Source: Klebsiella pneumoniae (GTDB lineage Bacteria; Desulfobacterota; Binatia; Bin18). Taken from it: a stretch of DNA of 64,000 nt. The DNA lies in contig CAMBFS010000002.1 in assembly GCA_945865755.1 (NCBI GenBank), positions 355 through 64,354 of the forward strand, in the 5' to 3' direction. Position 1 is the stretch's first letter. Every line of letters starts with the position of its first letter. Below the pieces are notes generated by a model. It saw only the letters and a list, made by a program, of their open reading frames with translations. It ran no database searches and was not told the origin of the DNA. Made by a program: the position numbers and the translations under genes. This document shows, one piece after another, positions 1 to 64,000 of the stretch.

Positions 1-547
1 TGGTCACATAGCCACGGGCGATATTGTCGCCAAACCGGCGGCCCACACAGCGGCCGCCGGTCTGAATGACCGACAGCCCGGTGTGCGAGCTACGTAAGTC
101 GCTAAGCTGTTGCGGGTTGAGCGCTGGAGTCGCGTAGGGGAATTGGCCATTACAAGAAGCGAAATTGATGTCTTGGGAAATGGGGCCTTTGGGCGAGATG
201 GTGTTGGTTGGGTCTTGGCCGGCGGATGCGGTCACGGGAAAGTTCCCATTAAAGACGTCACGCAGATTGACCGTTTGGGTGTCATAGCCGGTCAGGTAGA
301 TGTTGAAAGAGGTGGTGGGGTGACCGAGATCGCTCCACAACGTGACATGCGCCAGGTATGCGGTGGCGTCGGAAGCATTGACCGAGAAAATCGTGGTCAC
401 GCCATTGGGATTGTTGAGATCGACCTCAAAGTAGGGCAGCAGCAAGGTCGCGGCAGGCACGTTATCGAGCACGCCAATCTCGGCGCGGCTGTGGAGTGGA
501 CAAAGGGCAAGGACGCAGAGGAAAAGTCCCAAGAGACGCTTTCGCAT
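1..547 (-). CDS. Secreted conserved hypothetical protein, 3' end runs off window start
   Basis: Hand translation from ATG at 547 (not in ORF track): MRKRLLGLFLCVLALCPLHSRA-EIGVLDNVPAATLLLPYFEVDL...SQDINFASCNG...GDNIARGYVT, open to base 1. Signal peptide; AAGGAG SD upstream. Confidence 0.85.
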   Translation of the reverse strand, partial: MRKRLLGLFLCVLALCPLHSRAEIGVLDNVPAATLLLPYFEVDLNNPNGVTTIFSVNASDATAYLAHVTLWSDLGHPTTSFNIYLTGYDTQTVNLRDVFNGNFPVTASAGQDPTNTISPKGPISQDINFASCNGQFPYATPALNPQQLSDLRSSHTGLSVIQTGGRCVGRRFGDNIARGYVT

Positions 548-769
548 GGCGAGGCTCCTTAACTGTTATAGCGATGATGGAGGTACTGGATGAGAATGGT
601 GCCGAGGGTCTCCAGCCTGCTACCTCAATTCTCCCGCAAGAATGCACCCACAGGGAATATGCCTGGTTCGGGATTTATTACAAGGGCCGGGGCACTCGCC
701 GTAGACACCCACGACTCTTATCGCTTATGATCGCCGTGATTGACGAACCTACTGAAACGGAGGTGGAGG

Positions 770-1519
770 ATGAAGAGTCGGAGGAATTGGGGACTTTTGG
801 GGCTGAGTGTCTTGTTCATGGTGGGGCAACAATCAATCTCGTACGCCCTCACGGCGGAGGAAGTCGTGGTCAAGCAGGCGATCGCCGAGACCATGACACC
901 GGAGGAACTGGCCGCGTACAAGGCACGGGTGGCGGACTATTTCTCTCGCCACCCCTCGTCATTGCCGGTCATTCCGCAACTCCCCGCCGACATCTGTACC
1001 GCGGCGACTCCTGAGATCGATCCCGCACTCCCCTACGGACCAATCGCGGATACCACAGTCGGGGCAACTGACCATTTTGATCTGCCCCCCGACGTTGCCG
1101 CGCCGACGTGTACCGCGACGACGAGCTGCAACGGGGATGGTCGCCCAGGGAGCTTACCGCGCGGGAGCATCTATACCGGCACGGGCCTGGGCCCCGACCG
1201 GGCCTGGCGCATTCGGACGAGTGCGAACTGCAACTTGACCATCACCATGGATCCGACGGGGGCGCAGGACCTGGCGTTGATTGTGTATCAAGCCAATTGT
1301 TCGAGCTCGTTGGCGGACTGCGCGTGCGTGGACGACACCGGACGTGGCGGAGTCGCGGAATCGGTGACGCTCGGCGCGGTGGCGGGGACCGATTACTTTA
1401 TCGTCGTGGATGGCTACTCGACCGGAGGCCCACCTGTGAGCGGACCGTATACGCTACAAGTGGCCGGCACGGGGTGTGCCTTGGTGCCGGTGGAGTTGCA
1501 GAAGTTTAGTGTCGAGTAG
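770..1519 (+). CDS. Secreted Cys-containing protein with PPC-like beta-sandwich domain and C-terminal PVELQKFSVE
   Basis: GGAGG SD before ATG 770; signal peptide; DLALIVY...YFIVVDGY...GPYTLQV pattern typical of pre-peptidase C-terminal-like domains. Confidence 0.75.
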   Translation: MKSRRNWGLLGLSVLFMVGQQSISYALTAEEVVVKQAIAETMTPEELAAYKARVADYFSRHPSSLPVIPQLPADICTAATPEIDPALPYGPIADTTVGATDHFDLPPDVAAPTCTATTSCNGDGRPGSLPRGSIYTGTGLGPDRAWRIRTSANCNLTITMDPTGAQDLALIVYQANCSSSLADCACVDDTGRGGVAESVTLGAVAGTDYFIVVDGYSTGGPPVSGPYTLQVAGTGCALVPVELQKFSVE

Positions 1520-1569
1520 GTCGTAATGGGGAGTCCGGATTTCACGGTGTGTCCTCTTTGCTAGAGCGC

Positions 1570-1780
1570 CAGGAGTCCGGGGGTGTCGCTCACGCTCAAC
1601 CCCCGGCTCCTGGCTCGCACCCCGCCGGGGTGGTGGGCGAGTAGCGCGTTGCCGGGTGCGCAACCAGTGTCTGGGCAGCCCGGAGGGCTTGCAGCAATTA
1701 GCCGGGGGTTGAGGAGCGCCGGGCGCGACGATACCCCCGGAACATCGGTCAAAGTGTCCACGCATCCTGAAGGGATGCTA
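1570..1780. repeat. REP-like cluster of GC-rich hairpins
   Basis: CCGGGGGT...ACCCCCGG hairpins at 1577-1606 and 1702-1740. CTCAACCCCCGGCT (1595-1608) is the exact reverse complement of 1700-1713. GCATCC-TGAAG-GGATGC at 1762-1778. Confidence 0.75.
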
Positions 1781-1809
1781 GACCCTGTGCGAATGTTCTG
1801 TCGACCGAT

Positions 1810-3381
1810 TTAGGGTGCCGCCGGCGTCCACACCTGCAACCGTCCGTTATCAGGACAGCCCATCTGCCCACTGATGACCACCGGCTCGCTGGCGAAGGCG
1901 GCGACGATTTCGGCACGCGCGTCAGCATTGAGGTCAACGAGCCGTAGGTGATACCCCCGGCAGCCCGCGCCCAAGGACGGCACTTCGGCTGACTGCTCTT
2001 CCATAAACCCACCTTTACCATCACCCAGGAACAGGCGGAGCCCACCATCGCTATCCAGTGCCGCCACGTCGGTGTTCTTATCCCCGTCGATGTCACCAGC
2101 GGCCAGAGCCGAGATGACATTGCGCGAGCTGCTGTTCGCGAGCATCACCTGTGGCCAGGTACCGTCGGCACGCGAGAGTAAGACCGTGAGCGGGACTGAC
2201 CATTGTTCCCCGTCCTGACTCAGCGCCCCAATCACAAGATCGTCACGGTGATCGTTATCGAAATCCGCGAGGGCAACGGCGTAGATGTAGGCGCGTGATG
2301 GCAGCGCCGCGATCTCCACGGGGGCGGTGTCCACCCCCCCATACTGCACGAGCTTGTTGCCGCCGAAGGAGAGAGAGGCCGAGAGGACATCCGCCTGCCC
2401 GTCGTGGTTCACATCACCCGTGGCCAGGGTATCACCGAAGCTATTGTCCCCGGCCGGCAGCACTTGCTTCCGCCATTGGTCACCGCCTTGGTTGAGATAC
2501 ACCACGTTCCCGAACGAGCCCCCACCTTGGCCGCCGGGACGTGGGCCTTCGCCGAGGGCAATCAAATCAGGCTGGCCATCCCGGTTCCAGTCGTGCGCGA
2601 CCAACGCCCGTGAAGTGAAGCGGGTTGCCGGGTCAGGCTCAAACACCTCCGGTCCGGGGCCGAGACGAAACGCCCCTTTGCCATCTCCGAAAAGGAGCGT
2701 CAGTCCCTTGAGGTGCGCGGCCAGCGCGAGGTCGAGCTGGGTGTCGCCATTGAAATCCGCCACCGCCACCGCACCGTAGTCGTAGTCCGCACGGGGATAG
2801 TCCGCTTCCTTCCAAAGGTGCCAGTGTCCCGCGCTATCACCTAGAAAAATGCGGGGCCCCCCTCCCCCTTTACGCGGTGGCCCATGCACGATGTCGAGAT
2901 GGCCATCGCCGTTCATGTCCGCGACATCGAACCGGTTGCGCCATTGCCCTTGCGTGGGGAGACCATCGGAGAAAGGCGTAAGGGTCAGTCGATTGACGGT
3001 CTCTAGAACGACCGGGGGGAGCGGGGCCGGTTGGGGTACTTCCGTGGGCTGTACCGCGGGATTGGTGGGTGGTGGCACTTCGTCCTTGGGGGTGAGGTAC
3101 TCTTTGACATAGAGATATTTGTCATCTTCGCGTGCGAGCTGGTAGAGAAAATAGGGCAGCACGCGCACCGAGCCGTCGGCACGCTTGTGATAGCGCAGGT
3201 CTTTCTTCGCCAACCGTTTGAGCGTGTAGCGCTGGCCGTCGGGATCGGTGAGGATTTGGCTTTTCGTGGCGGTGGACTTGGTGGGCTTTTTTTTCTTGGC
3301 CGCCGCCTGTCCGACATCGGCCAGGGTCAGTGCGAGGACAAGAGTCGTGCACCAGATTCCTACGTGTGTGAGCAGCTTCAT
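1810..3381 (-). CDS. Secreted FG-GAP/VCBS repeat beta-propeller protein
   Basis: Signal peptide; repeated DMNGDGHLDIV, DFNGDTQLDLA, DWNRDGQPDLI, DVNHDGQADVL, DFDNDHRDDLV, DIDGDKNTDVA, DLNADARAEIV motifs. Confidence 0.9.
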   Translation of the reverse strand: MKLLTHVGIWCTTLVLALTLADVGQAAAKKKKPTKSTATKSQILTDPDGQRYTLKRLAKKDLRYHKRADGSVRVLPYFLYQLAREDDKYLYVKEYLTPKDEVPPPTNPAVQPTEVPQPAPLPPVVLETVNRLTLTPFSDGLPTQGQWRNRFDVADMNGDGHLDIVHGPPRKGGGGPRIFLGDSAGHWHLWKEADYPRADYDYGAVAVADFNGDTQLDLALAAHLKGLTLLFGDGKGAFRLGPGPEVFEPDPATRFTSRALVAHDWNRDGQPDLIALGEGPRPGGQGGGSFGNVVYLNQGGDQWRKQVLPAGDNSFGDTLATGDVNHDGQADVLSASLSFGGNKLVQYGGVDTAPVEIAALPSRAYIYAVALADFDNDHRDDLVIGALSQDGEQWSVPLTVLLSRADGTWPQVMLANSSSRNVISALAAGDIDGDKNTDVAALDSDGGLRLFLGDGKGGFMEEQSAEVPSLGAGCRGYHLRLVDLNADARAEIVAAFASEPVVISGQMGCPDNGRLQVWTPAAP

Positions 3382-3388
3382 GCCTGGG

Positions 3389-3417
3389 GTCTTACCGGCT
3401 CACGGTAAGAACGTCAA
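3389..3417 (-). promoter_or_regulatory. Candidate sigma70 promoter (TTGACG-N17-TAAGAC) overlapped by a palindromic operator-like site
   Basis: The -10-like hexamer ends 7 nt before ATG 3381 and there is no SD. CTTACCG-N5-CGGTAAG palindrome at 3391-3409. Confidence 0.4.
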
Positions 3418-3437
3418 ATCGTGAAAGGAAAGATCAC

Positions 3438-3480
3438 TTGATCCCCCTCACCCTAGCCCTCTCCCAGCCGGGAGAGGGAA
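3438..3480. repeat. REP-like hairpin, CCCTCTCCC-N-GGGAGAGGG family, copy 1
   Basis: Near-identical 43-bp copy at 43752-43794; partial copies at 31512-31540 and 48826-48860. Confidence 0.8.
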
Positions 3481-3537
3481 TTTTCGGACCCGTTTCCCCT
3501 CTTCTCCATTTCCCCTCTTCCCCGTTTCCCCAACCGG

Positions 3538-4509
3538 CTACCGGTCCAGCGCCTTCACCAGCGCGAACAGTTCGGGATCAATCGGTTTCTGTTTGCCGAC
3601 GATGTCGACCAGGGGGGTCGTTTGCACGCGCCCGTGCACCATGCCGACGAGCACGCCATGTTCCTCACGCACGAGGGCAGCCACCGCACCCGCCCCCAGG
3701 CGCGTGGCCAAGAGCCGATCATACGCGGTGGGGTTGCCGCCGCGTTGGACGTGTCCGAGGGTCGTGGCCCGCAGGTCAAACCCCAGCCGTTCCTGATGAT
3801 CGCGGAAGTAGGTGACCAGCGCTTCCGCGTTATATCGGGCTCCTTCCGCCACGACCGCGATGGCATGGGCCTTGCCGTGCTCATACGAGGCGCGCAAGGT
3901 TTGCGCGACGTCTTCCGGGGTCGTTTCAATTTCGGGAATGCTAATCAGCTCGGCTCCACCCGCGATGCCCGCCATCAACGCCAAATAGCCACTGTCGCGT
4001 CCCATGACTTCGACCAGAAACGCCCGTTGGTGAGAGGAGGCCGTGACTTTCAGACGGTCGATGGCTTCCAAGGCGATATTGAGGGCGGAATCCACACCGA
4101 TGGTGATGTCCGAGCCCACCAAGTCGTTGTCGATGGTCGAGGCGACCCCCACCACGGGAAACCCCATCCGCGCCAGTGCCAACGCGCCGGTTTGCGAGCC
4201 ATTGCCGCCAATGACCACCAGGGCCTCGATCTGGTGCTGGTGCAACTTGCGTAGCGCCTTCTGACGCCCGTCCTCGGTCTTGAACTCCGGGCACCGCGCA
4301 CTGCCCAGGATTGTTCCTCCTTGTTGGATAATGCCACTCACATCACGACTGCTGAGGACCGCACCTTCGCCAGTGATGAGACCGGCATAGCCATGCCGCA
4401 CGCCAAATACCTGCCAGCCGTGACTCAGGCTCATGCGCACAACCGCCCGGATACACGCGTTCATCCCTGGGGCATCACCACCACTCGTCAATACGCCAAT
4501 GGTTTTCAT
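3538..4509 (-). CDS. pfkA: ATP-dependent 6-phosphofructokinase
   Basis: LTSGGDAPGMNA, GGTILGSAR, IGGNGS, STIDND, VEVMGR, LGHVQRGG motifs. Confidence 0.97.
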   Translation of the reverse strand: MKTIGVLTSGGDAPGMNACIRAVVRMSLSHGWQVFGVRHGYAGLITGEGAVLSSRDVSGIIQQGGTILGSARCPEFKTEDGRQKALRKLHQHQIEALVVIGGNGSQTGALALARMGFPVVGVASTIDNDLVGSDITIGVDSALNIALEAIDRLKVTASSHQRAFLVEVMGRDSGYLALMAGIAGGAELISIPEIETTPEDVAQTLRASYEHGKAHAIAVVAEGARYNAEALVTYFRDHQERLGFDLRATTLGHVQRGGNPTAYDRLLATRLGAGAVAALVREEHGVLVGMVHGRVQTTPLVDIVGKQKPIDPELFALVKALDR

Positions 4510-4540
4510 ACAACTCCTCCGAACATGCCCACTCCCAGGT

Positions 4541-4668
4541 GGGCAATGGCATTAAGTTAAGCAACCGTGTCATTGCGAGCAGCGAAGCAATCTTTGTTTT
4601 GTTGGAGATTGCTTCGTCGTCCGACTCCTCGCAATGACAGTCACTCCCTTAACTTAATGCCATTGCCC
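4541..4668. mobile_element. 128-bp MITE-like element with 20-bp perfect terminal inverted repeats and AGGT target duplication
   Basis: GGGCAATGGCATTAAGTTAA (4541-4560) and TTAACTTAATGCCATTGCCC (4649-4668); AGGT at 4537-4540 and 4669-4672; no ORF. Confidence 0.8.
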
Positions 4669-4706
4669 AGGTGGGAGGGGATGAGAATAAGAGGGTCCAC
4701 ACAACC

Positions 4707-5123
4707 CTATTGTAGCTGACCAGCGATAGCCGTGGCTAATGATGTTCCTTCGTCAGCGCTCAGCGACCGCGCGGGCCATTGAATGCCAAGCCCGGAGCCG
4801 TCCGCATACTTCGGGATAATATGAAAGTGCACGTGCATGACAACCTGGTGAGCCGGGGCGCCATTGTTCTGGAGAATGTTGAATGCCGTGGCTCCAGTAG
4901 CACGCAGAATCGCGCGACTCAACCGCGGGAGGACCCGCCCAAGTGCCGCCGCGGATTCTTCGGAAAGCTGGTCGAGGGTCTCGGCTGGTTCCTTGGGAAT
5001 GACCAGCGTGTGCCCACGACTCAGGGGGTTGATGTCGAGAAAGGCGAAGACGTGTTCGTCTTCGTGAATGCGGAAACAGGGGATTTCACCGGCGATGATT
5101 TTCGTGAAAATGCTCGTGGCCAT
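4707..5123 (-). CDS. HIT family nucleotide hydrolase
   Basis: FTKIIAGEIPC, AFLDINP, GHTLVIPK, HVHFHII (HxHxH) motifs. Confidence 0.95.
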   Translation of the reverse strand: MATSIFTKIIAGEIPCFRIHEDEHVFAFLDINPLSRGHTLVIPKEPAETLDQLSEESAAALGRVLPRLSRAILRATGATAFNILQNNGAPAHQVVMHVHFHIIPKYADGSGLGIQWPARSLSADEGTSLATAIAGQLQ

Positions 5124-5207
5124 TGCCTACTCCTCCATCGCTGAGATTCCCCCTTGGTGTACGCGGTCCGCAACCGTGGGGCAAGACGCGCTTGCCAGGG
5201 AAGGCTG

Positions 5208-5350
5208 GAGGGGAAATGGGGAAATGGGGAAATGGGGAAATGGGGAAACGGGGAAACAAAAGGAGGCTTTGCTCGCCCTCCTTTTACCCTATTCCCCTTT
5301 TACCCCATTCCCCTTTTACCCTATTCCCCGTTTCCCCTATTCCCCTTCCC
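5208..5350. repeat. Short tandem repeat blocks in inverted orientation (GGGGAAAT-like, then TTCCCC-rich)
   Basis: GGGGAAAT-like units at about 5209-5255, followed by complementary CCCTATTCCCC/CCCCATTCCCC units at about 5287-5350. Confidence 0.75.
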
Positions 5351-5360
5351 CAGCGGCTAT

Positions 5361-6563
5361 CTACCACTCGACGGCATAACTGGGGGCAGGGCAGTTGGTG
5401 CCATCGCCAATGACGACCTGGCGGCGGCCAATGATCGTGCTCGCCGGGCAATCGACTTGCTGTACGAGGCTCCGAGAACCAATCGTACTATTGGCGCCAA
5501 TGCGCGAACGGAAGAAGACCGCGGATTTCTTGATCTCCACGTTGTTGCCGGTCACCGTGGCGTTGTTTGCTTTCACCGTTCCGAGCGGAAATGCCGTGGG
5601 TCCACCATGCACAATCACATGCTCGCCGTAGAAGCCGCTATTCCCCATCCCAATGTGCGTATGCTCCAGCGCGTGGAATACGACATGGCTATTCATCTCG
5701 GCGATGGTGCCAATCACGAACGGTTCACCTTCGTCGGCACGGAGGGAGATATGATTGTCCATCGCACCGTCCAGATCTCCGATGTTATTGGCTAAGCGCA
5801 CGTCGCCAATGATGCGATTGCGAAACCCTGTGACGCGGCTCCGGGTGCCCGCCAGCGAAGGCAGCTCGGAGGTCGGGTTGAAATCTGTATTGCCCGGGTC
5901 CAGATTGATACCGGTGCGGTTGTTCGCATCCGCGGTGAGAACCGGGTATTCCTTGGCGAACTCGACATTCACTTCGATCACTCCGTCCATGAACGCGCGA
6001 TCGGCTTCGGTGACCGCAGCCGTCTTGCTGTCCACTTCTCCCTGAGAAGCGACATACTTGCCGGAAAGCACTTTCCGACCAGAAGGGATGGTCACGCCGC
6101 GTCCCACTTTCGCGAGATGGAGGACCATCGCGTCCTTCTGAATAATCGCGCCGTCCACCTCGGAATTAAAACCGACAAACGAGGGGCAATGCGTCGTGCT
6201 GCTGGAGCTGCCGGGGCAGGTGCCGGTCTCGCCAAGCGAAGCTGGCCCCTTCACCGTTGATCCGTGGGCCAGAATCGTCATCTCCCCAAGCCGGACCTCG
6301 CCGCGCTTGGCCCGAATAACCACACTGTCTTGGACATTGCTCTCTCTGCCAATGTGAATGCCGCGCGTCTCTTTTGTTCCCGCCTAGAGCACCGCGAAGG
6401 GCCCAACAAAGACGAGCGGGTCGATGTGGATATTCTCCGAGTGAAAGAGTCGTGCGGTCGCATCAATGAAATGAGGCTCCGATTGAGCCGTGGCGTATTC
6501 AGTGCCTCCGAGCGTGGCGAGCAGTCCGGCGAACAGAGCAGCGTTGAGCTTCCGTGTCTTCAT
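5361..6563 (-). pseudogene. Secreted tandem gamma-carbonic-anhydrase-like (hexapeptide repeat) protein interrupted by an in-frame TAG at codon 60
   Basis: ATG 6563 with signal peptide, in frame with the track ORF 5361-6323. Single TAG at 6384-6386 (FVGPFAVL*AGTKE). The C-terminal domain has LRADEG, FHALE and EHVIVHG, matching Cam-type active-site motifs. Confidence 0.75.
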
Positions 6564-6742
6564 GCCAAATATATCCTTTCATGCGCAAAGGGTTCTTCCT
6601 CCCGCGGTTATTAAGGTTTTCCCAATTGCGAGTGCGTCGGCACGCGAGGTATGCGGTTGGCTCCCCTATGGAACCAAACGGATACCGCTACCTCAACTTG
6701 CGTGGTGAGAGGATCGGATGAAGTCGGAAAAACTTAACTGGC

Positions 6743-7972
6743 TCATCTTTCTCCCGGAGGCTTGATGTGGCGAAAATTCCAGTACAGCGCCAAGTCGTAG
6801 ATAATCTTGATGCCGCCAGCCAGGAAGAACGGCACGCTCATCAGTGAAGCGCTAAAAAACACACCGGTGACCAGTGGTCCAAACGCGCTCGCTATTGTCC
6901 GGGCGAGGGCGGTGACGCCCGCGGCAGCCGAGCGTTCGTCAGGCGCGACAATCGCCATCAGATAAGCCTGACGCGTGGGGACATCCATCTGGGCCGTGCT
7001 GTAGCGTAACAACAACATCGCCGCCGCCCAGGGAAAGGTAGGCATGAGGGGCGTCAACAAGAGAAAGACATTGGCGGGAAGATGCGTGAACGCCATCGTA
7101 TTGATGAGGCCGATACGCGCCGCCACGCGGGCGGCGACGAGCGCGGAACAGCCCGCCAAGATATTCGCCCCAAAGAACAGTGTGCCAAGAGCGGCGGGCT
7201 CCACCCCAAAACGCGCGTGGAACCAGTAGGCGAGCAAGCTTTGCAACACCAGCGCGCCCGCGAAAGAATCAAAGGCAAAGAGGATCGAGAGATCGCGAAT
7301 GATCTTCCACGAACGGTGTAAACCAAAGAACCGGGACGGCCCTTGTATCGGGACACTTTCCACCTCGATCCGCGACGACAGGCAGCTCAAGACCGCCCCC
7401 AGCAAGAGGCCGCAGCCGGCATAACTCGCGAACATGAAGTGATAGCTGCTCAGGGGGGTGAGACCGGTTCGTTGGAGACTCGTGACCACCATGCCACCAC
7501 TCCACGCCCCGAGCGCGGCGGCGAAGGAGCCGACGAGGTTGTACCAGGCAAAGACGCGTGTCCGCTGTGAACCGGGAGTGAGCTGCGCGAGCGCGGCTTG
7601 TTCGAGGGGAAGAAAAGGACCAGCCTCATGCCCGGTTGGACTCAACGTGCCGATAAACGCCGCGACGATGAGCAGCCAGGTATCGCTGGTCATCGCGAAT
7701 GTGACCCCAGCAAAGATCATCAGGCTCGCGCTGACGACGAGCATCCGCCGCCGACCGACCCGGTCCGCGATTTGGGTCACTAAAAGAGAGAGCGCGGCAT
7801 CACCAACGAGGGTCAGGGTCAAAACCAAGCCGATCTGTTGCTCGCTCATGCCCACCACGGCTAGATGCAGCGCAAGAATGATCGACAAGAATCCGTAGGC
7901 GAAAAGCCGCACAATGCGCGAGGCGAACAGCAGCCCAACGTCTCGGAAAAAATAGGAAAGTCCAAAGTCCAA
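6743..7972 (-). CDS. MFS transporter
   Basis: About 12 hydrophobic segments; motif A ADRVGRRR; DVPTRQAY..AIV...ER. Confidence 0.93.
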   Translation of the reverse strand: MDFGLSYFFRDVGLLFASRIVRLFAYGFLSIILALHLAVVGMSEQQIGLVLTLTLVGDAALSLLVTQIADRVGRRRMLVVSASLMIFAGVTFAMTSDTWLLIVAAFIGTLSPTGHEAGPFLPLEQAALAQLTPGSQRTRVFAWYNLVGSFAAALGAWSGGMVVTSLQRTGLTPLSSYHFMFASYAGCGLLLGAVLSCLSSRIEVESVPIQGPSRFFGLHRSWKIIRDLSILFAFDSFAGALVLQSLLAYWFHARFGVEPAALGTLFFGANILAGCSALVAARVAARIGLINTMAFTHLPANVFLLLTPLMPTFPWAAAMLLLRYSTAQMDVPTRQAYLMAIVAPDERSAAAGVTALARTIASAFGPLVTGVFFSASLMSVPFFLAGGIKIIYDLALYWNFRHIKPPGER

Positions 7973-8216
7973 AGTCGAATGTCCAACGTCAACAAAGTTT
8001 CAGGTTTCGGGTTGACCGAGGTCCAACGTCCCAGGTCCACCGTCCAACGTCCAATGTCAAAAAATTGCGATCTCCTGACGCCGTCCTCAGTCCTCGGTCC
8101 TCGGTCCTTTTTCCTTTTGCCTTGCTTCTTCCCCGCCTCCGCACTTCCCTGTCGATGGCGCGTCATGCTATGGAACCGTCTACATTTCACATCGGGATCG
8201 GAAAACGAAGGACATC

Positions 8217-8945
8217 ATGCCGAAAATTCAGGCGGTGTTATTTGATTTTGGCGGCACTCTGTTCGATTACGAAACGGTCGCGCCAGGTGAACGTGAAAGC
8301 ATTGTTGAGCTGGCGGGCTGGGCCGGAGCAACCGGCGCACCACGAGACATTCTGCGCGCCTATCGTGGAGCACTGAAGCGCGTCTTCTATGAATACCTCC
8401 CGCGCCCCTACTATCTCCATCGCGATCTGTTTCGCGATGTGTTGCAGGCTATGGCGCGGGAGTTGAACATCTCTTTCACGGAAGAGCAGTTCGCCCGCTA
8501 TCGCCAGAGCCAATGGCAACGGCGGGAACGCGACTTTACTTTGCGTGAGGGCGTCATTGAGACACTGACTACGCTCCGTGAGCGCGGCTGTCATCTCGGC
8601 ATCGTCAGCAACATTGATGATGACCAGCTTGAGCACATGATTGAGCTGAGCGGGCTCCAGCGACACTTCGATTCCATTTTGTCGAGCGAGTACGCCCAAT
8701 CCTGCAAACCCGACAGTCGCATTTTCACGGAAGCCCTGCGGCGCGCGGACAGTCCACCAGAGGCCACATTCTTCGTCGGTGACTCACTGCAACAAGACAT
8801 TCCCGGTGCGAACCGCGCGGGGATGCAATCGGTCTTGATTTGGAGCAGTCCCGACAGCGAGCCCGCCGCCGGAGAATACCAGCCTCGTCATATCATTGGC
8901 CAGATTCCCGACTTACTGGACTTACAGCACCGCATGGGATCGTAA
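8217..8945 (+). CDS. HAD-superfamily hydrolase (subfamily IA)
   Basis: FDFGGTLFD motif I, IVSN motif II, KPD and VGDSLQQD motifs III/IV. Confidence 0.93.
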   Translation: MPKIQAVLFDFGGTLFDYETVAPGERESIVELAGWAGATGAPRDILRAYRGALKRVFYEYLPRPYYLHRDLFRDVLQAMARELNISFTEEQFARYRQSQWQRRERDFTLREGVIETLTTLRERGCHLGIVSNIDDDQLEHMIELSGLQRHFDSILSSEYAQSCKPDSRIFTEALRRADSPPEATFFVGDSLQQDIPGANRAGMQSVLIWSSPDSEPAAGEYQPRHIIGQIPDLLDLQHRMGS

Positions 8946-8986
8946 CCCACAACTCGAAACCCGAAACCAAGAGAAGGAGGAGTAGC

Positions 8987-9376
8987 ATGAGTGCAGCAAA
9001 CGAAAAAACGGTGACGGATTTTTGCAATTCACTACTGAGCCGCGACATGAACACGCTGGTGTCGTATCTAAGCGAGGATGTGTTCTACCACAACATGCCG
9101 TGGCAGCCGGTGCATGGGCATGCGGGAGTGCGGCAAGCGCTGACCGCGTTTGTCGAGGGACCAAAGATTTCGCTGGAGAAGATGGACATTCCGCACACCA
9201 CTTCGGCGGGTGACGTGGTGATGAATGAACGCCTGGAGCACTGGGCGGCGGGTGCGGTGAAAGTCAAACTGCCGGTCCTCGGTGTTTTCACGTTCAACGA
9301 CAAAGGCAAGATTTCCCGCTGGTGCGATTACTTCGACGCGAAGACCATCGCGCCGCTGATGGATGTGCTGAAGTAA
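8987..9376 (+). CDS. Limonene-1,2-epoxide hydrolase-like (SnoaL/NTF2 fold) protein
   Basis: AAGGAGG SD before ATG 8987; YHNMP, VMNER, LPVLGVF, WCDYFD motifs. Confidence 0.85.
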   Translation: MSAANEKTVTDFCNSLLSRDMNTLVSYLSEDVFYHNMPWQPVHGHAGVRQALTAFVEGPKISLEKMDIPHTTSAGDVVMNERLEHWAAGAVKVKLPVLGVFTFNDKGKISRWCDYFDAKTIAPLMDVLK

Positions 9377-9503
9377 TCAGCGTAGATTGTCCCCCGCTTT
9401 TCGGCTCTGCTCAGAACAAAGGGCGGATGATTATCCGCCCTTTGTCTACTCAAGAGAGCCAACCTGTGCGGATGAGCGTACAGAACATGAGATGTCATCT
9501 TTC

Positions 9504-9962
9504 TCAGTTGGGCTTCTCATTTTCTGTCTTCCTCAGCACCAATGTTGCCTTTGCTGCCAGCTCCTGTGCTCGTGACATCCAGACATGCTTCTCTAGAGGC
9601 CAATTCACGATGTTTCCATGCCGTGGGGGTGGTTCCCGCGATTCTACTTGAAGTCCACTATCACTAACATCCGCAACGACAAGATTTGCTCTCGCATAAA
9701 GTTCTTTTTTGCGCGGCTGAGCAACATAGACATCCCCCAGCTTCCATATCTTCTCTTCCCCCATTCCTTGTATACGGAAGATGGACGTTTTGTGATCGCG
9801 GGGAGCTGGGTGGAATGCTCGCGGCTTTACTCGACCCGAGGTGTTGTAGTCTCCACTTTGCAGGAGATAACGGCTTATGCCCTCGCTAGGAACAACTTGG
9901 GTTCCCAGACGAGGCAAGGAGACGCGAAAGACAATCCGAGATAACCAATGGGAGAGCTTCAT
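9504..9962 (-). CDS. Conserved hypothetical protein, putative ART-like toxin of the TIGR04255 cassette
   Basis: Third gene of a coupled triad; SRY...VKPRAF...TSIFR...RHGNI pattern. Start uncertain (9962, 9980 or 9998). Confidence 0.6.
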   Translation of the reverse strand: MKLSHWLSRIVFRVSLPRLGTQVVPSEGISRYLLQSGDYNTSGRVKPRAFHPAPRDHKTSIFRIQGMGEEKIWKLGDVYVAQPRKKELYARANLVVADVSDSGLQVESREPPPRHGNIVNWPLEKHVWMSRAQELAAKATLVLRKTENEKPN

Positions 9963-10407
9963 GAATATGGTCGGTTCCATGTGTTTTCGTATAACCAATT
10001 AAGGCAGCAAAGGTTAGGGTCCCATCCCTTCCAACGCTCACTGAAAAGATCCGGCGGCGTCCCAGGTCCCATTCAAATAAAATTTCTCCATCCTTATCGG
10101 CAACTATTTCAGGAACAGGGACAGGACTTGGAAGGAGCCTAAGAAACTGGCCTGCATAAGCGTAAGTATTCGGCTCAACGGCATTAGCTCCTTCTCCATC
10201 CCAATCATCGACCTGGGCTCTCAGATACTCGGCATTGAGGGCTTCCTGAGCACTGCGCTTCGGTTCTCCAATCGTCATGCTGCCAGCAAACTCCGAGGCC
10301 TCATCGGTGAGTCGGCCAAGAGATCGAGCTTCCTCACTGAGAGCACGATCGGTCCGGGGGTGAAAAGCAAAACCTACCGTAGATAAAGTAGCAAGCGCAA
10401 CAGTCAT
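9886..10407 (-). CDS. Conserved hypothetical protein, putative antitoxin of the TIGR04255 cassette
   Basis: ATGA-coupled to the upstream gene; DDWDGEGA..., FLRLLP...PEI..D.DGEI.FEW pattern. Confidence 0.7.
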   Translation of the reverse strand: MTVALATLSTVGFAFHPRTDRALSEEARSLGRLTDEASEFAGSMTIGEPKRSAQEALNAEYLRAQVDDWDGEGANAVEPNTYAYAGQFLRLLPSPVPVPEIVADKDGEILFEWDLGRRRIFSVSVGRDGTLTFAALIGYTKTHGTDHIHEALPLVISDCLSRLLASSGNPSCS

Positions 10408-11150
10408 TCGAATTGCCTCAAAGCCTCTTCAGTAAGGCTACTGAAGAAAATGCGGTTTTTGAAGTCTCTCAAGCGATGGAATGTTTCTTCAACAGCTAGG
10501 GCGTCTGTGGCAAAAGAGCTCTCCTTGAAGGTATCAATATCTAAAATGACGGCCTGTTGTCGCTCACTCACCTTCACTTCCAGCGCCTGAGTGATGTGCG
10601 CAGCGATGTCCATGTCACGATCGTGAATTGTTAGTCTCGTGAGGAAATTGCTAACGAATTGGGGTAACTCTGACGGGATTACAGGCGCAGACCGTAAATA
10701 GGTCTCAAATGAAATCTCCCCCAAAGGTAAGGGAATACGATTGATATATCGGAGAGCGAGTCGAATAATCCCCTCTGGCTGTGCAACTGCGGAATAGCGC
10801 TGCCACAGTTCGAGAACGAGCGGAAACAATTCTTGCCAACTCGTATACGGACGGAGCCAATTGAAGGTAAACCCATCTACTCGAAATTGTGCGACCATTC
10901 GTTCATCAGCAGCTTTAAAAAAGTACCCTTGCATCCCAAGATCTTGAACAACAGGAGGCTGGAATCGCTGCGCATCGACTTTGATGAGGGCCTGGGCCAT
11001 ACGTCGAGGTTCCATCTTCGGAAAGCGACTGGCAAGCTGAGACTGCAAGGAGGCAAATTCCTCACAACGAAATCCAGATCGTGCCTTGACACGAAAATCG
11101 AAAATAGCTTCGGTAATTGGTGCGTTCCGGAGAGGTCGTGGGGCTGGCAT
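10404..11150 (-). CDS. TIGR04255 family protein
   Basis: N-terminal PLRNAPITEAIFDFR, IIRLALRYINRI, C-terminal ILDID and LRDFKNRIFF are the family signature as I recall it. Confidence 0.85.
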   Translation of the reverse strand: MPAPRPLRNAPITEAIFDFRVKARSGFRCEEFASLQSQLASRFPKMEPRRMAQALIKVDAQRFQPPVVQDLGMQGYFFKAADERMVAQFRVDGFTFNWLRPYTSWQELFPLVLELWQRYSAVAQPEGIIRLALRYINRIPLPLGEISFETYLRSAPVIPSELPQFVSNFLTRLTIHDRDMDIAAHITQALEVKVSERQQAVILDIDTFKESSFATDALAVEETFHRLRDFKNRIFFSSLTEEALRQFE

Positions 11151-11343
11151 ATCGTTTCTTTATTTCCCACCAGACAATTCGGTCAGCCTAATAGATAATG
11201 TGGTTCCCGCGAACAAGGGCAACTTACCCGGCCTCACTTATTTAGACGTCGGCAAGTTCTGTGGTGTCCTTAATGTCTTCCTATCCTTCTCTTGTCAAGT
11301 TCGTGGTTGATTTCAGGAATCATCACTAGACTACTCGTATAAC

Positions 11344-12363
11344 TCACCGCCGATACTCATCTCCACAATCCCCAATCACTTTGTACAAATCCCGCGACTT
11401 ATGCAGGACCGTTTCGATGCGGGACCGATCCTCAGCATCAAGTGAGCACGTGAACGTGCGCGCGCTGTCCGTGCGGTGTTCCGCGAGGCCCAGTCGCGTG
11501 CCGACAATCACTCCGGCCACCGCTGGACGATCAAGGATGTACCGCACGCCGACATTGGCGATACTCACATGGTGTTTGTCCGCTGTCTGTTTGAGCGCGG
11601 CGAGCAGCTCTTGAAACAGCGGCCACCCGCCCCACGAGTCAATCATCATCTTGTATTTTTCCAGACTGACGGTATTGAGCACGCGGCTTCTGGGTTCGGG
11701 CTGTCCCAGATATTTCTCTGACAACAAGCCCCCACAGACGGTTCCGTAGGTGAGTAACGTAATGTTATGCGCACGACAGAAGGGGATCATGACAATTTCC
11801 GGGCGCTGATCGACCAGTGAGCACTGCACCTGATTCGATACAATACGAATGCCGTGGTCAGTAATGATCTTGAGGTGTTCGGTATCGAAATTGGTCAGCG
11901 CGAGATGGCGGATTTTGCCCTCGCTTTGGAGATCGGCGAGATGTTTCAGGGCCTCCAGATAGCCAGAATCGTCGTAATCCCACCAATGAAATTGCAGCAG
12001 GTCGAGCGTCGGGACATCCATGCGCCGGAGCGACACCGCCACGGCCTGCTCCACAAGTTTGCGGGTCATACGTCCTGGTCGTGGCACCCATTTAGTGAAG
12101 GCTTGGACCTGGTCCCAGGCCGCTGGCCCTCGTGTGGCAAGCATCTGGCGACGAAACTCACCGAGGAAGTCCTCGGCTGGTCCGTAGTGATCCGCCAAGT
12201 CCCAAGTCGTGAACCCGGCATCGACATAGTCGAACATCTCGCGCACCGCGGCTTTCGGGTCAATGCGCCCGTGGCCACCGGACACTTGCCACAAGCCATT
12301 GAGAATGCGGCAAATACGCAAGTCAGGGGTGAATTGGAATGAGCTTTCTGGCGGGAGAGGCAT
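11344..12363 (-). CDS. Aldo/keto reductase
   Basis: GLWQVSGG, TTWDLADHYGPAE, FTKW, LDLLQFHWW, LTNFD, SNQVQ motifs. Confidence 0.93.
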   Translation of the reverse strand: MPLPPESSFQFTPDLRICRILNGLWQVSGGHGRIDPKAAVREMFDYVDAGFTTWDLADHYGPAEDFLGEFRRQMLATRGPAAWDQVQAFTKWVPRPGRMTRKLVEQAVAVSLRRMDVPTLDLLQFHWWDYDDSGYLEALKHLADLQSEGKIRHLALTNFDTEHLKIITDHGIRIVSNQVQCSLVDQRPEIVMIPFCRAHNITLLTYGTVCGGLLSEKYLGQPEPRSRVLNTVSLEKYKMMIDSWGGWPLFQELLAALKQTADKHHVSIANVGVRYILDRPAVAGVIVGTRLGLAEHRTDSARTFTCSLDAEDRSRIETVLHKSRDLYKVIGDCGDEYRR

Positions 12364-12547
12364 GCGCGGCTCCTTTGCGGTTATGGTGTGGGACAGAGGA
12401 AAATCCTTTCCCCTCTACTCCCGGTCGGCGCGCGACGCAAGGAGATTGCACCTCAAATAGATTAGGGATGGCCGAGGACTCAGTCCACAGTGTTGACACC
12501 CCAACCCGAACAATGCCAGACTCGCCACACGAAAAAGGAGGCGCGCC

Positions 12548-13636
12548 ATGCCAGAGACGGCCACGCTACGATCCCAACGCATTGAAGTCCAAGAAGACGA
12601 TCCGATTGAAGTCCTCTACTCCCGTGGGCTCACCGACGGGTTGCCCGTGGTGCCCCCCACCGAAGCGCGGGTGAAACGCATGCTCGCGGCGACCACCCGC
12701 GACCCACAAGAATTGCTCGGCACCATTGGCCCCAACTATGGTCGCGCCACTGTGGAAAAAATCGCCATCAACGCCGTAATGGCCGGCTGCCATCCCTCCT
12801 ACTTCCCGACGGTGCTCGCGGTCGTCGAAGCGGGTTGTGAGGAGCAGTTCTGTTTGCACGGCATCAACGTCACCACCTTCTCGGCCTCGCCGATGATTAT
12901 TATCAACGGCCCGATTCGCCAACAGATTGGCGTCAATTGTGGCCATAATGCCCTCGGCCACGGCTTCCGCGCGAATGCCACCATTGGCCGTGCGCTCCGC
13001 CTGATGATTATCAACATTGGTGGGGCCAAGCCGCACGAGATCACCAAGGCGACGATGGGCCATCCCGCGCAGTACACCTTTTGTGTTGGTGAGAATGAAG
13101 AAGAGAGTCCGTGGGAACCACTGCATGTGGAAAAAGGATTCCGTGCCGAACAAAGTACGGTAACGTTGTTCGCCGGGCACTCCCCTCTACAAATCAACGA
13201 CCATGCCAGCCGTAGCGCCGAACAGTTGGCCCTCTCACTAGGGTGGACAATGGCGGGGTTATGGAACCATAAAAACTTCCCGCTGTTCTCGGATACGGTT
13301 CTTGTGGTCTGCCCCGAACATGCCAAAACGTTTCAGCAAGATGGCTGGTCGAAAAACGATCTACGGCAGTTTCTGTGGGAAGAGATTCGCCGCCCCTTGC
13401 GGGAACTACGGCCTGGGGTGAACGGAGGCGAAGGGGCTGGGGTCAGTATGCTGCGCACCGAAAAAAAAGACCGCGAACCGGCGACGGATGACACGCTCTA
13501 TCCCAAATTCGCCAACCCGGAGAACATCGTCATCATCGTCGCGGGCGGTACGGCGGGTCGATTTTCCGCCGCCGTCCAAGGCTGGGCAGGCGGTGACGCG
13601 GGGAGTAGAATCACGACCAAGGAAATTCGTTCGTAA
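12548..13636 (+). CDS. Conserved hypothetical protein, habitual partner of UGSC-family proteins
   Basis: TDGLPVVPPT...V..ML, ATVEKIAINAVMAGC, RANATIGRALRL, FCVGENEEESPW, PEHA motifs; AAGGAGG SD. Confidence 0.85.
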   Translation: MPETATLRSQRIEVQEDDPIEVLYSRGLTDGLPVVPPTEARVKRMLAATTRDPQELLGTIGPNYGRATVEKIAINAVMAGCHPSYFPTVLAVVEAGCEEQFCLHGINVTTFSASPMIIINGPIRQQIGVNCGHNALGHGFRANATIGRALRLMIINIGGAKPHEITKATMGHPAQYTFCVGENEEESPWEPLHVEKGFRAEQSTVTLFAGHSPLQINDHASRSAEQLALSLGWTMAGLWNHKNFPLFSDTVLVVCPEHAKTFQQDGWSKNDLRQFLWEEIRRPLRELRPGVNGGEGAGVSMLRTEKKDREPATDDTLYPKFANPENIVIIVAGGTAGRFSAAVQGWAGGDAGSRITTKEIRS

Positions 13637-13658
13637 ATGTTATTTAAGGAGGTCTGCC

Positions 13659-14204
13659 ATGGGAGAGATGTTTCTTGACCCCACCGACAAGGTGGAACGC
13701 GCCCAGAAAGTGTTCGCGCCTCGGCTCGACACGCTCTCTGGAACAACGATTGGCCTACTCGACATCAGCAAGTCGAAAGGGGTCTTCTTCCTCGATCGCG
13801 TGGAAGAGGTGCTCCGTCAGCAGTATGGCGTCAAAGAGGTACTCCGACGCATGAAACCAACGGTGGCGCGCCCCGCGCCCGAAGCGATCAGAATCGAGCT
13901 CCGGGAGAAATGCGACGCCATCATCGAAGCCCTCAGCGATTGAGGGGGCTGCATTTCGTGCAGTTCGCACGATGTCGTCTACTTTGAAGAGCAAGGCATT
14001 CCGACCGCCAATGTCACCACCACCGAATTCATCGGTGCGGCCCGCGCCCAATGCACGGCGCTCGGCATGGCCCAGTATGAACCGATCCTGGTCGCGCACC
14101 CGATTCAGCCGAAGACCAAGGACGAAGTCCGCGCCCTGGCCGATCAGGTGATCGATCAGATCATCTCGAAACTGCTGGTACAAAAAGCGCAGCAGGCGGC
14201 GTAG
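13659..14204 (+). CDS. UGSC-family selenoprotein (Sec at TGA 13941-13943, codon 95; 181 aa)
   Basis: The frame stays open past TGA: EALSD-U-GGCISCSSHD...GIPT...EF...HPI until TAG 14202-14204. AAGGAGG SD before ATG 13659. No separate SD or start for the downstream half. Confidence 0.85.
13946..13966 (+). promoter_or_regulatory. Candidate SECIS-like hairpin immediately 3' of the UGA
   Basis: GGGCTGCA-TTTCG-TGCAGTTC forms an 8-bp stem with two G-U pairs. It sits closer to the UGA than the E. coli-type SECIS. Confidence 0.35.
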
Positions 14205-14231
14205 TAGTCCGTCATGTCGATTTTGAAGGGT

Positions 14232-14308
14232 TGTCATTGCGAGCAAAGCGAAGCAATCTTTGCCTGGAAAAGAGATTGCTTCGTCGCCTGCGGCTCCTCG
14301 CAATGACA
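14232..14308. repeat. Palindromic element TGTCATTGCGAG...GAAGCAATCT...AGATTGCTTC...CTCGCAATGACA
   Basis: Nested inverted repeats; the same core occurs inside the MITE at 4568-4639. Confidence 0.85.
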
Positions 14309-14402
14309 GGTTCTTTCTGGTTTCTAGACACACTCTCAGTGAGGGCTCCAGGCGAGAAGGAGCCTTTCTTATTTTTCTCCGGGAAGAAAGGAGTTTGTAC
14401 CC

Positions 14403-15791
14403 ATGCAGGTCGCGCCTTTACCACTAGTCGAGCCCTCGTCACCACTCACCCCCAGCCTTCCACCCGGCCCACGACAGTGGCCAGTCGTCCAACTGTTGCG
14501 GTGGATTCGGCAGCCCATTCCCTTCATGCAAGAATGCGCTCAGCGGTTTGGCGACTGTTTCACCGTGCGCTTTCCCATCGCCGGCCAACGGATTGTCTTC
14601 TTCTCCGACCCCGGCGCGATCAAGGAGATTTTCACGGGCGACGCGGAGAATTTTCGCGCCGGCGAGGCCAACGCTATTGTTCGGCCCATCTTGGGCAATT
14701 ACTCAGTATTAGTCCTCGACGGTGCCCAGCATGCGCGCGAGCGGCGGATTATGATGCCACCGTTTCATGGCGAGCGTATGCAAGTCTATGCTGAGCAGAT
14801 GCGGGCCATCGCTGACCGTTCCATTGATACCTGGCCGCTCAACACCCCTTTTCCGATCCATACCTTCATGCAAGGGATCACGCTTGATGTCATCCTCCGC
14901 ACGGTGTTCGGTCTTGATGAAAGCGACACCCTCGCCCAACTGCGAGACTGCTTGATTCGCCTGCTCTCGAACGCGGCGCAGCCCTTTCTCTTATTGCCGT
15001 GGTTGCAGATTGATCTTGGCCGGTATTCTCCGTGGGGCAAACAGGTTCGCCTCAAGAAAGAGATTGATGGTTTATTGTTCGCCATCTTTGCCCAACGGCG
15101 CGCGGAAGGCGCGGCGGGACGACAAGATATATTGACGATGTTGCTCGACGCTCGCTATGAGGACGGACAGCCGCTGAGCGACCAACACCTGCGCGATGAG
15201 ATGTTAACCTTGCTGATCGCCGGGCATGAAACCACCGCGACCTCATTGGCGTGGATCTGCTCGCGGATTCTGCCGCGTCCTGACGTGATGGAGAAACTGC
15301 GAACGGAATTACAGGCCGTCGTGGGCACTGGTCCAGTGACGCCGAAGCATATCAACCAACTCGAATATCTGGATGCGACCATCAAGGAGACCGCGCGGCT
15401 GAATCCCATCGTGCCGCTGGTGGGGCGTCGGTTACAGACGCCGACCCGCATTGGCGGACGAGACTTGCCAGCGGGTGTCGCGGCCGCGCCATGTATCTAC
15501 CTGACGCATCGTCGCCCGGACCTCTGGCCGGAGCCGGAGCAGTTCAATCCCGACCGCTTCCTGGGCAAGAAACCCAGCCCGTATGAATTTTTCCCCTTTG
15601 GTGGCGGCGTGCGGTACTGTCTTGGTGCCGCCTTCGCCACGTATGAGATGAAGATGGTGCTCGCGCAGACGCTGCTGCGCACGGAGTTGCATCTCGCGCC
15701 GGGCTATAGTCCGAAGATGGTGCGCCGTGGGATCACGTTCGCGCCAGCGGCAGGGGTGCCGGTGGTGATGACCGGGAGACACGGACATTGA
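14403..15791 (+). CDS. Cytochrome P450
   Basis: AGHETT I-helix, ETAR (ExxR), FGGGVRYCLG heme-binding Cys. Confidence 0.96.
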   Translation: MQVAPLPLVEPSSPLTPSLPPGPRQWPVVQLLRWIRQPIPFMQECAQRFGDCFTVRFPIAGQRIVFFSDPGAIKEIFTGDAENFRAGEANAIVRPILGNYSVLVLDGAQHARERRIMMPPFHGERMQVYAEQMRAIADRSIDTWPLNTPFPIHTFMQGITLDVILRTVFGLDESDTLAQLRDCLIRLLSNAAQPFLLLPWLQIDLGRYSPWGKQVRLKKEIDGLLFAIFAQRRAEGAAGRQDILTMLLDARYEDGQPLSDQHLRDEMLTLLIAGHETTATSLAWICSRILPRPDVMEKLRTELQAVVGTGPVTPKHINQLEYLDATIKETARLNPIVPLVGRRLQTPTRIGGRDLPAGVAAAPCIYLTHRRPDLWPEPEQFNPDRFLGKKPSPYEFFPFGGGVRYCLGAAFATYEMKMVLAQTLLRTELHLAPGYSPKMVRRGITFAPAAGVPVVMTGRHGH

Positions 15792-15859
15792 GGCATCGGG
15801 GCATTGGGTCGGTGGCGCAATGCTGTCTTCGTCAAACGGGAGCCTACATCCGCGCTCTT

Positions 15860-17500
15860 CTATACCGCATGCCCTGGCTCCCGTCTCCCCGCCAACACCG
15901 CGCGGGCCGCGCGCACTCCATGCGCGAAGGCTTCCTCGAACAGCGCGACACCACTCAAATCGGTATGCGCGAAGTGAATGTTCCGAAACGGGACCGATGC
16001 CTGGCGCCGCCCCGCGCTCCAGATAAAACCGGGGCGAGGTTGGATCATCGCATGCCCCCACCGCATGATGTCCATTCGCTCCACAAGCGCGCGCATATCA
16101 GGATGAGGCCGCCGCAAGTCCGTCAGCACAACGTCAGCGCAACTTTGCCAATCCATACCGAGGAGCTTTTTCCGCGCTGTCCGGCCATCCACTTCACAAA
16201 GTGGATAATAGTAGGTCAGGATCGTCGGTCCGTGACTGATGCCACGTTGGTGCGTGCTCGTGACATATCCCAACGACGGACTGTCATAGATCACATTATC
16301 CCAGGCCGGGGGAAAGCCGCGGTTCGTTGGGCGGTCGCGTAAGAAGAGGTTCGCCACCAGCCAGGACCCGTACTCAAATGCGCCGAGATGTGATGGTGGA
16401 TGCTCGCGATAGGGGTGAATCAGGTGCCGCGCTAAAAACTGGGGCGCGGCGAAAATGACCGCCTCGGCGTGAAACCCGACCGCGGTCTGTGTCGCTGAGT
16501 CCAACGCGATCACGTCCACCTGCCGAGGCGGATCCGCGGTATCTGGCAGGATGTCCACCGCAGCCAGTCCCAACCGCACCTGGGCGCGGACCTTGTCGTG
16601 GAGATACGCGACGAAGCGCCCGTTCCCTTCCGGCCACGTAATAAAAGGCTGAGCGGTGTCGCCGGGATGGCGAATCCGCGACGCAAAATAAAACAGACCC
16701 GCCCATGCGCTCGTTTGCTCAAGGGTCAGCCCATAGTCATCACGACAGGCATAATTGATGAACCAGCGCAGGCGTGGCGAGTGCCAGCCGTGTCGGCTGA
16801 GCCATTCACTCATGGTGATGCTATCGAGCGAAGTGACCTCGGTATCATCCGAACAAGTTGCCAAGGGGAGAGCGAAGGCGCGTCGCCCTCGGGTGTCGCG
16901 CCAGGCTACCCAGCGATTGATCTCCGCGTCAAAGGCATGGAGCTGGGCGAGGTCGTCGGGACTGGCACCGGCGTACAAATAGAGTCCTTCGTACCACCGT
17001 CCACGATAAAAGACTCGCTCTTGAGGATCGCGACACAAGTGTTGCTCGGCGATGATCGGTTCTCCATCGCTTGCCCGACCTTCGACCACGCCCATCTCTT
17101 CAAGAAACGCCAGCAATTCGCCGTTTTCTTGGTGAGGGACGGGAAGATAATGGGCACCCCACGGGTGGGACCCCAAGGACGACGTACCACTCCGCGCCGT
17201 GCCACCGGGAGCACGTTCGAGTTCGAGGACAACGAAGTCGTCACATCCGGCTTTGTGCAACTGCCACGCGGCGGTCAGCCCAGCGATGCCCGCGCCGATA
17301 ATCACCACCCGCACTCGTTGCCACTGGTCGGCCGTGGGTTGCACACGCAGGCCATCGCGAATGCGGTGGCCGATGGTGTCGGACATTCCGACGATTGAGC
17401 CGCTGAAAGTGGGCGCGGCGGGTTGGCTCTGGCACGCGGCGAGTGCCGCCGGAAGGCCGAGGAATGCGGTGAGAATTTCGCGTCGTGTGAAGCGTATCAT
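15860..17500 (-). CDS. FAD-dependent amine-oxidase-like oxidoreductase with Tat-lipoprotein-like N-terminus
   Basis: TRREIL twin-Arg plus LAAC lipobox; IIGAGIAGLTAA Rossmann motif; GGTARS, WGAHY, RWGHAM, FAHTDLSG..LFEEA. Confidence 0.88.
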   Translation of the reverse strand: MIRFTRREILTAFLGLPAALAACQSQPAAPTFSGSIVGMSDTIGHRIRDGLRVQPTADQWQRVRVVIIGAGIAGLTAAWQLHKAGCDDFVVLELERAPGGTARSGTSSLGSHPWGAHYLPVPHQENGELLAFLEEMGVVEGRASDGEPIIAEQHLCRDPQERVFYRGRWYEGLYLYAGASPDDLAQLHAFDAEINRWVAWRDTRGRRAFALPLATCSDDTEVTSLDSITMSEWLSRHGWHSPRLRWFINYACRDDYGLTLEQTSAWAGLFYFASRIRHPGDTAQPFITWPEGNGRFVAYLHDKVRAQVRLGLAAVDILPDTADPPRQVDVIALDSATQTAVGFHAEAVIFAAPQFLARHLIHPYREHPPSHLGAFEYGSWLVANLFLRDRPTNRGFPPAWDNVIYDSPSLGYVTSTHQRGISHGPTILTYYYPLCEVDGRTARKKLLGMDWQSCADVVLTDLRRPHPDMRALVERMDIMRWGHAMIQPRPGFIWSAGRRQASVPFRNIHFAHTDLSGVALFEEAFAHGVRAARAVLAGRREPGHAV

Positions 17501-17581
17501 TGGCGAAGGCCGTTCGGAGTCGGAAAGTCTTGTCTCCGATTCTCCGTTTCCTTCCGCCTTCAGGCTACCCGCTTCGTGAGC

Positions 17582-17824
17582 CTACCGAGAGGACGGCTGG
17601 CTCGCTTTGTCATGCAGTCGATCCAGTTTGTCGAGGATGCGTAACCCGGCTTTTGGCGATCCCCGCGAGGCAAGGGCGTGAAAGCGCATTTCCGTGTCAT
17701 ACTCCACCAGCGCGATCGTCGATAACTCATCCATCAGTCGATTCAGGCTGATCCCACGTTGACGAGCGAGCTCGCGTAAGCGGGTATGTTTCTCTTCTGG
17801 CAAGCGGATCGTTAAGGTTGACAT
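17582..17824 (-). CDS. Ribbon-helix-helix antitoxin
   Basis: MSTLTIRLPEEKH..L..LA..RGISLN RHH pattern; TAATG coupling to the PIN gene. Confidence 0.85.
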   Translation of the reverse strand: MSTLTIRLPEEKHTRLRELARQRGISLNRLMDELSTIALVEYDTEMRFHALASRGSPKAGLRILDKLDRLHDKASQPSSR

Positions 17825-18249
17825 TATCGGGATACCTCTCTCAAGAATTGTGGGGGCGTATATATTTTCAAGTGAGGAAAACGCAGTTCCGGGTTAGTGA
17901 AGTCGCGAACATTGTAGGTGAGCAAGACCTCGACTCCTCCAGCAACCGCGAGTTCGATCAGGTGATTATCGGCCTCATCGGAAAGGTTGGGTCGCCACAG
18001 GTAATAGACCCGAACCCAACGGCATCTGCTGAGATAGGCATGCCACAATGCCTCACGCTCCTGTTTAGTGATGAGGGACCTCGTCCATACGCCAGGTCTT
18101 GCCAAAAGTGATTCATGCTCAGAAAACAGAGCCTGCCCCATCAGAGGCTCATCCACCCCTTGTAGGCAGCGACGTAGTATGGTCCGGCTTGCCCCCTCCG
18201 AACTCAGGACTGCGGAGACAAACACATTTGTATCAATCACGAGCCGCAC
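17824..18249 (-). CDS. PIN-domain toxin (VapC-like)
   Basis: VIDTNVFVSA, E.E, DEADNHLIELA, LTYNVRDF acidic PIN residues. Confidence 0.9.
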   Translation of the reverse strand: MRLVIDTNVFVSAVLSSEGASRTILRRCLQGVDEPLMGQALFSEHESLLARPGVWTRSLITKQEREALWHAYLSRCRWVRVYYLWRPNLSDEADNHLIELAVAGGVEVLLTYNVRDFTNPELRFPHLKIYTPPQFLREVSR

Positions 18250-18391
18250 GGCTAGACGATAGCAGATGTGCTGTCAGAAATACCATCGGAGTCGGGGGCT
18301 GTTCGGAGTCGAGAAGAAATGGTGCGCGAAGCGCGTCCTACTGGTTTTTATTTTTGCCTTTTGACTTTTGCCTTTTGATTTTTCCTAAATG

Positions 18392-19930
18392 TTACTCGTA
18401 CCGCTTCCACTCCGACTCGTAGTAGCGCACCAGCACTTGATTGTCCAAGCGGTTCACGTCCACCGGGACCGGCCCTAGATCGATCGGGAAGTGAAATAAG
18501 GCCGCCATCGTGTCGTTGTTGAGAAACCGTAGCCCGTCAGGCGCGTGCCGTGGTGGGTCGAACGGTGAGAGCCGCGCCAACGCGAACCCCCACACCCCGA
18601 AGGACGGTACCGCTACTTGATAGGGTTTCACCGTGAACCCCGCCGCCTCGATCGTGCGCACGATGCACCAGTACGCCGTGCGCGCGAATAACGGTGAAGT
18701 GCACTGCACGCTGAATACCGCCTCTGGCGTCAGCCGTTGCTTGAGCAACCGGTAAAACCGCGTGGTGTACAGTTTGCCCACCGCGAACGAGTGCGGGTCG
18801 GGAAAGTCAATCATCGCCGCGTCAAACACTTCGCTGCTCTCTTCGAGCCAGATCATCGCGTCTTGGTTCACCACACGGACGCGCGGGTCGGAAAAACTCT
18901 GGTGATTCAACGTGGCCAGCGGAGGAAACGCGTGGGCCAATTGCGTCATGCCGGGATCCAGATCGACGAGGGTCACCTGCTCCACCGCCGGATGACGCAG
19001 CACCTCACGTAGCGCGAGTCCATCACCACCTCCCAGAATCAATACACGGCGTGGCGCGTTGGCGAGGACCATCGCCGGGTGCACCAAGGTCTCGTGATAC
19101 CGGTACTCGTCGGTGGAACTGAACTGTAAGTGACCATTGAGGAACAGTTGGAAGCCTGCCTTGTTGTTGGTGACGACGATGCGTTGATACGGCGTCGTGC
19201 GCGAGTAGACGATCGGATCGGTGAACAGGTCTTCTTCCGCCAAAGACGTGAGCAGGTCGGCGTTGATAATGCCAATTACTAAGAGTGCCATGACGACCAC
19301 CGCGCGCGCACGGAGCAGGAAGACTCCCCCCTTGAGCATCGGCTGCAAGAACCATGTCGCCCAGAGTCCCACACCCGCGTTGAACAGTCCAAAAATAAGC
19401 GAGGTACGCACCAGTCCCAGTCGCGGCACGAAAAACAGCGGGAACAACAGCGCGGCGACCAGTGAGCCGATATAGTCAAACGTCAGTACCCGTGACACTA
19501 AGTCCTTGAAGGCGAGTTGATCCTTGAGAATGCGCATGAGCAGCGGGAGTTCGAGCCCAACCAGCACGCCAATGACAAAGACGATCCCGTACAGCACGAC
19601 GGAAAAATAACTGAGGCGCGCGAAACTCAGAAACAGGAGCGGAGCCGACGCGCCACCCAGCAGCGCGACTCCCAATTCGATTTCAATAAAGCGGCGCGCG
19701 AGGCCGGACTCGATGAATTGTGACAGCCAGGCTCCGGCTCCCAACGCGAACAGATAAATGCCGATAATCAGCGAGAACTGCGTGACGCTATCGCCCAACA
19801 CGTAACTCGCCAGCGTGCCCGCGAGCAACTCGTAGATGAGCCCGCATGTGGCGATAATCAGAACGTTGAGGAACAGCAGCGGCGCCCGCACCCGAGCGGA
19901 GGACGTGGGTGGAGGCGCGGAATTATCCAT
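18392..19930 (-). CDS. Membrane-anchored polyamine aminopropyltransferase (spermidine synthase-like)
   Basis: About 7 N-terminal TM helices, then ILGGGDG, VDLDP and DFPDP SAM-type motifs; start moved to ATG 19930. Confidence 0.92.
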
Positions 19931-20138
19931 GAATCGCGGCGGCAATAATGATCGCCATGCCGATAATGACCGAGGCAATGACAATGCTGAGCGCGACGTT
20001 CTGGTCCTCTTCAAGTTCTTTTCGTACCGAGAACGGGGCCAGGTTGACGATGAGCCAAAAGGCCAGGGCAAAGAAGGCGAGCCCTAATAACGAAAAGACC
20101 AGGCTGGATGCCAGTTGTTCGAGCAGATGCGTGACCAT
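19923..20138 (-). CDS. DUF350 small membrane protein
   Basis: 71 aa, two TM helices flanking [13 protein letters not shown]; GAGGAGG SD; TAATG coupling. Confidence 0.85.
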
Positions 20139-20320
20139 TACTTTCCTCCTCGGTAGCCTGCATATCCTGAGTGAAACGAACGGTAGCCGCCGGGCGACTG
20201 CCGCGCATCGGCGGGGATTTTTTCGCGCGCGGGGCTGCCAAACTCCGTGCCGGTCCACGCGACCCACCCGTAATAGAGCAACATGGTGATTCCAGAAATG
20301 AGGTAGAAGCGGCTGAACAC
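20138..20320 (-). CDS. 60-aa single-TM protein with Gly/Tyr-rich tail ending GGK
   Basis: Translationally coupled to the DUF350 gene; one hydrophobic segment; ...SPGGYRSFHSGYAGYRGGK. Confidence 0.75.
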   Translation of the reverse strand: MFSRFYLISGITMLLYYGWVAWTGTEFGSPAREKIPADARQSPGGYRSFHSGYAGYRGGK

Positions 20321-20338
20321 AGGGGATCCTTTGTGTGG

Positions 20339-22291
20339 TTAATCGTCCGAATCGCTCGAGTCGTCCGTATCGGCGGTGTTGTAGGGGCTGTACTCGCTGT
20401 CTTCCCAACGTTTTTGCTTGAAACTCGCGTAATGAAAAGCCATGAGCAGCGGGAGCAGCGAGAGCAGGATGAGGGTCCAGACGAAATGCCGGAGACGGGG
20501 CACTCCCTGCTCGACCGTGACCGACAGCGTCAGGGGTTGCTGCCAATGCTCGCGATGGATGTCGAGCCCCAGTACGTAGGTGCCCGCCGGGAGCGCGGAG
20601 AGATAGGCCCTGCCCCGCTGTCCGCCCTCAGTCCACTGCTCGCCGTCTTCGACCCCGTGGTAATACTCAATCGGCAGCGTGAAGCCCACGCTCTCGTCCG
20701 TGGCCTGATTGATGATGTCGCCGTCGATTGCCACCCAGGTGTTCGCGATGGGCGCATCGGCGGTGATGCGGATGTTCTCACGCGCGCGCACCGCGAAGGG
20801 TTCACTGAAGTAGACCGCTGAGTCTTCGGCGATTTTGGCGGGCTCTAGTTGGTAGGTCTGGCTCATCACTCGACGTGATGACGCGCTGATGAACAGCAGG
20901 AGCCCTAGCGCCAACCCCGCGACCAGGAGCCACCCCCAATACTCGAAGAGTTGAGCGTGTGGGTACGGCTGGTTCGGCGCGACTTTTTGCGGCTTGGGAA
21001 TGTCCGTAAGCGCGAAGATGCGCGCGACCTCGGCTGGGGGGATGTAGGTGCCCAATGACCAGTTGATCTCACTGGCGCTCATTTCTTTCGACAACATGAG
21101 CGGCGGGCGCACATAATCCACCGCCCGGACGGTCTCTCCGACCTCCACCTTCCAATAACATTCGCCCAAGACGTGTTCGACGCGGGCGCTGGCATCTTGA
21201 TAGAGCTTGAACGTTTGTTTGCGGAATCGGGCCGTGCGCTCCGTGCTCTCGATCATACCGACCGGCACCGATTCGACGAAGTTCCAATGATGATCGCTGT
21301 GCACGAGCCAGCGAAACCCCAGCAACGGCTGGTACAACAGATATTCGTCCCAGTGATACGGCAGTCCTTCAAAGGTTACGCTCCGGCGTAGGAAGCCAAT
21401 GGTGGTGAATTGCTGCCCGTTGAAGGTCCCCACGGCACCAAGCGGAATGAGTGGCGTGACCTTGAGGGTCAGGGCGGTCAGATATTTGAGTTGCCCATGA
21501 TTCACATCAAGGAGTGAGCCGCAGTTGGGACAGGTGACCCGCTCGGTTTTGTCGGGAGCCCGGAGCGCCAAGGGGCCACCGCAGTGTGGACATGCGAGCT
21601 GAACAGCCGCGACTTGTTTCGGCGTGGACGCGGAGCCCTGGCCGAGGTGCGCCAAGCCCAACTCGCTCAACGTGACTTCATGGCCAAGGAACAGCAGGGG
21701 CGGCTCCTGATTGTAGTCGAGCGTGCCAAAGGTGCCGTGCGGCCCGGAGAGGTCCGCGTAGACATGCGTCTCTCCTGGAATCAGTTTGTAGGGAATCTCA
21801 CCTTCGGCGCTCGCGGTTTGGGCGATGCCCTTCTCCGCGACCCGGTAGAGGACCAAGGACGGAACGTCGGGCACCTGCTCACCAAGCACAAGTGCATCCG
21901 CCGGTGCCAGCGATTCTCGTGAGAGCAGGTCTCGTTGAAAGGTGAGAGAGAAACGACCTTGGGCTTCCGCGAGCCAGCCCCAGCGGTCATTGGGAAACGC
22001 GGCGTACCATTCATCCCAGACGCCACCGGCTTGATGGGCGAATTGCGCACGGCCAGTAAGAGTGAACGGCTGGCTTTTGTAACTGCCCGTGAGTCCGACG
22101 CGAAGGGGCGAAGCCGTGCCGACCAAGGCGGCGACTTTGCCATAGTCTTCAGGATGGCGGTCGCCACGCCCCACCACGGAGCGGCAAAACTCGCATACCA
22201 CGACCAGCGCGGAACTGATGGTGAACGTGAGCGCTGCCCCGCAGGATGGGCAAGAGACCTGGACTGAACTCACCGATCTCTCACTTTCCAT
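20339..22291 (-). CDS. DUF4178 domain membrane protein with two zinc-ribbon motifs
   Basis: CPSCG...CEFC and CPHCG...CPNCG; WDEWY...GWLAE and WDEYLL...GFRWL repeats; two TM segments; acidic tail. Start 22291 or GTG 22273. Confidence 0.85.
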   Translation of the reverse strand: MESERSVSSVQVSCPSCGAALTFTISSALVVVCEFCRSVVGRGDRHPEDYGKVAALVGTASPLRVGLTGSYKSQPFTLTGRAQFAHQAGGVWDEWYAAFPNDRWGWLAEAQGRFSLTFQRDLLSRESLAPADALVLGEQVPDVPSLVLYRVAEKGIAQTASAEGEIPYKLIPGETHVYADLSGPHGTFGTLDYNQEPPLLFLGHEVTLSELGLAHLGQGSASTPKQVAAVQLACPHCGGPLALRAPDKTERVTCPNCGSLLDVNHGQLKYLTALTLKVTPLIPLGAVGTFNGQQFTTIGFLRRSVTFEGLPYHWDEYLLYQPLLGFRWLVHSDHHWNFVESVPVGMIESTERTARFRKQTFKLYQDASARVEHVLGECYWKVEVGETVRAVDYVRPPLMLSKEMSASEINWSLGTYIPPAEVARIFALTDIPKPQKVAPNQPYPHAQLFEYWGWLLVAGLALGLLLFISASSRRVMSQTYQLEPAKIAEDSAVYFSEPFAVRARENIRITADAPIANTWVAIDGDIINQATDESVGFTLPIEYYHGVEDGEQWTEGGQRGRAYLSALPAGTYVLGLDIHREHWQQPLTLSVTVEQGVPRLRHFVWTLILLSLLPLLMAFHYASFKQKRWEDSEYSPYNTADTDDSSDSDD

Positions 22292-22652
22292 CCTGATGAA
22301 TTGTGCGGGTGTTGTCCGCGCCGCGTGCGACCGTGCGAATGAGAACGCGGGAAGCTCCGAGCGCCACCGACAAGCGCTCTTCCCACGGCCAGACCGCGCG
22401 TGGATGACAGCAGTAGAGATTGAACGTCGCGACTCCCATTTCAGGATAGGTATGACAGGCAAGATGGGATTCCGTCAACAGAAAGAGGCCGGTCACTCCG
22501 CCCGGTGACGGGAACTGGTGCCATTGCGCGGCCCCAACCACGGTCAGGTTGAGGTCGGCGATGATATGCGCGCAGACCTCATGCAGCGTCGACGGATCGC
22601 TCAGCCGCGCGGCTGAGCAGCCGAGCGCGTCAATCACCCATTCCTCTCCCAC
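22281..22652 (-). CDS. speD: S-adenosylmethionine decarboxylase proenzyme (short type)
   Basis: GVTGLFLLTESHLACHTYPE with E-S autocleavage site; GGAGG SD 7 nt before GTG 22652. Confidence 0.85.
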   Translation of the reverse strand: MGEEWVIDALGCSAARLSDPSTLHEVCAHIIADLNLTVVGAAQWHQFPSPGGVTGLFLLTESHLACHTYPEMGVATFNLYCCHPRAVWPWEERLSVALGASRVLIRTVARGADNTRTIHQDGK

Positions 22653-22784
22653 CTGCACTCCTCCCCCCCTTTCGATTGCGGATTTGCGATTGCGGATTGC
22701 GGAGCATACGGCTCTCCGTCGCCGCTTCTCCGTTTCCTCTATTTTTGCCTTTTGCTTGAGAAGCACGCTCACAAAGCCGGACGA

Positions 22785-23630
22785 TTACTTGTGACCATCC
22801 GCGAAGATCGCTTCCAAAGAGCTGGCCTCGACAAAACGGTCGGCCCACTGCTCCACTTGTTCCGCGCTGGCCTGTTGCAATCGCTGCTGCACGAGTTCGG
22901 GCAGCTCCCCAAACCGACGCACGAGCATGCGTTGCAAGATGAGTTTCTCGCCTTGCTGCACGCCTTGCTGCACGCCTTGCTGCACGCCTTCTTCCTTCGC
23001 TTCTTGATAAAACCGGGTCTGTTTCAATTGCACGTCTTCTAACCCTAACATGAGTCTGATCTCCTCTCGGCTTAAGCGCGGTAATTTGTACACCAAAATG
23101 GTCTCGATGAAATCCAAGGTGTCCGTGCTGGTGTCGCCACACTGGCGTATCCAGTCACGCGCCAAGACGAGCGTCTCGCGCGGGTCGCTAGCGATCAAGT
23201 ACAGCAAGCCCAATCTGGGCGTCGGGTGCTCGCGGTTGGGATAATCTTCCAGATACACCCGCTGTAACTGTGGCAACGCGAGAAACGGACGAAACCCGAT
23301 GTTAGCCGGGCGTTCTATCCCGTGCGTCGGATAAATCACCAACGCCACCCAAGGGTGAGTCGGCTTGTTGATCCGTAGATACAGCGCGATCTCGCTAAAC
23401 AAGCGATCATAGAAATCCGGGTCCGGCTGGTATTGGATTTCCGCGAAAATATAGGGCTGCTCCGCATCGTCGCTCAACGGCGTGAACACGCCATCAAGAC
23501 GAAAGGAGGTCTGTTTGACTTCTTCGGCTCCAAAGCGGTAACTGTCCGCGCTATAGTTCAAGCCCAGCAAGTCCAACGCTAACCGTGGATGGTTCCGAAA
23601 CAGGCGGTAAAAGAGGCTGTCGGTCTTCAT
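22785..23630 (-). CDS. Rpn family recombination-promoting nuclease / putative transposase (DUF2887-type with DUF4351-like tail)
   Basis: MKTDSLFYRLF, EVKQTSFRLDGVF, FAEIQYQ, LKQTRFYQEAKEEG-(VQQG)x3, RRFGELP. Confidence 0.9.
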   Translation of the reverse strand: MKTDSLFYRLFRNHPRLALDLLGLNYSADSYRFGAEEVKQTSFRLDGVFTPLSDDAEQPYIFAEIQYQPDPDFYDRLFSEIALYLRINKPTHPWVALVIYPTHGIERPANIGFRPFLALPQLQRVYLEDYPNREHPTPRLGLLYLIASDPRETLVLARDWIRQCGDTSTDTLDFIETILVYKLPRLSREEIRLMLGLEDVQLKQTRFYQEAKEEGVQQGVQQGVQQGEKLILQRMLVRRFGELPELVQQRLQQASAEQVEQWADRFVEASSLEAIFADGHK

Positions 23631-23720
23631 GGGGCTTCCTCCCTCACGCTTCTCTTCCGTGTCATGGGAGCAGTCCGCGGGTTTTCCTTTCCCCGACTCT
23701 CCGATTCTCCCGTCCCCCGC

Positions 23721-25553
23721 CTACTCCTCCACATCCTTCCGCTTGGGCCGCAGATGCTGTTGCAGCACCTTCTTGCGGAGCCGAATGTTCTTCGGCGTCA
23801 CTTCCACCAGCTCTTCATCGGAAATCCACTCCAACCCGTCTTCAAGACCCATCAAACGGGGCGGGCTCAGTTGGATGTTTTCATCACGGCCCGACGCGCG
23901 CATGTTGGTCAGTTTCTTTTCCCGACACGCATTCACATCCAGGTCCCGATTGCGCGAATACTCGCCCACCACCATGCCTTCATACACAGGGGTGCTCGGC
24001 GGCAGAAAAAGGAGGCCCCGCTCTTGTAGATGAAAGAGCGCGTAGGGCACGGCGACGCCTTCACGGTCAGACACCAGCGCGCCATTCACTCGACTCTGGA
24101 TCGCACCGTGCCACGGCGCATACCCGTTGAACAGCGCGTTGATGATCCCGGTGCCACGGGTATCGGTAAGAAAGTGGGAACGGAACCCAATCAACCCACG
24201 TGACGGGACCGAGAATTCCAAACGCACGCGCCCCGAGCCGGTGTGCTCCATTTTCTTCATCACGCCTTTGCGCACCGCGAGCAGTTGCGACACCACGCCA
24301 ATGTATTCTTCCGGTACATCGACCAGCAGCAGTTCCATCGGCTCTTGCAGCTTGCCGTCAATGTGTTTGGTCACCACCGTTGGCTTCGAGACCTGCATCT
24401 CGTAGCCTTCACGGCGCATGGTCTCGATGAGAATCGCCAACTGGAGTTCTCCGCGCCCCATGACGCGAAAAGAGTCGGGCGAGTCCATGTCTTCAATTTT
24501 GAGGCTGACATTCTTGCGCGATTCCGCGCCCAACCGCTCGCGCAGTCGTCGTGAAGTCACAAATTGTCCTTCGCGCCCGGACCACGGGGACGTGTTGACA
24601 GCGAAGATCATCGAGATCGTCGGCTCATCCACCCGCATGGCCGGCAGTGCGTGTGGGTTCTCACGGTCAGAGACCGTCTCGCCGATTTGGATTTCCTCAA
24701 TGCCCGCGATGGCGACGACATCGCCGGCTTTGGCGCTCTCAACCTCAACCCGTTTGAGTCCCTGCCAAGTGTAGACCTGGGTGACTTTGCACGGCACCTG
24801 CGTGCCATCAAGACGACAGAGGCTATAGATCGTACTCGAATGGAGCACGCCGCTGACGATGCGCCCAATCGCCAGGCGTCCGACGTAATCGTTGTAATCC
24901 AGGTTATTGACCTGAAACTGGATAATGCCTTCGGGATTGTTGGCCGGGCCGGGCAGTGCGCTCACGATCGTGTCGAAGAGCGGGCGTAAATCGTCCGACT
25001 CTGCCTCAAGCGACAGTTTGGCGATCCCCGCGCGCGCGTTGGTGTAGACAACGGGAAACTCAAGCTGCGCGTCGGTGGCATCCAGATCAATGAACAGGTC
25101 GTAGACTTCGTCGAGCACCTCGGCGATGCGCGCGTCTGGGCGATCAATCTTGTTGATACAAACAATCGGTGACAAATGCGCTTCGAGCGCTTTCTTGAGC
25201 ACGAAGCGGGTTTGCGGGAGCGGGCCTTCCGAGGCATCAACCAACAGCATCACCCCATCGACCATGGCGAGCGCCCGTTCGACTTCGCCACCAAAGTCCG
25301 CATGGCCTGGGGTATCCACGAAATTGATTTTGATGCCGTGGTAGGTCAGCGAAGCATTCTTCGCCAAAATGGTAATGCCGCGTTCCCGTTCGAGGGCGAA
25401 AGAGTCCATCACACGATCAACAAGATGTTCCTTGGCGCGAAAGGTGCCACTTTGGCGTAAGAGGGCGTCGATCAGGGTCGTTTTTCCGTGGTCTACGTGG
25501 GCGATAATGGCGACGTTACGAATATCGTCGCGCCGGGGCGTGCCGTTCTGCAA
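23721..25553 (-). CDS. typA: Translational GTPase TypA/BipA
   Basis: [58 protein letters not shown]. Confidence 0.97.
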
Positions 25554-25802
25554 AATACTCCTCCTTAGGAAGGGAAAAAGGGTCGAAGAACTCCGACCTG
25601 GTTACGGTGCTTGTAAGATTTGCTCATTGTGCCGAATTTACTGAACAAAGTCAGTAGGGGAGGGAGAGGCGTGATGAGGCTAAAGCTTTTTCACTGCGCG
25701 CCGATGCAGAGCACATAAGAGGGGCAATTGGTTGATCTCCGCTCGACCAATCGACGTCTGGTGCCATGGTCCTCCGAGAATTGACTTCGAGGGGAAAGGT
25801 GT

Positions 25803-26348
25803 ATGCGAGTACAAAAAAACAAAACGGTCGAGACCCGCGCCCGTGTCACGAAAGTAGAGCAACAAACTAAAACCCGTAAGGCCGCGACGCGCACGCAAGA
25901 ACCCAGCCGCAGAGGGAAGACTGCCCAGCACGAGCAAGACAACACGCATGCCCTCCCAAAAGAAGGCCAGCGCCCCCCCTCACATAATAAACAAGAGGGC
26001 GACCAGTCCGCTTTTACCTTTGTCCCGTGCTCTTTCATGGGGCCGGATGGCAAAATGCGCCCAGGCTGGGAGCTGCGCGTGGGAGAGATGATGTTTGGGC
26101 GGGCGGATTCACAAGAGGCACTCATGGCCTACTACACACGCTTACATGAGCCGCTGCCTAGTGGGCACTGGCGAGAACGCACCTGGGCGCAGGCGCGGAA
26201 GCGAAAACCCGCGGGGACGCTCTTCGCGGGACACCAGGAAAGTGATGAACACGAGGACCTGCTTGACCACGAAGAGCCTGAGATTATTGACCTCGACGCC
26301 GTGATCGCCGACGATGACGGGCACGAAGAAGACACGCCACCCGTGTAA
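25803..26348 (+). CDS. Hypothetical protein (basic disordered N-terminus, small folded core, acidic tail)
   Basis: 181-aa ORF filling the gap between typA and the ferritin-like gene; no recognised motif. Confidence 0.6.
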   Translation: MRVQKNKTVETRARVTKVEQQTKTRKAATRTQEPSRRGKTAQHEQDNTHALPKEGQRPPSHNKQEGDQSAFTFVPCSFMGPDGKMRPGWELRVGEMMFGRADSQEALMAYYTRLHEPLPSGHWRERTWAQARKRKPAGTLFAGHQESDEHEDLLDHEEPEIIDLDAVIADDDGHEEDTPPV

Positions 26349-26443
26349 GCATCATCGGGCATCATTAGCGCCCTCCCCTACTCGTTCTCAGTTGCCAGGC
26401 AATCGGTGACAGTGTAAGACTTCACACCTGGTAACCATACAAT

Positions 26444-27022
26444 ATGAATAAGAAAGCTTACGATATTCTCCTGTTCAGCTACTACCGTGACGCGGAGTTA
26501 CGTGGAGCGGATTTGATCCTGCGACTCATCAACCGCCCCGATACCACGGAGTTGCAAACCAACCTCGCTCGCCATCTGGCGGACGAAACGAATCATGCCT
26601 GGCTCTGGACCGAGCGCATTCACGCGCTCGGCGGCGCACCGGTGCGCATTGAGGATGGGTATCATCGCCACCTGCGCCGTAAGGCGGGCGTGCCCGCCAC
26701 CTTGCTTGAGCTCCTCGCCTTAACCTACGTCGTCGAAGAACGCTCCGGGAAGCGCTACGAAGAACACGCGGCTCGTCCAGATGTGGATGCGGATACGCTG
26801 AAAGCCCTGCACGAGATGCGCGTGGATGAAGATTGGCATCTGACCTGGGTGGGTGAGGCGCTCACGGAGTTAGGCAAGAAAGAAGGCACCGAGAAACTTT
26901 CCGCCGCGCTCGCCCGCTATCGTGCCGCTGAGACCGAGGCTTTTACCGAAATGCTCGCCAATGAGCAAAAAGCGCTACAGGAGATCGCGGCGGGAAACAG
27001 CACCGAAGAAGACCAACGATAA
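26444..27022 (+). CDS. Ferritin-like four-helix-bundle (di-iron) protein
   Basis: E..G, DETNH, VEE, DEDWH carboxylate/His pattern. Confidence 0.85.
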   Translation: MNKKAYDILLFSYYRDAELRGADLILRLINRPDTTELQTNLARHLADETNHAWLWTERIHALGGAPVRIEDGYHRHLRRKAGVPATLLELLALTYVVEERSGKRYEEHAARPDVDADTLKALHEMRVDEDWHLTWVGEALTELGKKEGTEKLSAALARYRAAETEAFTEMLANEQKALQEIAAGNSTEEDQR

Positions 27023-27077
27023 GATGCGCTTTTTCTCCGGGTGGTGAGGATGTTCACTCCACGCCTCTCGCGCGTGT

Positions 27078-28984
<1,907 letters not shown>

Positions 28985-29148
28985 TCGCTTCTGTCTGAGT
29001 AGTAGTGTTGTGAAGGTGTTCTTGTGTAGCGGGCTACAGCTTTCTACGCAACCCAAAACAGGGGAAAAATTCACAAAGACAAAGAGGAAGCCTAAAGATT
29101 CACTCCCCTATCACCGATACGCTTAACAAGAGTTCATCCGCGAAGACT

Positions 29149-29234
29149 CCTTCTCGATAACGGCAAACCTGTCGTGAGGCAGGGACGCAAAGCCACGGGT
29201 CAAATATAGAGTTTGATAGCCGGGTTACCGAAGG
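29149..29234 (+). ncRNA. c-di-GMP-I (GEMM) riboswitch
   Basis: GGCAAACC-TGTC-GTGA-GGCAG-GGACGCAAAGCC-ACGGGTC...GATAGCCGGGTTACCGAAG matches the class I consensus: GNRA loop, A47-equivalent, C92-equivalent and P1 pairing. Confidence 0.92.
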
Positions 29235-29298
29235 AAGGAAAGTTCTCTCCTGTTCTTTGGGGATAAGGGGTCTCCGCCATACGCACAGGAGCCCCCTT

Positions 29299-30336
29299 AT
29301 GTCGCTGGGATACATTCCCCGTTTTTTCTCTATTGCCCTGTTGGTCGAGTTCGTATTCATCGTGGTTGGCCTCGTGAACCCGCAGGTGACCCATGCCGGA
29401 TCATGGTCGCCTTGGACGAAGCGGTCGTCGCCGGTATGGACAGGGCAATACGGAATTGCCGCGGACCCCAGTCTGCTCGTGGATGGGAACTTCAGCCGTA
29501 TGTTCTACACCTGTCTGGACCCCATCACCGGACGCACCCTGCTCTGCCAGGCAACTTCTCAGGATGGGTTTTCCTGGCACCATGCCGCGACAGGAACAGC
29601 CACCATCCGCGGACGGACGTTGGCAGGCCGCAAGGGAAGCTGGGAAGAGAATCTTGAATCCACGTTCATGGTGAAACAAGGGACGAAGTACCTGCTGTAC
29701 TACGCTGGCTACCGTGACGTAGGCACCATCGCGAAGGGATTTCCGTCCGCCCTCGGCGTGGCGCAATCCACGGACGGCCTCTCGTTCTCCCGTGTGACCT
29801 CGTCACCAATCCTGTCTCCCACCGCGGGATGGTACGACAATGATGCGATCTACAGTCCAACGATTATTCAGGTGGGGACCTCGTTGGTGATGATTTATGT
29901 TGGGCATTGCTATACGAACTGTTCGAACGGGATGGCGGTCACCTTACTTGCGGCGACCTCGACAGACGGCATTACGTGGAAGAAACAAAGTACCCCAGTC
30001 CTCAAAGCCTCGCCAAGCATTCCATGGATGCAAGAAGGAGTCGCGGAGCCCTCCGTGATGAGAGGACTAGATGGCGCTTACTACCTCTTCTTTACTGGAC
30101 TTGATGGGGAGTCTCGTGCAATTGGTGTGGCGCGGTCATCTTCTGTCTATGGCCCGTGGCAAATAAATCCGCAGCCGATCGTGACTTCGACTCCCGGACT
30201 ATTCGACGAGGTTGCGGCAATCGCTCCATACGTTCGCATCGAATCGAACAGGGTGAGACTGTGGTATATGGGTTGGAATAGCCAAGATTCAGGGACTACA
30301 GGCTACGCGGAATCTTCCTGGCCGCTTTATCAATAA
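29299..30336 (+). CDS. Secreted five-bladed beta-propeller glycoside hydrolase-like protein (GH43/32/130 clan-like)
   Basis: Signal or TM N-terminus; repeated blades ADPS, WE...EST...YLLYYAG, YSPTI...MIYVG, AEPSV...YYLFFTG, APYV...LWYMG. Confidence 0.8.
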   Translation: MSLGYIPRFFSIALLVEFVFIVVGLVNPQVTHAGSWSPWTKRSSPVWTGQYGIAADPSLLVDGNFSRMFYTCLDPITGRTLLCQATSQDGFSWHHAATGTATIRGRTLAGRKGSWEENLESTFMVKQGTKYLLYYAGYRDVGTIAKGFPSALGVAQSTDGLSFSRVTSSPILSPTAGWYDNDAIYSPTIIQVGTSLVMIYVGHCYTNCSNGMAVTLLAATSTDGITWKKQSTPVLKASPSIPWMQEGVAEPSVMRGLDGAYYLFFTGLDGESRAIGVARSSSVYGPWQINPQPIVTSTPGLFDEVAAIAPYVRIESNRVRLWYMGWNSQDSGTTGYAESSWPLYQ

Positions 30337-30446
30337 CGCCCCAACTGGGCCATCCATACAGCTTACTTGCATCTGGAAAAAGTGTCTCATGTCATGGAGA
30401 CAGCGACATGAAACAATAGGCTGAGGAGGACATTCGAGGAATCTCT

Positions 30447-31155
30447 TTGTTGGAACTCCACTATATTGTGTTCTATGACAAACCGCTGGTGAAGTTTGAA
30501 CGGCTCGAAACCTCCCTGGCTTTCGCCCCCCGTGGGCTCCAATCCTTTTTGGCGGCCATGCCGGTGTGGATGAAGGAAAAGTTACTCCTCAAGAGTCTGC
30601 TGCAGAAAGAATTGGCACCTATCTCTGAAGGCCTGAAAAAGACGGAGCTTCCTCAGATTCTCTTTGCTGAACATTATGAATCCCATGCTGCCTCAGCTTT
30701 CTACCCTTCCCCTTTCGATACAGCAGCAGTTCTTTGTATGGATGGAGTCGGGGAGTGGGCGACCACCTCCGCATGGCTCGGCCAGGGAAAGCATATTACA
30801 CCGCTCTAGGAGATCCCGTTTCCTCACTCGCTCGGGCTTCTGTATTCTGCCTTTACGTATTATACCGGGTTCAAGGTCAACTCTGGTGAATACAAGGTAA
30901 TGGATCCCGCCCCTTATGGTGAGCCTAAATACGTTCAAGCCATCTATGATCGTGGGTTGGTTTCAAGGTCGGATGGAGTTTGGCCCGCGCGCGCGCTAGG
31001 AGGTCGGAGCATCATCGGAGACGCCCGCAATTCCAAGATGCAGTCAGTGATGAACCTCAAAATTAAGTACCGGGAATCGTTCCGACCTTTTGCTCCTTCG
31101 GTCCTGCGAGAGCGGGTGTCGGACTACTTTAGAAATGGATGTCGATAGTCCTTAG
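30447..31155 (+). pseudogene. NodU/CmcH-type carbamoyltransferase relic
   Basis: FYDKP..KFERL, HYESHAASAFYPS, DGVGEWATTS, HSLGLLYSAFTYYTGFKVNSGEYKVM, WFQGRMEFGPR (shifted frame), KYRESFRPFAP. N-terminus missing, TAG at 30807-30809, large internal deletion, frameshifts. Confidence 0.9.
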
Positions 31156-31187
31156 GTGATTTCTCGAAATGAATATACCGTTTCTAG

Positions 31188-31264
31188 GTAGCCTGGATGA
31201 AGCGGAGCGGAATCCAGGTTCCGCGCGGGACACCCCGGATTCCGCTCCGCTCCATCCGGGCTAC
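31188..31264. repeat. GTAG-family REP-like palindrome, copy 1
   Basis: GTAGCCTGGATG...GGAATCC...GGATTCCGCT...CATCCGGGCTAC; homologous copies at 41902-41988 and 42056-42142. Confidence 0.88.
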
Positions 31265-31302
31265 ATGGGATAGTCTTTTCCGGAAATCGCCTTACATGTT
31301 GC

Positions 31303-31516
31303 TAGTGCTTTGTCAGTCATAAAAACAGGGGTTACGCTGCGTAATGTTTGTAGGATCGCCGCCTTGGTGACATCGCCACGCTACAGACGAAAGCCTCGGC
31401 CTGGGAGACCCACGGCAATACCAAACAACGCGGCGTAACCTGGCAACTCAAAATCAACGATGCCCGTACAAAACTCAAATCCCTCTACCCCAAAATTGAA
31501 AATTGACAAAGCCCTA
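31303..31516 (+). mobile_element. Internally deleted IS630-family element
   Basis: TA-bounded ends TAGTGCTTTGTCA and TGACAAAGCCCTA (12/13 inverted match). The interior encodes only a transposase C-terminus, DRRLGDIATLQTKASAWETHGNTKQRGVTWQLKINDARTKLKSLYPKIEN*. Confidence 0.82.
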
Positions 31517-31696
31517 GCCCTCTCCCAACCGGAAGAGGGAGTTCCGCACGCGCTCTGATTGCTATTGCCCTGCTTGCCGGGAAGTTCAATTCCCGGCACT
31601 TTTTTCAGCGCTCTCTTGGATGCGACCAAAAGAGCAGCTACAATCCCCGTCTCAAAACCTATCATCGGAATTCTCCCGACATACATCAGTTGATTC

Positions 31697-34177
31697 ATGG
31701 ATAACGCAACACCTTCATCGCCACCTCCAGCGCCACGCCGTCAGGGACGTATTCGACGCTTTTTTCGGTTTGTTTTTCGCACCCTGTTGTTCGTCATGCT
31801 GAGCGGCGGTGCGCTGGCCGCCTGGATTTTTTATCAAGACCTCACTGGCGAACTCCCGGCCATTGAACGCCTCACCCATTTCACCCCCCCGTCAGTGACC
31901 CGTGTCTATGCCAACGATGGCACCACCTTGCTTGGGGAGTTTTATTTGGAGAAACGTTACCCTCTCCCCCTCAGCAAAATCCCCGTGCTTATCCAGCGGG
32001 CGTTTCTTGCGTCCGAGGATAAGGATTTTTATCAGCATCCCGGTGTCAATTTTTCCGCGGTCACGCGCGCGGCTATCGCCAACTGGCAAGCCGGACACAC
32101 CGTGCAAGGGGGCAGTACGATCACCCAACAGATCGTGAAGTCAGTCTTGCTCGCCTCGGAGCGGAGCTATCGTCGCAAAGCCCAGGAAATGATCCTCGCG
32201 TTACGGCTTGAGCGACGGATGAGCAAAGAGCAGATTCTCGAGATTTATCTCAACCAGCTTTATCTCGGCAGTGGCGCGTATGGAGTAGAGGCCGCCGCGC
32301 GGGAATACTTCAACAAAAGTGTCGCCGACCTCACTTTGCCAGAAGCCGCGATGATCGCTGGCTTAGCACCAGCCCCCAGCGTCTACGATCCTTTCAAGAA
32401 TCTCGAAGGCGCCAAGGAACGGCAACGCTACGTGCTCGAACGGATGATGGAAGAGCGCTTTATTTCGTATGCCCAGGCCATGACCGCCTGGCAAGAACCG
32501 CTGACGCCATCCTCGGCGGCCCCCGCGTCGTATACCGACCTCGCCCCGTATTATGTCGAGCAGGTCCGCCAACTGATCCAACACAAGTACGGAGAGGACG
32601 CCACGCAAAAACTCGGCTTGGAAGTGTATACCACCGTGGATCTAAAGATCCAAAAAGCAGCGGAGAAGGCATTCCGCGACGGCATTGATGTCCTCTGCCG
32701 ACGCGAGGGCCTCTGTCGGCGACAAAGCACCAATCACCTCGACGGCGGGTTGCTGGCGGTGGACCTCACAACGGGTGAAGTGAAAGCCATGGTGGGTGGA
32801 TACGACTTCACCCGCAGCCAATTCAACCGCGCGACGCAAGCCAAACGTCAACCCGGATCGGTGTTCAAGCCCGTGGTCTATGCCGCCGCGCTGGACCGTG
32901 GCTATACCCCGGCCTCCATTGTCAAGGATAGCCCGATCTCCTTTCCTGATGGCCGAGGCAAGCGTTGGTCCCCGGCGAACTATGATCGCAAGTTTCGTGG
33001 TCCTATCCGGTTGCGCGAGGCACTCACCTTTTCTCGCAACGTGCCAACCGTGCGTATCGCGGATGCGATTGGCCTTCCCTATCTACTGTCGTACGCGCAG
33101 TCGCTCGGGATTACCTCACCGCTCGCCCCCAATATGTCCGTGGCGTTAGGGTCATCGGAGGTCACGTTATTGGACATGATTCGTGCCTACGGTGTCTTCG
33201 CGACCAATGGCAATCGGTTTGAGCCGATCTTCATTTCGAAAATGACCGACAGCCAAGGCGCCGTGATCTCGGAAAGCACCTTTCACCCCACTCCCGCCAT
33301 CGCGCCGGAGACCGCGTATCTGATGACCAGTATTCTCAAGAGTGCCGTCGAGCGTGGAACGGGCAAGGAAGCACTCAAACTTGGCCGCCCGGCGGCAGGC
33401 AAGACCGGCACCACCAACGATTATGGAGAGGCGTGGTTCGTTGGGTATACCCCGGAGCTGATCGCCGGAGTCTGGGTGGGCTTTGACGAGAAACGCCCGC
33501 TTGGGTCAGGAGAAACGGGCGGGCGGGTCGCGGCTCCGATATGGACTTCCTTTATGAAGGAAGCCCTTGGCGAGAGTCCGATTAACGATTTCCCTATTCC
33601 TGATGGCATTATGGTCGCACACATCAATGCTGGCACTGGGAAGCGGGCGGCGGGCGGCAAGGTCATCCTAGAAATTTTCGCGCGCGGCACCGAACCCGGA
33701 GCCACCACCGAGACCGCATCGGCTCCTGGCTTGGCCACACCGGAGGGCGATGCGTTTTCCCCTTCTCCGATTGGCACTCCCGCGCCCACTCCGATCGCCG
33801 TGCCTGACCCCGTGCAACAACAACCCATCCCGCCACCCGTCGTTATCGCTCCGCCGTCGGTGGCCCGGCTCCCTGAACCCGGTGTCGAAGAAGAGCCCGC
33901 GCCTGTGGAAGAAGAAGAACCACAAGAAGAATCGACCCCGGAATTCGAGGAGCCCGAGCCCGAAGAGACGACCGCAACCAATAATGACGAAGCCCCGCCT
34001 GTGGACGCTAGTGATGCCCAAACTCCTCTCTTCGAGGAAAGTCTGAGTGACGGGACGGTGGGCGCTCCTCTTCCTGAGACTGGCGCGGGAGAGCCGTCGG
34101 CCCCAATCGCGAAAGTCCCCCCCACTCCTGCTCCACCAGCTCCGGAGCAAACCTACAATTTGGGGGACTCCCAGTAG
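31697..34177 (+). CDS. Class A penicillin-binding protein (PBP1A family) with Pro/Glu-rich C-terminal tail
   Basis: TM anchor; TG motifs EDKDF, GGSTITQQ, RKAQE; TP motifs SVFK, SRN, KTGTT. Confidence 0.95.
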   Translation: MDNATPSSPPPAPRRQGRIRRFFRFVFRTLLFVMLSGGALAAWIFYQDLTGELPAIERLTHFTPPSVTRVYANDGTTLLGEFYLEKRYPLPLSKIPVLIQRAFLASEDKDFYQHPGVNFSAVTRAAIANWQAGHTVQGGSTITQQIVKSVLLASERSYRRKAQEMILALRLERRMSKEQILEIYLNQLYLGSGAYGVEAAAREYFNKSVADLTLPEAAMIAGLAPAPSVYDPFKNLEGAKERQRYVLERMMEERFISYAQAMTAWQEPLTPSSAAPASYTDLAPYYVEQVRQLIQHKYGEDATQKLGLEVYTTVDLKIQKAAEKAFRDGIDVLCRREGLCRRQSTNHLDGGLLAVDLTTGEVKAMVGGYDFTRSQFNRATQAKRQPGSVFKPVVYAAALDRGYTPASIVKDSPISFPDGRGKRWSPANYDRKFRGPIRLREALTFSRNVPTVRIADAIGLPYLLSYAQSLGITSPLAPNMSVALGSSEVTLLDMIRAYGVFATNGNRFEPIFISKMTDSQGAVISESTFHPTPAIAPETAYLMTSILKSAVERGTGKEALKLGRPAAGKTGTTNDYGEAWFVGYTPELIAGVWVGFDEKRPLGSGETGGRVAAPIWTSFMKEALGESPINDFPIPDGIMVAHINAGTGKRAAGGKVILEIFARGTEPGATTETASAPGLATPEGDAFSPSPIGTPAPTPIAVPDPVQQQPIPPPVVIAPPSVARLPEPGVEEEPAPVEEEEPQEESTPEFEEPEPEETTATNNDEAPPVDASDAQTPLFEESLSDGTVGAPLPETGAGEPSAPIAKVPPTPAPPAPEQTYNLGDSQ

Positions 34178-35184
34178 CGGCTTTGGACTTGCCACGCGGT
34201 TGATGCCAAGCCGCGCACGGTGTGTAAGGGAAGACTCTCCGTAATATGTCCGCCCTCCATTTCGTCGAGCACGGAGCACACGGATTTCCGCAGCCCCTCC
34301 AGATCATACCCACCTTCAAGAATCGCGGCGCAGCGCCCCTGCGCGTGTTCTTGCGCGACCTGTAACAACACCCGCGCCATCGCGCCAAAACCGGCTTCCG
34401 TAACGTCCATGCCCCCCAGCGGATCCCGGCGATGCGCGTCAAACCCGGCGGAGATGAGCACAAATTCCGGGTTGAACTGCCGACAGATCGGCGCGATCAC
34501 ATCGGTGAAGAGTTCTTGATATTCCGCGTCGCCACAACCTGGGGAAAGCGGCAAATTGAGCGTGTATCCTTCCCCTTGTCCCGTGCCAACTTCGTTCAGG
34601 GCTCCGGTCCCTGGATAGTACGGGTACTGGTGAGTGGACACGTAGAGCACTCCCGGATCGTCGTAAAAACTGTGTTGCGTCCCGTTGCCGTGGTGGACAT
34701 CCCAATCCATCACCAAGATACGCTTGAGGTCAAACCGCTCTCGCAAGTATTGCGCGCCGATGGCCGCGCTGTTGAACAAACAAAACCCCATCGCGCGATC
34801 ACGTTCGGCATGATGGCCAGGCGGACGCACAAGGGCGAAGCCATTATCGATGTCGTGGGTCATAATCGCTTCGAGCAGCGTCAAGAGACCACCCGTCGCC
34901 AGCAGTGCGGTGTGGTACGATTGCGCGGAGACGGAGGTATCGGCATCAAACGCGAAGCGATTCTGTTGCGCGGTCGCCGCCACGCGGTCGACGTGGCTCG
35001 TATCATGCACCAGGGCAATCTCCGTGGGTGTGGCAAGGCGCGGGTCAAACCGTTTGAGCCCGGCTCGTTGATACCGAGTCAGCGCATCAACGAGGGTGGC
35101 AATCCGCTCCGGGCGCTCCGGGTGATTCCGCCCAGTGTCATGCTCCTGATACCGGGCATCCACAACAATTCCTGTACGCAACAT
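34153..35184 (-). CDS. Histone-deacetylase-family amidohydrolase
   Basis: HPERPER, RPPGHHA, GFCLFN, DWDVHHGNGTQ, SAGFDAH, LEGGY. Confidence 0.95.
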   Translation of the reverse strand: MLRTGIVVDARYQEHDTGRNHPERPERIATLVDALTRYQRAGLKRFDPRLATPTEIALVHDTSHVDRVAATAQQNRFAFDADTSVSAQSYHTALLATGGLLTLLEAIMTHDIDNGFALVRPPGHHAERDRAMGFCLFNSAAIGAQYLRERFDLKRILVMDWDVHHGNGTQHSFYDDPGVLYVSTHQYPYYPGTGALNEVGTGQGEGYTLNLPLSPGCGDAEYQELFTDVIAPICRQFNPEFVLISAGFDAHRRDPLGGMDVTEAGFGAMARVLLQVAQEHAQGRCAAILEGGYDLEGLRKSVCSVLDEMEGGHITESLPLHTVRGLASTAWQVQSRYWESPKL

Positions 35185-35263
35185 ATCCGCTCCTTTGCTG
35201 TCATTCGTGTTTCGCGACTTGCGCCCTTTTTCCGATTATACTACCGTATGCCGCACAGCACTT

Positions 35264-35620
35264 ATGTTTGGCATCGGCATCCCAGAATTCCTCGTCATCA
35301 TCGTCATCGCACTGATCTTTGTCGGTCCAGAGCGATTGCCGGAAGTCATCAAAATGTTCACTAGACTTTTTGCCGACTTTCGCAAGGTCACTGACGACGT
35401 ATCGGAAGAGTTGCGCAGCGCCCGCCAAATGCTCGAAGAAGAAATTCGCCAGGCCGAACGAGAAGCCCAAGCGGAGCTTTCTCCACCCACGAGCACGACA
35501 CCACCCCCCGTGGATCAACCTGTGGGAACGCCAGTCGCCACCGTGCCGCGCGGCAAAGGGGCAATGGAACCTGGTGCCACGGGAGAGAAGAAGGAGTCTT
35601 CATCAGGAGAGTCGGCGTAG
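35264..35620 (+). CDS. tatB: Twin-arginine translocase subunit TatB
   Basis: MFGIGIPEFLVIIVIALIFVGPERLP; directly upstream of tatC. Confidence 0.85.
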   Translation: MFGIGIPEFLVIIVIALIFVGPERLPEVIKMFTRLFADFRKVTDDVSEELRSARQMLEEEIRQAEREAQAELSPPTSTTPPPVDQPVGTPVATVPRGKGAMEPGATGEKKESSSGESA

Positions 35621-36364
35621 ATGGCCGGTGATGATCGGACGATGCCGCTCTTGGGCCATTTGCAGGAGTTACGCGGGCGGCTGCTCAAGTCGCTGCTGGC
35701 GATCGCCATCGCCTTTGTTCCCACCTACCTGGCGGCGAGCGAGTTGTTTACCTTTCTCTCGCACCCGGTGTTGACCGCCACGGCGGAGGCTCCAGCGCTG
35801 GTCGGGTTAGGGCCCACCGAGGCATTCTTCACCAAGCTCAAGGTCGCGTTCATCGCCGCGCTCTTCCTGGCGAGCCCAGCCCTTTTTTATCAATTATGGC
35901 AATTCGTCGCGCCGGGCCTGCATCAGCACGAGAAGCGCTACGTGATTCCCTTCGTGATTTTTGGCCCGCTTTTTTTCTTCCTCGGCGCGGGGTTTTGTTA
36001 TCGCGTGGTGTTGCCGGTGGCGTTCGCCTTTTTTCTTGAGGAGTACAAAACCATCGGTGTCGAGCCGACCTTACGCATCAGCGAATATCTGACGTTTACC
36101 GCGCGCATGCTGTTAGCCTTTGGAGTGACATTCGAGTTACCGGTGTTCGCGTTCTTCTTCACGCGCATCGGACTGATTACGCACCAGATACTCATCCAAT
36201 TCTTTCGTTACGCGGTCGTCCTTATTTTTGTGTTGGCGGCGGTGTTAACTCCCGGCCCTGACGTCGCCTCTCAACTGCTCCTCGCTGGCCCCCTGTTGCT
36301 GCTGTATGCCATCAGCATTGGCGTGGCGTATGTCTTTGGGAAAGAAGGGAAAAGCGAGGCTTGA
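35621..36364 (+). CDS. tatC: Twin-arginine translocase subunit TatC
   Basis: MPLLGHLQELRGRL, PTEAFFTKLKVA, YQLWQFVAPGL...EKR, FGVTFELPV, TPGPD. Confidence 0.96.
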   Translation: MAGDDRTMPLLGHLQELRGRLLKSLLAIAIAFVPTYLAASELFTFLSHPVLTATAEAPALVGLGPTEAFFTKLKVAFIAALFLASPALFYQLWQFVAPGLHQHEKRYVIPFVIFGPLFFFLGAGFCYRVVLPVAFAFFLEEYKTIGVEPTLRISEYLTFTARMLLAFGVTFELPVFAFFFTRIGLITHQILIQFFRYAVVLIFVLAAVLTPGPDVASQLLLAGPLLLLYAISIGVAYVFGKEGKSEA

Positions 36365-36370
36365 GGGCTT

Positions 36371-36398
36371 AGGATTTGGGATTTGGGATTTGGGATTT
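36371..36398. repeat. Heptamer tandem repeat (GGGATTT) x4
   Basis: Read directly; the first unit is AGGATTT. Confidence 0.85.
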
Positions 36399-36421
36399 GG
36401 AAAAGAAAAACCTGCCACTCG

Positions 36422-36691
36422 CTACTCGTTACTCACGACTTGCTTCATCAGCCAATCGTCCTGCTCGATAGGGGGCGGGATTTCGTACCATTCCATTTCG
36501 TCACGAAGCGAGTCCAGCACTCCTCGGACATGCTCGATAGCATCCGGCATGGCGAGGACCGCCACAGTCGCCCTTTTTCGATCCAGCGTGCGGACAATGC
36601 CAATGCCTTCATACGACTCGACCACGAACTTGAGCAGGGCAATGTCTTCACGCCGGAGGCGGAGGTAAATTTCGATGAGATCCATTGGCAT
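36422..36691 (-). CDS. DUF4911 domain protein
   Basis: REDIALLKFVVESYEGIG.VRTLD pattern. Confidence 0.8.
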   Translation of the reverse strand: MPMDLIEIYLRLRREDIALLKFVVESYEGIGIVRTLDRKRATVAVLAMPDAIEHVRGVLDSLRDEMEWYEIPPPIEQDDWLMKQVVSNE

Positions 36692-36823
36692 GTCCACTCT
36701 CCGGGTACAGTAATGACTGAGTTTGATGTCAATCGCAAGGATTGCGGCCACCTGGCATCCATCGCTGTGGTCAGCCCGATCGCGCCATCGGTGGGAAGCG
36801 TCACCGGAACTTGCCTCCCTCCC

Positions 36824-38692
36824 CTACTCCACCTCAAACGACTGCAACTCCACCGGTAACGCGGTCACGGTCAGCGTCACCGCAGTTCTGGTGTAGCCGA
36901 TCTGCAACGTGCGACCATTGAACGTGAGGGAGTTGCCGTTCGCCAAGCCGTTGAACGTGCCGGTGACGCTGGTCGCTGATACGATGGTGAAGACGTCGTT
37001 GATGGCTGGCGGGACGAACGCGCCGGTCAGCACCAAATCCACGCCCTTGAGGTCCACAATGCCCGCGACGTTGAGTTGTGTGTAGTCGGTATCGACCGTG
37101 GGGCCAACGATATTGATATTCAGATCACTGCCAAACGACACGGTATCGGCCTTGATGTCCGTGCCGGCGCGAATGGGTTTGACGGCGGCTGGGGTAAGGC
37201 CAGGATCAAGCAGCAACGTGCCCCCGCTGGTGTTGACTTGGCCACCACTCAGCACCACGTCACTACCGGAAATCAGTTCCACCACCGTGGCCACGCCGAA
37301 CCGGATGATGTCGGCGCTGACTGTGAGGGGGCCACTGGTGATGTTGCCGATCTCCAGCGTGCTCGCCGTGACTTGATCTAACTCCGCATCGGTGAGGCCC
37401 AGGGTGAGCGGGCTGCCGCTGAGCACATCCGCGCCACCGAGGTCAATCAGCGTGCCCGCCGTGCGCGGTTGGAGCGTCACAAGGCCAGTACCTGCGGTGA
37501 TGAAGCCAGGAGAGGAGATGTCGATATTATCGCCAGTGAGCAAAATCGGGGCGGAGGTGATGGCCGTGGTGATCTCGCCGCTTAACTGCACGACAAGGGC
37601 CTCGCTGTTGGCAGTGCCGGTCCCCGTGACGCTGACAGTGCCGCCGCCCGAAGTGATCTGCGTGTTCGCCCCATCTACATATACGCCATAGTTGATGCCT
37701 CCCAAAGTAGCCCCACCGGCGCCGGTAACGGTCACCGTCCCGGTGCCGCCCGCGCTGATCTGGCCCGCAACGAGTAGAACCACGCCGGCGTTGCTGTTGC
37801 TGGCCCCTGTGCCGCCTCCCTGCCCGGTGACGTTCACAGGGCCACCGCTTGAAGTGATCCGCGTGTTCGTCTCTTGTACATTCACGCCAATGTTTTGGTT
37901 CCCCCCGGTGGCCCCACCGGTGCCGGTGACGGTCAGCGTCCCGCTTGCCCCCCCACTGAGCACAGCGCCACTTTGCAGCGTCACTCCGTATTGCAAGCCA
38001 CCACCATCATTCCCACCACGCCCCTGTACCGTCACATTCCCCGTCCCCGTTGCTTCCACCGTCGCGGCGTTGATAAGAACGCCGTCGAAGCTGCCAGAAG
38101 TAGCCGTGGCTTGCTGGTTGGCTTCGAGGAGGATGTTGCCGTTGACGGTCTCCAGGGTGGAGTCGAAGGCGACAGTGATATTGCGGCTGGCTCTGGCGGC
38201 GATGCCCGCGCTCCCAGTGAAGGACGAAGCGCCATTGAAGGTGATCGTTCCGGCGCTCGCCTCGTCGAGCGTGACGTTGAAGGTGTCGCCGTAGGTGTTG
38301 GCCCCACTATCATTGAAGGTCGCCGTGCTGCCAGTCGCCGAGTCGGTGAGGTTGATGGTGTCGAACACCCCAAGTCCTGCCGCCGTCACCGTGAGCGTGA
38401 CCGTGCCATTGCCTGTGACGTTGACGCTATCAGTGCCGCTCCACGTGCCGACCGTCAAGGTCAGCGTGTAGCTCGTGCCGTTCGAGACAATGGCCACGGC
38501 TTCGCTGGCGGTGTTCAGATTAAGGTTGAGCTGCGGTGCGGCCTCGGTAAAGGTTGCCGCCTTGGCCAAGGTGGCGGTGCCTAGCAGCAGTACGACAACG
38601 GCAGCGAGCAAGGCGCGGACGGGTCGGGTGAGGCGGTGCGACTCGTCACGAGAGATTGAGAGATTGAGAGATTGAGAGAAGGTCGTGCGCAT
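36824..38692 (-). CDS. Secreted Thr/Gly-rich beta-helical adhesin-like protein ending LPVELQSFEVE
   Basis: Signal peptide; repeated GTVTVTG.GG units; LGLTDAELDQVT; DYTQLNVAG.VDL...DVFTIV...GTFNGL; AAGGAG SD. Confidence 0.85.
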   Translation of the reverse strand: MRTTFSQSLNLSISRDESHRLTRPVRALLAAVVVLLLGTATLAKAATFTEAAPQLNLNLNTASEAVAIVSNGTSYTLTLTVGTWSGTDSVNVTGNGTVTLTVTAAGLGVFDTINLTDSATGSTATFNDSGANTYGDTFNVTLDEASAGTITFNGASSFTGSAGIAARASRNITVAFDSTLETVNGNILLEANQQATATSGSFDGVLINAATVEATGTGNVTVQGRGGNDGGGLQYGVTLQSGAVLSGGASGTLTVTGTGGATGGNQNIGVNVQETNTRITSSGGPVNVTGQGGGTGASNSNAGVVLLVAGQISAGGTGTVTVTGAGGATLGGINYGVYVDGANTQITSGGGTVSVTGTGTANSEALVVQLSGEITTAITSAPILLTGDNIDISSPGFITAGTGLVTLQPRTAGTLIDLGGADVLSGSPLTLGLTDAELDQVTASTLEIGNITSGPLTVSADIIRFGVATVVELISGSDVVLSGGQVNTSGGTLLLDPGLTPAAVKPIRAGTDIKADTVSFGSDLNINIVGPTVDTDYTQLNVAGIVDLKGVDLVLTGAFVPPAINDVFTIVSATSVTGTFNGLANGNSLTFNGRTLQIGYTRTAVTLTVTALPVELQSFEVE

Positions 38693-38763
38693 CTTGAGAT
38701 AGCTCCTTGTCCGGGTTTTAAAAGTCTTCCTCTCGTAACAGTTTGCGCTCCGACGGGATAGGA

Positions 38764-38802
38764 CCAGCCGAGCGCAGGCGTGGCGGGCGAGATGCCTGCG
38801 CT
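38764..38802. repeat. 39-bp direct repeat, left of higBA
   Basis: 37/39 identical to 39567-39605; partial third copy at 39892-39917. Confidence 0.85.
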
Positions 38803-38896
38803 TCTTGGACCTCCCTGGGGTCCGCCTTGTTTCACTCAGGCCACGAGACTGAGACCACCGATCATGTCAGGTCTCAGCAGGAAGCATGAGGAGGCA

Positions 38897-39199
38897 TCAT
38901 GCGGGCGTGGCGACCACAGGTGATACCCGCCGGACATGAATGTGCTTCGTTCGTTTACGAGTTTGTGCGATGTCATAGGACACCTGCATCCGGAGCAGGG
39001 TATCCATCTTCACCCCGAACGCTTTTTCAATCCGTAACGCCATCTCGGCGGACAGGTCCGCCTTGCCATTCAGCAGACTGGAGAGGGTGGGACGAGACAC
39101 CTGCAACGCGACAGCGGCTTGGGTCACCGAAAACCCGGCAGGCTGCACGATTTCCGTGCGGATAAAATCGCCCGGATGGGGAGGGTTCTTCATCGGCAT
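38897..39199 (-). CDS. higA: HigA-family antitoxin (HTH)
   Basis: MKNPPHPG.FIR, A.AL.VSR.TLS.LLNGK..LS.EMALR.EKAFG. Confidence 0.92.
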   Translation of the reverse strand: MPMKNPPHPGDFIRTEIVQPAGFSVTQAAVALQVSRPTLSSLLNGKADLSAEMALRIEKAFGVKMDTLLRMQVSYDIAQTRKRTKHIHVRRVSPVVATPA

Positions 39200-39209
39200 G
39201 ATTTCTCTC

Positions 39210-39501
39210 CTAGTGATAATCTTCCAGGTTCAGGTCGTGGATTTCGAGCGCGGCGGCGTCGATGCGGAACGTCAAGCGCCAGTTCCGGGTGACGTTGAGG
39301 CTCCAGGTTCCCTTGCGGTCACCGGTGAGCACATGCACTTTCCACGCCGAGAGCGCCCGTAATTCTTCAGGGTCCGCCATAGCATCAAGGAACACCAGCA
39401 TCTTGCGCAACTTGTCCACGGTACCGGGCGGTACGCCTTTGACGCTGTCATCCTGGTAAAGCCGGTTCAGTCCCTATATGCGAGAAGTTCCGAATACGCA
39501 C
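39210..39501 (-). pseudogene. higB: HigB/RelE-family toxin with +1 frameshift near codon 9
   Basis: GTG 39501 gives MRIRNFSH, then CATATAGGGACTG carries one extra base. The shifted frame continues (K)GLNRLYQDD...WKVHVLTGDRKGTWSLNVTRNWRLTF...NLEDYH. Confidence 0.85.
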
Positions 39502-39629
39502 TGTCACTCTGTAGCCTGTGACATAACACTTGTCAAAATAAAGTAGCCCGGTTGGAATGAAAAGGGCCAGCCGAGCGCAGGCATGGCGGGCGAGACGCCT
39601 GCGCTCCCAGGGCTCGCCTCTTTGTGCGG

Positions 39630-39760
39630 TCTTTGCCCCGGAGAGGCGTAAGAGATTAGCCCAGGGCGTCAGCCCTGGGAAACAATGCCAGGATTCCTCA
39701 GCCCCGGAGGGGCGATAGAACCTGAGACAGCGGTGTTCTGTCGCCCCTCCGGGGCTCAAG
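39630..39760. repeat. REP-like hairpin cluster
   Basis: CCCAGGGC-GTCA-GCCCTGGG hairpin and AGCCCCGGAGGGGCGA...TCGCCCCTCCGGGGCT inverted repeat. Confidence 0.75.
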
Positions 39761-39929
39761 ACGACTGTCCAACAAAGGCCATACAAACGACAAAGACCTT
39801 ATTTCGGATAAAGTCTCATGGAGGAAAGACCCGCGCCCCGTTCCTTTCCCGGATAGGCGATGGCATGATGTCCGCCTTCATCGGGTTGTTGGCAGGCGAG
39901 ACGCCTGCGCTCCCAGGAAAAGAGACCGA

Positions 39930-41216
39930 ATGATGCGTACTCTTCAACTCCCGCGACGCCACGCCAGCGTCTTCTTTGCCGTCCTCGTCTGGGGGCTCTT
40001 CCTCTCGCCCGTTGTCGCCCGTGCGCAAGACGAAACTCCCGCTGTTGCCTTGTCCCTTGAAGCCTTCGACATGCCTGGGGACGCGGGAGACAGTATCGGC
40101 CTGCGCTGGCCGGTGCTGACAACCGCGTCGCAGACCGCCGTGTACCGCGTCTCGCTCAGCACACAGGAAACCGGGGAGTTCACACACATCGCCGAGTTTG
40201 GCGCACGGACCCATTACGAAACCGACATTAGTGGTCCGTGGTGGGTCTGGGGCGCGAAACGGCGGGATGTCCATTTTTTTCAGGTCAAATCGACCTCGGA
40301 CTTTCGGCTGGAGCGGGACACCACCTATTTCTTTCAGGTGACCTTGAGCGACGGGCAAGCCGAGGTGAAGAGCGCCATCGTCTCAGCCGCGCCGCACGCG
40401 AATCTGTTGAACTGGGCGAAGCTGAACAATCTTGGCATTCTCCTCGCGTTCGCGGCCACGCTGTTGGTGTCGATTCGCCGGGCGCGGGTCAATCCCAATA
40501 TCTTTCTCCGACGGATTCCTGGTCTTGACGCGGTTGAGGAAGCCGTGGGGCGTGCAACCGAGATGGGGCGTCCGGTGCTCTACCTCACGGGCAGTGGGGA
40601 CTTTGGCGGGAGCAGTGACCCCTCTAGTTTGGCGACCATCGCGGCCACGGTGATTCTGAGCGATGTGGCCAAGCGGGTGGCGACCTACGGCGCGGAACTC
40701 AAGGTGCCGCACCGCGCACCGATTGTCATGGCGGTTTGCCAAGAGATGGTGCGCGAAGCCTACTTCGCCGCCGGTCGCCCCGATGCCTACCGCGAGGACA
40801 CCAACTTCTTTATTAGCGGAGACCAGTTCGCCTACACCGCCGCGGTTGATGGCCTGATTTTACGTGAGAAACCAGCGGCCAATTTTTTCATGGGCTATTA
40901 TTACGCGGAGTCCCTGTTGTTGGCGGAAACCGGGGCGACCACCGGGGCGATTCAGATCGCCGGGACGGACGCGGAACATCAGTTGCCGTTCTTCATTACC
41001 ACGTGTGACTATACGTTGATCGGCGAGGAGTTGTATGCCGCGAGCGCGTATCTGTCGCGCGAGCCGGTGCTGGTCGGGACGCTGCGGGGGCAAGATATAG
41101 GCAAAGGCGTGCTGCTTGGCGTCATGGTGATTGGGACGGTGGCGATCACGCTGGGCGAGATTTTCGCTGTCCCGTGGATCAAAACTGTCTTTCAACTCTT
41201 CACTGATATGAAATAG
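39930..41216 (+). CDS. Membrane protein with N-terminal extracytoplasmic FN3-like domain and C-terminal DUF6754-like domain
   Basis: Signal peptide, D.PGDAGDSIGL.W, TTYFFQV; then a TM and RRIPGLDAVEEAVGRATEMGRP...ESLLLAETG...QIAGT...QLPFFITTCDY.LIGEELYAASAYL. Confidence 0.8.
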   Translation: MMRTLQLPRRHASVFFAVLVWGLFLSPVVARAQDETPAVALSLEAFDMPGDAGDSIGLRWPVLTTASQTAVYRVSLSTQETGEFTHIAEFGARTHYETDISGPWWVWGAKRRDVHFFQVKSTSDFRLERDTTYFFQVTLSDGQAEVKSAIVSAAPHANLLNWAKLNNLGILLAFAATLLVSIRRARVNPNIFLRRIPGLDAVEEAVGRATEMGRPVLYLTGSGDFGGSSDPSSLATIAATVILSDVAKRVATYGAELKVPHRAPIVMAVCQEMVREAYFAAGRPDAYREDTNFFISGDQFAYTAAVDGLILREKPAANFFMGYYYAESLLLAETGATTGAIQIAGTDAEHQLPFFITTCDYTLIGEELYAASAYLSREPVLVGTLRGQDIGKGVLLGVMVIGTVAITLGEIFAVPWIKTVFQLFTDMK

Positions 41217-41226
41217 GAGCAGCCCC

Positions 41227-41859
41227 ATGCTTTTTTGGAAACGGACGTTCCCGTTGATGCTCACGTTCCTCTTGGGGGTCACGTTCACGGCCCAGTACTA
41301 CGTCCCGCATCCGGCGTCGGAGTCGTTGCTGACGGAGGTGTCGGTGTGGGGGCAGATTATTGGGGGGTTCGCCATTCTCTTGGGTGTGGGCAGTTTGATT
41401 CGCTCTCACTATGTGAAGATCAAGCGGCGCGAAGCGGGATGGGGCTACAGCGGGGTGATGTTTCTCTCGATGCTCATCATGCTCGCCGCGGGCTTCTGGT
41501 CGGGTGGCAAGACGGAAGCCACGTCGTTTGGGTGGCTCTACAGCTATGTGTTCGTGGCGTTACAGGGGACGATGTTTTCGTTGCTCGCGTTTTTCGTGGC
41601 TTCCGCCGCGTATCGAGCGTTCCGCGCGCGCACCCCGGAAGCCACGGTTTTGTTAGTGGCGGCCATTTTGGTGATGTGGGGCCGGGTGCCGTTGGGTGAG
41701 CATCTGATTTCCGGGATTGGGTCGGTGACCGAGTGGATTATGAACGTGCCCAATACAGCGGCGCAACGTGGCATCCTTATCGGGGTGAGCCTGGGAGGGA
41801 TCGCCACGTCGATTAAAATTATTTGTGGGATTGAGCGGTCGTATCTGGGGAAGGACTGA
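41227..41859 (+). CDS. Conserved hypothetical polytopic membrane protein
   Basis: About 6 TM; FSLLAFFVASAAYRAFRAR, VPNTAAQRGILIG, G.ERSYLG. Confidence 0.85.
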   Translation: MLFWKRTFPLMLTFLLGVTFTAQYYVPHPASESLLTEVSVWGQIIGGFAILLGVGSLIRSHYVKIKRREAGWGYSGVMFLSMLIMLAAGFWSGGKTEATSFGWLYSYVFVALQGTMFSLLAFFVASAAYRAFRARTPEATVLLVAAILVMWGRVPLGEHLISGIGSVTEWIMNVPNTAAQRGILIGVSLGGIATSIKIICGIERSYLGKD

Positions 41860-41901
41860 GGATTGGGGATTTGGGATTGCGGATTGCGGATTTGGAGCAA
41901 G

Positions 41902-42142
41902 GTAGCCCGGATGGAACGGAGTGGAATCCGGGACCTCCTGCTGTGGGCACACGCCGCCCCGGATTCCGCTTTGCTCCATTCGGGCTACAGCTGAGAATTG
42001 CGGATTTGGGATTGCGGACTCGGAGTGATTTTGACATTGAAGTTCAACGAGCAAGGTAGCCCGGATGGAACGGAGTGGAATCCGGGACCTCCTGCTGTGG
42101 GCACGCGCCGCCCCGGATTCCGCTTTGCTCCATCCAGGCTAC
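41902..42142. repeat. Two tandem GTAG-family REP palindromes inside the four-gene operon
   Basis: 87-bp near-identical copies at 41902-41988 and 42056-42142, each preceded by GAGCAAG. Confidence 0.9.
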
Positions 42143-42156
42143 AGGACTGATAACTG

Positions 42157-42993
42157 ATGACTACCTTTATTTCCCGCCTCCTGCGCCTGGACCGGCGTGT
42201 AATTTTCTTGCTGATCGCGGTGGCGACGTTGTTGCCGTTGCTCTATCCCGTGAATTTGCCGATTCGGGTCTCGCCGGAAGTGCAACGGGTCTACGACTAT
42301 ATTGAGCAGCTCCCCGCTGGGTCGTTGATGTTGCTGTCGATGGACTTCGAGCCGGGTGGGAAACCGGAACTCTACCCAATGGCCGTGGCGTTACTGCGCC
42401 ATGCGTTCCAGAAAGATATCAAAGTGCTGGGGATGACGCTGTGGCCGGCGGGCGCGGGCATCGCCGAAATCGCTTTTACTGAAGTGGCGCGGGAAAAAGG
42501 CAAGGTGAAAGGGACGGACTATGTCTTCTTAGGGTACGCGCCTGGGGATGCGAGCGCGGTGATTAGCATGGGTCAGGATTTCCACGCCGCGTTTCCCGCC
42601 GATTATTACGGCACCAAGACAGTGGATATTCCGTTGCTTGAGAAGGTGCGGTCACTGCGCGACATGCAATACGTGATGAGTCTGAGTGTCGGCTTTCCGG
42701 GGATCGACACCTGGTATGTGTACGGCAAGGAAAAATATGGGTTTGAGCTGGGGGGCGGATGCACGGCGGTGAGCGCGCCCCGCTTTTATCCGTTGCTGGA
42801 TACGGGACAGATCAATGGGCTGCTCGGCGGTCTGCGCGGGGCGGCGGAGTATGAAATTCTCCTGGGGGTCAAAGGCAAGGCGATGGCGGGGATGGCGGCG
42901 CAGTCGGCGACACATTTTGTCATTATCTTTCTTATCATCGTCTGTAATGCGCTTTATTTTCTCACTGGACAGGCGCGGGGGAGGCAGCGATGA
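42157..42993 (+). CDS. Conserved hypothetical protein (TM, alpha/beta domain, TM)
   Basis: DRRVIFLLI, DFEPG..PEL.PMA, DYVFLGY.PG, GQINGLLGGLRGAAEYE, Q.ATH..II..I. Confidence 0.85.
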   Translation: MTTFISRLLRLDRRVIFLLIAVATLLPLLYPVNLPIRVSPEVQRVYDYIEQLPAGSLMLLSMDFEPGGKPELYPMAVALLRHAFQKDIKVLGMTLWPAGAGIAEIAFTEVAREKGKVKGTDYVFLGYAPGDASAVISMGQDFHAAFPADYYGTKTVDIPLLEKVRSLRDMQYVMSLSVGFPGIDTWYVYGKEKYGFELGGGCTAVSAPRFYPLLDTGQINGLLGGLRGAAEYEILLGVKGKAMAGMAAQSATHFVIIFLIIVCNALYFLTGQARGRQR

Positions 42994-43712
42994 GTACCGA
43001 AGTCATGATTGGCGCATGGGTCGCGGTGGGCTTGAGCCTGTGCATGTACAGCTTTCTGTATAAGGACAACCCATTTTTCAAGTTCGGGGAGCATGTCTTT
43101 GTCGGGGCCTCGGTCGGCTATCTGTTGATCATCACCTACTACCAAGTGATGACCAACAAGCTCTATATCCCGATGACGCAACAGGGGAAATGGTGGCTCT
43201 TGGTCCCCGCCTTCTTGGGCCTCTTGCTGCTGGCGCGGTTCATTCCCCCCATTGCTTGGCTCAGCCGTATTTCCTTCGCGTTTTTGCTGGGCATCAGTTC
43301 CGGGCTGGCGATTCCACGACAAATCTCGTCGTTCATCCTCAAGCAGGTGGAGGGCACGTTGAAACCGTTAGTGACCGTGGGCGATGGCGGGGTGGTGTGG
43401 ATGACGTGGGCGGGACTCAATGCGTTGCTGGTGTTGGTCGGTGTGGTGAGCGTGCTGTTCTATTTCTTCTTTTCACTGGAACATACGGGGACCGTGCGCC
43501 GGATCGCGCGTGTGGGCATTTACTTTCTCATGGTGTCGTTCGGGGCGGCGTTTGGCTACACGGTGATGGCGCGGATGTCGTTGTTGATTGGCCGGTTTGA
43601 CGAGCTGACGCTCTATGCGTCGGCCGCGTATGGCTACGCCACCCCGGTGTTACTGGTGGCGATGATCGTGGGCTTGTGGTGGTGGGAGCGGGGGCAGGTG
43701 GGGAAGGAGTAG
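42990..43712 (+). CDS. Conserved hypothetical polytopic membrane protein
   Basis: ATGA-coupled; YSFLYKDNPFFKFGEHVFVG, GIYFLMVSFGAAFGYTVMARMSLLIGR. Confidence 0.85.
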   Translation: MSTEVMIGAWVAVGLSLCMYSFLYKDNPFFKFGEHVFVGASVGYLLIITYYQVMTNKLYIPMTQQGKWWLLVPAFLGLLLLARFIPPIAWLSRISFAFLLGISSGLAIPRQISSFILKQVEGTLKPLVTVGDGGVVWMTWAGLNALLVLVGVVSVLFYFFFSLEHTGTVRRIARVGIYFLMVSFGAAFGYTVMARMSLLIGRFDELTLYASAAYGYATPVLLVAMIVGLWWWERGQVGKE

Positions 43713-43810
43713 GGGCTTATTGAACGGTGACTGACAAAATCGGTAGTCACATTGATCCCTCTCACTCTGACCCTCTCCCAGCCGGGAGAGGGAACCTGCA
43801 AGCCACTGTC

Positions 43811-44230
43811 CTACGCTGATGCGGGCGCTTCCGTGACTGGCACCACGACGGGTGGCACTTTCTTGGATTTGCTGCCGGTGGTCATCACGCGCTCGCCTTT
43901 GATACGGGCGGCTTTCCCGGAAAGGCCGCGGAGATAGTACAACTTGGCGCGCCGCACGCGGCCACTGGTGACCACCTCGATTTTATCGATTCGTGGCGAA
44001 TGCAGGGGGAACACCCGTTCGACTCCGACGCCATACGAAACTTTGCGCACCGTGAAGGATTGGCGATTGCCGGCATTGGCTCGGCTAATCACGACGCCCT
44101 CGAAGACCTGAATCCGTTCCTTGTCGCCTTCGATGATTTTGGCGTGGACGCGGATAGTGTCGCCAGGTTTGAAGGTCGGATGGTCACTACGACATTGTTG
44201 CTTTTCAATACGGTCGATCATGTTGCTCAT
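43811..44230 (-). CDS. rplS: 50S ribosomal protein L19
   Basis: [51 protein letters not shown]. Confidence 0.98.
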
Positions 44231-44390
44231 TGTGTTTTTCCTCCATCGCGTTCAGCCGTGAGCCAAGAGCAGAGAAACGTCACCGCGAGAAAGCGTGGCG
44301 AGGGCGCTGTCGCCTCACCGATTTCCCGGTTCTCCGATTCTCCGTGTCTTTGATTGGGTGACTGGGCTGAATGTTGCGGGCTGGGAATAT

Positions 44391-44948
44391 TTACCGTGCC
44401 CCTAGCAGCCGGTCAAGCAGGATAGCGGCGGCGGCACGCACGGACAGGTGATTATAATCGCCAGCGCCGTGGATTGGCTCGAGAATATAGTCGGATTGGT
44501 CCAAAATTTCGTCTATCAAGCCCCAGCCGGTCCCCAGCAGCATGAGCAGTGGTGGACCCGGTGTTTCCGCTAGTTGGCGGACATTGGCGAACGACACCCG
44601 ACGCAACCCCGAGCGGGCCGAGGTCGCCACCAGGCGTGGGCGTTGTCCGGTTTCGGCGTGGATCGCTTTGATCGCGCCATCGAGATCATCGGCGAGTGCC
44701 ACTAGGGAGAGCGCATCCTTGCGAGTTTCATTGTAGGTGCTGCCGTAGCCATGATCCCAGTGGTCGAGAATTTTTTCGGCGAGCAGTCGGAGGGTTCGTG
44801 TCGGGGTCACGACGAAGTAGCGTTTCACACCATACGTCCGTGCTGAGCGGGCGATGTCGTGAATATCCATGTTCGTGATCGACGTGGTCACGATGTTATG
44901 CCCTTTGTCGTAGACGGGGTAATGGATGAGTGCGAGGTAAAAGTCCAT
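44391..44948 (-). CDS. SPOUT-class RNA methyltransferase (trmD-associated)
   Basis: LIHYPVY, TNMDIHDIARS..TYG, LGTGWGL, YNHLSVR.AAAI.LDRL. Confidence 0.92.
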   Translation of the reverse strand: MDFYLALIHYPVYDKGHNIVTTSITNMDIHDIARSARTYGVKRYFVVTPTRTLRLLAEKILDHWDHGYGSTYNETRKDALSLVALADDLDGAIKAIHAETGQRPRLVATSARSGLRRVSFANVRQLAETPGPPLLMLLGTGWGLIDEILDQSDYILEPIHGAGDYNHLSVRAAAAILLDRLLGAR

Positions 44949-45002
44949 GGGGCCAGTCTAGGGCAAGTCTCGGACAAGTCTAGGGTAAGTCTTGGACTTG
45001 TC

Positions 45003-45695
45003 TCAGACTGGCTTGAGACTTGCCTCCGCAAGGAGGTCCGGTCGCCGCTCGCGCGTGCGCTGGAGGGACTGTTGCTGTCGCCAGCTTGCGATCTTGGCGT
45101 GATTGCCGGAAAGCAACACTTCGGGCACGCGCATGCCACGGAACTCCTCTGGCCGTGTGTATTGTGGATACTCGAGCAGTCCATGACTGAAAGACTCTTC
45201 CTCAACTGACTCCTGATTGCCAACGACGCCTGGAATCAACCGCGCGACGGCGTCAATCACCACGAGCGCGGCCATCTCTCCTCCGCTGAGGATGTAGTCA
45301 CCAATAGAGAGTTCTTCATCAATAAATGGACGAATCCGCTCGTCGATGCCCTCGTACCGGCCACAGACCATCACCAGGCTTTCTCGTCGTGCCAGTTCGG
45401 CAACTTTTGTTTGGGTAAGTGGGGTGCCTTGTGGGCAGAGCAGAATGCGCCAGGGGTTGGTGAGTGGTTGGCAAATACTTTCGAGTGCGGTGACGACGGG
45501 CTCTGGCTTCATCACCATGCCTTGCCCACCACCATACGGAGCATCATCGACGGCGTGATGTTTATCCGTCGTGTAGTCCCGCAGGTTATACACCATGCAG
45601 CTCACGATGCCCCTGTCCTGGGCTTTCTTGAGCAGGCTCGCTGATAACGGCGAGGGGAACATTTCCGGGAAGATGGTGATCACATGGAACTGCAT
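45003..45695 (-). CDS. trmD: tRNA (guanine37-N1)-methyltransferase
   Basis: DDAPYGGGQGMVMKPEP, CGRYEGIDER, SIGDYILSGGE, LLEYPQYTRP, LLSGNH. Confidence 0.97.
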   Translation of the reverse strand: MQFHVITIFPEMFPSPLSASLLKKAQDRGIVSCMVYNLRDYTTDKHHAVDDAPYGGGQGMVMKPEPVVTALESICQPLTNPWRILLCPQGTPLTQTKVAELARRESLVMVCGRYEGIDERIRPFIDEELSIGDYILSGGEMAALVVIDAVARLIPGVVGNQESVEEESFSHGLLEYPQYTRPEEFRGMRVPEVLLSGNHAKIASWRQQQSLQRTRERRPDLLAEASLKPV

Positions 45696-45735
45696 AAAAG
45701 TGGATTGGTCTGGACTGGTTTGAGATTGGTGCGCG

Positions 45736-46287
45736 CTAATCCAACAGCCCGGGTAACGGTTCAATGATCGCCAGTTTACCGGGAATATCAATGGACCGCA
45801 CGATGTCTTCAATGACTGGGATCAAGTGTTCTTTTGCTCCTTGGCGCACGACCCAGATGTCATGGCCACCGGAAAAAAAGACTTGCGTGATCTCACCGAT
45901 GTCCGTTCCCGCCGTTGTCCGCACGGTGAGCCCAATGACCTGGTAGTAATAGAACTCCCCCTCCTCCAACGGAGGAAGCACGGTCTCCTCGACCGCAACG
46001 GTCAGATCGCGCAAGGTTTCGGCTTGGTCAATGGAGTCCACGCCGTCGAGCTTGACGATAATAAACGGCGCACGGGGACGCGCTCCAACGACCGTGTGGG
46101 TGTGGAGGAGCTGGCCCTGTGCGTCTTGGAGGAAGACAGTGAGACCTGGGTGTAACGAGCGGCACGGAAACGCGTGCGGAAGGAGACGTAGGTCGCCACG
46201 TACACCGTGTGTGTTCACCAAGCGGCCCAACGGAATGAGCGAAGCCTGGTGGGGGTGATTATTTTTCTTCGATGATTTCGAGGACAA
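45736..46287 (-). CDS. rimM: Ribosome maturation factor RimM
   Basis: LG..VNTHGVRG.L, EGEFYYYQVIGL, G.HD.WVV, HLIP; conserved position. Start uncertain. Confidence 0.93.
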   Translation of the reverse strand: MSSKSSKKNNHPHQASLIPLGRLVNTHGVRGDLRLLPHAFPCRSLHPGLTVFLQDAQGQLLHTHTVVGARPRAPFIIVKLDGVDSIDQAETLRDLTVAVEETVLPPLEEGEFYYYQVIGLTVRTTAGTDIGEITQVFFSGGHDIWVVRQGAKEHLIPVIEDIVRSIDIPGKLAIIEPLPGLLD

Positions 46288-46495
46288 TTTTTCGGTTTGT
46301 CCGTGAGGCGGCAGCGTTGATCAGCGTGCGGATCGATTTCGCGGTGCGCCCTTGTTTTCCGATGATGCGGCCAAGATCCTCCTTGGCTACGCGCAGTTCG
46401 AGAATCGCGGCGGTTTCTCCCTGGATTTCCTTGACCTCGACTTCCTCCGGGTGATTGACCAACGCTTTGGCCAAATATAGTACCAACTCCTTCAT
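46259..46495 (-). CDS. khpA: KH-domain RNA-binding protein
   Basis: LRVAKEDLGRIIGKQGRTAKSIRTL; lies between rpsP and rimM. Confidence 0.93.
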   Translation of the reverse strand: MKELVLYLAKALVNHPEEVEVKEIQGETAAILELRVAKEDLGRIIGKQGRTAKSIRTLINAAASRTNRKIVLEIIEEK

Positions 46496-46528
46496 TAGCG
46501 TCTCCCCCCCCTCACTGTGAGGTCAAAG

Positions 46529-46780
46529 TCATGCTGCGGCGACTGCTGGTCCCGCCATTCTTATCAGTTTCGCCACCGTTTCGGTAGGCTGGGCTCCGGT
46601 CTGTAGCCATTTATCGAGTTTCTCCCGCTTGAGGTTGACCGCGGCGGGGGTTTGCAACGGATCGTAGGTCCCAACCAAATCAATATAACGGCCGTCGCGT
46701 GGCGAGCGTGAGTCCGCCACCACGATGCGGTAAAAGGGTTTTTTCTTTGCCCCGTGGCGGGCGAGTCGGATTTTTACCAT
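46529..46780 (-). CDS. rpsP: 30S ribosomal protein S16
   Basis: [36 protein letters not shown]. Confidence 0.98.
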
Positions 46781-46818
46781 AACTGTCTGTGCCTTCCTTG
46801 TCTGTTCTGGATGGGGGC

Positions 46819-48156
46819 TTAGAAAAACCGTCCGGGCTTTCCTTTGGGCCCCATCTGCGTGAACGTTCTCATCATTTTTTTTGCGTCAAGATATTGCTTG
46901 AGGAACCGATTGACATCGGCGACCGAGGTGCCACTTCCCGCCGCGATCCGCTTGCGACGACTACCGTTGAGGATTTCCGCCTTCAGGCGTTCCTCGCGTG
47001 TCATCGAGCTCATAATGGCTTCGATATGTTTCATCTCTTTCTCGGCGGCTTCCATGTCCGTGCCTTGCATGAGTTTCTTACCACCAGGAAGCATGGCGAC
47101 CAAATCCGTGATCGACCCGAGCTTTTTCACCATGCGCAACTGTTCTTGGAAATCTTCTAGGGTCAATTGGTTCTTGCGCAGCTTTTTCTCAAGCGCCTCC
47201 GCCTGATTTTGGTCATACAGTTTCTCGGCTTTCTCAATGAGTGACAACATGTCACCCATGCCGAGAATACGAGAGGCGGCGCGGTCGGGGTAAAACGCTT
47301 CGAGCGCATCAAGTTTTTCGCCAACGCCGACAAACAGAATCGGCTTGCCGGTGACCGCCCGCAACGATAAGGCCGCTCCCCCACGTGCATCACCCTCAAT
47401 CTTCGTGAGGATCACCCCATCCACACCGATACGATTGTGGAAGGCGGTGGCGACGTTGACGGCTTCTTGGCCGGTCATGGCATCCGCCACCAACACGACT
47501 TGGTGTGGATGAATAGCGGCTTTCATCCGTTCCAACTCGCCCATCAGCTCATCGTTGATCTGCAAACGACCAGCCGTGTCAATAATCACCACATCACTGG
47601 CATTGCGGCGGGCGGCTTCGACCCCAGCACTCGCGATCGCAACCGGGTCCGTGGCTGTCCCATCCTGTGGGGTGGGATGGATAGGAATGCCAATCTCCTT
47701 GGCGACGATATTCAGTTGTTCAATGGCGGCGGGCCGGTAGGTATCCGCGGGGACGAGATAGGGGGAACGGCGCAGTTCGGTTTTAAGGTAACGAGCGAGC
47801 TTGCCAGCGGTCGTTGTTTTGCCCGCACCATTAAGCCCGACCAGCATAATGACGACAGGTGGGGCCGCGGCAAGATCAAGTTCCGTCCGTTCTCCACCGA
47901 GTAAAGCGATCAGTTCGGTGTGAACGATTTTGATAATCTGCTGTCCAGGTGTCAGGCTCGCAAGGACTTCTTGTCCCAGCGACTGACTCTTCACCCGCTC
48001 GACGAACTCTTTGACAACCTTGAAATTAACATCGGCTTCGAGGAGGGCGAGACGCACCTCACGTAGAGCGTCCTCGATATTTTTTTCGGTGATCTTGCCG
48101 TGCCCGCGCAGGCGACGGAAGACGGATTCTAGCTTTTCGCCGAGTGATTCGAACAT
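46819..48156 (-). CDS. ffh: Signal recognition particle protein
   Basis: [58 protein letters not shown]. Confidence 0.98.
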
Positions 48157-48300
48157 AAGTAGATAGTGGCTGATTGTTCTAAGGACCTCCTCACATATAG
48201 AAAGGGGCATGGAAAGTCAATGAATTCCACCTGAATTTTCAGCAATGGAGAATGACCCTTTCTTGCACGGATACCGGAAATAGCGTAGCAGTGTGGGGCC

Positions 48301-48771
48301 ATGACAAAAAAAGGTCAATTCTTTTTGGGCATTGCGTGTGTCATTGGGGCGGTGGGCTACCTCATGTATACCGGCATCCGCGAGACCAGCCTGTACTATC
48401 TCACCATCGAAGAATTCTTGCCGACGCGCACGGACTTCGCGAATGAAGGCGTGCGCGTCGCGGGTCGCGTCCAGGCGGGCACCATCAACTGGGACCCGAA
48501 AGACTTGCGCCTCAGTTTTTTTCTTGGCTCATTCAAGGAGGGAGAAACTCCCGCTTCTGATCCCGGCACTGCCGGTTCTGGCGTACTTGTCCGCTACCAA
48601 GGGATTCTGCCCGATATGTTCGCCGAAGGGCGGGATGTGATCGTCGAAGGGCGTTACCATCCGACGGATGTCCTCGAAGCCAAAACCATTATGACCAGTT
48701 GCCCGTCGAAATATGAACCCGCCACCGACGAGCAGCCACCAGCCAGCGGACAACAAGCCTCCACGCGCTAG
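48301..48771 (+). CDS. ccmE: Heme chaperone CcmE (CxxxY type)
   Basis: TM anchor, YYLT..E, PDMF..G..VIVEG, SCPSKY. Confidence 0.92.
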   Translation: MTKKGQFFLGIACVIGAVGYLMYTGIRETSLYYLTIEEFLPTRTDFANEGVRVAGRVQAGTINWDPKDLRLSFFLGSFKEGETPASDPGTAGSGVLVRYQGILPDMFAEGRDVIVEGRYHPTDVLEAKTIMTSCPSKYEPATDEQPPASGQQASTR

Positions 48772-48934
48772 CGTCAACAGGTTGAAGGGTGTCGGAAAAA
48801 AATCAAGGCGCATGTCACTCAATCTCCCTCACCCTGACCCTGTCCTAGCCAGGAGAGGAGACCTGGGAGCACGAGTCTTGCCCTGAGCGATTTGATCGTG
48901 AACATTGAACAACTCGCAACGCTCTCGTCTTGCA

Positions 48935-49002
48935 ACTCATAACTCATAACTCTTCACTCATAACTCATAACTCTTCACTCATAACTTTTCACTCATAACT
49001 TT
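48935..49002. repeat. Tandem ACTCATA/ACTCTTC-type repeat just upstream of ccmF
   Basis: AACTCATAACTCATAACTCTTCACTCATAACTCATAACTCTTCACTCATAACTTTTCACTCATAACTTT read directly. Confidence 0.8.
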
Positions 49003-49003
49003 T

Positions 49004-51001
49004 ATGACACATCTCGGCGAATTGGCGTTGGCGCTTGCCGCCATTCTGGCGGTCTATGCGATTGGGACGAGCCTCTTAGGAGCGCTCTGGCGTAGGGAAC
49101 GGTGGATTGCTAGCAGCGCGCAGGCCGCGTATGCGGTCTTTGCGTGCGTCGTGGTGGCGGTGGTGGCGTTACTCAATGCGCTGGTGACGCGCGATTTCAA
49201 TCTGGAATATGTCCAGGCGTACTCCAGCTCGACCTTGCCGATGCACTACACCATCGCGGCCCTGTGGGGAGGCCAAAAGGGCTCGCTGCTCTTTTGGACG
49301 TTCATCCAGACCATGTTTACGGCCATCGTGCATTGGCAGAACCGCGACAAGAACCGCGAACTCATGCCTTATGTCACGGCGACCTTGATGGTAGTGTCCC
49401 TGTTCTTCCTGGGCATGCTGTGTTTCATCACCCCGCCATTTGAACGGCTCGCGTTCACGCCGCAAGAAGGCTCGGACCTCAATCCGTTGCTGCAAAACTA
49501 CTGGATGACGATTCATCCGCCGACGTTGTACCTCGGATATATTAGCGCGTCCGTTCCGTTCGCGTTCGCGATGGCGGCGCTGGCGACTGGCAAATTAGGC
49601 GAAGTCTGGATTCGCACCACTCGCCGTTGGGCGCTGGCCTCGTGGTTCTTCCTGTCCTGCGGCAATCTGCTGGGAGGTCGTTGGGCCTACGAAGTGTTAG
49701 GGTGGGGCGGCTATTGGGCGTGGGACCCGGTGGAAAATGCCGCGATCATGCCGTGGTTCACCGCGACGGCGTATCTGCACTCCGTGATGATTCAAGAGAA
49801 GAAAAACATGCTCAAGGTGTGGAACATGGTACTCGTGATCCTCACCTTTGCGCTGACGATCTTCGGGACATTTCTGACCCGCAGCGGCGTGATCTCCTCG
49901 GTGCACTCGTTCACGCAGTCCGGTCTCGGCCCCTATTTCATGGGGTTTCTGGTGTTTCTCTTGATTGTGTCCTTTGGCCTCTTGTTCTATCGCCTGCCGG
50001 ACCTGAAGAGCGACAACGAACTCGACTCGCTGATGTCACGGGAAGCGGCATTTCTGCTGAATAACTGGGTGTTGGTCGGGTTAGCGTTCGCGACCTTCTG
50101 GGGCACGATTTTTCCGATCATTTCCGAATGGGTGCGCGGCGTGAAAATCACCGTGGGTCCTCCATTCTTCAATAAAGTGAATGGCCCGCTCGGGATATTA
50201 TTGCTGCTGCTCACCGGGATTGGACCGGTGATCGCTTGGCGACGGGCCAGCGTGAAAAGCCTCGGTCGCAACTTCAGCATCTCGCTCATTTCCGGATTCA
50301 GTGCTGGCGTGCTGTTTTTTCTCTTTGGCTATCGCCACTACTACGCGGTGGTCATCTTCTCGTTAGCGGGCTTCGTGCTCGGCACGATCTTCTCCGAGTT
50401 TTATCGCGGCACCCGCGCCCGACAATCCATGTTACGCGAGAGTTCGCCACAGGCGCTTGGTCGCTTGGTCAGTAAAAACCCACGCCGCTATGGTGGCTAC
50501 CTCGTGCATGTGGCGGTGGTGATGATGTTTATCGGAATCGCGGGCTCTTCGTTCTTTAAGATCGAGAAGCAAATTTCGATCAATACCGGCGAGTCGTTCG
50601 AGATTGGACGCTACACGTTGCGATATAACGGCATCAAAAGCAGTGATTCTCCGCATGTCAGCATCCAGGCGGCTGAGGTCCAGGTATTCGTTGACGGTCA
50701 GCAGATTGACACCATGTATCCAGAGAAACGGCACTACAAGAAACAGGACCAACCGACGACGGAAGTGGCGATTCGACCGACGCTGCTTGAAGACCTCTAT
50801 GTGGTGCTCGGCGGGTACGATGCGCCTTCGGGGCTGGTGACGTTCCAAGTGTTCGTCAATCCGCTGTTATCGTGGCTGTGGATCGGAGGATTTATGTTGG
50901 TCCTGGGCACCTGCGTGACGATGATGCCGACGCCGGCGGAGCGACAAGAACGGGTATTGGCGCAGGCTCCGGTGGCGCGCGGGAATGAAGTGGCCGAGTA
51001 A
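49004..51001 (+). CDS. ccmF: Heme lyase CcmF/NrfE family
   Basis: LWGGQKGSLL, NPLLQNYWM.IHPP, WAYEVLGWGGYW.WDPVENA, LTRSGV.SSVHSF. Confidence 0.97.
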   Translation: MTHLGELALALAAILAVYAIGTSLLGALWRRERWIASSAQAAYAVFACVVVAVVALLNALVTRDFNLEYVQAYSSSTLPMHYTIAALWGGQKGSLLFWTFIQTMFTAIVHWQNRDKNRELMPYVTATLMVVSLFFLGMLCFITPPFERLAFTPQEGSDLNPLLQNYWMTIHPPTLYLGYISASVPFAFAMAALATGKLGEVWIRTTRRWALASWFFLSCGNLLGGRWAYEVLGWGGYWAWDPVENAAIMPWFTATAYLHSVMIQEKKNMLKVWNMVLVILTFALTIFGTFLTRSGVISSVHSFTQSGLGPYFMGFLVFLLIVSFGLLFYRLPDLKSDNELDSLMSREAAFLLNNWVLVGLAFATFWGTIFPIISEWVRGVKITVGPPFFNKVNGPLGILLLLLTGIGPVIAWRRASVKSLGRNFSISLISGFSAGVLFFLFGYRHYYAVVIFSLAGFVLGTIFSEFYRGTRARQSMLRESSPQALGRLVSKNPRRYGGYLVHVAVVMMFIGIAGSSFFKIEKQISINTGESFEIGRYTLRYNGIKSSDSPHVSIQAAEVQVFVDGQQIDTMYPEKRHYKKQDQPTTEVAIRPTLLEDLYVVLGGYDAPSGLVTFQVFVNPLLSWLWIGGFMLVLGTCVTMMPTPAERQERVLAQAPVARGNEVAE

Positions 51002-51491
51002 CGTTGTCGTGGAGAGATGCGGATTGAAGACAGTCCTGACATTACTAGTTCTTCTCATTGTCGTCCCCGTGCCGCGGGCATTGGCTGAGCTTTCAACGAC
51101 GCAAGAGGTGGAAGAAGGGCTCACGTGTCAATGTTCGTGCGGGTTGACGGTGCACAGTTGCAATCACTTACAGTGCAGCTTCGCCGTGCCAAGAAAGCAG
51201 GAGATCGCGACGGCGATTAACGAAGGCAAAGGAAAAGAAGAAATCCTGGCATCATACATGGCGCAGTACGGCGAGAAAGTGCTCTCGTCTCCAACGACCA
51301 CGGGCTTCAACCTCGCGGCCTGGATCACTCCATTTCTCGCGCTAATTCTTGGCGGCGTGGTGGTGAGTCTCATCACGTTACGCTGGAGTCGGCAACGCGC
51401 GAATCAAGAGCCACAACCACCGGTCGTCATCGAGGTCGCGGACGAGTACCGAGAACGGCTCAAGCGGGAATTAGAACAGTTCAAGGAGTGA
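50985..51491 (+). CDS. ccmH: Cytochrome c biogenesis protein CcmH
   Basis: Signal peptide, L.CQCSC, YGE.VL..P...GFN..AW..P, C-terminal TM. Confidence 0.88.
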   Translation: MKWPSNVVVERCGLKTVLTLLVLLIVVPVPRALAELSTTQEVEEGLTCQCSCGLTVHSCNHLQCSFAVPRKQEIATAINEGKGKEEILASYMAQYGEKVLSSPTTTGFNLAAWITPFLALILGGVVVSLITLRWSRQRANQEPQPPVVIEVADEYRERLKRELEQFKE

Positions 51492-51553
51492 GGAAAATCG
51501 CGGATTTGGGATTGCGGATTGAAAAACCCGAAACCTGAAACCCGAAACCTGGA

Positions 51554-51865
51554 TTGAGCGTGACGTTTTTACTCTACATTTCTGGCCTGATATTGATCGG
51601 CATGATCGCCATGTTTGTCGCGGCTCCGTTGTTCAAGCCGGAGCGAGAATCTGACCGTTCCGATGCGCGGGAAGACTTGGCGGCACGCTGGAAAAAGCAA
51701 AAGACCGATGCGTATGCCGCGATTAGAGAAGCGGACTTCGATCAGGAGATGGGGAAACTGACCGAAGCAGACTATCGTCTGCTCCGCGAAAAATATGAGG
51801 CGCGCGCGTTGGAAGCCCTCGCCCAGCTTGATCGTTCACGCGCACCGGGCGAAAAGCAGAGCTGA
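51554..51865 (+). CDS. CcmI N-terminal-like small membrane protein
   Basis: TM followed by IREADFDQEMGKL.E.DY..L..KYE; lies within the ccm operon. Confidence 0.7.
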   Translation: MSVTFLLYISGLILIGMIAMFVAAPLFKPERESDRSDAREDLAARWKKQKTDAYAAIREADFDQEMGKLTEADYRLLREKYEARALEALAQLDRSRAPGEKQS

Positions 51866-51876
51866 AACGGCAGGGG

Positions 51877-52080
51877 TTACCGTACCTTGAGATTGAATGC
51901 CTGCGGACCTTTCTCGCCAGGTCGGACGAGGAACTCCACCTCGTCTCCCTCACGCAGGTCCTCGAAATAGACCTTGGGTGCCAGCTTCGATTGATGAAAA
52001 AATACCTCGTCCTTGCCTTCGTCTGGAGTAATAAAGCCGAAGCCCTTGTCTTTCAGAATTTTCTTGATTGTTCCGGTCAT
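51877..52080 (-). CDS. Cold-shock domain protein
   Basis: GTIK....KGFGFITP (RNP1), VFFH (RNP2), GPQA.N; GAGG SD before ATG 52080. Confidence 0.93.
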   Translation of the reverse strand: MTGTIKKILKDKGFGFITPDEGKDEVFFHQSKLAPKVYFEDLREGDEVEFLVRPGEKGPQAFNLKVR

Positions 52081-52178
52081 GGATTGTTCCTCATCCCCTC
52101 CATGTAGAGACAACTCCGCCAATCGTCAATCATCGACCACATCCGCAATCCCAAATCCGCAATCCGCAATTGAATGCC

Positions 52179-52901
52179 ATGTGGGTGATCGACGCTGACA
52201 ATCTGACCAAGACCTTCGCCTGGGTGCCAGTGCTGAGCCACGTCTCATGCCGGGTCGCGGCAGGCGAGGTGGTTGGAGTGTTCGGCCCCAATGGCGCGGG
52301 CAAGACCACGTTCCTGCGTTTATTAGCAACCTTACTACGACCATCGGCGGGGACACTGACCCTGTTTGGCTCGTCCCCACAAGAGGCGGGCGTACGGCGC
52401 AGACTCGGCTTTCTTGGGCATGAGAGTTTTCTCTATCCCGACCTCACGCCGATTGAGAATCTGACTTTTTACGGACGCGCGTACACTGTTCCTGATATGC
52501 AAACGCGAATCGCCACCGTGTTGCACCAAGTAGGGTTACAACAGTGGGGCAATACCGTGGTCCGCACCTTCTCACGCGGCATGGAGCAACGCCTCGCGCT
52601 CGCACGGGTCTTGTTGCACGAGCCCGACCTGCTGCTCCTTGATGAGCCCTACACGGGCCTGGATGCACAGGGAGTGGCCACGCTTCAGTCCGCGCTCACG
52701 TACCTGAAAGCGCACGGCAAAACCATTCTGTTGACCACCCATGATTTCGCCTTTGGTCTCGAACTCTGCACCCGCGCGCTCATCGTGAATCGGGGGCGTA
52801 TCGTCTGGGAGTCTGAAGGTCGGGTGCCCTCCGTTCCAGAGTTCGTCGCCATCTATCATGCCACAATTTCGCAATCCGCATTCCGCGATCCGCGATCGTA
52901 A
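52179..52901 (+). CDS. ccmA: Heme exporter ATP-binding protein
   Basis: GPNGAGKTT, FSRGMEQR, LLLLDEP, TTH; ccm context. Confidence 0.92.
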   Translation: MWVIDADNLTKTFAWVPVLSHVSCRVAAGEVVGVFGPNGAGKTTFLRLLATLLRPSAGTLTLFGSSPQEAGVRRRLGFLGHESFLYPDLTPIENLTFYGRAYTVPDMQTRIATVLHQVGLQQWGNTVVRTFSRGMEQRLALARVLLHEPDLLLLDEPYTGLDAQGVATLQSALTYLKAHGKTILLTTHDFAFGLELCTRALIVNRGRIVWESEGRVPSVPEFVAIYHATISQSAFRDPRS

Positions 52902-52903
52902 TC

Positions 52904-53557
52904 ATGTGGGCGTTACTCTGGAAAGATGTCCTGCTAGAGGTGCGCACGAAAGAGCGCGTCTCATCACTCTTCGTGCTGGCGTTGCTCATCGTCCTGATTT
53001 TCGTGGTGGCACTGGAGCCAGAGCGAGTCCAAGGGCCAGAGATCGGCGCGGCGGTCCTGTGGATTACCCTGGTATTCGCTGGCATGCTCGGCCTGCAACG
53101 CGCATTCTTGATCGAGCAAGAACGCGGCTGTTTTTCCGGGTTGCTGCTCAGTCCGATCGAGCCAGGAACCCTCTTTCTCGCCAAACTGCTGGGCAATATC
53201 CTCTTTCTCACGCTCGTGGAAAGCGTCGCCGCTCCCGTGACGTTAGTGTTGCTCAAGATTCCCTGGTCGTGGTCGCTGCTCGCGTTGCCGCTAGTCTTGT
53301 TTCTGGGGATCGTCGGGTTTTGCGCGCTGGGGACACTGTTCGCGGCGTTGACCATGCGCACGCGGGCTCGTGAAATCCTGCTGCCGGTCATGTTGTTACC
53401 GTTACTGATTCCATTGCTCATCGCGGCGGTGCATGTGACGAGCGCGATTCTCGCGGGGATGGCATGGACAGGCGTCTGGCTACGGGTCCTCCTCGCTTTT
53501 GATGTGATCTTTGTGGTAACAGGGTGGCTGATTTTCCCGCAGGTCGTACAGGAATAA
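52904..53557 (+). CDS. ccmB: Heme exporter permease
   Basis: LLWKD..LE.RTKE, E.E.G...GL...P, LFLAKL, RAREILLP..LLP. Confidence 0.92.
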   Translation: MWALLWKDVLLEVRTKERVSSLFVLALLIVLIFVVALEPERVQGPEIGAAVLWITLVFAGMLGLQRAFLIEQERGCFSGLLLSPIEPGTLFLAKLLGNILFLTLVESVAAPVTLVLLKIPWSWSLLALPLVLFLGIVGFCALGTLFAALTMRTRAREILLPVMLLPLLIPLLIAAVHVTSAILAGMAWTGVWLRVLLAFDVIFVVTGWLIFPQVVQE

Positions 53558-53559
53558 CG

Positions 53560-54234
53560 ATGAAACATGTTGCTATTTTCATGGATCGCGTGCTGCCGTG
53601 GCTCACGTGTGGGTTGATGCTGATCGCGCTGGCGTTTGTGTTCTTGTATGTGCCGAACGAACGCGTTCAGGGGCCAGCGCAACGCATTTTCTATTTTCAC
53701 CTACCAGCCGCGTGGAATACGTTTCTGGGATTTTTCATTGTCGCGGGCGCCAGCGCGGCGTTTCTGTGGCAAGGCGACCGCTTTTCCGACCTACTGGCAC
53801 AGGCGGCGGCGGAAGTTGGCATGGTGTTCTGCACGCTGGTGATTATCACCGGCTCGATTTGGGCGCGCCCGATTTGGGGAGTGTGGTGGACCTGGGATCC
53901 GCGCCTGACGATGGTCGTCATCTTATGGATGATTTATGCCGCGTACATTCTGCTGCGGCTACTCGCCGGGGATAATGAATTGATTGCCCGCTATGCGGCG
54001 GTGCTCGGCATTGTCGGGGTGCTGGATATTCCGCTGTTATATATCTCCGTGAAACTGTGGCGCGGGATTCATCCCAAGGTCGAGCGCATGGCCCCAGAGA
54101 TGATCTGGACCTTGCTCGTCTGTTCCGCGGCGTTTCTCTGTCTTTTCGCATGGTTGATCTGGCTGCGATTGCAGAGTCTCACATTACGTGACGAAGTGGC
54201 CGCGTTGCGACGCCAGGTCGTGGCGGTCTCGTAG
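53560..54234 (+). CDS. ccmC: Heme exporter / cytochrome c biogenesis protein CcmC
   Basis: QRIFYFH.P.AW, GSIWARPIWGVWWTWDPRLT (WWD motif), RGIHP. Confidence 0.95.
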   Translation: MKHVAIFMDRVLPWLTCGLMLIALAFVFLYVPNERVQGPAQRIFYFHLPAAWNTFLGFFIVAGASAAFLWQGDRFSDLLAQAAAEVGMVFCTLVIITGSIWARPIWGVWWTWDPRLTMVVILWMIYAAYILLRLLAGDNELIARYAAVLGIVGVLDIPLLYISVKLWRGIHPKVERMAPEMIWTLLVCSAAFLCLFAWLIWLRLQSLTLRDEVAALRRQVVAVS

Positions 54235-54246
54235 GGAGGAGGAGTG

Positions 54247-54387
54247 ATGCCGTATTTATTCGCCGCGTTCTGCGCGGTGTGGCTCGTGTTGTTCCTGTAC
54301 ATGTTGTCGCTCTCGCGGCGGCACCGCGAGTTGGCGCGTGAGATTGAAGCATTGCGGGAGATGGTGGGGCGGGAGAAGCCTTCGTAG
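54247..54387 (+). CDS. ccmD: CcmD-family small membrane protein (46 aa, not in ORF track)
   Basis: MPYLFAAFCAVWLVLFLYMLSLSRRHRELAREIEALREMVGREKPS*; GGAGGAG SD; follows ccmC. Confidence 0.85.
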   Translation: MPYLFAAFCAVWLVLFLYMLSLSRRHRELAREIEALREMVGREKPS

Positions 54388-54547
54388 CGGAGAGTGTTGA
54401 AGCATGACGGAAGGCCGTTCGTGAACACAGGGGCTCGAAGAAATCCTGCTGCCCCTCCCACGCAGCCGAAGTTACATGCGTCTTGATCGGCGGTATTGCC
54501 GCCACAACTGCTTTCGGAACCATTTCTGGATTACCCGCTTCCTTCGC

Positions 54548-54934
54548 TCATCTTTCCGAAGAGCGGAGAGCAATTTGGTCATCCGAGTTCATATCCAGTA
54601 CCCGGACCGTCGTTCGCCCGATAGCAGTCTGACCGACGAGGGAACTACCCTCCCACGCAAAGTGAACACTCCACCGCTGCCGTCGTGGGTGGAATAGTTC
54701 CGTCACTTTGTTTGTTTGGGGATCGATACCCGTCAGATTTGGACCTTTGTGAAGATTGCAGTCGATACAGGCGAGAGTAAGATTGTCCATCTCATCAGAG
54801 CCCCCATGCTTCCTGGGAATGATATGCTCGATGTGCAGTGAAGAAAGCGGCGAATCATCCTGGTGGAGCTGACAGTATTCGCACCGATTGCCAGCGCGCT
54901 CCCGGACAAGAATCTTCGTGACTTCGGTTATCAC
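54548..54934 (-). CDS. HNH endonuclease
   Basis: RCEYC, HIEHIIP..HGG, NL.LAC.DCNLHK. Confidence 0.92.
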   Translation of the reverse strand: MITEVTKILVRERAGNRCEYCQLHQDDSPLSSLHIEHIIPRKHGGSDEMDNLTLACIDCNLHKGPNLTGIDPQTNKVTELFHPRRQRWSVHFAWEGSSLVGQTAIGRTTVRVLDMNSDDQIALRSSER

Positions 54935-55198
54935 CTATGCCGTTGTCCCGAGAAACTGGCGGGCTTGTCGTTGGAGGAGGGCAATGAACTTATTCGCTCG
55001 GACATAGCCCTCATATTCCGCGCGTTCCGCGGCTGAGAGTTCCCCTTCGGTGGATTTTGTTGCCAATTCTTCGATCCGGCTCCGCAGTGTTGGGTCAACG
55101 CGAAAGTTGACAACCGTCTCTGCCTTGTCGTGCAGAACAATCCGCAGAAGAGGGCCAACGCCCCGCTCAAAGGCTGTGGTTTCCGGTGTCCTGGCCAT
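54935..55198 (-). CDS. Small helical protein abutting the HNH gene (putative antitoxin)
   Basis: R..ELA.K..EGELS..ER.EYE.YV; its TAG is directly followed by the HNH GTG start. Confidence 0.75.
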   Translation of the reverse strand: MARTPETTAFERGVGPLLRIVLHDKAETVVNFRVDPTLRSRIEELATKSTEGELSAAERAEYEGYVRANKFIALLQRQARQFLGTTA

Positions 55199-55259
55199 GG
55201 GAGTATCTTGCCATACCTCCGTCCAACGAGAAAGCCGCTTGGTAGACGCGCGGCCCAAA

Positions 55260-56621
55260 TTACGCAGGCAGTTGCCGCTTCACCCCCTCGACCACGTCTT
55301 CCACGAGGGTTCGGTACTCCGTCAGTTGTTCCTGGGTCTTGGCCTCGAAACGGAGCACCAAAACAGGTTGTGTGTTTGAGGCGCGCACGAGCCCCCAGCC
55401 ATCGGGAAATTTTACCCGTACCCCATCAACATCCACGATATCGTATTTGCCGCGGAAGTGATCGCGTACTTTCTCGGCGATGTGAAATTTTTGGTCATCA
55501 GGACAATCCACGCGAATCTCCGGCGTGGTGAACGACGGCGGTAAGTCAGCCAGCAGTTCGCTCAACTCCTTGCCGCTCGTGGCGAGAATCTCCAGCATGC
55601 GGCAGGACGCATAAATCGCGTCGTCATAGCCAAAATAGCGGTCGGCGAAAAAAATGTGCCCGCTCATTTCGCCACCGAGTTTCGCGCCCGTCTCTCGCAT
55701 CTTGGCTTTCAACAATGAGTGTCCGACCTTCCACATGATGGGATTGCCACCGTGCTTGGCGACATCATCGAAGAGCCGCTGCGAACATTTGACCTCGGAG
55801 ACGATGGTCGCCCCAGGATGGTGTCGCAGGATGTCGCGCGCAAACAGGACCATCATCTCATCGCCCCAGACAATGCGCCCGTGGCGATCCACTAAGCCCA
55901 CTCGGTCCGCATCCCCATCGTAGGCCACGCCAATCTCGGCTCCGGTCTCTTTGACCGCCGCGATCAGGTGCGTCAAATTTTCTGGGATCGTCGGGTCGGG
56001 ATGATGGTTGGGAAATCGTCCGTCGAGATCACAAAAGAGCGAGGTCAGTTGGCAACCCATCGCCTGAAGAATGCGCGGGGCCACCGGGCCAGCCGTCGAA
56101 TTGCCTGCATCAATCACGACATTGATTTTGCGTGAGAGCTGGCCGAACTGCTTGATGAGAAACTCTTGATAGGGAGGGATAATCGGAAGCTGTTCCTCCG
56201 TGCCCTGGCCGGTCGCGAAACGGCCAGACTCAATCAGCTTGCGCAGCTCCTGAATCTCTTCCCCGTGAATGGTGAATTTGCCGATACACATCTTGAACCC
56301 ATTATGGTCAGCGGGATTGTGACTGCCAGTGACTTGGAGTCCACCGTCCAGATCATAATGGAACAGGGAAAAATACATCAACGGTGTGGGACAGGTGCCA
56401 ATATCGACGACGTTGATCCCAGTGGATCGCAATCCCTGACGCAACGCCTCGGCGTATGTGTCCGAGGTCAGACGGCAGTCGCGTCCCACCGCGATGCGCT
56501 GCTTTCCTTGGGTACGAACGTAGGTGCCATAGGCTTGGCCCAGGGCGTGCGCGAAAGAGGTGTCGAAATCCTGGTCGGCGATACCGCGAATGTCGTATTC
56601 ACGAAAGATGGCTGGATTCAT
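55260..56621 (-). CDS. Phosphomannomutase/phosphoglucomutase (AlgC-like)
   Basis: IFREYDIRG, TGSHNP, FPNHHPDP, DGDADR, GEMSGH, RASNT.P. Confidence 0.96.
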   Translation of the reverse strand: MNPAIFREYDIRGIADQDFDTSFAHALGQAYGTYVRTQGKQRIAVGRDCRLTSDTYAEALRQGLRSTGINVVDIGTCPTPLMYFSLFHYDLDGGLQVTGSHNPADHNGFKMCIGKFTIHGEEIQELRKLIESGRFATGQGTEEQLPIIPPYQEFLIKQFGQLSRKINVVIDAGNSTAGPVAPRILQAMGCQLTSLFCDLDGRFPNHHPDPTIPENLTHLIAAVKETGAEIGVAYDGDADRVGLVDRHGRIVWGDEMMVLFARDILRHHPGATIVSEVKCSQRLFDDVAKHGGNPIMWKVGHSLLKAKMRETGAKLGGEMSGHIFFADRYFGYDDAIYASCRMLEILATSGKELSELLADLPPSFTTPEIRVDCPDDQKFHIAEKVRDHFRGKYDIVDVDGVRVKFPDGWGLVRASNTQPVLVLRFEAKTQEQLTEYRTLVEDVVEGVKRQLPA

Positions 56622-57620
56622 TTATGTACTCCGATGTTGTGTCATATCCGTCGCCAGGGCAATCGCCGCTTGCATACTGCGAGGATCAGCTTTGCCCTGA
56701 CCAGCGATGTCAAAAGCGGTCCCGTGGTCGGGTGAGGTGCGGACAATCGGTGAACCAATAGTGACGTTCACGCCATCTTCCCAAGACAGCAGTTTCAGGG
56801 GAATGAGGCCTTGATCGTGATAGAGGCAAATCACTCCGTCAAACGCGCCTTGCACGGCGCGCACGAAAACGGTGTCCGCTGGAAATGGGCCGTCCACCAG
56901 GAACGCAGGCTGTCGTGCTTGGAGATGCTGTATGGCTGGAGCGATAATCCGTGCTTCCTCATCACCAAACGCCCCGGCTTCACCCGCATGGGGATTTAGC
57001 CCCGCCACGGCCAAGCGTGGGCGAGTGAGGCCATGAAACCGCGTCAGATGGGCGGCGGTCATCAGAATGGTCTTCTCAATACGTTCGGTCGAGAGCGCCG
57101 CGGGCACACGGGCGAGCGCGAGATGCGTCGTCACGAGAATCACTCGCAATTGGCGACCAACGAGCATCATCCGCACTTCTGGCGTATGGGTAAGCGCGGC
57201 GAGCAGCTCGGTGTGACCCGGATAATCTCGTCCAGCGGCGTGCCACATCGCTTTACTAATAGGTGCGGTGACCATCCCTTGGAGGGTATTGTTCATCGCG
57301 AGGTGGACGCCGGTTTCCACATAGCGGTACGACGCCTCGCCGCCGGTTGGTGTGGGCTGTCCTGGGGTACGGTGCTCTGGAGCGAGGGTTGAGAGCGCCA
57401 ACACCGGTAAGCGGCACGGATCATCAGGATACGGATCGGTCAGTGTCCACGTGGTGGGAACGAGTGGCGAGCCCAGACGTAACGCGGTGTCCGTGAGAGT
57501 TCGCGGATCGCCCAACACGACGACTCGGCATGTCGCACGTGCCTGAGCAGCCGCTTTGAGGGTGACTTCCGGGCCAATCCCGGCGGGGTCACCCATTGTG
57601 ATGCCAATGAGGGGAAGCAT
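56622..57620 (-). CDS. pdxA: 4-hydroxythreonine-4-phosphate dehydrogenase
   Basis: TMGDPAGIGPE, PGHTE, GLNPHAGE, YHDQGLIP.K, RTSPDHGTAFDIAG. Confidence 0.96.
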   Translation of the reverse strand: MLPLIGITMGDPAGIGPEVTLKAAAQARATCRVVVLGDPRTLTDTALRLGSPLVPTTWTLTDPYPDDPCRLPVLALSTLAPEHRTPGQPTPTGGEASYRYVETGVHLAMNNTLQGMVTAPISKAMWHAAGRDYPGHTELLAALTHTPEVRMMLVGRQLRVILVTTHLALARVPAALSTERIEKTILMTAAHLTRFHGLTRPRLAVAGLNPHAGEAGAFGDEEARIIAPAIQHLQARQPAFLVDGPFPADTVFVRAVQGAFDGVICLYHDQGLIPLKLLSWEDGVNVTIGSPIVRTSPDHGTAFDIAGQGKADPRSMQAAIALATDMTQHRST

Positions 57621-57714
57621 GGGGAAATGGGAGGACGGGGGACCGGTGACGGGAGTCTGAACGAAGATCGCGGATATGTCCGGTCTTCGGTCTCCGGTCT
57701 TCGGTCTCCCGTCG

Positions 57715-58902
57715 CTAGAAGGGTAATAATTTCCGAAAAAACCCTTGTTCCTCTTCTTTCGGCGTTTCGGTTGTGGGTGCGCCGGCCTTGGGGCGAGCGG
57801 ATTTTGGGGTGAACGACGAGCTGTTGGAATCGGCGACGAGGAAATTCTCGACCTGATGACGGAAACGTAGATCTTCCTGGAACCAGCGGCTATAGCGTTG
57901 CTGGAGGGCTTCGTTATACAGCTTCTGTTTGATCTGTTCGGCGACGGCGGGGTCGATGGTAGGTTTCTTCTCAGGTGTCGGAGCAGCGGCGACGACGGGG
58001 GCAGGCTTCTCTGTCGCGCCGGTCCGTTCTTCTACCTTGAGAAGATGCACGCCAGCATTATTACGGAAGGGTTGACTGACTTCCCCCGGTTGGAGGGAGA
58101 AGGCGACCTCGTCAATTTCCTTGGACATTTGCCCCTTCTTGAAGAAGCCCAAGTCGCCACCTTGCTCCGCGCCGGGGCCACGGGAGTGGGCAGTCGCCAA
58201 GGCGGCGAAATCCTCACCTTTCTGGGCGCGATCACGAATGTCGGTGATTTGTTGGAGCGCTTCTTTTTCTTCTTCGGCGGAAGCCGCTGGTGAGAGCGGC
58301 AGGAAGATGTGCCGCACGCGCACCTGCTCGTCCGATGAGACCGGCTCGCTCTCTTCGATCTTTGTCTCACTACTGCTCTCGCTGTCGCCGCTACTCTCTC
58401 CAACGCTGCCGCCATGTTCCTTGTAGTAGCGTTCAATATCTTGCGGGGTCACGTTGACGCGCGAGCCGATCTCGCGGTTAATCAACATCGCGCGTTCGAT
58501 TTCATCGGCCACTTGCTTGCGATAGATTTCCAAGGTGAGCCCTTGCTTGGCGAGGGCCTCTTTCATCTGTTCGTCGGTCAAATTGCTCTGCGCCTTGATG
58601 CGCTCGACGTAACTATTGATCTCTTCTTCCCTGGCCTTGATGCCCTGGGTTTGGACCTCTTTGCTGACCAGTTTGTTCATAATGATGGCATCCAAGATGT
58701 CTTTCTCCGTCATCTTGGCGAGGGCGTCGGGGGGAATCATCGCGTTCTGCTGCCCTCCGGTTCCCTTGGTGAAATTGCGCAGTTCGTGCAACGTGATGGG
58801 CTCATCATCGACGGTGGCCACGATGCGGTTGAGAACTTCGGCGTGGCTTTGCGCGCCGTAGGTTAGCATTCCGATAGAGAAGAGCAGTAACATTTTTTTC
58901 AT
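57715..58902 (-). CDS. SurA-like periplasmic chaperone / parvulin PPIase
   Basis: Signal peptide, NRIVATVDDEPIT, RHIFL, F..LA..HS, GGDLG, VSQP, G.HLL; upstream of pdxA. Confidence 0.9.
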   Translation of the reverse strand: MKKMLLLFSIGMLTYGAQSHAEVLNRIVATVDDEPITLHELRNFTKGTGGQQNAMIPPDALAKMTEKDILDAIIMNKLVSKEVQTQGIKAREEEINSYVERIKAQSNLTDEQMKEALAKQGLTLEIYRKQVADEIERAMLINREIGSRVNVTPQDIERYYKEHGGSVGESSGDSESSSETKIEESEPVSSDEQVRVRHIFLPLSPAASAEEEKEALQQITDIRDRAQKGEDFAALATAHSRGPGAEQGGDLGFFKKGQMSKEIDEVAFSLQPGEVSQPFRNNAGVHLLKVEERTGATEKPAPVVAAAPTPEKKPTIDPAVAEQIKQKLYNEALQQRYSRWFQEDLRFRHQVENFLVADSNSSSFTPKSARPKAGAPTTETPKEEEQGFFRKLLPF

Positions 58903-59012
58903 AGTGTCTCCGGCTAACATGAGTTGGTGAGGGTCTGCAAGGGTGGCGGGGAGTGGGAGGCTTGGAAGCGTTGATTTTTCTGGAGTGCAATATATTCGTG
59001 CACCTAAGAAAG

Positions 59013-59088
59013 GTAGGCCGGAATAAGCGGAGCGTTTCCGGCATGGACGCTCGCGCCGGGAACGGCCTGCGGCCTTATCCCGGCCTAC
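59013..59088. repeat. GTAG-family REP-like palindrome (GTAGGCCGGAATAAG...CTTATCCCGGCCTAC)
   Basis: Terminal inverted repeat read directly; resembles the enterobacterial REP consensus. Confidence 0.75.
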
Positions 59089-59336
59089 GGCTGATGAGGT
59101 TTCTCAGTTGGTGAACGCTGCCGCTGCTCAAGTTCTGCGAGAGTCTTTGTAAGAAGTATGTCGTTCTGTTCCCATCGACCAAGGTACTTTTTAAGATTTT
59201 GATTGTAGTCGCTTATGCTGTCGCCCATTTCAAGATGAGAACATAGTAACTTTTTGAGATGTTGAATCTCGATAAAATTCAATAGGCAGAATCCCTTGAT
59301 GGATTCCAACAGGGACTTAAGTTCTCTATCTTCCAT
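59085..59336 (-). CDS. Small AT-rich hypothetical protein
   Basis: 83-aa helical-looking ORF starting MEDRELKSLLESIKG; no motif; stop codon lies inside the REP. Confidence 0.4.
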   Translation of the reverse strand: MEDRELKSLLESIKGFCLLNFIEIQHLKKLLCSHLEMGDSISDYNQNLKKYLGRWEQNDILLTKTLAELEQRQRSPTEKPHQP

Positions 59337-59422
59337 AGTGACTCCTAACATCCTCAGCAGTCTGGAACCGGGCTGCCGCGTTTCCGCATGCTGTGCAACA
59401 GCCCGGATCTCAGAGGTGTAAC

Positions 59423-59734
59423 TTACCGCCCGAACCGGTAGCTCGGAGACGACCAGCTTGGCGACTTGGGAGATGTATACCCCTGGGAGTTCGGGAACGA
59501 TTGGCTCGGATACTGCCGTGTCCCCCACTGTCCGGTGTAGGGATTCACATTGCCACGCGTGCTCCAATTGTTGGAGAAGTTGCCGTCCGGAGTGGAACGA
59601 TAGTGGGGCTGGACGTAGGTACCATCGCTACGAAAGTGGCCGTTGACAACCGTGTCAGCCAAGGCTGGGGAAGCAACTGTGAGTGAGAATATCCCCACCA
59701 TCACTGCTTTGCGTAACCTATCTGTTCTCTGCAT
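59423..59734 (-). CDS. Small secreted conserved hypothetical protein
   Basis: AAGGAGG SD; signal peptide; V.GH.RSDGTYVQPHYRS.PDG...NNWST.GN.NPYTG..GT, a widely conserved pattern. Confidence 0.88.
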   Translation of the reverse strand: MQRTDRLRKAVMVGIFSLTVASPALADTVVNGHFRSDGTYVQPHYRSTPDGNFSNNWSTRGNVNPYTGQWGTRQYPSQSFPNSQGYTSPKSPSWSSPSYRFGR

Positions 59735-59864
59735 GATCCGTCCTCCTTGTGGTTAATTTGCCCGTGTTTTGGGCTTCTACCGTAAAGAGACTCTTGACGC
59801 GGCCTTTTTTTCCCTGGTCGCGCGCTTTTTTTTGCAGAGGATTTCGCCTATGTAAGCGGGTACT

Positions 59865-60461
59865 GTGGAAGCGGAGATACGGGACCTGATCCAACGTGCA
59901 GCAGCGGGAGAGAGCCTGGCGTGGGAGACGCTTGTCAATCAGTACCGCCGCCTGGTGTGGGGTCTCTTGCACAAATTCGACAACCTCAGTCAGACAGAGA
60001 GGGAAGACCTCATTCAGGACGTGTTCGTCATTCTTCTTGATCGTGGGCTCCAGCACTTTCACGGCTCCACTGTGCCTGAGTTTCGGATGTATCTGAAAAC
60101 CATCACAGTGAATGAAGCCAAGAGTTACCTCCGACGACATAGCCGCCGCCTTGAAGTATTGGACCCCTTTCTTGCCAGTGAAGGGGAAGAGGAAGAGTCG
60201 CCTTCCCCTGGATCTCTTCTTGCCGATCCCGCGCCAGGACCAGAGGAGCTGGTGGCCAAGCAGGAACTGTTACAGGGGCTCCACCGTTGCTTGCGGGACA
60301 TTTCTACGCTCGACCAAGAGATATTTTGGATGCGCGAAAGAGGACGCTCCTATCAGGAGATCACCGAAGCCTTGGACCTTGCTCAGGGAACGGTGGCATC
60401 CAAATACCACCGAGCGAAGGCAAAGCTCGAAGAATGTTTGAGGAAAGCCGGGATTTTATGA
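59865..60461 (+). CDS. ECF sigma-70 factor
   Basis: AWE.LV..Y...V, EDLIQDVF (region 2), SYQEI...L.L..GTV.S..HRAK.KL (region 4). Confidence 0.93.
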   Translation: MEAEIRDLIQRAAAGESLAWETLVNQYRRLVWGLLHKFDNLSQTEREDLIQDVFVILLDRGLQHFHGSTVPEFRMYLKTITVNEAKSYLRRHSRRLEVLDPFLASEGEEEESPSPGSLLADPAPGPEELVAKQELLQGLHRCLRDISTLDQEIFWMRERGRSYQEITEALDLAQGTVASKYHRAKAKLEECLRKAGIL

Positions 60462-60512
60462 GGGCGAGGGAAAAAATGGGGAGCGTGAGGAGTCTGTATC
60501 AATGAGGAGTGT

Positions 60513-62150
60513 GTGACTGTGAAGGAGTTAGACAAGACTCTCCTGCGGCAGCTTAGCCGGTTGCAGGCCCCTGACTGCCCCTCTGTGGGCACGTTGGGAG
60601 ATTTTCTGGATGGGAAAGGCAGCGCGGAGGAGAAACACGCCTTGGAATCTCATCTGCGAGGCTGCCCCTCGTGCGTGAACCGTCTCATTGACTTGCGAGA
60701 GCTGGCTCGCCTGGAGCAGGAAGGAGAGGAGCCTCCCGTTGCTCTCATCAACGAGTTGAAGCGATTGGTGCCTGCTCGGGAGCCTGTAAAGGCATCGGCT
60801 CCACCAGCGGTGGATCGAGTCGTCGAAGCCCTCTCTGCAGCCTGGGCGGCAATGTGGCAGTGGGTCTCGCCACGTTTCATTGGCGAGATCATTGCAGCCT
60901 CGGCTGTTGCAGTCTTTATTCTTTTCCTCGGTCCAACCCTCTGGCGGCAGCAGCCTCCTGGCGCTCAAGGGGGGGGGGAGCAGATCAAAGCGGCCACGGA
61001 CCTTACTGCCCAGGAGCAACGTGTTCTGGCCTCTCTATCGCTGGCTCCTGCTGGACCAGACCCACTGCAAAAACAGCTTGTTTCTACCCTGGAGAAGTTA
61101 CCCAAGAACCTCTTATTAGAAGAGACTCGCGGAGCGACCAATGTGGAGGTGTACAAGAAAGCCGCTCCGGCCACCGTGCTGGTGGTGACGGACCAGAGCC
61201 TGGGCAGTGGCGCAGTTATCAGCGACCAGGGCGAGGTACTGACCAACTGGCATGTGATCCAGGGGGCCAGCCGGATGGCGGTCGTGTTCAAGCCGCGGAA
61301 GGGAGTGGAGATCAAAAAGGAGTTAGCCTTTGCTGCTACTCTCGTGAAGGTGGACCAGGTGGCTGACCTGGCATTGCTACAGATTCAAGCGCCGCCACAA
61401 AATGTGAGTGTCCTTCCCTTGGGGGAGATGACGGACCTTGAGGTCGGGCAAGATGTACATGCCATTGGCCATCCGGACGGTGAGGTGTGGACGTACACCA
61501 CGGGCATCGTTAGCCAGGTTCGGCCCAACTATCAGTGGACTGGAGCTGACAAACTGCTTCACCAAAGCAATGTGATCCAAACCCAGACCGCGCTGAATCC
61601 GGGTAACTCCGGTGGGCCGCTGCTCAATGATCGAGCGGAGATCATTGGGATCAATTCCTTTCGCGGAGAGGGCGAGGGGCTGAACTACGCTGTGGCGGTT
61701 GATGTAGTCAAAGCGTTCCTCCAGAGGACCGAGAGCCGGGCAGCCGCGCCGGTACCGAGTCCACGTGCCGCTTCGTATAGAACAGAACCCTATGGGACGA
61801 ACATTGTGGGAGTGTACATCAATGCGCGAGTGCCGCCTCCAGATGTATGGTTCGTGTATCAAGATTCTGGCAAGCAGCTTGCCTATTCTGCCAGGGGGAG
61901 CAGGACCCCGACGCAGATCGATACGGTCATTCAAGGGGCAGACTCAGAGTGGAAGTCCTTACTGTATTATTTTGATGCCGACTGTGACGGGCAGATCGAT
62001 TTGATCGGGTTTGATTCCAATGGAGATGGGACCATTGATCGCTATGACCTCCCGCGAGAGCCCTTTCCGCTTGCTAGTCTCGCGCCAGAGCTGACGCAGG
62101 CGCTCCAGCAAGGTACGATCCCCTACTCTCAGTTACGAATGTGCCAGTGA
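60513..62150 (+). CDS. Zinc-finger (ZAS) anti-sigma domain fused via a TM helix to a trypsin-like serine protease
   Basis: C...HLRGCPSC; TM IIAASAVAVFILFLG; TNWHV, DLALL, NPGNSGGPL catalytic triad; C-terminal D.D.DG repeats; no PDZ recognised. Confidence 0.9.
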   Translation: MTVKELDKTLLRQLSRLQAPDCPSVGTLGDFLDGKGSAEEKHALESHLRGCPSCVNRLIDLRELARLEQEGEEPPVALINELKRLVPAREPVKASAPPAVDRVVEALSAAWAAMWQWVSPRFIGEIIAASAVAVFILFLGPTLWRQQPPGAQGGGEQIKAATDLTAQEQRVLASLSLAPAGPDPLQKQLVSTLEKLPKNLLLEETRGATNVEVYKKAAPATVLVVTDQSLGSGAVISDQGEVLTNWHVIQGASRMAVVFKPRKGVEIKKELAFAATLVKVDQVADLALLQIQAPPQNVSVLPLGEMTDLEVGQDVHAIGHPDGEVWTYTTGIVSQVRPNYQWTGADKLLHQSNVIQTQTALNPGNSGGPLLNDRAEIIGINSFRGEGEGLNYAVAVDVVKAFLQRTESRAAAPVPSPRAASYRTEPYGTNIVGVYINARVPPPDVWFVYQDSGKQLAYSARGSRTPTQIDTVIQGADSEWKSLLYYFDADCDGQIDLIGFDSNGDGTIDRYDLPREPFPLASLAPELTQALQQGTIPYSQLRMCQ

Positions 62151-62167
62151 GGGAAGGAGGGTCAGTC

Positions 62168-64000
62168 ATGGGCCAGAAGGTCATTGCTGCTGCGGCCGTC
62201 TTGCTGACTCTCTTGCTTATGGTGAGCCCAGGAAGGGGGGAGACAGAGGATGTCGAGGAAGCCAAGCGACTACAGCAACAATTACTCCAACTCTACCAGC
62301 AGGGAAACTATGCTGAGGCAGCCCATCTCGGTGAAAGAGTCTTGGCGATCCTGGAAAAAGCCTTAGGTCCCGACCATCCTGATACCGCGACAGCCCTCAA
62401 CAACTTGGCACTCTTGTCCCAAAATATGGGAGAGTATGCCAAGGCACTGCCACTTCACCAACGAGCCTTAGCAATTCGAGAGAAGGTCTTAGGTCCGGAC
62501 CATCCTGATACCGCTGTAACTCTCAATAACTTGGCACTCTTGCACCAAAGCATGGGAGAGTATGCCCAGGCACTGCCGCTCTACCAGCGAGCCTTAGCAA
62601 TACAGGAGAAGATCTTAGGCCCGGACCATCTGGATACTGCGACCTCCTTCAACAACCTGGGAGGGCTGTATTACAGCATGGGGGACTACGCCCAGGCACT
62701 GCCACTTCATCAACGAGCCTTAGCAATCCGGGAGAAGGCCTTGGGCCCGGCCCATCCTGATACCGCGACAACCCTCGGCAAATTGGCGGCAGTGTTTTAC
62801 AGCATGGGCGACTACGCTAATGCCTTGCCGCTCTACCAGCGAGCCTTGGTGATTTGCGAGAAGACATCGGGGCCTAACCACCCCAACACTGCTACAGCCC
62901 TTAATAACTTGGCAGAATCGTATAAGAGCATGGGTGACTACGCTAAGGCACTGCCGCTCTACCAGCGAGCCTTAGCAATACGGGAGAAGGTCTTAGGTTC
63001 GGCCCATCCTGATACCGCGACAACCCTACATAACTTAGCATTCTTGTATAAGAGCATGGGCGACTACGCTAAGGCACTGCCGCTCCAGCAGCGGGCCTTG
63101 GTGATAATGGAGAAGGCTCCAGGCCCGGACCATCCTGATACCACGACAACCCTCAGCAACTTGGCGGCGTTGTATACGCTCATGGGCGACTACGCCAAGG
63201 CACTGCTGCTCCAGCAGCGGGCCTTGGTGATAATGGAGAAGGCTCCAGGTTCTAGCCATTCTAACATTGAGCTCGCCCTCAGCAACTTGGCGGAATTGTA
63301 TTACCGCATGGGGGACTACGCCAAGGCACTGCCACTTCATCAACGAGCCTTAGCAATCCGGGAGAAGGCTCTAGGCCCGGACCATCCCGACACCACGACA
63401 ACCCTCAGCAATTTAGCAACGTCGTATCTCGCTCTAGGAGAGTTCGCTCAGGCGCTACCTCTTCTTCAGAGAGCCTTAGCAGTTTTGGAGAAGGTCTTAG
63501 GTCCGAACCACCCCTACACCGCTACCATTCTCAGCAACCTAGCATTTGTGTATACCTTCATGGGGGACTACGCCCAGGCGCTTCGATTCTTTCAACGTGC
63601 ACTGACAGTAGAAGACCATACCTTCGCCAATGTGTTTTCTGTCGCCTCCGAAGAACAAAAGCTGCAGTTTGCGGAAAAATCCCAAGGGGCTTATCTCAGC
63701 ACCCTATGGCTTATCCGCAGCCATTTTCTGAGAGACACGTTGGCTATCCGCGTCGGCTTGGAATTAGTTTTACGCCGTAAGGGTATCGTGCTTGATGCTC
63801 AGTCACGTGCCCAGCAGACCTTGGCAGCTCATCTCGAAGGTAAGACTCTTCAATCATGGCAACGGTTGACGCAACACCGCAGTGCTCTTTCCCGGCTGCT
63901 GTTGGGTGGACCTGGGAAGCAAAGTCCTGAGGACTACAAGCGGAGGGTAGAAGAACTTCACGCGACCATCGCCCGCGAAGAGGAGTTTCTGGCCCAACAC
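62168..64000 (+). CDS. Secreted TPR-repeat protein with CHAT-type linker, truncated at window end
   Basis: Hand translation is open from ATG 62168 to 64000. Signal peptide; ten 42-aa units GPDHPDTA..LNNLA.LY..MG.Y..ALPL.QRAL.I.EK.L starting at 62366 with 126-bp period; then SEEQKLQF...VLRRKGIVLDA. Confidence 0.9.
   Translation, partial: MGQKVIAAAAVLLTLLLMVSPGRGETEDVEEAKRLQQQLLQLYQQGNYAEAAHLGERVLAILEKALGPDHPDTATALNNLALLSQNMGEYAKALPLHQRALAIREKVLGPDHPDTAVTLNNLALLHQSMGEYAQALPLYQRALAIQEKILGPDHLDTATSFNNLGGLYYSMGDYAQALPLHQRALAIREKALGPAHPDTATTLGKLAAVFYSMGDYANALPLYQRALVICEKTSGPNHPNTATALNNLAESYKSMGDYAKALPLYQRALAIREKVLGSAHPDTATTLHNLAFLYKSMGDYAKALPLQQRALVIMEKAPGPDHPDTTTTLSNLAALYTLMGDYAKALLLQQRALVIMEKAPGSSHSNIELALSNLAELYYRMGDYAKALPLHQRALAIREKALGPDHPDTTTTLSNLATSYLALGEFAQALPLLQRALAVLEKVLGPNHPYTATILSNLAFVYTFMGDYAQALRFFQRALTVEDHTFANVFSVASEEQKLQFAEKSQGAYLSTLWLIRSHFLRDTLAIRVGLELVLRRKGIVLDAQSRAQQTLAAHLEGKTLQSWQRLTQHRSALSRLLLGGPGKQSPEDYKRRVEELHATIAREEEFLAQH

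What the first reader, a model, noticed from the sequence alone, without database searches (positions are those of the whole stretch)
1487..1519. Shared C-terminal PVELQxFxVE tag on two unrelated secreted proteins: candidate undescribed sorting signal
The PPC-like protein (770-1519) ends ALV-PVELQKFSVE*. The 622-aa adhesin-like protein (36824-38692) ends TAL-PVELQSFEVE* (36824-36856). They share no other visible similarity, and both have signal peptides. The tag looks like an amphipathic terminal beta-strand and recalls the PVEL..F linker that precedes T9SS C-terminal domains in Bacteroidota, but here it is the extreme terminus. It could be a recognition strand for a secretion, anchoring or beta-strand-addition system.
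Basis: partly seen in the sequence, partly recalled or inferred. Interest (0 to 1): 0.62.

Follow-up and report, generated by a model that had tools for sequence, protein, structure and literature searches.

The report
Detached beta-strand protein sorting tag
Two secreted proteins in this window end in a ten-residue tag that matches the missing first strand of a small fibronectin-like protein, which is encoded elsewhere in the genome beside a PorU-like protease; together they point to an undescribed way for bacteria to sort or tether exported proteins.

Summary
Both ORFs (770-1519 +, 36824-38692 -) end in PVELQxFxVE followed by a stop, and a third does so on another contig.

The tag is not a local oddity:
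- With the next codon left free, all 88 matches in 49 genomes are followed by a stop.
- It sits on many unrelated proteins that carry signal peptides, in Acidobacteriota, Lysobacterales, Methylomirabilota and this "Deltaproteobacteria" genus.

A homologue of the window's adhesin carries a whole FN3-like domain exactly where the tag sits, and the tag matches that domain's first strand. The genome also encodes a small secreted FN3-like protein (often a lipoprotein elsewhere) that starts at strand B and so lacks that strand.

This "acceptor" co-occurs with the tag:
- 3 of 3 tag-positive against 0 of 38 tag-negative relatives.
- 45 of 46 tag-positive genomes of other phyla.
- 18 of 19 Lysobacterales (p=4e-16).
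- 4 of 4 against 0 of 247 Acidobacteriota.

Its gene usually lies next to a PorU-like C25 peptidase and a PMT_2 glycosyltransferase. Natural peptidase-acceptor and cargo-tag-acceptor fusions exist.

Best reading: the tag docks into the acceptor by strand complementation, and the C25 enzyme then processes or anchors the cargo. Binding, cleavage and location are inferred, not shown. I found nothing in print.

The parts
770..1519 (+). Cargo gene 1: a 249-aa secreted protein with a signal peptide, a helical N-region and a Cys-rich beta-sandwich (PPC-like), ending in the tag.
   Evidence: - ORF and translation.
- More than 200 homologues, nearly all ending in PVEL-type tails.
- AlphaFold2 model: pLDDT 83, last domain strand at residues 226-233, tail as coil.
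1487..1519 (+). Tag PVELQKFSVE plus the TAG stop.
36824..38692 (-). Cargo gene 2: a 622-aa secreted repeat protein (adhesin-like), ending in the tag.
   Evidence: - ORF.
- Homologues of its C-terminal module end in the tag (P0122), IPTL-CTERM (P0123, P0126, P0128), T9SS Por_Secre_tail (P0146), dockerin, or a whole FN3-like domain plus a membrane anchor (P0124).
36824..36856 (-). Tag PVELQSFEVE plus the TAG stop.

Best explanation
**What it is.** PVELQxFxVE-COOH is a protein-sorting or docking tag. More generally it reads [VI]-P-V-E-L-x-x-[FIL]-x-[VI]-[ED], sometimes with 1-3 extra residues. It is the detached first strand (A/A') of an uncatalogued FN3-like domain.

**The partner module.** The rest of that domain (strands B to G) is made as a separate small exported protein, often a lipoprotein with an Ala/Pro-rich tether. 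I call it the acceptor. In this genome it lies on contig C167, 939-1373 (-), outside the window. Its gene usually sits in a module of three genes: a GT-C (PMT_2) glycosyltransferase, a C25 cysteine peptidase whose best NCBIfam match is the T9SS sortase PorU, and the acceptor.

**Proposed sequence of events.**
1. Cargo is exported by Sec.
2. Its C-terminal strand inserts into the open edge or groove of the acceptor and completes the beta-sandwich (donor-strand complementation).
3. This tethers the cargo to the envelope, or presents the junction to the C25 enzyme. The enzyme may then cleave off the tag and possibly transfer the cargo to a glycan or another acceptor, as PorU does.

**Shown here:**
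- The tag always sits at the extreme C-terminus of exported proteins.
- The tag matches strand A.
- The acceptor lacks strand A.
- Tag, acceptor, C25 and GT-C co-occur and are linked on the chromosome.
- Natural fusions exist.

**Inferred:** physical binding, cleavage or transfer, the role of the glycosyltransferase, and the final location of the cargo.
For: **1. The tag equals strand A.**
- P0124 is a homologue of the window's adhesin. At the tag's position it has 'PLAVTLATFEAVQTAEGVVVLWETVSELHNLGFNLYR...YWLEDVD...HGPV'.
- Further intact domains read LLVVLRSFTAE, LAVELESLTAE and LPVELSSFTA, with a fixed 13-residue spacing from the Phe/Leu to the strand-B Trp.
- I built a scoring matrix from strand A of 17 intact domains only. 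It scores 112 tags at a mean of +12.9 bits (minimum 5.8). It scores 1485 control C-termini at a mean of -14.3 bits (maximum 8.5). Only 10 of 514,944 control 10-mers reach the median tag score.

**2. The acceptor lacks strand A.**
- Searching that domain against this genome gives one hit (E=1.7e-10), and the alignment starts at domain position 19.
- All orthologues go from a signal peptide or lipobox, through an Ala/Pro linker, straight to '..NTLKW[TS]TASEV[DE]NFGF..'.
- In the AlphaFold2 model the core pLDDT exceeds 90, residues 1-18 are coil and the first strand is NVIRWST.
- The top Foldseek hits in the PDB are all FN3 domains.

**3. Co-occurrence of the acceptor with the tag.**
- It is present in G000, G001 and G003 (94-96% identical) and absent from 38 tag-negative relatives, where the best E is 5e-7.
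- It is present in 45 of 46 tag-positive genomes of other phyla, at 50-69% identity.
- In the Lysobacterales-order sample, 18 of 19 tag-positive genomes are acceptor-positive, against 14 of 182 tag-negative ones (p=4e-16).
- In the Acidobacteriota sample the split is 4 of 4 against 0 of 247 (p=6e-9).

**4. The C25 peptidase.**
- It matches PF01364 at E 1e-73 to 1e-85, and its best NCBIfam hit is PorU (NF033707, 183-198 bits).
- The catalytic-type GHGG and CYSA motifs are kept.
- It is present in 45 of 46 tag-positive genomes plus G001 and G003, and in none of the 30 tag-negative relatives searched (29 relatives plus G002).
- By my reading of the coordinates, it lies directly beside the acceptor gene in about 30 or more genomes.

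**5. The GT-C glycosyltransferase.** An orthologue is present in 34 of 46 tag-positive genomes plus the g1 genus, and in none of the 30 tag-negative relatives searched. It is usually in the same cluster.

**6. Natural fusions.**
- C25 fused to the acceptor: P0211, P0269 and, in the reverse order, P0249.
- Cargo, tag and acceptor-type domain in one chain: P0265 (..CIITPVELQAFDIA..TITWSTASEIDNFGF..) and P0263.

**7. Linkage.** Tagged genes often lie within about 15 kb of the module, for example convergent neighbours on G085:C10 and a tagged gene abutting a C25 paralogue on G069:C12.

**8. The tail is free.** It is predicted as coil in the cargo model.
Against: - No experiment or complex model shows that the tag binds the acceptor.
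- In this genome the module looks damaged or badly assembled. The C25 ORF stops after 264 codons and runs into unrelated sequence 142 nt from the contig end. The GT-C gene is split by a frameshift.
- 14 acceptor-positive Lysobacterales genomes had no tag under my pattern. They may carry variant tags, which I did not test.
- One tag-positive genome (G056) has no acceptor, C25 or GT-C.
- A second family of small FN3-like proteins also lacks strand A (..YGY[LI]VYR..). The fold may therefore be stable without strand A.
- No route across the outer membrane was identified.
- The acceptor is not an obvious lipoprotein in G001 and G003.
Confidence: 0.6

Rival explanations
1. The tag is a linear recognition or cleavage motif read directly by the PorU-like C25 peptidase. 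The FN3-like protein has some other role, such as adaptor, substrate, inhibitor or glycan carrier. On this view the likeness of tag to strand A reflects only descent from a truncated C-terminal FN3-type domain.
For: - C25 co-occurs with the tag as tightly as the acceptor does.
- PorU is known to cleave C-terminal signals (PMC4560394).
- Intact FN3-type C-terminal domains exist in one of the same genomes, G085. Truncation is therefore a plausible origin.
Against: - It does not explain why every acceptor orthologue lacks exactly the strand that the cargo carries.
- It does not explain why the tag ends two residues before the point where the acceptor's conserved sequence begins.
- It does not explain why single-chain tag-plus-acceptor proteins exist.
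Confidence: 0.2
2. The tag is a general envelope signal read by housekeeping machinery. Candidates are an outer-membrane-protein beta-signal for BAM, or a C-terminal ligand or degron for PDZ proteases such as DegS or Prc.
For: It is a short, amphipathic segment at the extreme C-terminus of an exported protein.
Against: - It ends in Glu or Asp rather than the terminal aromatic residue of beta-signals.
- The cargo proteins are soluble domains, not barrels.
- The tag is absent from most genomes that have BAM and PDZ proteases, and it follows a specific accessory module instead.
Confidence: 0.05
3. The tag is a functionless remnant left by premature stops in a longer domain, or the stop (mostly TAG) is read through so that a longer domain is made.
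For: - The tag equals the first strand of a longer domain.
- TAG is over-represented at tag ends, 60% against 29% in background ORFs.
Against: - All three stop codons occur.
- Downstream sequence is neither conserved nor coding for the rest of the domain.
- The peptide is kept across phyla with synonymous codon changes.
- The tag tracks a dedicated gene module.
Confidence: 0.03

Closest known systems
T9SS C-terminal domain (type A, PF18962/TIGR04183) with the PorU sortase of Bacteroidota
   Same: - A C-terminal signal on Sec-exported proteins with unrelated functional heads.
- A beta-sandwich signal domain.
- A C25-family enzyme whose best NCBIfam match is PorU.
- A genomic link to glycan synthesis. 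PorU attaches cargo to A-LPS (PMC4560394, PMC7468200).
- A homologue of the window's adhesin module carries a Por_Secre_tail at the same place.
   Different: - The signal is 10 residues, a single strand, rather than a domain of about 80 residues.
- The rest of the sandwich is supplied in trans by a separate protein.
- The C25 proteins score 183-198 bits against a PorU cut-off of 420.
- The hosts are Acidobacteriota, Lysobacterales, Methylomirabilota and a 'Deltaproteobacteria' genus.
- No SprA translocon was detected in 49 genomes, but that search had no positive control.
Type V pilus assembly (FimA/Mfa1 of Porphyromonas): protease-mediated strand exchange
   Same: From established knowledge of that system:
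- A lipoprotein precursor.
- A C25-family protease (gingipain).
- A groove left by a missing N-terminal strand, which is filled by the C-terminal strand of another protein.
   Different: - Here the acceptor is encoded without the strand, rather than having it cut off.
- The donors are many unrelated cargo proteins, not pilins, so no polymer is expected.
Tripartite C-terminal sorting signals (LPXTG/sortase, PEP-CTERM/exosortase, IPTL-CTERM, MYXO-CTERM/myxosortase)
   Same: - The same position and the same kinds of cargo.
- Sister proteins carry IPTL-CTERM where this protein carries the tag.
- A patchy distribution shared with a dedicated processing enzyme.
   Different: - There is no membrane helix and no basic cluster. 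The stop follows the motif in 88 of 88 matches.
- The candidate enzyme is a soluble C25 peptidase, not an intramembrane or membrane-bound sortase.
Chaperone-usher donor-strand complementation and engineered split Ig-like pairs (SpyTag/SpyCatcher); N-terminal strand swapping in FN3 scaffolds (PDB 4m6a)
   Same: - An incomplete Ig or FN3-like fold is completed by a short strand from another chain.
- 4m6a is among the top structural matches of the acceptor model.
   Different: Those are pilus subunits or engineered proteins. Here the split would be natural and would serve to sort diverse cargo.

Membership tests
T9SS type A CTD (PF18962 / TIGR04183) | A C-terminal beta-sandwich domain of about 70-100 aa that matches the family model. 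| tested here: not met
   There are no Pfam or NCBIfam hits on either window protein, and the shared part is only 10 residues.
T9SS (system) | The SprA/Sov translocon is present in the genome. | tested here: inconclusive
   PF14349 matched in 0 of 49 tag-positive genomes, but it also matched in none of the 14 control genomes.
PorU sortase equivalog (NF033707) | A score at or above the curated cut-off of 420 bits. | tested here: not met
   The score is 183-198 bits at E 1e-54 to 1e-58. The proteins are related to PorU but are not equivalogs.
Peptidase family C25 (PF01364) | A full-length match to the model, with the catalytic His and Cys. | tested here: met
   - E is 1e-73 to 1e-85 over model positions 1-374.
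- The [VWL]GHGG and CYSA motifs are invariant in three orthologues.
- This genome's own copy holds only the N-terminal 264 codons.
Tripartite sorting signals (PEP-CTERM, IPTL-CTERM, LPXTG and similar) | A signature motif followed by a hydrophobic helix and a basic cluster. | tested here: not met
   The stop codon follows the motif directly in 88 of 88 matches.
FN3-like fold (acceptor) | A seven-stranded beta-sandwich with Trp in strand B and a tyrosine corner in strand F. | tested here: met
   - The AlphaFold2 core has pLDDT above 90. The top Foldseek hits are all FN3 (E about 3e-3, TM-score 0.5-0.68).
- Only strands B to G are present.
- No sequence model (Pfam or NCBIfam) matches.
Donor-strand complementation systems | An acceptor fold that lacks a strand, and a donor peptide that matches that strand. 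| tested here: met
   Sequence and model evidence.
Donor-strand complementation systems | A physical donor-acceptor complex. | not testable with these tools
   No multimer prediction or experiment was available.
Outer-membrane-protein beta-signal | A terminal aromatic residue on a beta-barrel protein. | tested here: not met
   The tag ends in Glu or Asp, and the cargo proteins are soluble domains.

The most novel reading that the evidence does not exclude
This would be a protein-sorting system that does not depend on the T9SS and uses a 'split C-terminal domain'. The cargo carries only one strand of an FN3-like sorting domain. An envelope-tethered protein supplies the other six strands. Only the reassembled sandwich is recognised by a PorU-like C25 transpeptidase. 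That enzyme removes the tag and covalently attaches the cargo to a glycan or glycolipid built with the help of the neighbouring GT-C enzyme, so that the cargo is displayed on the cell surface.
Probability: 0.3. Interest if true: 0.92.

Novelty: new variant of a known kind. Interest (0 to 1): 0.8.

Why it matters
- **A new route for exported proteins.** It would add a mechanistically new way for diderm bacteria outside Bacteroidota to sort, tether or process exported proteins, by recognising a sorting signal through trans-completion of a domain.
- **Annotation.** It would give a function to:
  - an uncatalogued FN3-like family (about 100 representative clusters at E<=1e-30, 4564 at E<=1e-10);
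  - the PorU-like C25 peptidases found outside T9SS organisms;
  - many 'hypothetical' secreted proteins in Acidobacteriota and Lysobacterales.
- **A possible tool.** A natural pair of a 10-residue tag and a roughly 90-residue catcher could also be useful in the laboratory.
- **Directly testable.** The system can be tested with peptides and recombinant proteins.

Tried and rejected
- **Stop-codon recoding or read-through.** Rejected. TAG, TGA and TAA all occur, and the downstream frames are not conserved.
- **Conservation at the DNA level (a mobile cassette).** Rejected. Codons vary synonymously.
- **Neighbours of tagged genes (117 loci).** The only recurring neighbours were Ser/Thr kinases with TPR repeats (20 loci), sulfatase-like proteins (11), ABC exporters (8) and some secreted proteins. 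None is universal, so this gave no partner.
- **A domain consensus recalled from memory.** It matched no Pfam or NCBIfam model.
- **The look-up of encoding contigs for the window proteins.** It gave no usable context.
- **Looser tail patterns in this genome.** They found only the three tagged ORFs plus the NusG C-termini, which are cytoplasmic and a chance likeness.
- **Sequence search of the acceptor against the PDB.** Only weak hits: 3mpc (Fn3-like, E=0.11) and spurious PEDF matches.
- **SprA_N search for a T9SS.** No hits, but the control was silent, so the result is inconclusive.
- **Literature searches.** Searches for the motif, for PorU-like enzymes outside Bacteroidota and for new sorting signals found nothing relevant.

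Full report
**Observation.** The window is C2:355-64354 of a 3.7-Mb, 228-contig assembly with 57.6% G+C.

- ORF 770-1519 (+) encodes a 249-aa protein ending ...GTGCALVPVELQKFSVE.
- ORF 36824-38692 (-) encodes a 622-aa repeat protein ending ...TLTVTALPVELQSFEVE.
- Both stop at TAG and both have signal-peptide-like N-termini.
- Neither matches any Pfam or NCBIfam model.
- A scan of all ORFs in the assembly found one more tagged protein, a P-domain/DUF11 repeat protein on C116. It found no internal copy of the motif.

**More than chance.** In 41 related genomes, the pattern for P-V-E-L-x-x-F-x-V-E plus a stop occurs only in three of the four genomes of the window's genus.

- Each of those three holds 3-5 copies, on at least six unrelated protein families. 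The reversed control pattern gave no match.
The records are labelled Acidobacteriota (Thermoanaerobaculia, Holophagae, Vicinamibacteria), Lysobacterales (Dokdonella, Rhodanobacteraceae), Methylomirabilota and 'Deltaproteobacteria'.
- 117 of 118 matches end in a true stop.
- With the next codon left free, 88 of 88 matches in 49 genomes are followed by TAG, TAA or TGA, and the control count was 0.
- Codons vary synonymously, so selection acts on the peptide.
- The residue before the Pro is Val or Ile in 92 of 118 cases.
- A crude signal-peptide test is positive for 85 of 99 complete tagged ORFs, against 191 of 935 control ORFs. Several of the 'negatives' have visible signal peptides.

**The tail is not part of the cargo fold.** With 108 homologues, AlphaFold2 models the PPC-like protein at pLDDT 83. 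The last domain strand is residues 226-233, and residues 240-249 are coil.

Homologues of this protein show how far the tail can vary: PVELQQISIE, PVELLDFTIGD, PVSLQSFSVEN, PVELQSFEVGKK. A few carry another ending altogether.

**Choice of anchor.** Homologues of the adhesin's C-terminal module carry different endings at the same place:

- the tag (P0122);
- IPTL-CTERM (P0123, P0126, P0128; TIGR04174 confirmed);
- a T9SS Por_Secre_tail (P0146);
- dockerin.

This is how known sorting signals behave.

**The key lead.** Where the window protein has the tag, homologue P0124 has a whole domain of about 100 aa: PLAVTLATFEAVQTAEGVVVLWETVSELHNLGFNLYR...YWLEDVDTYGVTTMHGPV. A membrane anchor follows it.

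- The tag aligns with the first strand of this domain.
- No Pfam or NCBIfam model covers the domain.
- Searching it against all six-frame ORFs of this genome gave one significant hit (E=1.7e-10), on contig C167, 939-1373 (-).
- That hit is a small secreted protein, and the alignment begins at domain position 19, which is strand B.
- It therefore lacks the strand that the tag resembles.

**The acceptor family.** Orthologues share one plan:

1. a signal peptide, with a lipobox in about half of those displayed;
2. an Ala/Pro/Glu-rich linker;
3. '..NTLKW[TS]TASEV[DE]NFGFD[IV][YF]R...YYYY[IV]ESIS..G[VI]RE.F[ST]P..', after which the protein ends.

Structural evidence:

- With 20 sequences, AlphaFold2 gives a core pLDDT above 90. 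Residues 1-18 are coil and the first strand is NVIRWST.
- The best structural matches in the PDB are all FN3 domains. They include 4m6a, an FN3 scaffold that swaps its N-terminal strand between chains.

In a library of 1.84 billion representative proteins, the profile finds about 100 clusters at E<=1e-30 and 4564 at E<=1e-10. 110 of the best 150 are 260 aa or shorter, most with a single match to the profile.

**Tag and strand A in register.** Intact domains from other genomes read LLVVLRSFTAE, LAVELESLTAE, LSVELASFTAD and LPVELSSFTA. The spacing from the Phe/Leu to the strand-B Trp is a constant 13 residues.

- On this numbering the tag ends at W-10, and the acceptor's conserved sequence starts at about W-8.
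- A scoring matrix built only from positions W-19 to W-10 of 17 intact domains scores 112 tags at +12.9 bits on average (minimum 5.8).
- It scores 1485 control C-termini at -14.3 bits on average (maximum 8.5).
- Only 10 of 514,944 control 10-mers reach the median tag score.

**Co-occurrence.** I found the acceptor by homology, not by its distribution, so its distribution is an independent test.

| Sample | Result |
|---|---|
| Window's class, 41 genomes | Close orthologues only in the three tag-positive genomes; best E elsewhere 5e-7 |
| 46 tag-positive genomes of other phyla | 45 have an orthologue at E 1e-25 to 1e-42, 50-69% identical |
| 201 genomes of the order of Dokdonella | 32 acceptor-positive, 19 tag-positive, overlap 18; Fisher p=4e-16 |
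| 251 Acidobacteriota | 4 acceptor-positive and the same 4 tag-positive, with 2-20 tags each; none discordant; p=6e-9 |

In the Dokdonella-order sample, the single exception reads PVEFTTIKIE in AT-rich DNA and is probably a chance match.

**The neighbouring genes.**

- *C25 peptidase.* Next to the acceptor lies a protein of 830-1100 aa that matches Peptidase_C25 over the whole model (E 1e-73 to 1e-85).
  - Its best NCBIfam hit is the T9SS sortase PorU, below the equivalog cut-off.
  - The GHGG and CYSA motifs are kept.
  - Orthologues occur in 45 of 46 tag-positive genomes and in G001 and G003. None occurs in the 30 tag-negative relatives searched.
  - By my reading of the coordinates, the two genes are directly adjacent in about 30 or more genomes.
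- *GT-C glycosyltransferase.* A PMT_2-type membrane glycosyltransferase is a third frequent member of the module.
  - It is present in 34 of 46 tag-positive genomes and in the g1 genus, and in none of the 30 tag-negative relatives searched.
  - In two Lysobacterales genomes the module adjoins an ABC-2 exporter and a GT2/GT1/sulfotransferase protein, which together form a glycan-synthesis cluster.
- *Tagged genes.* They are often within about 15 kb of the module.

**Natural fusions.**

- P0211 and P0269 are C25 peptidases with an acceptor domain at the C-terminus. P0249 has the reverse order.
- P0265 is a PPC-like cargo followed by ...CIITPVELQAFDIA, a loop, and then TITWSTASEIDNFGFDVYRG.... 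P0263 is similar, with the canonical spacing.
- The tag motif and the acceptor-type sequence can therefore form one domain in a single chain.

**Interpretation.** The data fit a split-domain signal.

1. The cargo's C-terminal strand completes the acceptor's sandwich.
2. This tethers the cargo, or presents it to the PorU-like enzyme.
3. By analogy with PorU (PMC4560394, PMC7468200), the enzyme may cut off the signal and pass the cargo to a glycan.

Binding, cleavage, the role of the glycosyltransferase and the final location are all inferred. A type-V-pilus-like reading, with non-covalent strand insertion after protease action, is equally open.

**Caveats.**

- In this assembly the C25 ORF ends after 264 codons and runs into unrelated sequence near the contig end. 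The GT-C gene is in two frames. This could be decay or an assembly error.
- 14 acceptor-positive Lysobacterales genomes lacked a tag under my pattern.
- G056 has tags but no module.
- A second family of small FN3-like proteins also lacks strand A.
- Absence of a T9SS could not be shown.

**Novelty.**

- Full-text searches found no description of this system.
- I had derived the idea independently. Those notes are AI notes and do not count as evidence.

Noticed in passing
All tagged loci (L012-L128); window 1517-1519 and 36824-36826: Tags end in TAG far more often than other genes in the same loci: 59 of 99 against 131 of 453 (binomial p=2e-10). TAA is also raised and TGA is depleted. This may reflect selection for tight termination at an exact C-terminus.
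   Followed up: partly
G000 contig C167 (outside the window): 142-936 (-), 1281-2841 (+): This genome's C25 gene stops after 264 codons and runs into unrelated sequence 142 nt from the contig end. Its PMT_2 glycosyltransferase is split by a frameshift. The module may be decaying or misassembled here.
   Followed up: partly
L172-L185 and L188 (e.g. G048:C2:1153207-1153464, G085:C78): The same genomes hold a second family of small secreted or lipoprotein FN3-like proteins (..L.W.A..E..YGY[LI][VI]YR..GPF.R[VI]N..). These also start at strand B. They may be acceptors for another tag class.
   Followed up: no
P0272, P0292, P0320, P0330 (metagenomic proteins): These are parvulin-type PPIase proteins (by Pfam, for P0272 and P0292), with SurA/PpiD-like N-termini by eye. 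They carry an acceptor-type FN3 domain without strand A at the C-terminus. This hints that tagged proteins may also be handed to a periplasmic chaperone.
   Followed up: partly
P0069 (homologue of the window's 249-aa protein): One homologue ends ...SDLIFKDGFQT instead of the PVEL tail. This resembles the F-x-D-G-F-E tail noted earlier in the same taxa (e1-2311473).
   Followed up: no
L012-L128 and L147-L170: Genes for Ser/Thr kinases with TPR repeats lie directly beside tagged genes in about 20 loci. In Holophagae-type genomes a kinase gene also follows the acceptor gene. Sulfatase-like genes flank tagged genes in 11 loci. These families may simply be abundant in these genomes.
   Followed up: partly
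G000 C116 downstream of the tagged gene; G001:C450; G003:C112, C181: Short tandem motifs follow the stop codon of several tagged genes in this genus, for example GCAAAAGGCAAAAATCAAAAGG and GGAGTCTGGGAGTCT. Their function is unknown.
   Followed up: no
G000 contigs C85 and C113: Two NusG-like ORFs end ...FGRATPVELDFLQVEAA and ...FGRATPVELDLVQVEKA. This looks like the tag but has a different register and the proteins are cytoplasmic, so I judge it a chance likeness.
   Followed up: partly
window 35195-36364 (+): Tat-like genes (assigned by eye: a TatA/B-like N-terminus, then a TatC-like ORF) lie about 460 nt from the 3' end of the tagged adhesin gene on the opposite strand, with a DUF4911 ORF (Pfam, 36422-36751) between them. 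The adhesin's leader has no twin-arginine motif.
   Followed up: no

What the first reader, a model, noticed from the sequence alone, without database searches (positions are those of the whole stretch)
39930..43712. Uncharacterised four-gene membrane complex (DUF6754-like operon)
Four co-oriented genes (11-bp gap, REP-filled gap, ATGA overlap) encode two polytopic membrane proteins and two TM-alpha/beta-TM proteins. The latter two end in similar segments (..AASAYL...GTLRGQD-TM versus ..GAAEYE...AGMAAQS-TM), suggesting ancient paralogy and a pseudo-symmetric 2+2 complex. One subunit adds an extracytoplasmic FN3-like domain. No ATPase, redox cofactor or known transporter motif is visible, so it could be a novel transporter, channel or envelope-biogenesis machine.
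Basis: partly seen in the sequence, partly recalled or inferred. Interest (0 to 1): 0.66.

Follow-up and report, generated by a model that had tools for sequence, protein, structure and literature searches.

The report
Membrane core of unstudied DUF6754 machine
These four genes encode the membrane part of a widespread bacterial protein complex that nobody has studied; it matches no known transporter or enzyme, and in this genome its usual actin-fold ATPase partner genes lie on another contig.

Summary
Four intact, co-oriented genes lie at 39930-43712: g1 (DUF6754), g2, g3 and g4. The spacing, the repeat-filled g2-g3 gap and the ATGA overlap are as described.

In all 73 related loci long enough to judge, from at least seven phyla, the four genes occur in the same order. 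g2, g3 and g4 match no Pfam, NCBIfam, PADLOC or PDB entry. A read-through g2-g3-g4 model folds confidently (pLDDT 81, pTM 0.68) but has no significant Foldseek match in the PDB.

The interpretation needs three corrections.
- The cassette is the distal half of a seven-gene module: small protein, GlmL/MutL-type actin-fold ATPase, 377-aa partner, then g1-g4. In this genome the first three genes are on another contig.
- The proposed g1/g3 (and g2/g4) paralogy is not detectable, and the g1 and g3 domains are predicted on opposite sides of the membrane.
- The FN3-like domain is a variable add-on.

New here: nine mostly closed genomes of the same family keep the membrane genes and have no ATPase gene. 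In the two checked further, the partner gene is also absent and the membrane genes are under purifying selection. The membrane complex is therefore the self-sufficient core.

Function is unknown. My best guess is a transport or translocation device with an optional ATPase accessory.

The parts
39930..41216 (+). g1: DUF6754 subunit (428 aa). Order of parts: signal peptide, Ig/FN3-like exported domain, TM, very conserved cytoplasmic alpha/beta domain, TM.
   Evidence: ORF. PF20539 at E=4.7e-110. 8000+ homologues, all labelled hypothetical or DUF6754.
39930..40028 (+). g1 signal peptide (residues 1-33, ending ARA|Q).
   Evidence: Hydropathy peak at residues 11-33 with 3 Arg before it. The cleavage motif was read by eye.
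40053..40394 (+). g1 exported beta-sandwich (Ig/FN3-like) domain, a lineage-variable add-on.
   Evidence: AF2 pLDDT 80-92 with 8 strands. Foldseek finds only Ig-like folds. Profile hit to residues 13-152 of 2uve at E=9e-5. In other family members the N-terminal part ranges from about 35 to over 1000 aa.
40395..41156 (+). DUF6754 region: TM1 (40413-40490), the cytoplasmic alpha/beta domain, and the start of TM2 (41094-41183).
   Evidence: Pfam match to residues 156-409. 56 invariant columns among 43 sequences from at least 7 phyla. RRAR...RR follows TM1, which indicates a cytoplasmic domain. AF2 is not confident here (pLDDT 26-70).
41227..41859 (+). g2: polytopic subunit (210 aa, 6 TM, N-in/C-in).
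   Evidence: ORF. No family match. Six long helices in the AF2 model at pLDDT 80-96. Positively charged loops at residues 59-69 and 129-137.
41860..42156 (.). Intergenic insert: two copies of a ~154-nt composite repeat. The 96-nt hairpin elements lie at 41895-41990 and 42049-42144.
   Evidence: In relatives this gap is -4 to about 160 nt.
42157..42993 (+). g3: bitopic-hairpin subunit (278 aa). TM (42187-42270), periplasmic six-stranded Rossmann-like alpha/beta domain (42271-42879), TM (42880-42978).
   Evidence: ORF. No family match. 2004 homologues, all 'hypothetical' with no Pfam domain. AF2 pLDDT 83-98 with alternating strand and helix. Foldseek gives only weak hits to GT-B Rossmann halves, E 0.03-0.3.
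42990..43712 (+). g4: polytopic subunit (240 aa, about 7 TM). Its start overlaps the g3 stop (ATGA).
   Evidence: ORF. No family match. Seven helices at pLDDT 80-94.

Best explanation
**What it is.** g1-g4 encode the membrane core of a widespread, undescribed seven-gene module: small protein, GlmL/MutL-type ASKHA ATPase 'A', 377-aa partner 'P', then g1-g2-g3-g4.

**Shown here.**
- The four proteins are always encoded together, often with overlapping start and stop codons.
- g2, g3 and g4, modelled as one chain, give a single confident model (pLDDT 81, pTM 0.68).
- The family is large (about 2,500 clusters at 50% identity), nearly universal in Nitrospiraceae, and patchy in this organism's own class.
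- In this genome, and apparently in its genus, the module is split. small-A-P lie on contig C39 and g1-g4 lie in the window next to the rplS-ffh operon.
- In a sister genus the membrane genes persist without A. In the two such genomes examined, P is also absent, the small-protein gene is kept, and the membrane genes are under purifying selection.

**Inferred.**
- The four proteins form one inner-membrane complex of about 17 TM helices.
- The g1 Ig-like domain and the g3 Rossmann-like domain face the periplasm.
- The extremely conserved DUF6754 domain faces the cytoplasm. It is the docking and control site for A-P.
- A-P is an ATP-dependent accessory (regulator, booster or maintenance factor), not the obligatory motor.

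**Most likely job (a guess, roughly 40%).** The complex moves a so far unknown substrate across, into or out of the inner membrane. g2 and g4 would form the conduit.
For: **Conserved cassette.** Gene order g1-g2-g3-g4 holds in 73 of 73 sufficiently long loci. These come from Binatia, Methylomirabilis, Nitrospirota, anammox and other Planctomycetota, Elusimicrobia, Latescibacterota and Gemmatimonadota. Overlaps of -4 or -1 nt are common.

**Seven-gene module.**
- small, A and P lie upstream on the same strand in 61-66 of the 80 loci.
- A matches PF13941 at E about 1e-126.
- The genome's own copies are at C39:4980-6797 and C39:6890-8029.

**Structure.**
- The AF2 g2-g3-g4 read-through fusion gives pLDDT 81.4 and pTM 0.68. 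Only the linkers are disordered.
- A pTM this high cannot be reached if the three parts, each 36% of the chain or less, were placed independently (inference).

**Co-occurrence in family f1 (41 genomes; D = DUF6754).**
- D+A+: 25 genomes.
- D+A-: 9 genomes, all of one genus and mostly closed single-contig genomes.
- D-A-: 4 genomes.
- D-A+: 3 genomes, namely two poor assemblies and one 91-residue remnant.

**Genomes without the ATPase.**
- Two of these genomes also lack P.
- Their small protein and g1-g4 have dN/dS of 0.08-0.26.

**Wider distribution.**
- A is present in 17 of 18 other carrier genomes tested.
- The DUF6754 domain has 56 invariant columns across phyla.
- The module is present in 58 of 61 Nitrospiraceae species genomes.
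- ffh, rplS and trmD are 66-80% identical to Binatia-type relatives, and the synteny with these relatives is conserved.
Against: **Nothing points specifically to transport.**
- No transporter family or fold matches g2 or g4.
- There is no obvious set of conserved charged residues within the membrane.

**Structural limits.**
- The DUF6754 domain could not be modelled (pLDDT 26-70).
- The contact between g1 and the rest, and between A-P and g1, is inferred only from co-occurrence.
- The pTM comes from a single-chain fusion with partly unpaired alignments. No PAE or coordinates could be inspected.

**The A-less clade.** It is one genus, so it represents one evolutionary loss. An unrelated ATPase could have replaced A-P there.
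Confidence: 0.5

Rival explanations
1. Envelope-biogenesis or membrane-bound enzyme complex. The periplasmic Rossmann-like g3 domain and the cytoplasmic DUF6754 domain would be catalytic, for example modifying or flipping a lipid-linked or cell-wall intermediate. g2 and g4 would hold the lipid substrate.
For: - The g3 domain resembles GT-B glycosyltransferase Rossmann halves, though only weakly (OtsA, TreT, WaaG, LpcC; E 0.03-0.3, probability up to 0.96).
- Many conserved acidic and polar residues occur in DUF6754 (C359, D360, E366, E367, R208, E211 and others). g3 also has conserved residues (D63, E71, D121, E233).
- The N-terminal parts of g1 homologues look like FN3 or CBM-like repeats (by eye).
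- Neighbouring genes in Elusimicrobia include SurA/PpiD-like PPIases and LpxK.
Against: - The Foldseek hits are not significant, and Rossmann-like folds are ubiquitous.
- No known catalytic motif was identified.
- The neighbour genes are mostly on the opposite strand and specific to one lineage.
- According to earlier notes of this scan, which I did not check, the module also occurs in single-membrane lineages.
Confidence: 0.2
2. Obligate ATP-driven primary pump. The GlmL-type actin-fold ATPase with its partner would be the motor, and g1-g4 could not work without it.
For: - A, P and g1-g4 are adjacent and translationally coupled in most loci.
- A is present in 17 of 18 carrier genomes outside the family.
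- A keeps the canonical ASKHA phosphate-1 and phosphate-2 motifs (DCGSTTTK and DIGGATTD), read.
- A was never convincingly found without DUF6754.
Against: - Nine genomes, mostly closed, keep g1-g4 and have no A gene anywhere.
- The two such genomes examined (L007 and L008) also have no P gene.
- In those two genomes the membrane genes are under purifying selection.
- The two halves are separate transcription units in this genome, in L005 and in Elusimicrobia.
Confidence: 0.12
3. Membrane anchor or signalling platform. g1-g4 would recruit the ASKHA protein, perhaps as a polymer or chaperone, to the membrane and transport nothing.
For: - ASKHA proteins include membrane-tethered cytoskeletal and chaperone proteins (general knowledge).
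- There is a weak MreB-like_C hit (E=0.07).
- The very high conservation of DUF6754 is typical of a multi-partner interaction surface.
Against: - A complex of about 17 TM helices is large for an anchor.
- It persists without A-P.
- GlmL-type proteins are not known to polymerise (from memory).
Confidence: 0.1
4. One reading: a pseudo-symmetric 2+2 complex built from two ancient paralogue pairs (g1~g3 and g2~g4).
For: - Both g1 and g3 have a TM, alpha/beta domain, TM layout.
- Both have a conserved 'AA-x-x-Y ... Q' segment before the last TM.
- A forced, greedy hhalign alignment is co-linear over 126 columns.
Against: - hhalign probabilities are 0.6%, 0.2% and 0.2%.
- The g1 and g3 domains are predicted on opposite sides of the membrane.
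- Helix numbers differ: g2 has 6 and g4 has 7.
Confidence: 0.05

Closest known systems
Pfam DUF6754 (PF20539), a catalogued domain of unknown function
   Same: g1 is a full-length, high-scoring member (367 bits against a cut-off of 27).
   Different: The Pfam entry names only the g1 domain. It does not describe g2, g3, g4, the operon or any function. No paper in the searched library mentions it.
GlmL/MutL accessory protein of coenzyme-B12 glutamate (methylaspartate) mutase, and the GlmL-related ornithine-degradation protein
   Same: The module's ATPase, on contig C39 in this genome, matches PF13941 end to end at E=9e-126 and has ASKHA nucleotide-binding motifs.
   Different: - It scores far below the NCBIfam equivalog cut-offs: 225 against 475, and 198 against 600. 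It is also below the TIGR01319 subfamily cut-off, 155 against 204.
- It is about 150 aa longer.
- No mutase genes lie nearby. It is paired instead with a 377-aa partner and four membrane proteins.
Na+-NQR / Rnf complexes (NqrA/RnfC N-terminal barrel-sandwich domain; small 6-TM NqrD/E-RnfA/E pairs)
   Same: The partner P has a weak NqrA_N/RnfC_N/biotin-lipoyl-like hit (E 0.008-0.03). As in Nqr and Rnf (from memory), two small polytopic subunits sit beside a peripheral subunit.
   Different: - All these hits are below the family cut-offs.
- g2 and g4 give no Rnf-Nqr hit and no Foldseek hit.
- No flavin or Fe-S motifs are present.
- The lipoyl-like Lys is not conserved (28 of 43 sequences).
Membrane transport units with a detachable cytoplasmic nucleotide-binding partner (for example KtrB/TrkH with KtrA/TrkA). 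This is an analogy only, drawn from memory.
   Same: A membrane core can exist without the soluble nucleotide-binding partner, which is usually encoded next to it.
   Different: No sequence or fold relationship was found. The partner here is an actin-fold ATPase, not an RCK ring. This comparison was not tested.

Membership tests
Pfam DUF6754 (PF20539) | HMM score above the gathering cut-off over the whole domain | tested here: met
   367.2 bits against a cut-off of 27, covering profile positions 2-249 of 257. It is single-copy in the genome.
DUF6754 / GlmL-like seven-gene module (undescribed; defined here by synteny) | g1-g2-g3-g4 in this order on one strand | tested here: met
   Window ORFs. 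The same order holds in 73 of 73 sufficiently long related loci.
DUF6754 / GlmL-like seven-gene module (undescribed; defined here by synteny) | small protein, PF13941 ATPase and 377-aa partner directly upstream of g1 | tested here: not met
   REP-type repeats and a short minus-strand ORF that reads like a HigA-type antitoxin gene lie upstream of g1 in the window. The three genes are on contig C39. The module is therefore present in the genome but split.
GlmL (methylaspartate mutase accessory protein, NF040745) / TIGR01319 | Score above the curated equivalog or subfamily cut-off | tested here: not met
   224.7 against 475 for NF040745, and 155 against 204 for TIGR01319. Only the broad Pfam family PF13941 is met.
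ABC transporter | ABC ATPase (Walker A/B, signature motif) and a recognised permease family within the cassette | tested here: not met
   None of the seven proteins gives a significant hit to ABC_tran or any permease family. The best is TMD0_ABC at E=0.029, below its cut-off.
Rnf / Na+-NQR | Rnf-Nqr family membrane subunits and an NqrA/RnfC subunit above the cut-off | tested here: not met
   g2 and g4 give no hit. P scores 16.4-16.6 bits against cut-offs of 25-25.6.
Fibronectin type III / Ig-like beta-sandwich (g1 exported domain) | Beta-sandwich fold with sequence or structure match to FN3/Ig domains | tested here: inconclusive
   There is no Pfam fn3 hit. The profile matches residues 13-152 of 2uve at E=9e-5. 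The AF2 beta-sandwich matches Ig-like folds at E about 5e-4 and TMt about 0.56.
Known or candidate anti-phage defence systems (PADLOC-DB v2) | Any subunit matching a PADLOC model | tested here: not met
   No hits for any of the seven proteins.

The most novel reading that the evidence does not exclude
The module is a new class of inner-membrane machine built from previously unseen folds.

- Its core is a self-sufficient complex of about 17 TM helices, made of g1-g4 plus the small protein.
- Its activity is tuned or maintained by a detachable actin-fold (GlmL-type) ATPase with a barrel-sandwich/KOW partner. This pair would dock on the ultra-conserved cytoplasmic DUF6754 domain.
- That would be the first membrane system known to use an ASKHA ATPase as its nucleotide-driven accessory.
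- It is a near-universal component of Nitrospira and is also found in anammox bacteria and Methylomirabilis.
Probability: 0.4. Interest if true: 0.85.

Novelty: categorically new. Interest (0 to 1): 0.66.

Why it matters
**Scale and conservation.**
- The family has about 2,500 clusters at 50% identity.
- It spans many phyla and is present in 58 of 61 Nitrospiraceae species genomes sampled. It also occurs in anammox bacteria and Methylomirabilis, organisms central to the nitrogen cycle.
- Its cytoplasmic domain is conserved at a level usually seen in core machinery.
- Three of the four subunits have no family assignment and no structural relative in the PDB.

**What working out its function would add.** It would add a new kind of membrane system. 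It would also probably give the first defined role for GlmL-type actin-fold ATPases outside B12-mutase operons.

**Why the new result helps.** The membrane core survives without the ATPase pair. That narrows the possible mechanisms and points to natural 'knock-out' species for comparison.

Tried and rejected
1. **g1~g3 and g2~g4 paralogy.** hhalign on full and domain-only alignments gave probabilities of 0.6% or less. Rejected as unsupported.
2. **AF2 of g1 with 16 sequences.** The DUF6754 domain was not modelled (pLDDT 26-70). Foldseek returned only Ig-like hits for the N-terminal domain.
3. **Foldseek of the g2-g3-g4 model against the PDB.** Nothing reached E<=0.001. The top hits are GPCR fusion constructs, which are an artefact of a helix bundle plus a Rossmann-like insert.
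4. **Profile searches of g1, g3, A and P against PDB sequences.** Only the match to the 2uve N-terminal region, weak Spt5 KOW hits and lipoyl-like hits appeared.
5. **P as a lipoyl or biotinyl carrier.** The candidate Lys is conserved in only 28 of 43 sequences. Rejected.
6. **Defence system.** No PADLOC hit.
7. **Literature.** 'DUF6754' and 'PF13941' returned nothing, and the GlmL/ASKHA searches returned nothing relevant.
8. **Split caused by recombination between shared repeats.**
   - The 23-nt core of the repeat upstream of g1 is absent from the first 16 kb of the 25.6-kb contig C39, the part fetched.
   - The cause of the split therefore remains unknown.
9. **Horizontal transfer or mis-binning as the reason for '1 of 201 genomes in the phylum'.**
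   - Rejected. The module is common in the organism's own family (34 of 41 genomes).
   - The flanking rplS-ffh synteny is shared with relatives.
10. **Rosetta-stone search.** The ten longest DUF6754 proteins carry no other Pfam domain.
11. **Promoter and terminator scan.** Nothing beyond chance.

Full report
**1. Observation**

The window carries four intact + strand ORFs:

| Gene | Coordinates | Length |
|---|---|---|
| g1 | 39930-41216 | 428 aa |
| g2 | 41227-41859 | 210 aa |
| g3 | 42157-42993 | 278 aa |
| g4 | 42990-43712 | 240 aa |

- g1 and g2 are 10 nt apart, and an AGGAG overlaps the g1 stop codon.
- g3 and g4 overlap by ATGA.
- The 297-nt g2-g3 gap is a tandem of a ~154-nt composite repeat. 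Each unit has a GGATT-rich 28-mer and a 96-nt hairpin element with 31-nt arms.
- Relatives have -4 to about 160 nt at this position, so the repeats are an insertion into an operon.
- More repeats lie just upstream of g1: an Rfam Acido-Lenti-1 hairpin at 39634-39679, a 27-nt-arm hairpin, and a 28-nt direct repeat that ends 12 nt before the ATG.

**2. The proteins**

*g1*
- It is Pfam DUF6754 (E=4.7e-110).
- Hydropathy and charge distribution give this order: signal peptide, 128-aa exported domain, TM, 'RRAR..RR' followed by a 205-aa cytoplasmic domain, TM.
- The exported domain is a beta-sandwich (AF2 pLDDT 80-92).
- Foldseek matches it only to Ig-like folds.
- A profile matches the N-terminal residues 13-152 of exopolygalacturonase 2uve (E=9e-5). 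That this region is FN3-like is from memory.
- The DUF6754 part is extraordinarily conserved: 56 invariant columns in 43 sequences from at least 7 phyla. It could not be modelled (pLDDT 26-70).

*g2, g3 and g4*
- They match nothing in Pfam, NCBIfam, PADLOC or PDB sequences.
- The 2004 detectable g3 homologues are all 'hypothetical' and carry no Pfam domain.

*Using the one remaining AF2 job*
- In Nitrospira lenta MAG locus L021, g2, g3 and g4 lie in one reading frame.
- I translated that span with stop codons read as Gly, which gives 784 aa.
- I aligned it with 148 single, double or triple rows from the other loci and submitted the alignment.
- The model has mean pLDDT 81.4 and pTM 0.68, and only the two linkers are disordered.
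- It shows g2 with six long helices and g4 with seven.
- It shows g3 as TM, a six-stranded alternating beta/alpha (Rossmann-like) domain, then TM.
- A pTM of 0.68 cannot arise if three parts, each 36% of the chain or less, were placed independently. I therefore read it as support for one assembly.
- Foldseek against the PDB gave no hit at E<=0.001. The best hits are GPCR fusion constructs (an artefact) and GT-B Rossmann halves at E 0.03-0.3.

**3. Conservation and context**

- A back-translated pattern scan of one genome per species returned 593 confirmed relatives.
- In the 80 loci kept, all four genes occur in the same order wherever the contig is long enough, which is 73 of 73 loci.
- The loci come from Binatia, Methylomirabilis, Nitrospirota, Scalindua/Brocadiaceae and other Planctomycetota, Elusimicrobia, Latescibacterota and Gemmatimonadota.
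- Clustering all flanking ORFs showed three more genes directly upstream on the same strand in 61-66 loci:
  - a ~120-aa protein ('small');
  - a ~600-aa PF13941 'MutL/GlmL' ASKHA protein ('A');
  - a ~377-aa protein ('P').
- A matches PF13941 at E about 1e-126 and has canonical phosphate-1 and phosphate-2 motifs (read). It falls well below the GlmL equivalog cut-offs.
- P has a weak NqrA_N/RnfC_N/lipoyl-like barrel-sandwich hit and a weak KOW-like C-terminus. Its lipoyl-like Lys is not conserved.
- Start-stop overlaps of -4 nt are frequent along all seven genes.

**4. This genome**

- The window has none of the three upstream genes.
- They lie on contig C39 and are followed by minus-strand ORFs that read like PIN/toxin-antitoxin genes (by eye; no family search). 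The small-protein ORF is 4432-4983, A is 4980-6797 and P is 6890-8029.
- In three other genomes of the same genus, DUF6754 and A are also on different contigs. The split therefore looks like a trait of the genus and not an assembly accident.
- The g4 -> <- rplS-trmD-rimM-rpsP-ffh arrangement, with 66-80% identical housekeeping proteins, is shared with the Binatia-type loci L002, L003 and L006-L008. The cassette is therefore inherited vertically at this site.
- The puzzling '1 of 201 genomes in the phylum' is explained by patchiness. In the class, 10 of 81 genomes carry DUF6754, and all belong to two families. In the organism's own family, 34 of 41 carry it.

**5. The membrane unit is the core**

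Cross-tabulating for the 41 family genomes (D = DUF6754, A = the ASKHA ATPase):

| State | Genomes | Notes |
|---|---|---|
| D+A+ | 25 | |
| D+A- | 9 | All one genus; mostly closed single-contig genomes, 94-100% complete |
| D-A- | 4 | |
| D-A+ | 3 | Two fragmented or contaminated assemblies, and one 91-residue remnant |

- Two A-less genomes, one of them a complete 5.0-Mb chromosome, also lack P.
- These two genomes keep small+g1-g4 intact. Between the two, dN/dS is 0.26 for small, 0.17 for g1, 0.08 for g2, 0.14 for g3 and 0.15 for g4, at dS of 0.30-0.44.
- Outside the family, 17 of 18 carrier genomes tested have A.
- In this sample A-P depends on the membrane unit, and the reverse does not hold. 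The small protein stays with the membrane unit when A-P are lost.

**6. Family-wide architecture**

- A DUF6754-domain profile finds 2456 representative clusters at E<=1e-3, and 1036 at E<=1e-30.
- The domain is always C-terminal.
- The part before it ranges from about 35 to over 1000 aa.
- The ten longest members have no other Pfam domain.
- By eye, some carry FN3-like or CBM-like repeats, and one has almost no periplasmic part.
- In Nitrospiraceae the gene is in 58 of 61 sampled species genomes, nearly always as a single match.

**7. Neighbours**

- Among 129 flanking ORFs from 31 non-Nitrospira loci, the most frequent families are:

| Family | Matches |
|---|---|
| Opp/Dpp-type ABC ATPases | 7-8 |
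| SurA/PpiD-like PPIases | 6 |
| SBP_bac_5 | 4 |
| Class IV aminotransferase | 4 |
| LpxK | 3 |

- Nitrospira loci have a Memo-like gene downstream.
- These neighbours are lineage-specific and often on the other strand, so they are only leads.

**8.

- hhalign gives probability 0.6% for g1 against g3, 0.2% for the domains alone, and 0.2% for g2 against g4.
- The two alpha/beta domains are predicted on opposite membrane faces.
- The shared pre-TM 'AAxxY...Q' motif is real but short.
- A remote common origin of the two Rossmann-like domains cannot be excluded without a DUF6754 structure.

**9. Mechanism**

*Shown*
- g1-g4 are a co-inherited, translationally coupled set of four membrane proteins.
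- Three of them fold together in a model into new folds.
- The set has an extremely conserved soluble domain that charge distribution places in the cytoplasm.
- The accessory A-P pair is usually present but dispensable.

*Inferred*
- The four proteins form one complex of about 17 TM helices.
- It has periplasmic Ig-like and Rossmann-like domains.
- The cytoplasmic DUF6754 domain is the docking site for A-P.

*Best guess*
- The complex is a transport or translocation device whose activity the ASKHA pair tunes or maintains (about 40%).
- The rivals are an envelope enzyme complex (about 20%), an obligate ATP-driven pump (about 12%, weakened by the A-less genomes), an anchor or signalling platform (about 10%), and the 2+2 paralogue model (about 5%).

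**10. Novelty**

- No described system matched in any library or in the literature searched.
- Earlier notes of this scan report the same module many times, always as uncharacterised. They are not independent evidence.

Noticed in passing
window 41860-42156 and 31234-31264: A 96-nt hairpin element (31-nt arms, 25-nt loop) preceded by a GGATT-rich 28-mer is tandemly duplicated inside the operon between g2 and g3. A third copy of the arm lies at 31234 on the minus strand. Whether it affects co-transcription or mRNA stability is unknown.
   Followed up: partly
window 39584-39917: A 28-nt direct repeat (39584-39611 and 39890-39917) brackets an Rfam Acido-Lenti-1 hairpin (39634-39679, minus strand; 47 bits against a gathering score of 37) and a second hairpin with 27-nt arms. 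This sits exactly where relatives have the P gene abutting g1. The 23-nt core of the repeat is absent from the first 16 kb of contig C39.
   Followed up: partly
window 36824-38692 (-) and 38897-39199 (-): A 622-aa Gly/Thr-rich secreted protein ends in PVELQSFEVE. Next to it is a 100-aa ORF that reads like a HigA-type HTH antitoxin gene. Both lie between tatC and g1. I judged both by eye and ran no family search.
   Followed up: no
window 44391-44948 (-): A 185-aa ORF sits between rplS and trmD. It is conserved at 64-73% identity in the same position in L002, L003 and L006-L008. Its function was not examined.
   Followed up: no
L065 9891-11533 and L066 9805-11447: Gemmatimonadota and Latescibacterota loci carry two tandem g3 paralogues instead of one. 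In L065 two OppD/OppF-type ABC ATPase genes follow g4 on the same strand, with no permease gene nearby. L077 also has OppD/F-like genes downstream of g4.
   Followed up: partly
L039 9926-10774: In this Nitrospirota MAG the g3 gene has 4 in-frame stop codons and only 31% identity. The module appears to be decaying there.
   Followed up: no
G253:C1:221788-222114 (same family): A 91-residue remnant of the ASKHA gene (E=8e-12) lies in a genome that has lost DUF6754. It looks like a snapshot of whole-module loss.
   Followed up: no
L064, L069, L071, L076 (Elusimicrobia): The small-A-P half and the g1-g4 half are separated by 2.3-6.3 kb. In the related loci L062 and L072, minus-strand ORFs (one ~520-570 aa, one ~437 aa) lie directly upstream of g1. 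SurA/PpiD-like PPIases are frequent neighbours in these loci, but I did not assign them to particular ORFs. The two halves appear to be separate transcription units in that lineage too.
   Followed up: partly
L011, L013 and 30 other Nitrospira loci, directly downstream of g4: A 415-aa Memo-like (PF01875) gene follows g4 on the same strand in 32 Nitrospira-type loci. It could be a lineage-specific eighth gene.
   Followed up: partly

What the first reader, a model, noticed from the sequence alone, without database searches (positions are those of the whole stretch)
59865..64000. ECF sigma, anti-sigma-protease fusion and secreted TPR(-CHAT) protein: candidate proteolytic signalling cascade
The anti-sigma carries a cytoplasmic ZAS zinc finger, one TM helix and an extracytoplasmic trypsin-like domain with an intact H-D-S triad. 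The sensor is thus itself a protease, unlike the RseA/DegS arrangement where they are separate proteins. The next gene encodes an exported ten-TPR protein whose post-repeat linker (SEEQKL...VLRRKG.VLD) typically precedes a caspase-like CHAT domain, which would lie beyond the window. A TPR-gated protease activating a zymogen-like anti-sigma would parallel the CHAT-to-sigma logic of Craspase systems, but without CRISPR.
Basis: partly seen in the sequence, partly recalled or inferred. Interest (0 to 1): 0.72.

Follow-up and report, generated by a model that had tools for sequence, protein, structure and literature searches.

The report
Sigma switch with two envelope proteases
This is a rare but conserved gene module in which a stress-type sigma factor is held by a membrane anti-sigma factor that carries its own DegS-like serine protease and is always paired with an exported caspase-like (TPR-CHAT) protease; it is an undescribed wiring of a known signalling principle, and in this genome a mobile element has cut the CHAT gene.

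Summary
Window 59865-64000 encodes an RpoE-like ECF sigma and a ZAS/one-TM anti-sigma fused to an HtrA/DegS-like protease. The protease triad is intact, there is no PDZ, and a novel beta domain sits at the C-terminus. The third gene is an exported protein with ten 42-residue TPRs. Extending the contig shows that the TPR protein does continue into a CHAT domain (167 bits, His and Cys present). However, an insertion sequence cuts the gene after the catalytic Cys, and the last ~80 codons are not in the assembly.

Sigma, anti-sigma-protease and TPR-CHAT keep this order in about 18 of 21 loci from Binatia-like, "deltaproteobacterial" and Methylomirabilota MAGs. Two sigma-less variants still pair the protease with a TPR-CHAT.

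I add a fourth conserved gene, a small exported protein transcribed divergently from sigma. I also add two conserved copies of one ECF-type promoter motif (GGGAAAAA-N13-15-AGTCT). One faces the small gene and the other faces the anti-sigma/CHAT pair.

The closest known system is DdvS/DdvA of Myxococcus, where the TPR-CHAT is fused to the anti-sigma. This module is a split version with an extra protease. Which protease cuts what is inferred, not shown. I rate it a new variant of a known kind.

The parts
59423..59734 (-). Small exported protein (103 aa). It has a signal peptide, then the core YV-x-G-[YH]-x-RS-[DN]-GTYVQP-[YH]-x-RS-x-PDG...NPYTG, then a variable tail. It is the fourth conserved gene of the module and is divergent from sigma.
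   Evidence: ORF. Orthologues are at the same position in L088, L090, L093, L097, L099, L103, L104 and L106. No Pfam or PADLOC family matches.
59788..59814 (-). P1, an ECF-type promoter motif: GGGAAAAAAA (-35), spacer, AGTCT (-10). It faces the small exported-protein gene. A short stem-loop (59760-59774) and the RBS AGGAGGA (59741-59747) follow it.
   Evidence: Sequence. The motif is conserved at the same position in 10-11 orthologous loci. It occurs only twice in the 64-kb window, against 0.04 expected by chance.
59865..60461 (+). ECF (group 4) sigma factor, RpoE/AlgU-like.
   Evidence: Pfam r2 and r4_2, and TIGR02937 above cut-off. The best PDB sequence hits are E. coli sigma-E 1or7 and the 6in7 sigma chain. 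RpoE equivalog score is 70.5 against a cut-off of 236, so it is not an RpoE orthologue.
60468..60495 (+). P2, the second copy of the same ECF-type promoter motif (GGGAAAAAA-N15-AGTCT). It lies 7 nt after the sigma stop codon and faces the anti-sigma-protease and TPR-CHAT genes.
   Evidence: It is conserved directly after the sigma stop in 12 of 13 orthologous loci. The distance from A-run start to GTC is 19-22 nt in all 17 sites measured.
60519..62150 (+). Anti-sigma-protease fusion (543 aa from GTG 60519; the ORF is open from 60513).
   Evidence: Domain calls. Full-length homologues down to 40% identity. Alignments A1 and A3. AlphaFold model with pLDDT 76.
60534..60761 (+). Cytoplasmic class I anti-sigma domain with the ZAS motif: C20 (60576), H45 (60651), C49 (60663), C52 (60672).
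   Evidence: zf-HC2 above cut-off. All four residues are 91/91. A helical bundle is predicted at residues 6-81.
60879..60944 (+). Single transmembrane helix (residues 121-142).
   Evidence: Hydrophobic stretch, modelled as a helix by AlphaFold.
61119..61133 (+). E201-x-T203-R204-G205 motif at the N-terminal edge of the protease domain. It is a candidate site-1 or activation cleavage site of the separase-like E-x-x-R type.
   Evidence: E 89/91, T 76/91, R 87/91 (K 2), G 89/91. E-x-x-R-G is also present in the sigma-less variants P0116 (EKGRG) and L105 (ENVRG). Its role as a cleavage site is an inference.
61134..61724 (+). Periplasmic HtrA/DegS-like serine protease domain: H245 (61251), D283 (61365), S364 (61608).
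   Evidence: Trypsin_2 99 bits. Foldseek finds DegS-deltaPDZ and HtrA1 with TM 0.75-0.82 normalised to the target and about 30% identity. Triad is 90-91 of 91.
61773..62147 (+). Family-specific C-terminal beta domain (~125 aa) in the place of a PDZ. It has invariant C489 and C542 and a D-x-[DN]-C-D-G-x-[VI]-D-L Ca-loop-like motif.
   Evidence: No Pfam family beyond sub-threshold EF-hand loops. Confident model, pLDDT 84-93 in the full-length model and 85.5 alone. No PDB fold match, best E 0.19. Only 45 cluster representatives at E<=1e-10 among 1.84 billion.
62168..64000 (+). Exported TPR-CHAT protease, N-terminal 611 residues. It has a signal peptide, ten 42-residue KLC-type TPRs (about 62300-63600) and a helical linker. 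The gene continues past the window to C2:65428. CHAT is at C2:64661-65413, and an IS junction cuts the gene at C2:65404.
   Evidence: TPR_12 586 bits. Repeat register. CHAT 166.8 bits on profile positions 4-216 of 289. IS junction.

Best explanation
SHOWN
- This is a conserved four-gene envelope module.
- An RpoE-like ECF sigma is encoded next to a membrane anti-sigma. The cytoplasmic end of the anti-sigma is a zinc-type (ZAS) anti-sigma domain.
- The periplasmic end is a DegS-like HtrA protease with an intact triad. The usual PDZ is replaced by a novel, rare beta domain.
- The next gene encodes an exported TPR-CHAT cysteine protease with a conserved His-Cys dyad.
- A small exported protein is encoded divergently from sigma.
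- Two conserved copies of one ECF-type promoter motif sit in front of the small gene and in front of the anti-sigma/TPR-CHAT pair.
- The protease/TPR-CHAT pairing also exists without sigma or ZAS.

INFERRED (most likely mechanism)
- The two periplasmic proteases form a short cascade.
- The TPR-CHAT protease is gated by whatever its TPR array binds. It cuts the anti-sigma at or near the invariant E-x-T-R|G motif just before the serine-protease domain.
- That single cut frees, and possibly activates, the HtrA-like protease in the periplasm. It also serves as the site-1 cleavage that exposes the membrane stub to an RseP-type site-2 protease.
- Sigma is then released. It transcribes the small exported protein and new anti-sigma plus TPR-CHAT. 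This resets the switch (negative feedback) and amplifies the protease pair.

IN THIS GENOME
An IS element has removed the last ~80 residues of the CHAT domain, so this copy of the module is probably impaired.

The confidence given is for the full inferred mechanism. The shown part alone I would put at about 0.9.
For: - Domain identities.
- Invariance of ZAS, triad and E-x-T-R-G.
- Synteny sigma > anti-sigma-protease > TPR(-CHAT) in about 18 of 21 loci, with fusion identity down to about 42%.
- Sigma-less pairs: L105 and L109.
- CHAT dyad conserved, with signal peptides or lipoboxes, in all complete module CHATs.
- Promoter motif twice in the locus and conserved across loci. Expected 0.04 in the window, observed 2.
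- M50 (RseP-type) proteases are present in the genome.
- Precedents: DdvA is a ZAS-TM-TPR-CHAT anti-sigma for which CHAT cleavage of the linker followed by RseP is proposed (PMC11506125). Csx29 TPR-CHAT cleaves the sigma inhibitor Csx30 (PMC10028731). SAVED-CHAT cleaves and activates a second protease (bioRxiv 10.1101/2023.06.23.546230).
Against: - No cleavage, binding or transcription has been observed. Everything on mechanism rests on anatomy, conservation and analogy.
- From my memory of the DegS sequence, E-x-T of the motif aligns with the N-terminal segment of DegS (D-E-T-P-A). Part of its conservation may therefore be structural and not a cleavage site.
- A cut at R204 would leave a ~60-residue periplasmic stub, longer than the RseA stub that RseP accepts.
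- The CHAT region has no sequence-level similarity to DdvA, Csx29 or separase in the PDB, so its specificity cannot be transferred from them.
- The HtrA domain could equally well cut its own tether.
- The promoter motif is a prediction without transcript data.
- The strict motif finds almost no other targets in the genome. This could mean a self-contained regulon, or that the true regulon is missed in an 85%-complete MAG.
Confidence: 0.4

Rival explanations
1. DegS-in-cis. The anti-sigma's own HtrA-like domain is the site-1 protease. When its C-terminal beta domain (the PDZ substitute) or its active site engages substrate or ligand, the probably trimeric protease cuts its own or a neighbour's juxtamembrane tether. 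RseP then follows and sigma is freed. The TPR-CHAT is a co-regulated partner, either effector or modulator, and not the trigger.
For: - The topology is that of DegS (N-terminal TM, periplasmic protease), and the fold matches DegS-deltaPDZ.
- The sigma is RpoE-like.
- There is a precedent for a membrane-anchored HtrA that removes its own N-terminal anchor on substrate binding (PMC5359297, listed). MamE self-processing appears in the same list.
- P2 makes TPR-CHAT an output of sigma.
Against: - It does not explain why a TPR-CHAT is kept next to the protease in nearly every locus, including the sigma-less ones.
- It does not explain why the family-specific R-G follows the DegS-like E-T.
- HtrA proteases prefer hydrophobic P1 residues (general knowledge), and no such conserved site is evident in the linker.
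Confidence: 0.25
2. Proteases as cargo only. Sigma release is governed by the ZAS domain (redox or zinc) or by an unlinked housekeeping site-1 protease. The tethered HtrA domain, the TPR-CHAT and the small protein are simply the envelope-remodelling or quality-control output of the regulon.
For: - The ZAS cysteines are invariant.
- Both proteases and the small protein lie behind the predicted sigma-dependent promoters.
- Many ECF operons co-transcribe their effectors.
Against: - Most membrane ZAS anti-sigmas are not redox sensors (general knowledge; DdvA zinc is described as structural in PMC11506125).
- Covalent fusion of a protease to the sensor end of an anti-sigma, kept across 91 homologues, is hard to explain if it plays no part in sensing.
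- The DdvA fusion links CHAT to anti-sigma function.
Confidence: 0.15
3. Anti-phage or invader surveillance module of the DdvA type. The TPR array detects a phage- or competitor-derived periplasmic protein, and the response (small protein, proteases) is defensive or abortive.
For: - DdvS/DdvA controls a CBASS-CRISPR island and protects against phage (PMC11506125).
- Several orthologous loci sit among toxin-antitoxin, SocA/Panacea, deaminase, UvrD-helicase, PLD and integrase genes.
- Distribution is patchy: 2 of 401 genomes sampled in the phylum.
Against: - There is no specific PADLOC match.
- In this genome the neighbours are SurA, PdxA and a phosphomannomutase.
- No defence genes lie behind the predicted promoters.
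- This rival concerns the biological role and is compatible with either proteolytic mechanism.
Confidence: 0.1

Closest known systems
DdvS / DdvA of Myxococcus xanthus (PMC11506125)
   Same: Both have an ECF sigma plus a single-pass membrane anti-sigma with a cytoplasmic CHCC zinc anti-sigma domain, and a periplasmic TPR-CHAT with a His-Cys dyad as the presumed sensor/protease. In both, proteolysis of the juxtamembrane linker followed by RseP is the proposed route.
   Different: In DdvA the TPR-CHAT is fused to the anti-sigma. Here it is a separate exported protein, and the anti-sigma carries an HtrA-like serine protease plus a novel beta domain. No sequence similarity to DdvA is detectable in the PDB. 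No CBASS or CRISPR regulon is seen. The sigma is RpoE-like.
RpoE-RseA-DegS-RseP envelope stress pathway of E. coli (and AlgU-MucA-AlgW)
   Same: Both have an RpoE-like sigma and a membrane anti-sigma. Both have a DegS-type HtrA protease domain tethered to the inner membrane facing the periplasm, and presumably sequential site-1 and site-2 proteolysis.
   Different: Here anti-sigma and protease are one polypeptide. The anti-sigma domain is ZAS-type and not RseA-type. There is no PDZ, and no RseB or RseC. A CHAT protease is added. All DegS and RpoE equivalog scores are far below cut-off.
Type III-E Craspase: Csx29 (TPR-CHAT) - Csx30 - CASP-sigma (PMC10028731)
   Same: A TPR-CHAT protease cleaves an inhibitor of an ECF-like sigma, and the sigma then acts on promoters within its own locus.
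   Different: Craspase is cytoplasmic, RNA-guided and Cas7-11-bound. Csx30 is unrelated to ZAS anti-sigmas. Here everything upstream of the membrane is extracytoplasmic, and no cas genes are nearby.
SAVED-CHAT to PCaspase cascade of Haliangium type III-B (bioRxiv 10.1101/2023.06.23.546230)
   Same: A CHAT protease specifically cleaves and activates a second protease, and a sigma-like factor lies downstream.
   Different: It is cytoplasmic and gated by cyclic oligoadenylate. The second protease is a caspase-like cysteine protease, not an HtrA. The outcome is abortive infection.
ECF54 genomic context (PMC8999054, citing the ECF reclassification)
   Same: An ECF sigma with a CHAT-domain protein conserved in its neighbourhood.
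   Different: ECF54 is described as lacking an anti-sigma and as having carboxypeptidase and subtilase neighbours. Here a ZAS anti-sigma is present and the second protease is HtrA-like.

Membership tests
ECF (group 4) sigma-70 factors | [quoted passage not shown] | tested here: met
   r2 45.7 bits, r4_2 35.3 bits; TIGR02937 87.4 bits against a cut-off of 42.9
RpoE (sigma-E) orthologues | Score above the equivalog cut-off of TIGR02939 | tested here: not met
   70.5 bits against a cut-off of 236. It is RpoE-like by best PDB hit only.
Named ECF group (ECF Hub classification) | Match to a group-specific HMM | not testable with these tools
   No ECF group library is available. The supplements of PMC7826278 are not held.
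Class I / ZAS anti-sigma factors | zf-HC2 domain with C/H-x(23-26)-H-x3-C-x2-C, encoded next to an ECF sigma | tested here: met
   PF13490 29.6 bits against a cut-off of 22.2. C20/H45/C49/C52 are 91/91. Sigma is upstream in 15 loci.
Class I / ZAS anti-sigma factors | Binds and inhibits its cognate sigma | not testable with these tools
   Needs two-hybrid, pull-down or complex modelling.
HtrA (S1C) proteases | Chymotrypsin-fold protease domain with a His-Asp-Ser triad | tested here: met
   Trypsin_2 99.1 bits. Foldseek to DegS and HtrA1 gives TM 0.75-0.82. Triad is 90-91 of 91.
HtrA (S1C) proteases | At least one C-terminal PDZ domain | tested here: not met
   No PDZ in Pfam. The C-terminal domain has no PDB fold match. 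TIGR02037 scores 131.8 against 416 and DegS TIGR02038 scores 88.3 against 423.
CHAT (clan CD) proteases | PF12770 domain with the catalytic His and Cys | tested here: met
   166.8 bits against a cut-off of 24. His in LHLATHG and Cys in LSACET. The dyad is conserved in all complete module orthologues.
CHAT (clan CD) proteases | Complete domain in this genome | tested here: not met
   Only profile positions 4-216 of 289 are present. There is an IS junction at C2:65404, and the C-terminal ~80 aa are absent from the assembly.
DdvA-type anti-sigma | ZAS domain, TM helix and periplasmic TPR-CHAT in one polypeptide | tested here: not met
   The TPR-CHAT is a separate gene with its own RBS, signal peptide and start, 17 nt after the anti-sigma stop.
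Craspase / type III-E accessory module | Association with Cas7-11 and Csx30/Csx31 | tested here: not met
   The gene lists of the orthologous loci show no cas families. The neighbours here are SurA, PdxA and PMM. No dedicated cas profile search was run.
ECF54 context | No anti-sigma; CHAT plus subtilase and carboxypeptidase neighbours | tested here: not met
   An anti-sigma is present. No subtilase or carboxypeptidase appears in the loci.
Known anti-phage defence systems (PADLOC) | Specific match of module proteins to a system model | tested here: not met
   Only generic trypsin-domain and TPR hits.

The most novel reading that the evidence does not exclude
The HtrA-CTD protease and the exported TPR-CHAT form a previously unrecognised periplasmic initiator/executioner protease cascade, found both with and without a sigma output. 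The caspase-like CHAT binds a foreign or damaged envelope protein through its TPR array and cuts the invariant E-x-T-R|G site. This releases and activates the serine protease. In the ZAS-fused versions the same cut doubles as site-1 cleavage and switches on an RpoE-like sigma. It would be a natural, CRISPR-independent, extracytoplasmic counterpart of the SAVED-CHAT/PCaspase and Craspase logic, and a 'split DdvA'.
Probability: 0.3. Interest if true: 0.8.

Novelty: new variant of a known kind. Interest (0 to 1): 0.6.

Why it matters
ECF sigma factors are the most numerous bacterial envelope-to-gene signalling devices, and how the first (site-1) cut of the anti-sigma is triggered is known for only a few.

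This module puts a DegS-like protease on the anti-sigma itself and adds a caspase-like partner. Two candidate triggers, their substrate and the reporter promoters are therefore all encoded within about 6 kb and can be reconstituted together.

[quoted passage not shown] That could settle whether periplasmic CHAT domains really cleave anti-sigma linkers.

It would also extend prokaryotic caspase-type protease cascades, so far tied to CRISPR/CBASS in the cytoplasm, to the periplasm.

Finally, the C-terminal beta domain that replaces the PDZ is a rare domain with no structural relative, and it is a candidate new ligand sensor.

Tried and rejected
1. The first genome scan with the full-length family alignment picked generic HtrA motifs (NPGNSGGPL) and returned ordinary HtrA genes. 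I replaced it with a scan using only the C-terminal domain.
2. The 'short' homologues of 430-440 aa looked like ZAS-less forms. In L107 the ZAS is in frame upstream of a miscalled start. Only L105 and P0116/L109 are truly sigma-less.
3. I searched for the missing CHAT C-terminus in the assembly with intact orthologue tails. It was not found.
5. A relaxed promoter pattern gave 33 genome hits against 7-16 in shuffles, mostly inside genes. I rejected it as a regulon predictor. Only the strict motif is informative.
6. A PDB sequence search with the CHAT part found no DdvA, Csx29 or separase hit.
7. A fold search with the C-terminal domain found no match.
8. PADLOC gave nothing specific.
9. The supplements of the ECF reclassification paper are not held, so no ECF group number could be assigned.
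10. The sigma-70 promoter and terminator scan of the locus was at background level.
11. The IS transposase fragment gave no Pfam family.

Full report
**What is there.** The window is C2:355-64354 of a 228-contig, about 85%-complete MAG. The three ORFs of the finding are real.

- The first ORF is an ECF sigma: Sigma70_r2 and r4_2, and TIGR02937 87 bits against a cut-off of 42.9. It is far below the RpoE equivalog cut-off. Its best solved relatives are E. coli sigma-E and an AlgU-type sigma.
- The second ORF has a zf-HC2 anti-sigma domain above cut-off, one hydrophobic helix (residues 121-142) and a Trypsin_2/HtrA-like domain. No PDZ is found.
- The third ORF starts with a signal peptide and has ten repeats in exact 42-residue register.
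- RBS positions favour GTG 60519 and ATG 62168 as the starts of genes 2 and 3.
- Upstream of the module lie SurA, PdxA and a phosphomannomutase.

**The predicted CHAT domain.** The contig runs 1.2 kb past the window. There the TPR ORF continues to C2:65428 and matches PF12770 at 166.8 bits, with the catalytic His (LHLATHGFF) and Cys (LSACETAAG).

The match ends at profile position 216 of 289. After ...GEGVYG(L) the sequence becomes the 25-bp terminal inverted repeat (CTGAAGTCAGGACACATTTGCTAAA) of an IS. One IS end is found at about 9 other contig termini and the opposite end at about 10. Intact orthologues continue for about 80 more residues (RRAFVLAGAKNLVMSLWPV...), and that piece is nowhere in the assembly. 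So in the assembled genome the CHAT gene is interrupted after its catalytic Cys.

**A conserved family, not a chance fusion.**
- The fusion protein has full-length homologues down to about 40% identity. The few named ones are annotated only as trypsin-like peptidases from Candidatus Binatia.
- In 91 of them the ZAS residues C20/H45/C49/C52 are invariant. The triad is 90-91 of 91, and two cysteines of the C-terminal domain (C489, C542) are invariant.
- AlphaFold (pLDDT 76) gives a helical anti-sigma bundle, a TM helix, a disordered or partly helical juxtamembrane linker, a protease core and a beta-rich C-terminal domain.
- The core superposes on DegS-deltaPDZ and HtrA1, with TM 0.75-0.82 normalised to the target.
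- The C-terminal domain, modelled alone at pLDDT 85, has no PDB fold match.
- A profile of that domain finds only 45 cluster representatives at E<=1e-10 among 1.84 billion. In full-length proteins it is always at the C-terminus of 410-570-residue proteins.
- Within the host's own phylum only 2 of 401 sampled genomes carry the family. The distribution is rare and patchy.
- Housekeeping genes place the host near Binatia/Thermodesulfobacteriota-type MAGs at only about 60-64% identity.

**Synteny.** I used exact look-ups of homologues on long contigs, a genome scan with the family-specific C-terminal domain, BLAST annotation of all loci and Pfam checks.
- A TPR or TPR-CHAT gene is adjacent in about 18 of 21 loci, almost always immediately downstream on the same strand. 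CHAT is verified in 16.
- An ECF sigma lies immediately upstream in 15.
- The three exceptions are two loci with a truncated or frameshifted fusion gene (L096, L101) and one rearranged locus (L095).
- The CHAT His and Cys are conserved in all complete copies. The proteins carry a signal peptide or, in a second clade, a lipobox.
- Two variants lack sigma and ZAS: L105 and P0116/L109. They have a signal peptide followed by the same linker, protease and C-terminal domain, and they still sit beside a TPR-CHAT. The two periplasmic proteases therefore look like the core unit, with sigma/anti-sigma as an added output.

**New elements.**
- (a) A small exported protein (103 aa here) is encoded divergently from sigma in most loci. 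It has a conserved core and a variable acidic or Ser/Pro-rich tail, and it matches no known family.
- (b) One promoter-like motif, GGGAAAAA(A/T)-N13-15-(G)AGTCT, occurs twice in the module. P1 (59814-59788, minus strand) lies upstream of the small gene. P2 (60468-60495, plus strand) starts 7 nt after the sigma stop codon, upstream of the anti-sigma-protease and TPR-CHAT genes.
- Both sites are conserved in the orthologous loci, with a fixed distance of 19-22 nt from A-run start to GTC.
- In the window the motif occurs exactly twice against 0.04 expected. In the whole genome the strict form occurs three times against about one expected.
- Its geometry and its -10 (GTCT) fit RpoE-like ECF promoters. 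That comparison rests on my own knowledge of ECF promoters and not on a tool result.
- No copy faces the sigma gene itself. The predicted regulon is therefore the small protein plus new anti-sigma and CHAT. This amounts to a self-resetting loop.

**How it most likely works.**

What is shown is anatomy and conservation. What follows is inference.

Three experimentally studied systems set the frame.
- In DdvA, a ZAS-TM anti-sigma with a fused periplasmic TPR-CHAT, CHAT cleavage of the linker followed by RseP is the proposed route (PMC11506125).
- Csx29 TPR-CHAT cleaves the sigma inhibitor Csx30 (PMC10028731).
- SAVED-CHAT cleaves and thereby activates a second protease.

Four observations from this module add to that:
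- the DdvA fusion as a Rosetta-stone link between CHAT and ZAS anti-sigmas;
- the strict pairing of the HtrA-CTD protease with a TPR-CHAT, even without sigma;
- a nearly invariant E201-x-T-R204-G205 motif directly before the protease domain, kept as E-x-x-R-G in the sigma-less forms, which resembles the E-x-x-R sites of separase described in PMC11506125;
- the presence of M50 site-2 proteases in the genome.

On this basis I favour a two-step cascade. The TPR-gated CHAT cuts at or near R204|G205. That cut releases the serine protease and creates the site-1 product. RseP-type cleavage then frees sigma, and sigma drives P1 and P2. I put this at about 0.4.

The main rival (0.25) is a cis version of DegS/RseA, in which the tethered HtrA domain cuts its own anchor. 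A Brevibacillus HtrA does this on substrate binding (PMC5359297). In that model CHAT is a co-regulated partner.

The less likely rivals are that both proteases are mere regulon cargo (0.15), and that the role is anti-phage surveillance as for DdvA (0.1). The last is compatible with either mechanism.

Caveats:
- From memory, the E-T of the motif also occurs at the equivalent place in DegS, so it may be partly structural.
- The stub left by a cut at R204 would be about 60 residues long.
- There are no transcript or protein data.

**Comparison and novelty.** Full-text searches for anti-sigma together with CHAT, trypsin-like or HtrA fusions found DdvA, Craspase, the type III-B cascade and a remark on ECF54 (CHAT, subtilase and carboxypeptidase neighbours, no anti-sigma). 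None describes a ZAS-HtrA anti-sigma with a separate exported TPR-CHAT.

The module fails the membership tests for DdvA-type (not one polypeptide), canonical HtrA/DegS (no PDZ, below cut-offs), RpoE equivalog, Craspase (no cas context), ECF54 and PADLOC systems. It works like a regulated-proteolysis ECF switch. I therefore class it as a new variant of a known kind.

I reached the anatomy, the synteny and the E-x-T-R-G motif independently here, and I treat that note as agreement, not as evidence.

**Verdict.**
- Observation: confirmed.
- Interpretation: partly supported.
- This particular copy is probably crippled by an IS insertion.
- Interest is 0.6. The module is rare and uncharacterised and can be tested directly by reconstitution, but it lies within a known signalling paradigm.

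Noticed in passing
C2:65404-65550 (just beyond the window end) and about 19 other contig ends of the genome: An insertion sequence with perfect 25-bp terminal inverted repeats (CTGAAGTCAGGACACATTTGCTAAA). One end is found at about 9 contig termini and the other at about 10, so there are roughly ten copies. It breaks the assembly and interrupts the CHAT gene. The transposase N-terminal fragment matches no Pfam family.
   Followed up: partly
L094:5059-5061: The TPR-CHAT orthologue of a Binatia MAG has an in-frame TGA exactly at the conserved Trp codon (…NLVMSL*PVGD…). The frame stays open and conserved for ~65 more codons. This is a nonsense mutation, a sequencing error or a TGG/TGA polymorphism.
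   Followed up: no
window 59760-59774 (minus strand), 5' leader of the small exported-protein gene: A short stem-loop lies between the predicted -10 and the RBS. It is kept in the orthologous loci through compensatory changes: GCCC...GGGC here, GGCGCC...GGCGC and GCGCCGGT...ACCGGCGC elsewhere. It may be an RNA element or a protein-binding palindrome.
   Followed up: no
L088:7562-7891, and the same position in L103 and L106: One clade has an extra 109-aa gene between sigma and the anti-sigma-protease, directly behind promoter motif P2. It has a TM or signal segment, then an acidic Asp/Ser-rich tail, and matches no Pfam family.
   Followed up: no
L093 and L094 (two contigs of one Binatia MAG, JBGPOI01): Two paralogous copies of the module are in the same genome. 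Their TPR proteins differ, at 28% and 61% identity to ours. This suggests insulated parallel modules.
   Followed up: no
G000 C1:43201-46671 (minus) and C44:10537-12942 (minus): There are two further CHAT-domain proteins in this genome, of 1157 and 802 aa. BLAST finds no sigma, ZAS or HtrA-CTD relative among their neighbours.
   Followed up: partly
G000 C150:1240: This is the only other strict match to the promoter motif in the genome (GGGAAAAAAGGCAACATGGAAGTCT). No convincing gene lies downstream on that short contig.
   Followed up: no
L087, L088, L107 and the contig of P0087: In several genomes the module sits among toxin-antitoxin genes (PemK, MqsA-like, SocA/Panacea), a deaminase, Thg1, a UvrD helicase, a PLD nuclease and a phage integrase. 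That is variable, defence-island-like surroundings, unlike the housekeeping context here.
   Followed up: partly
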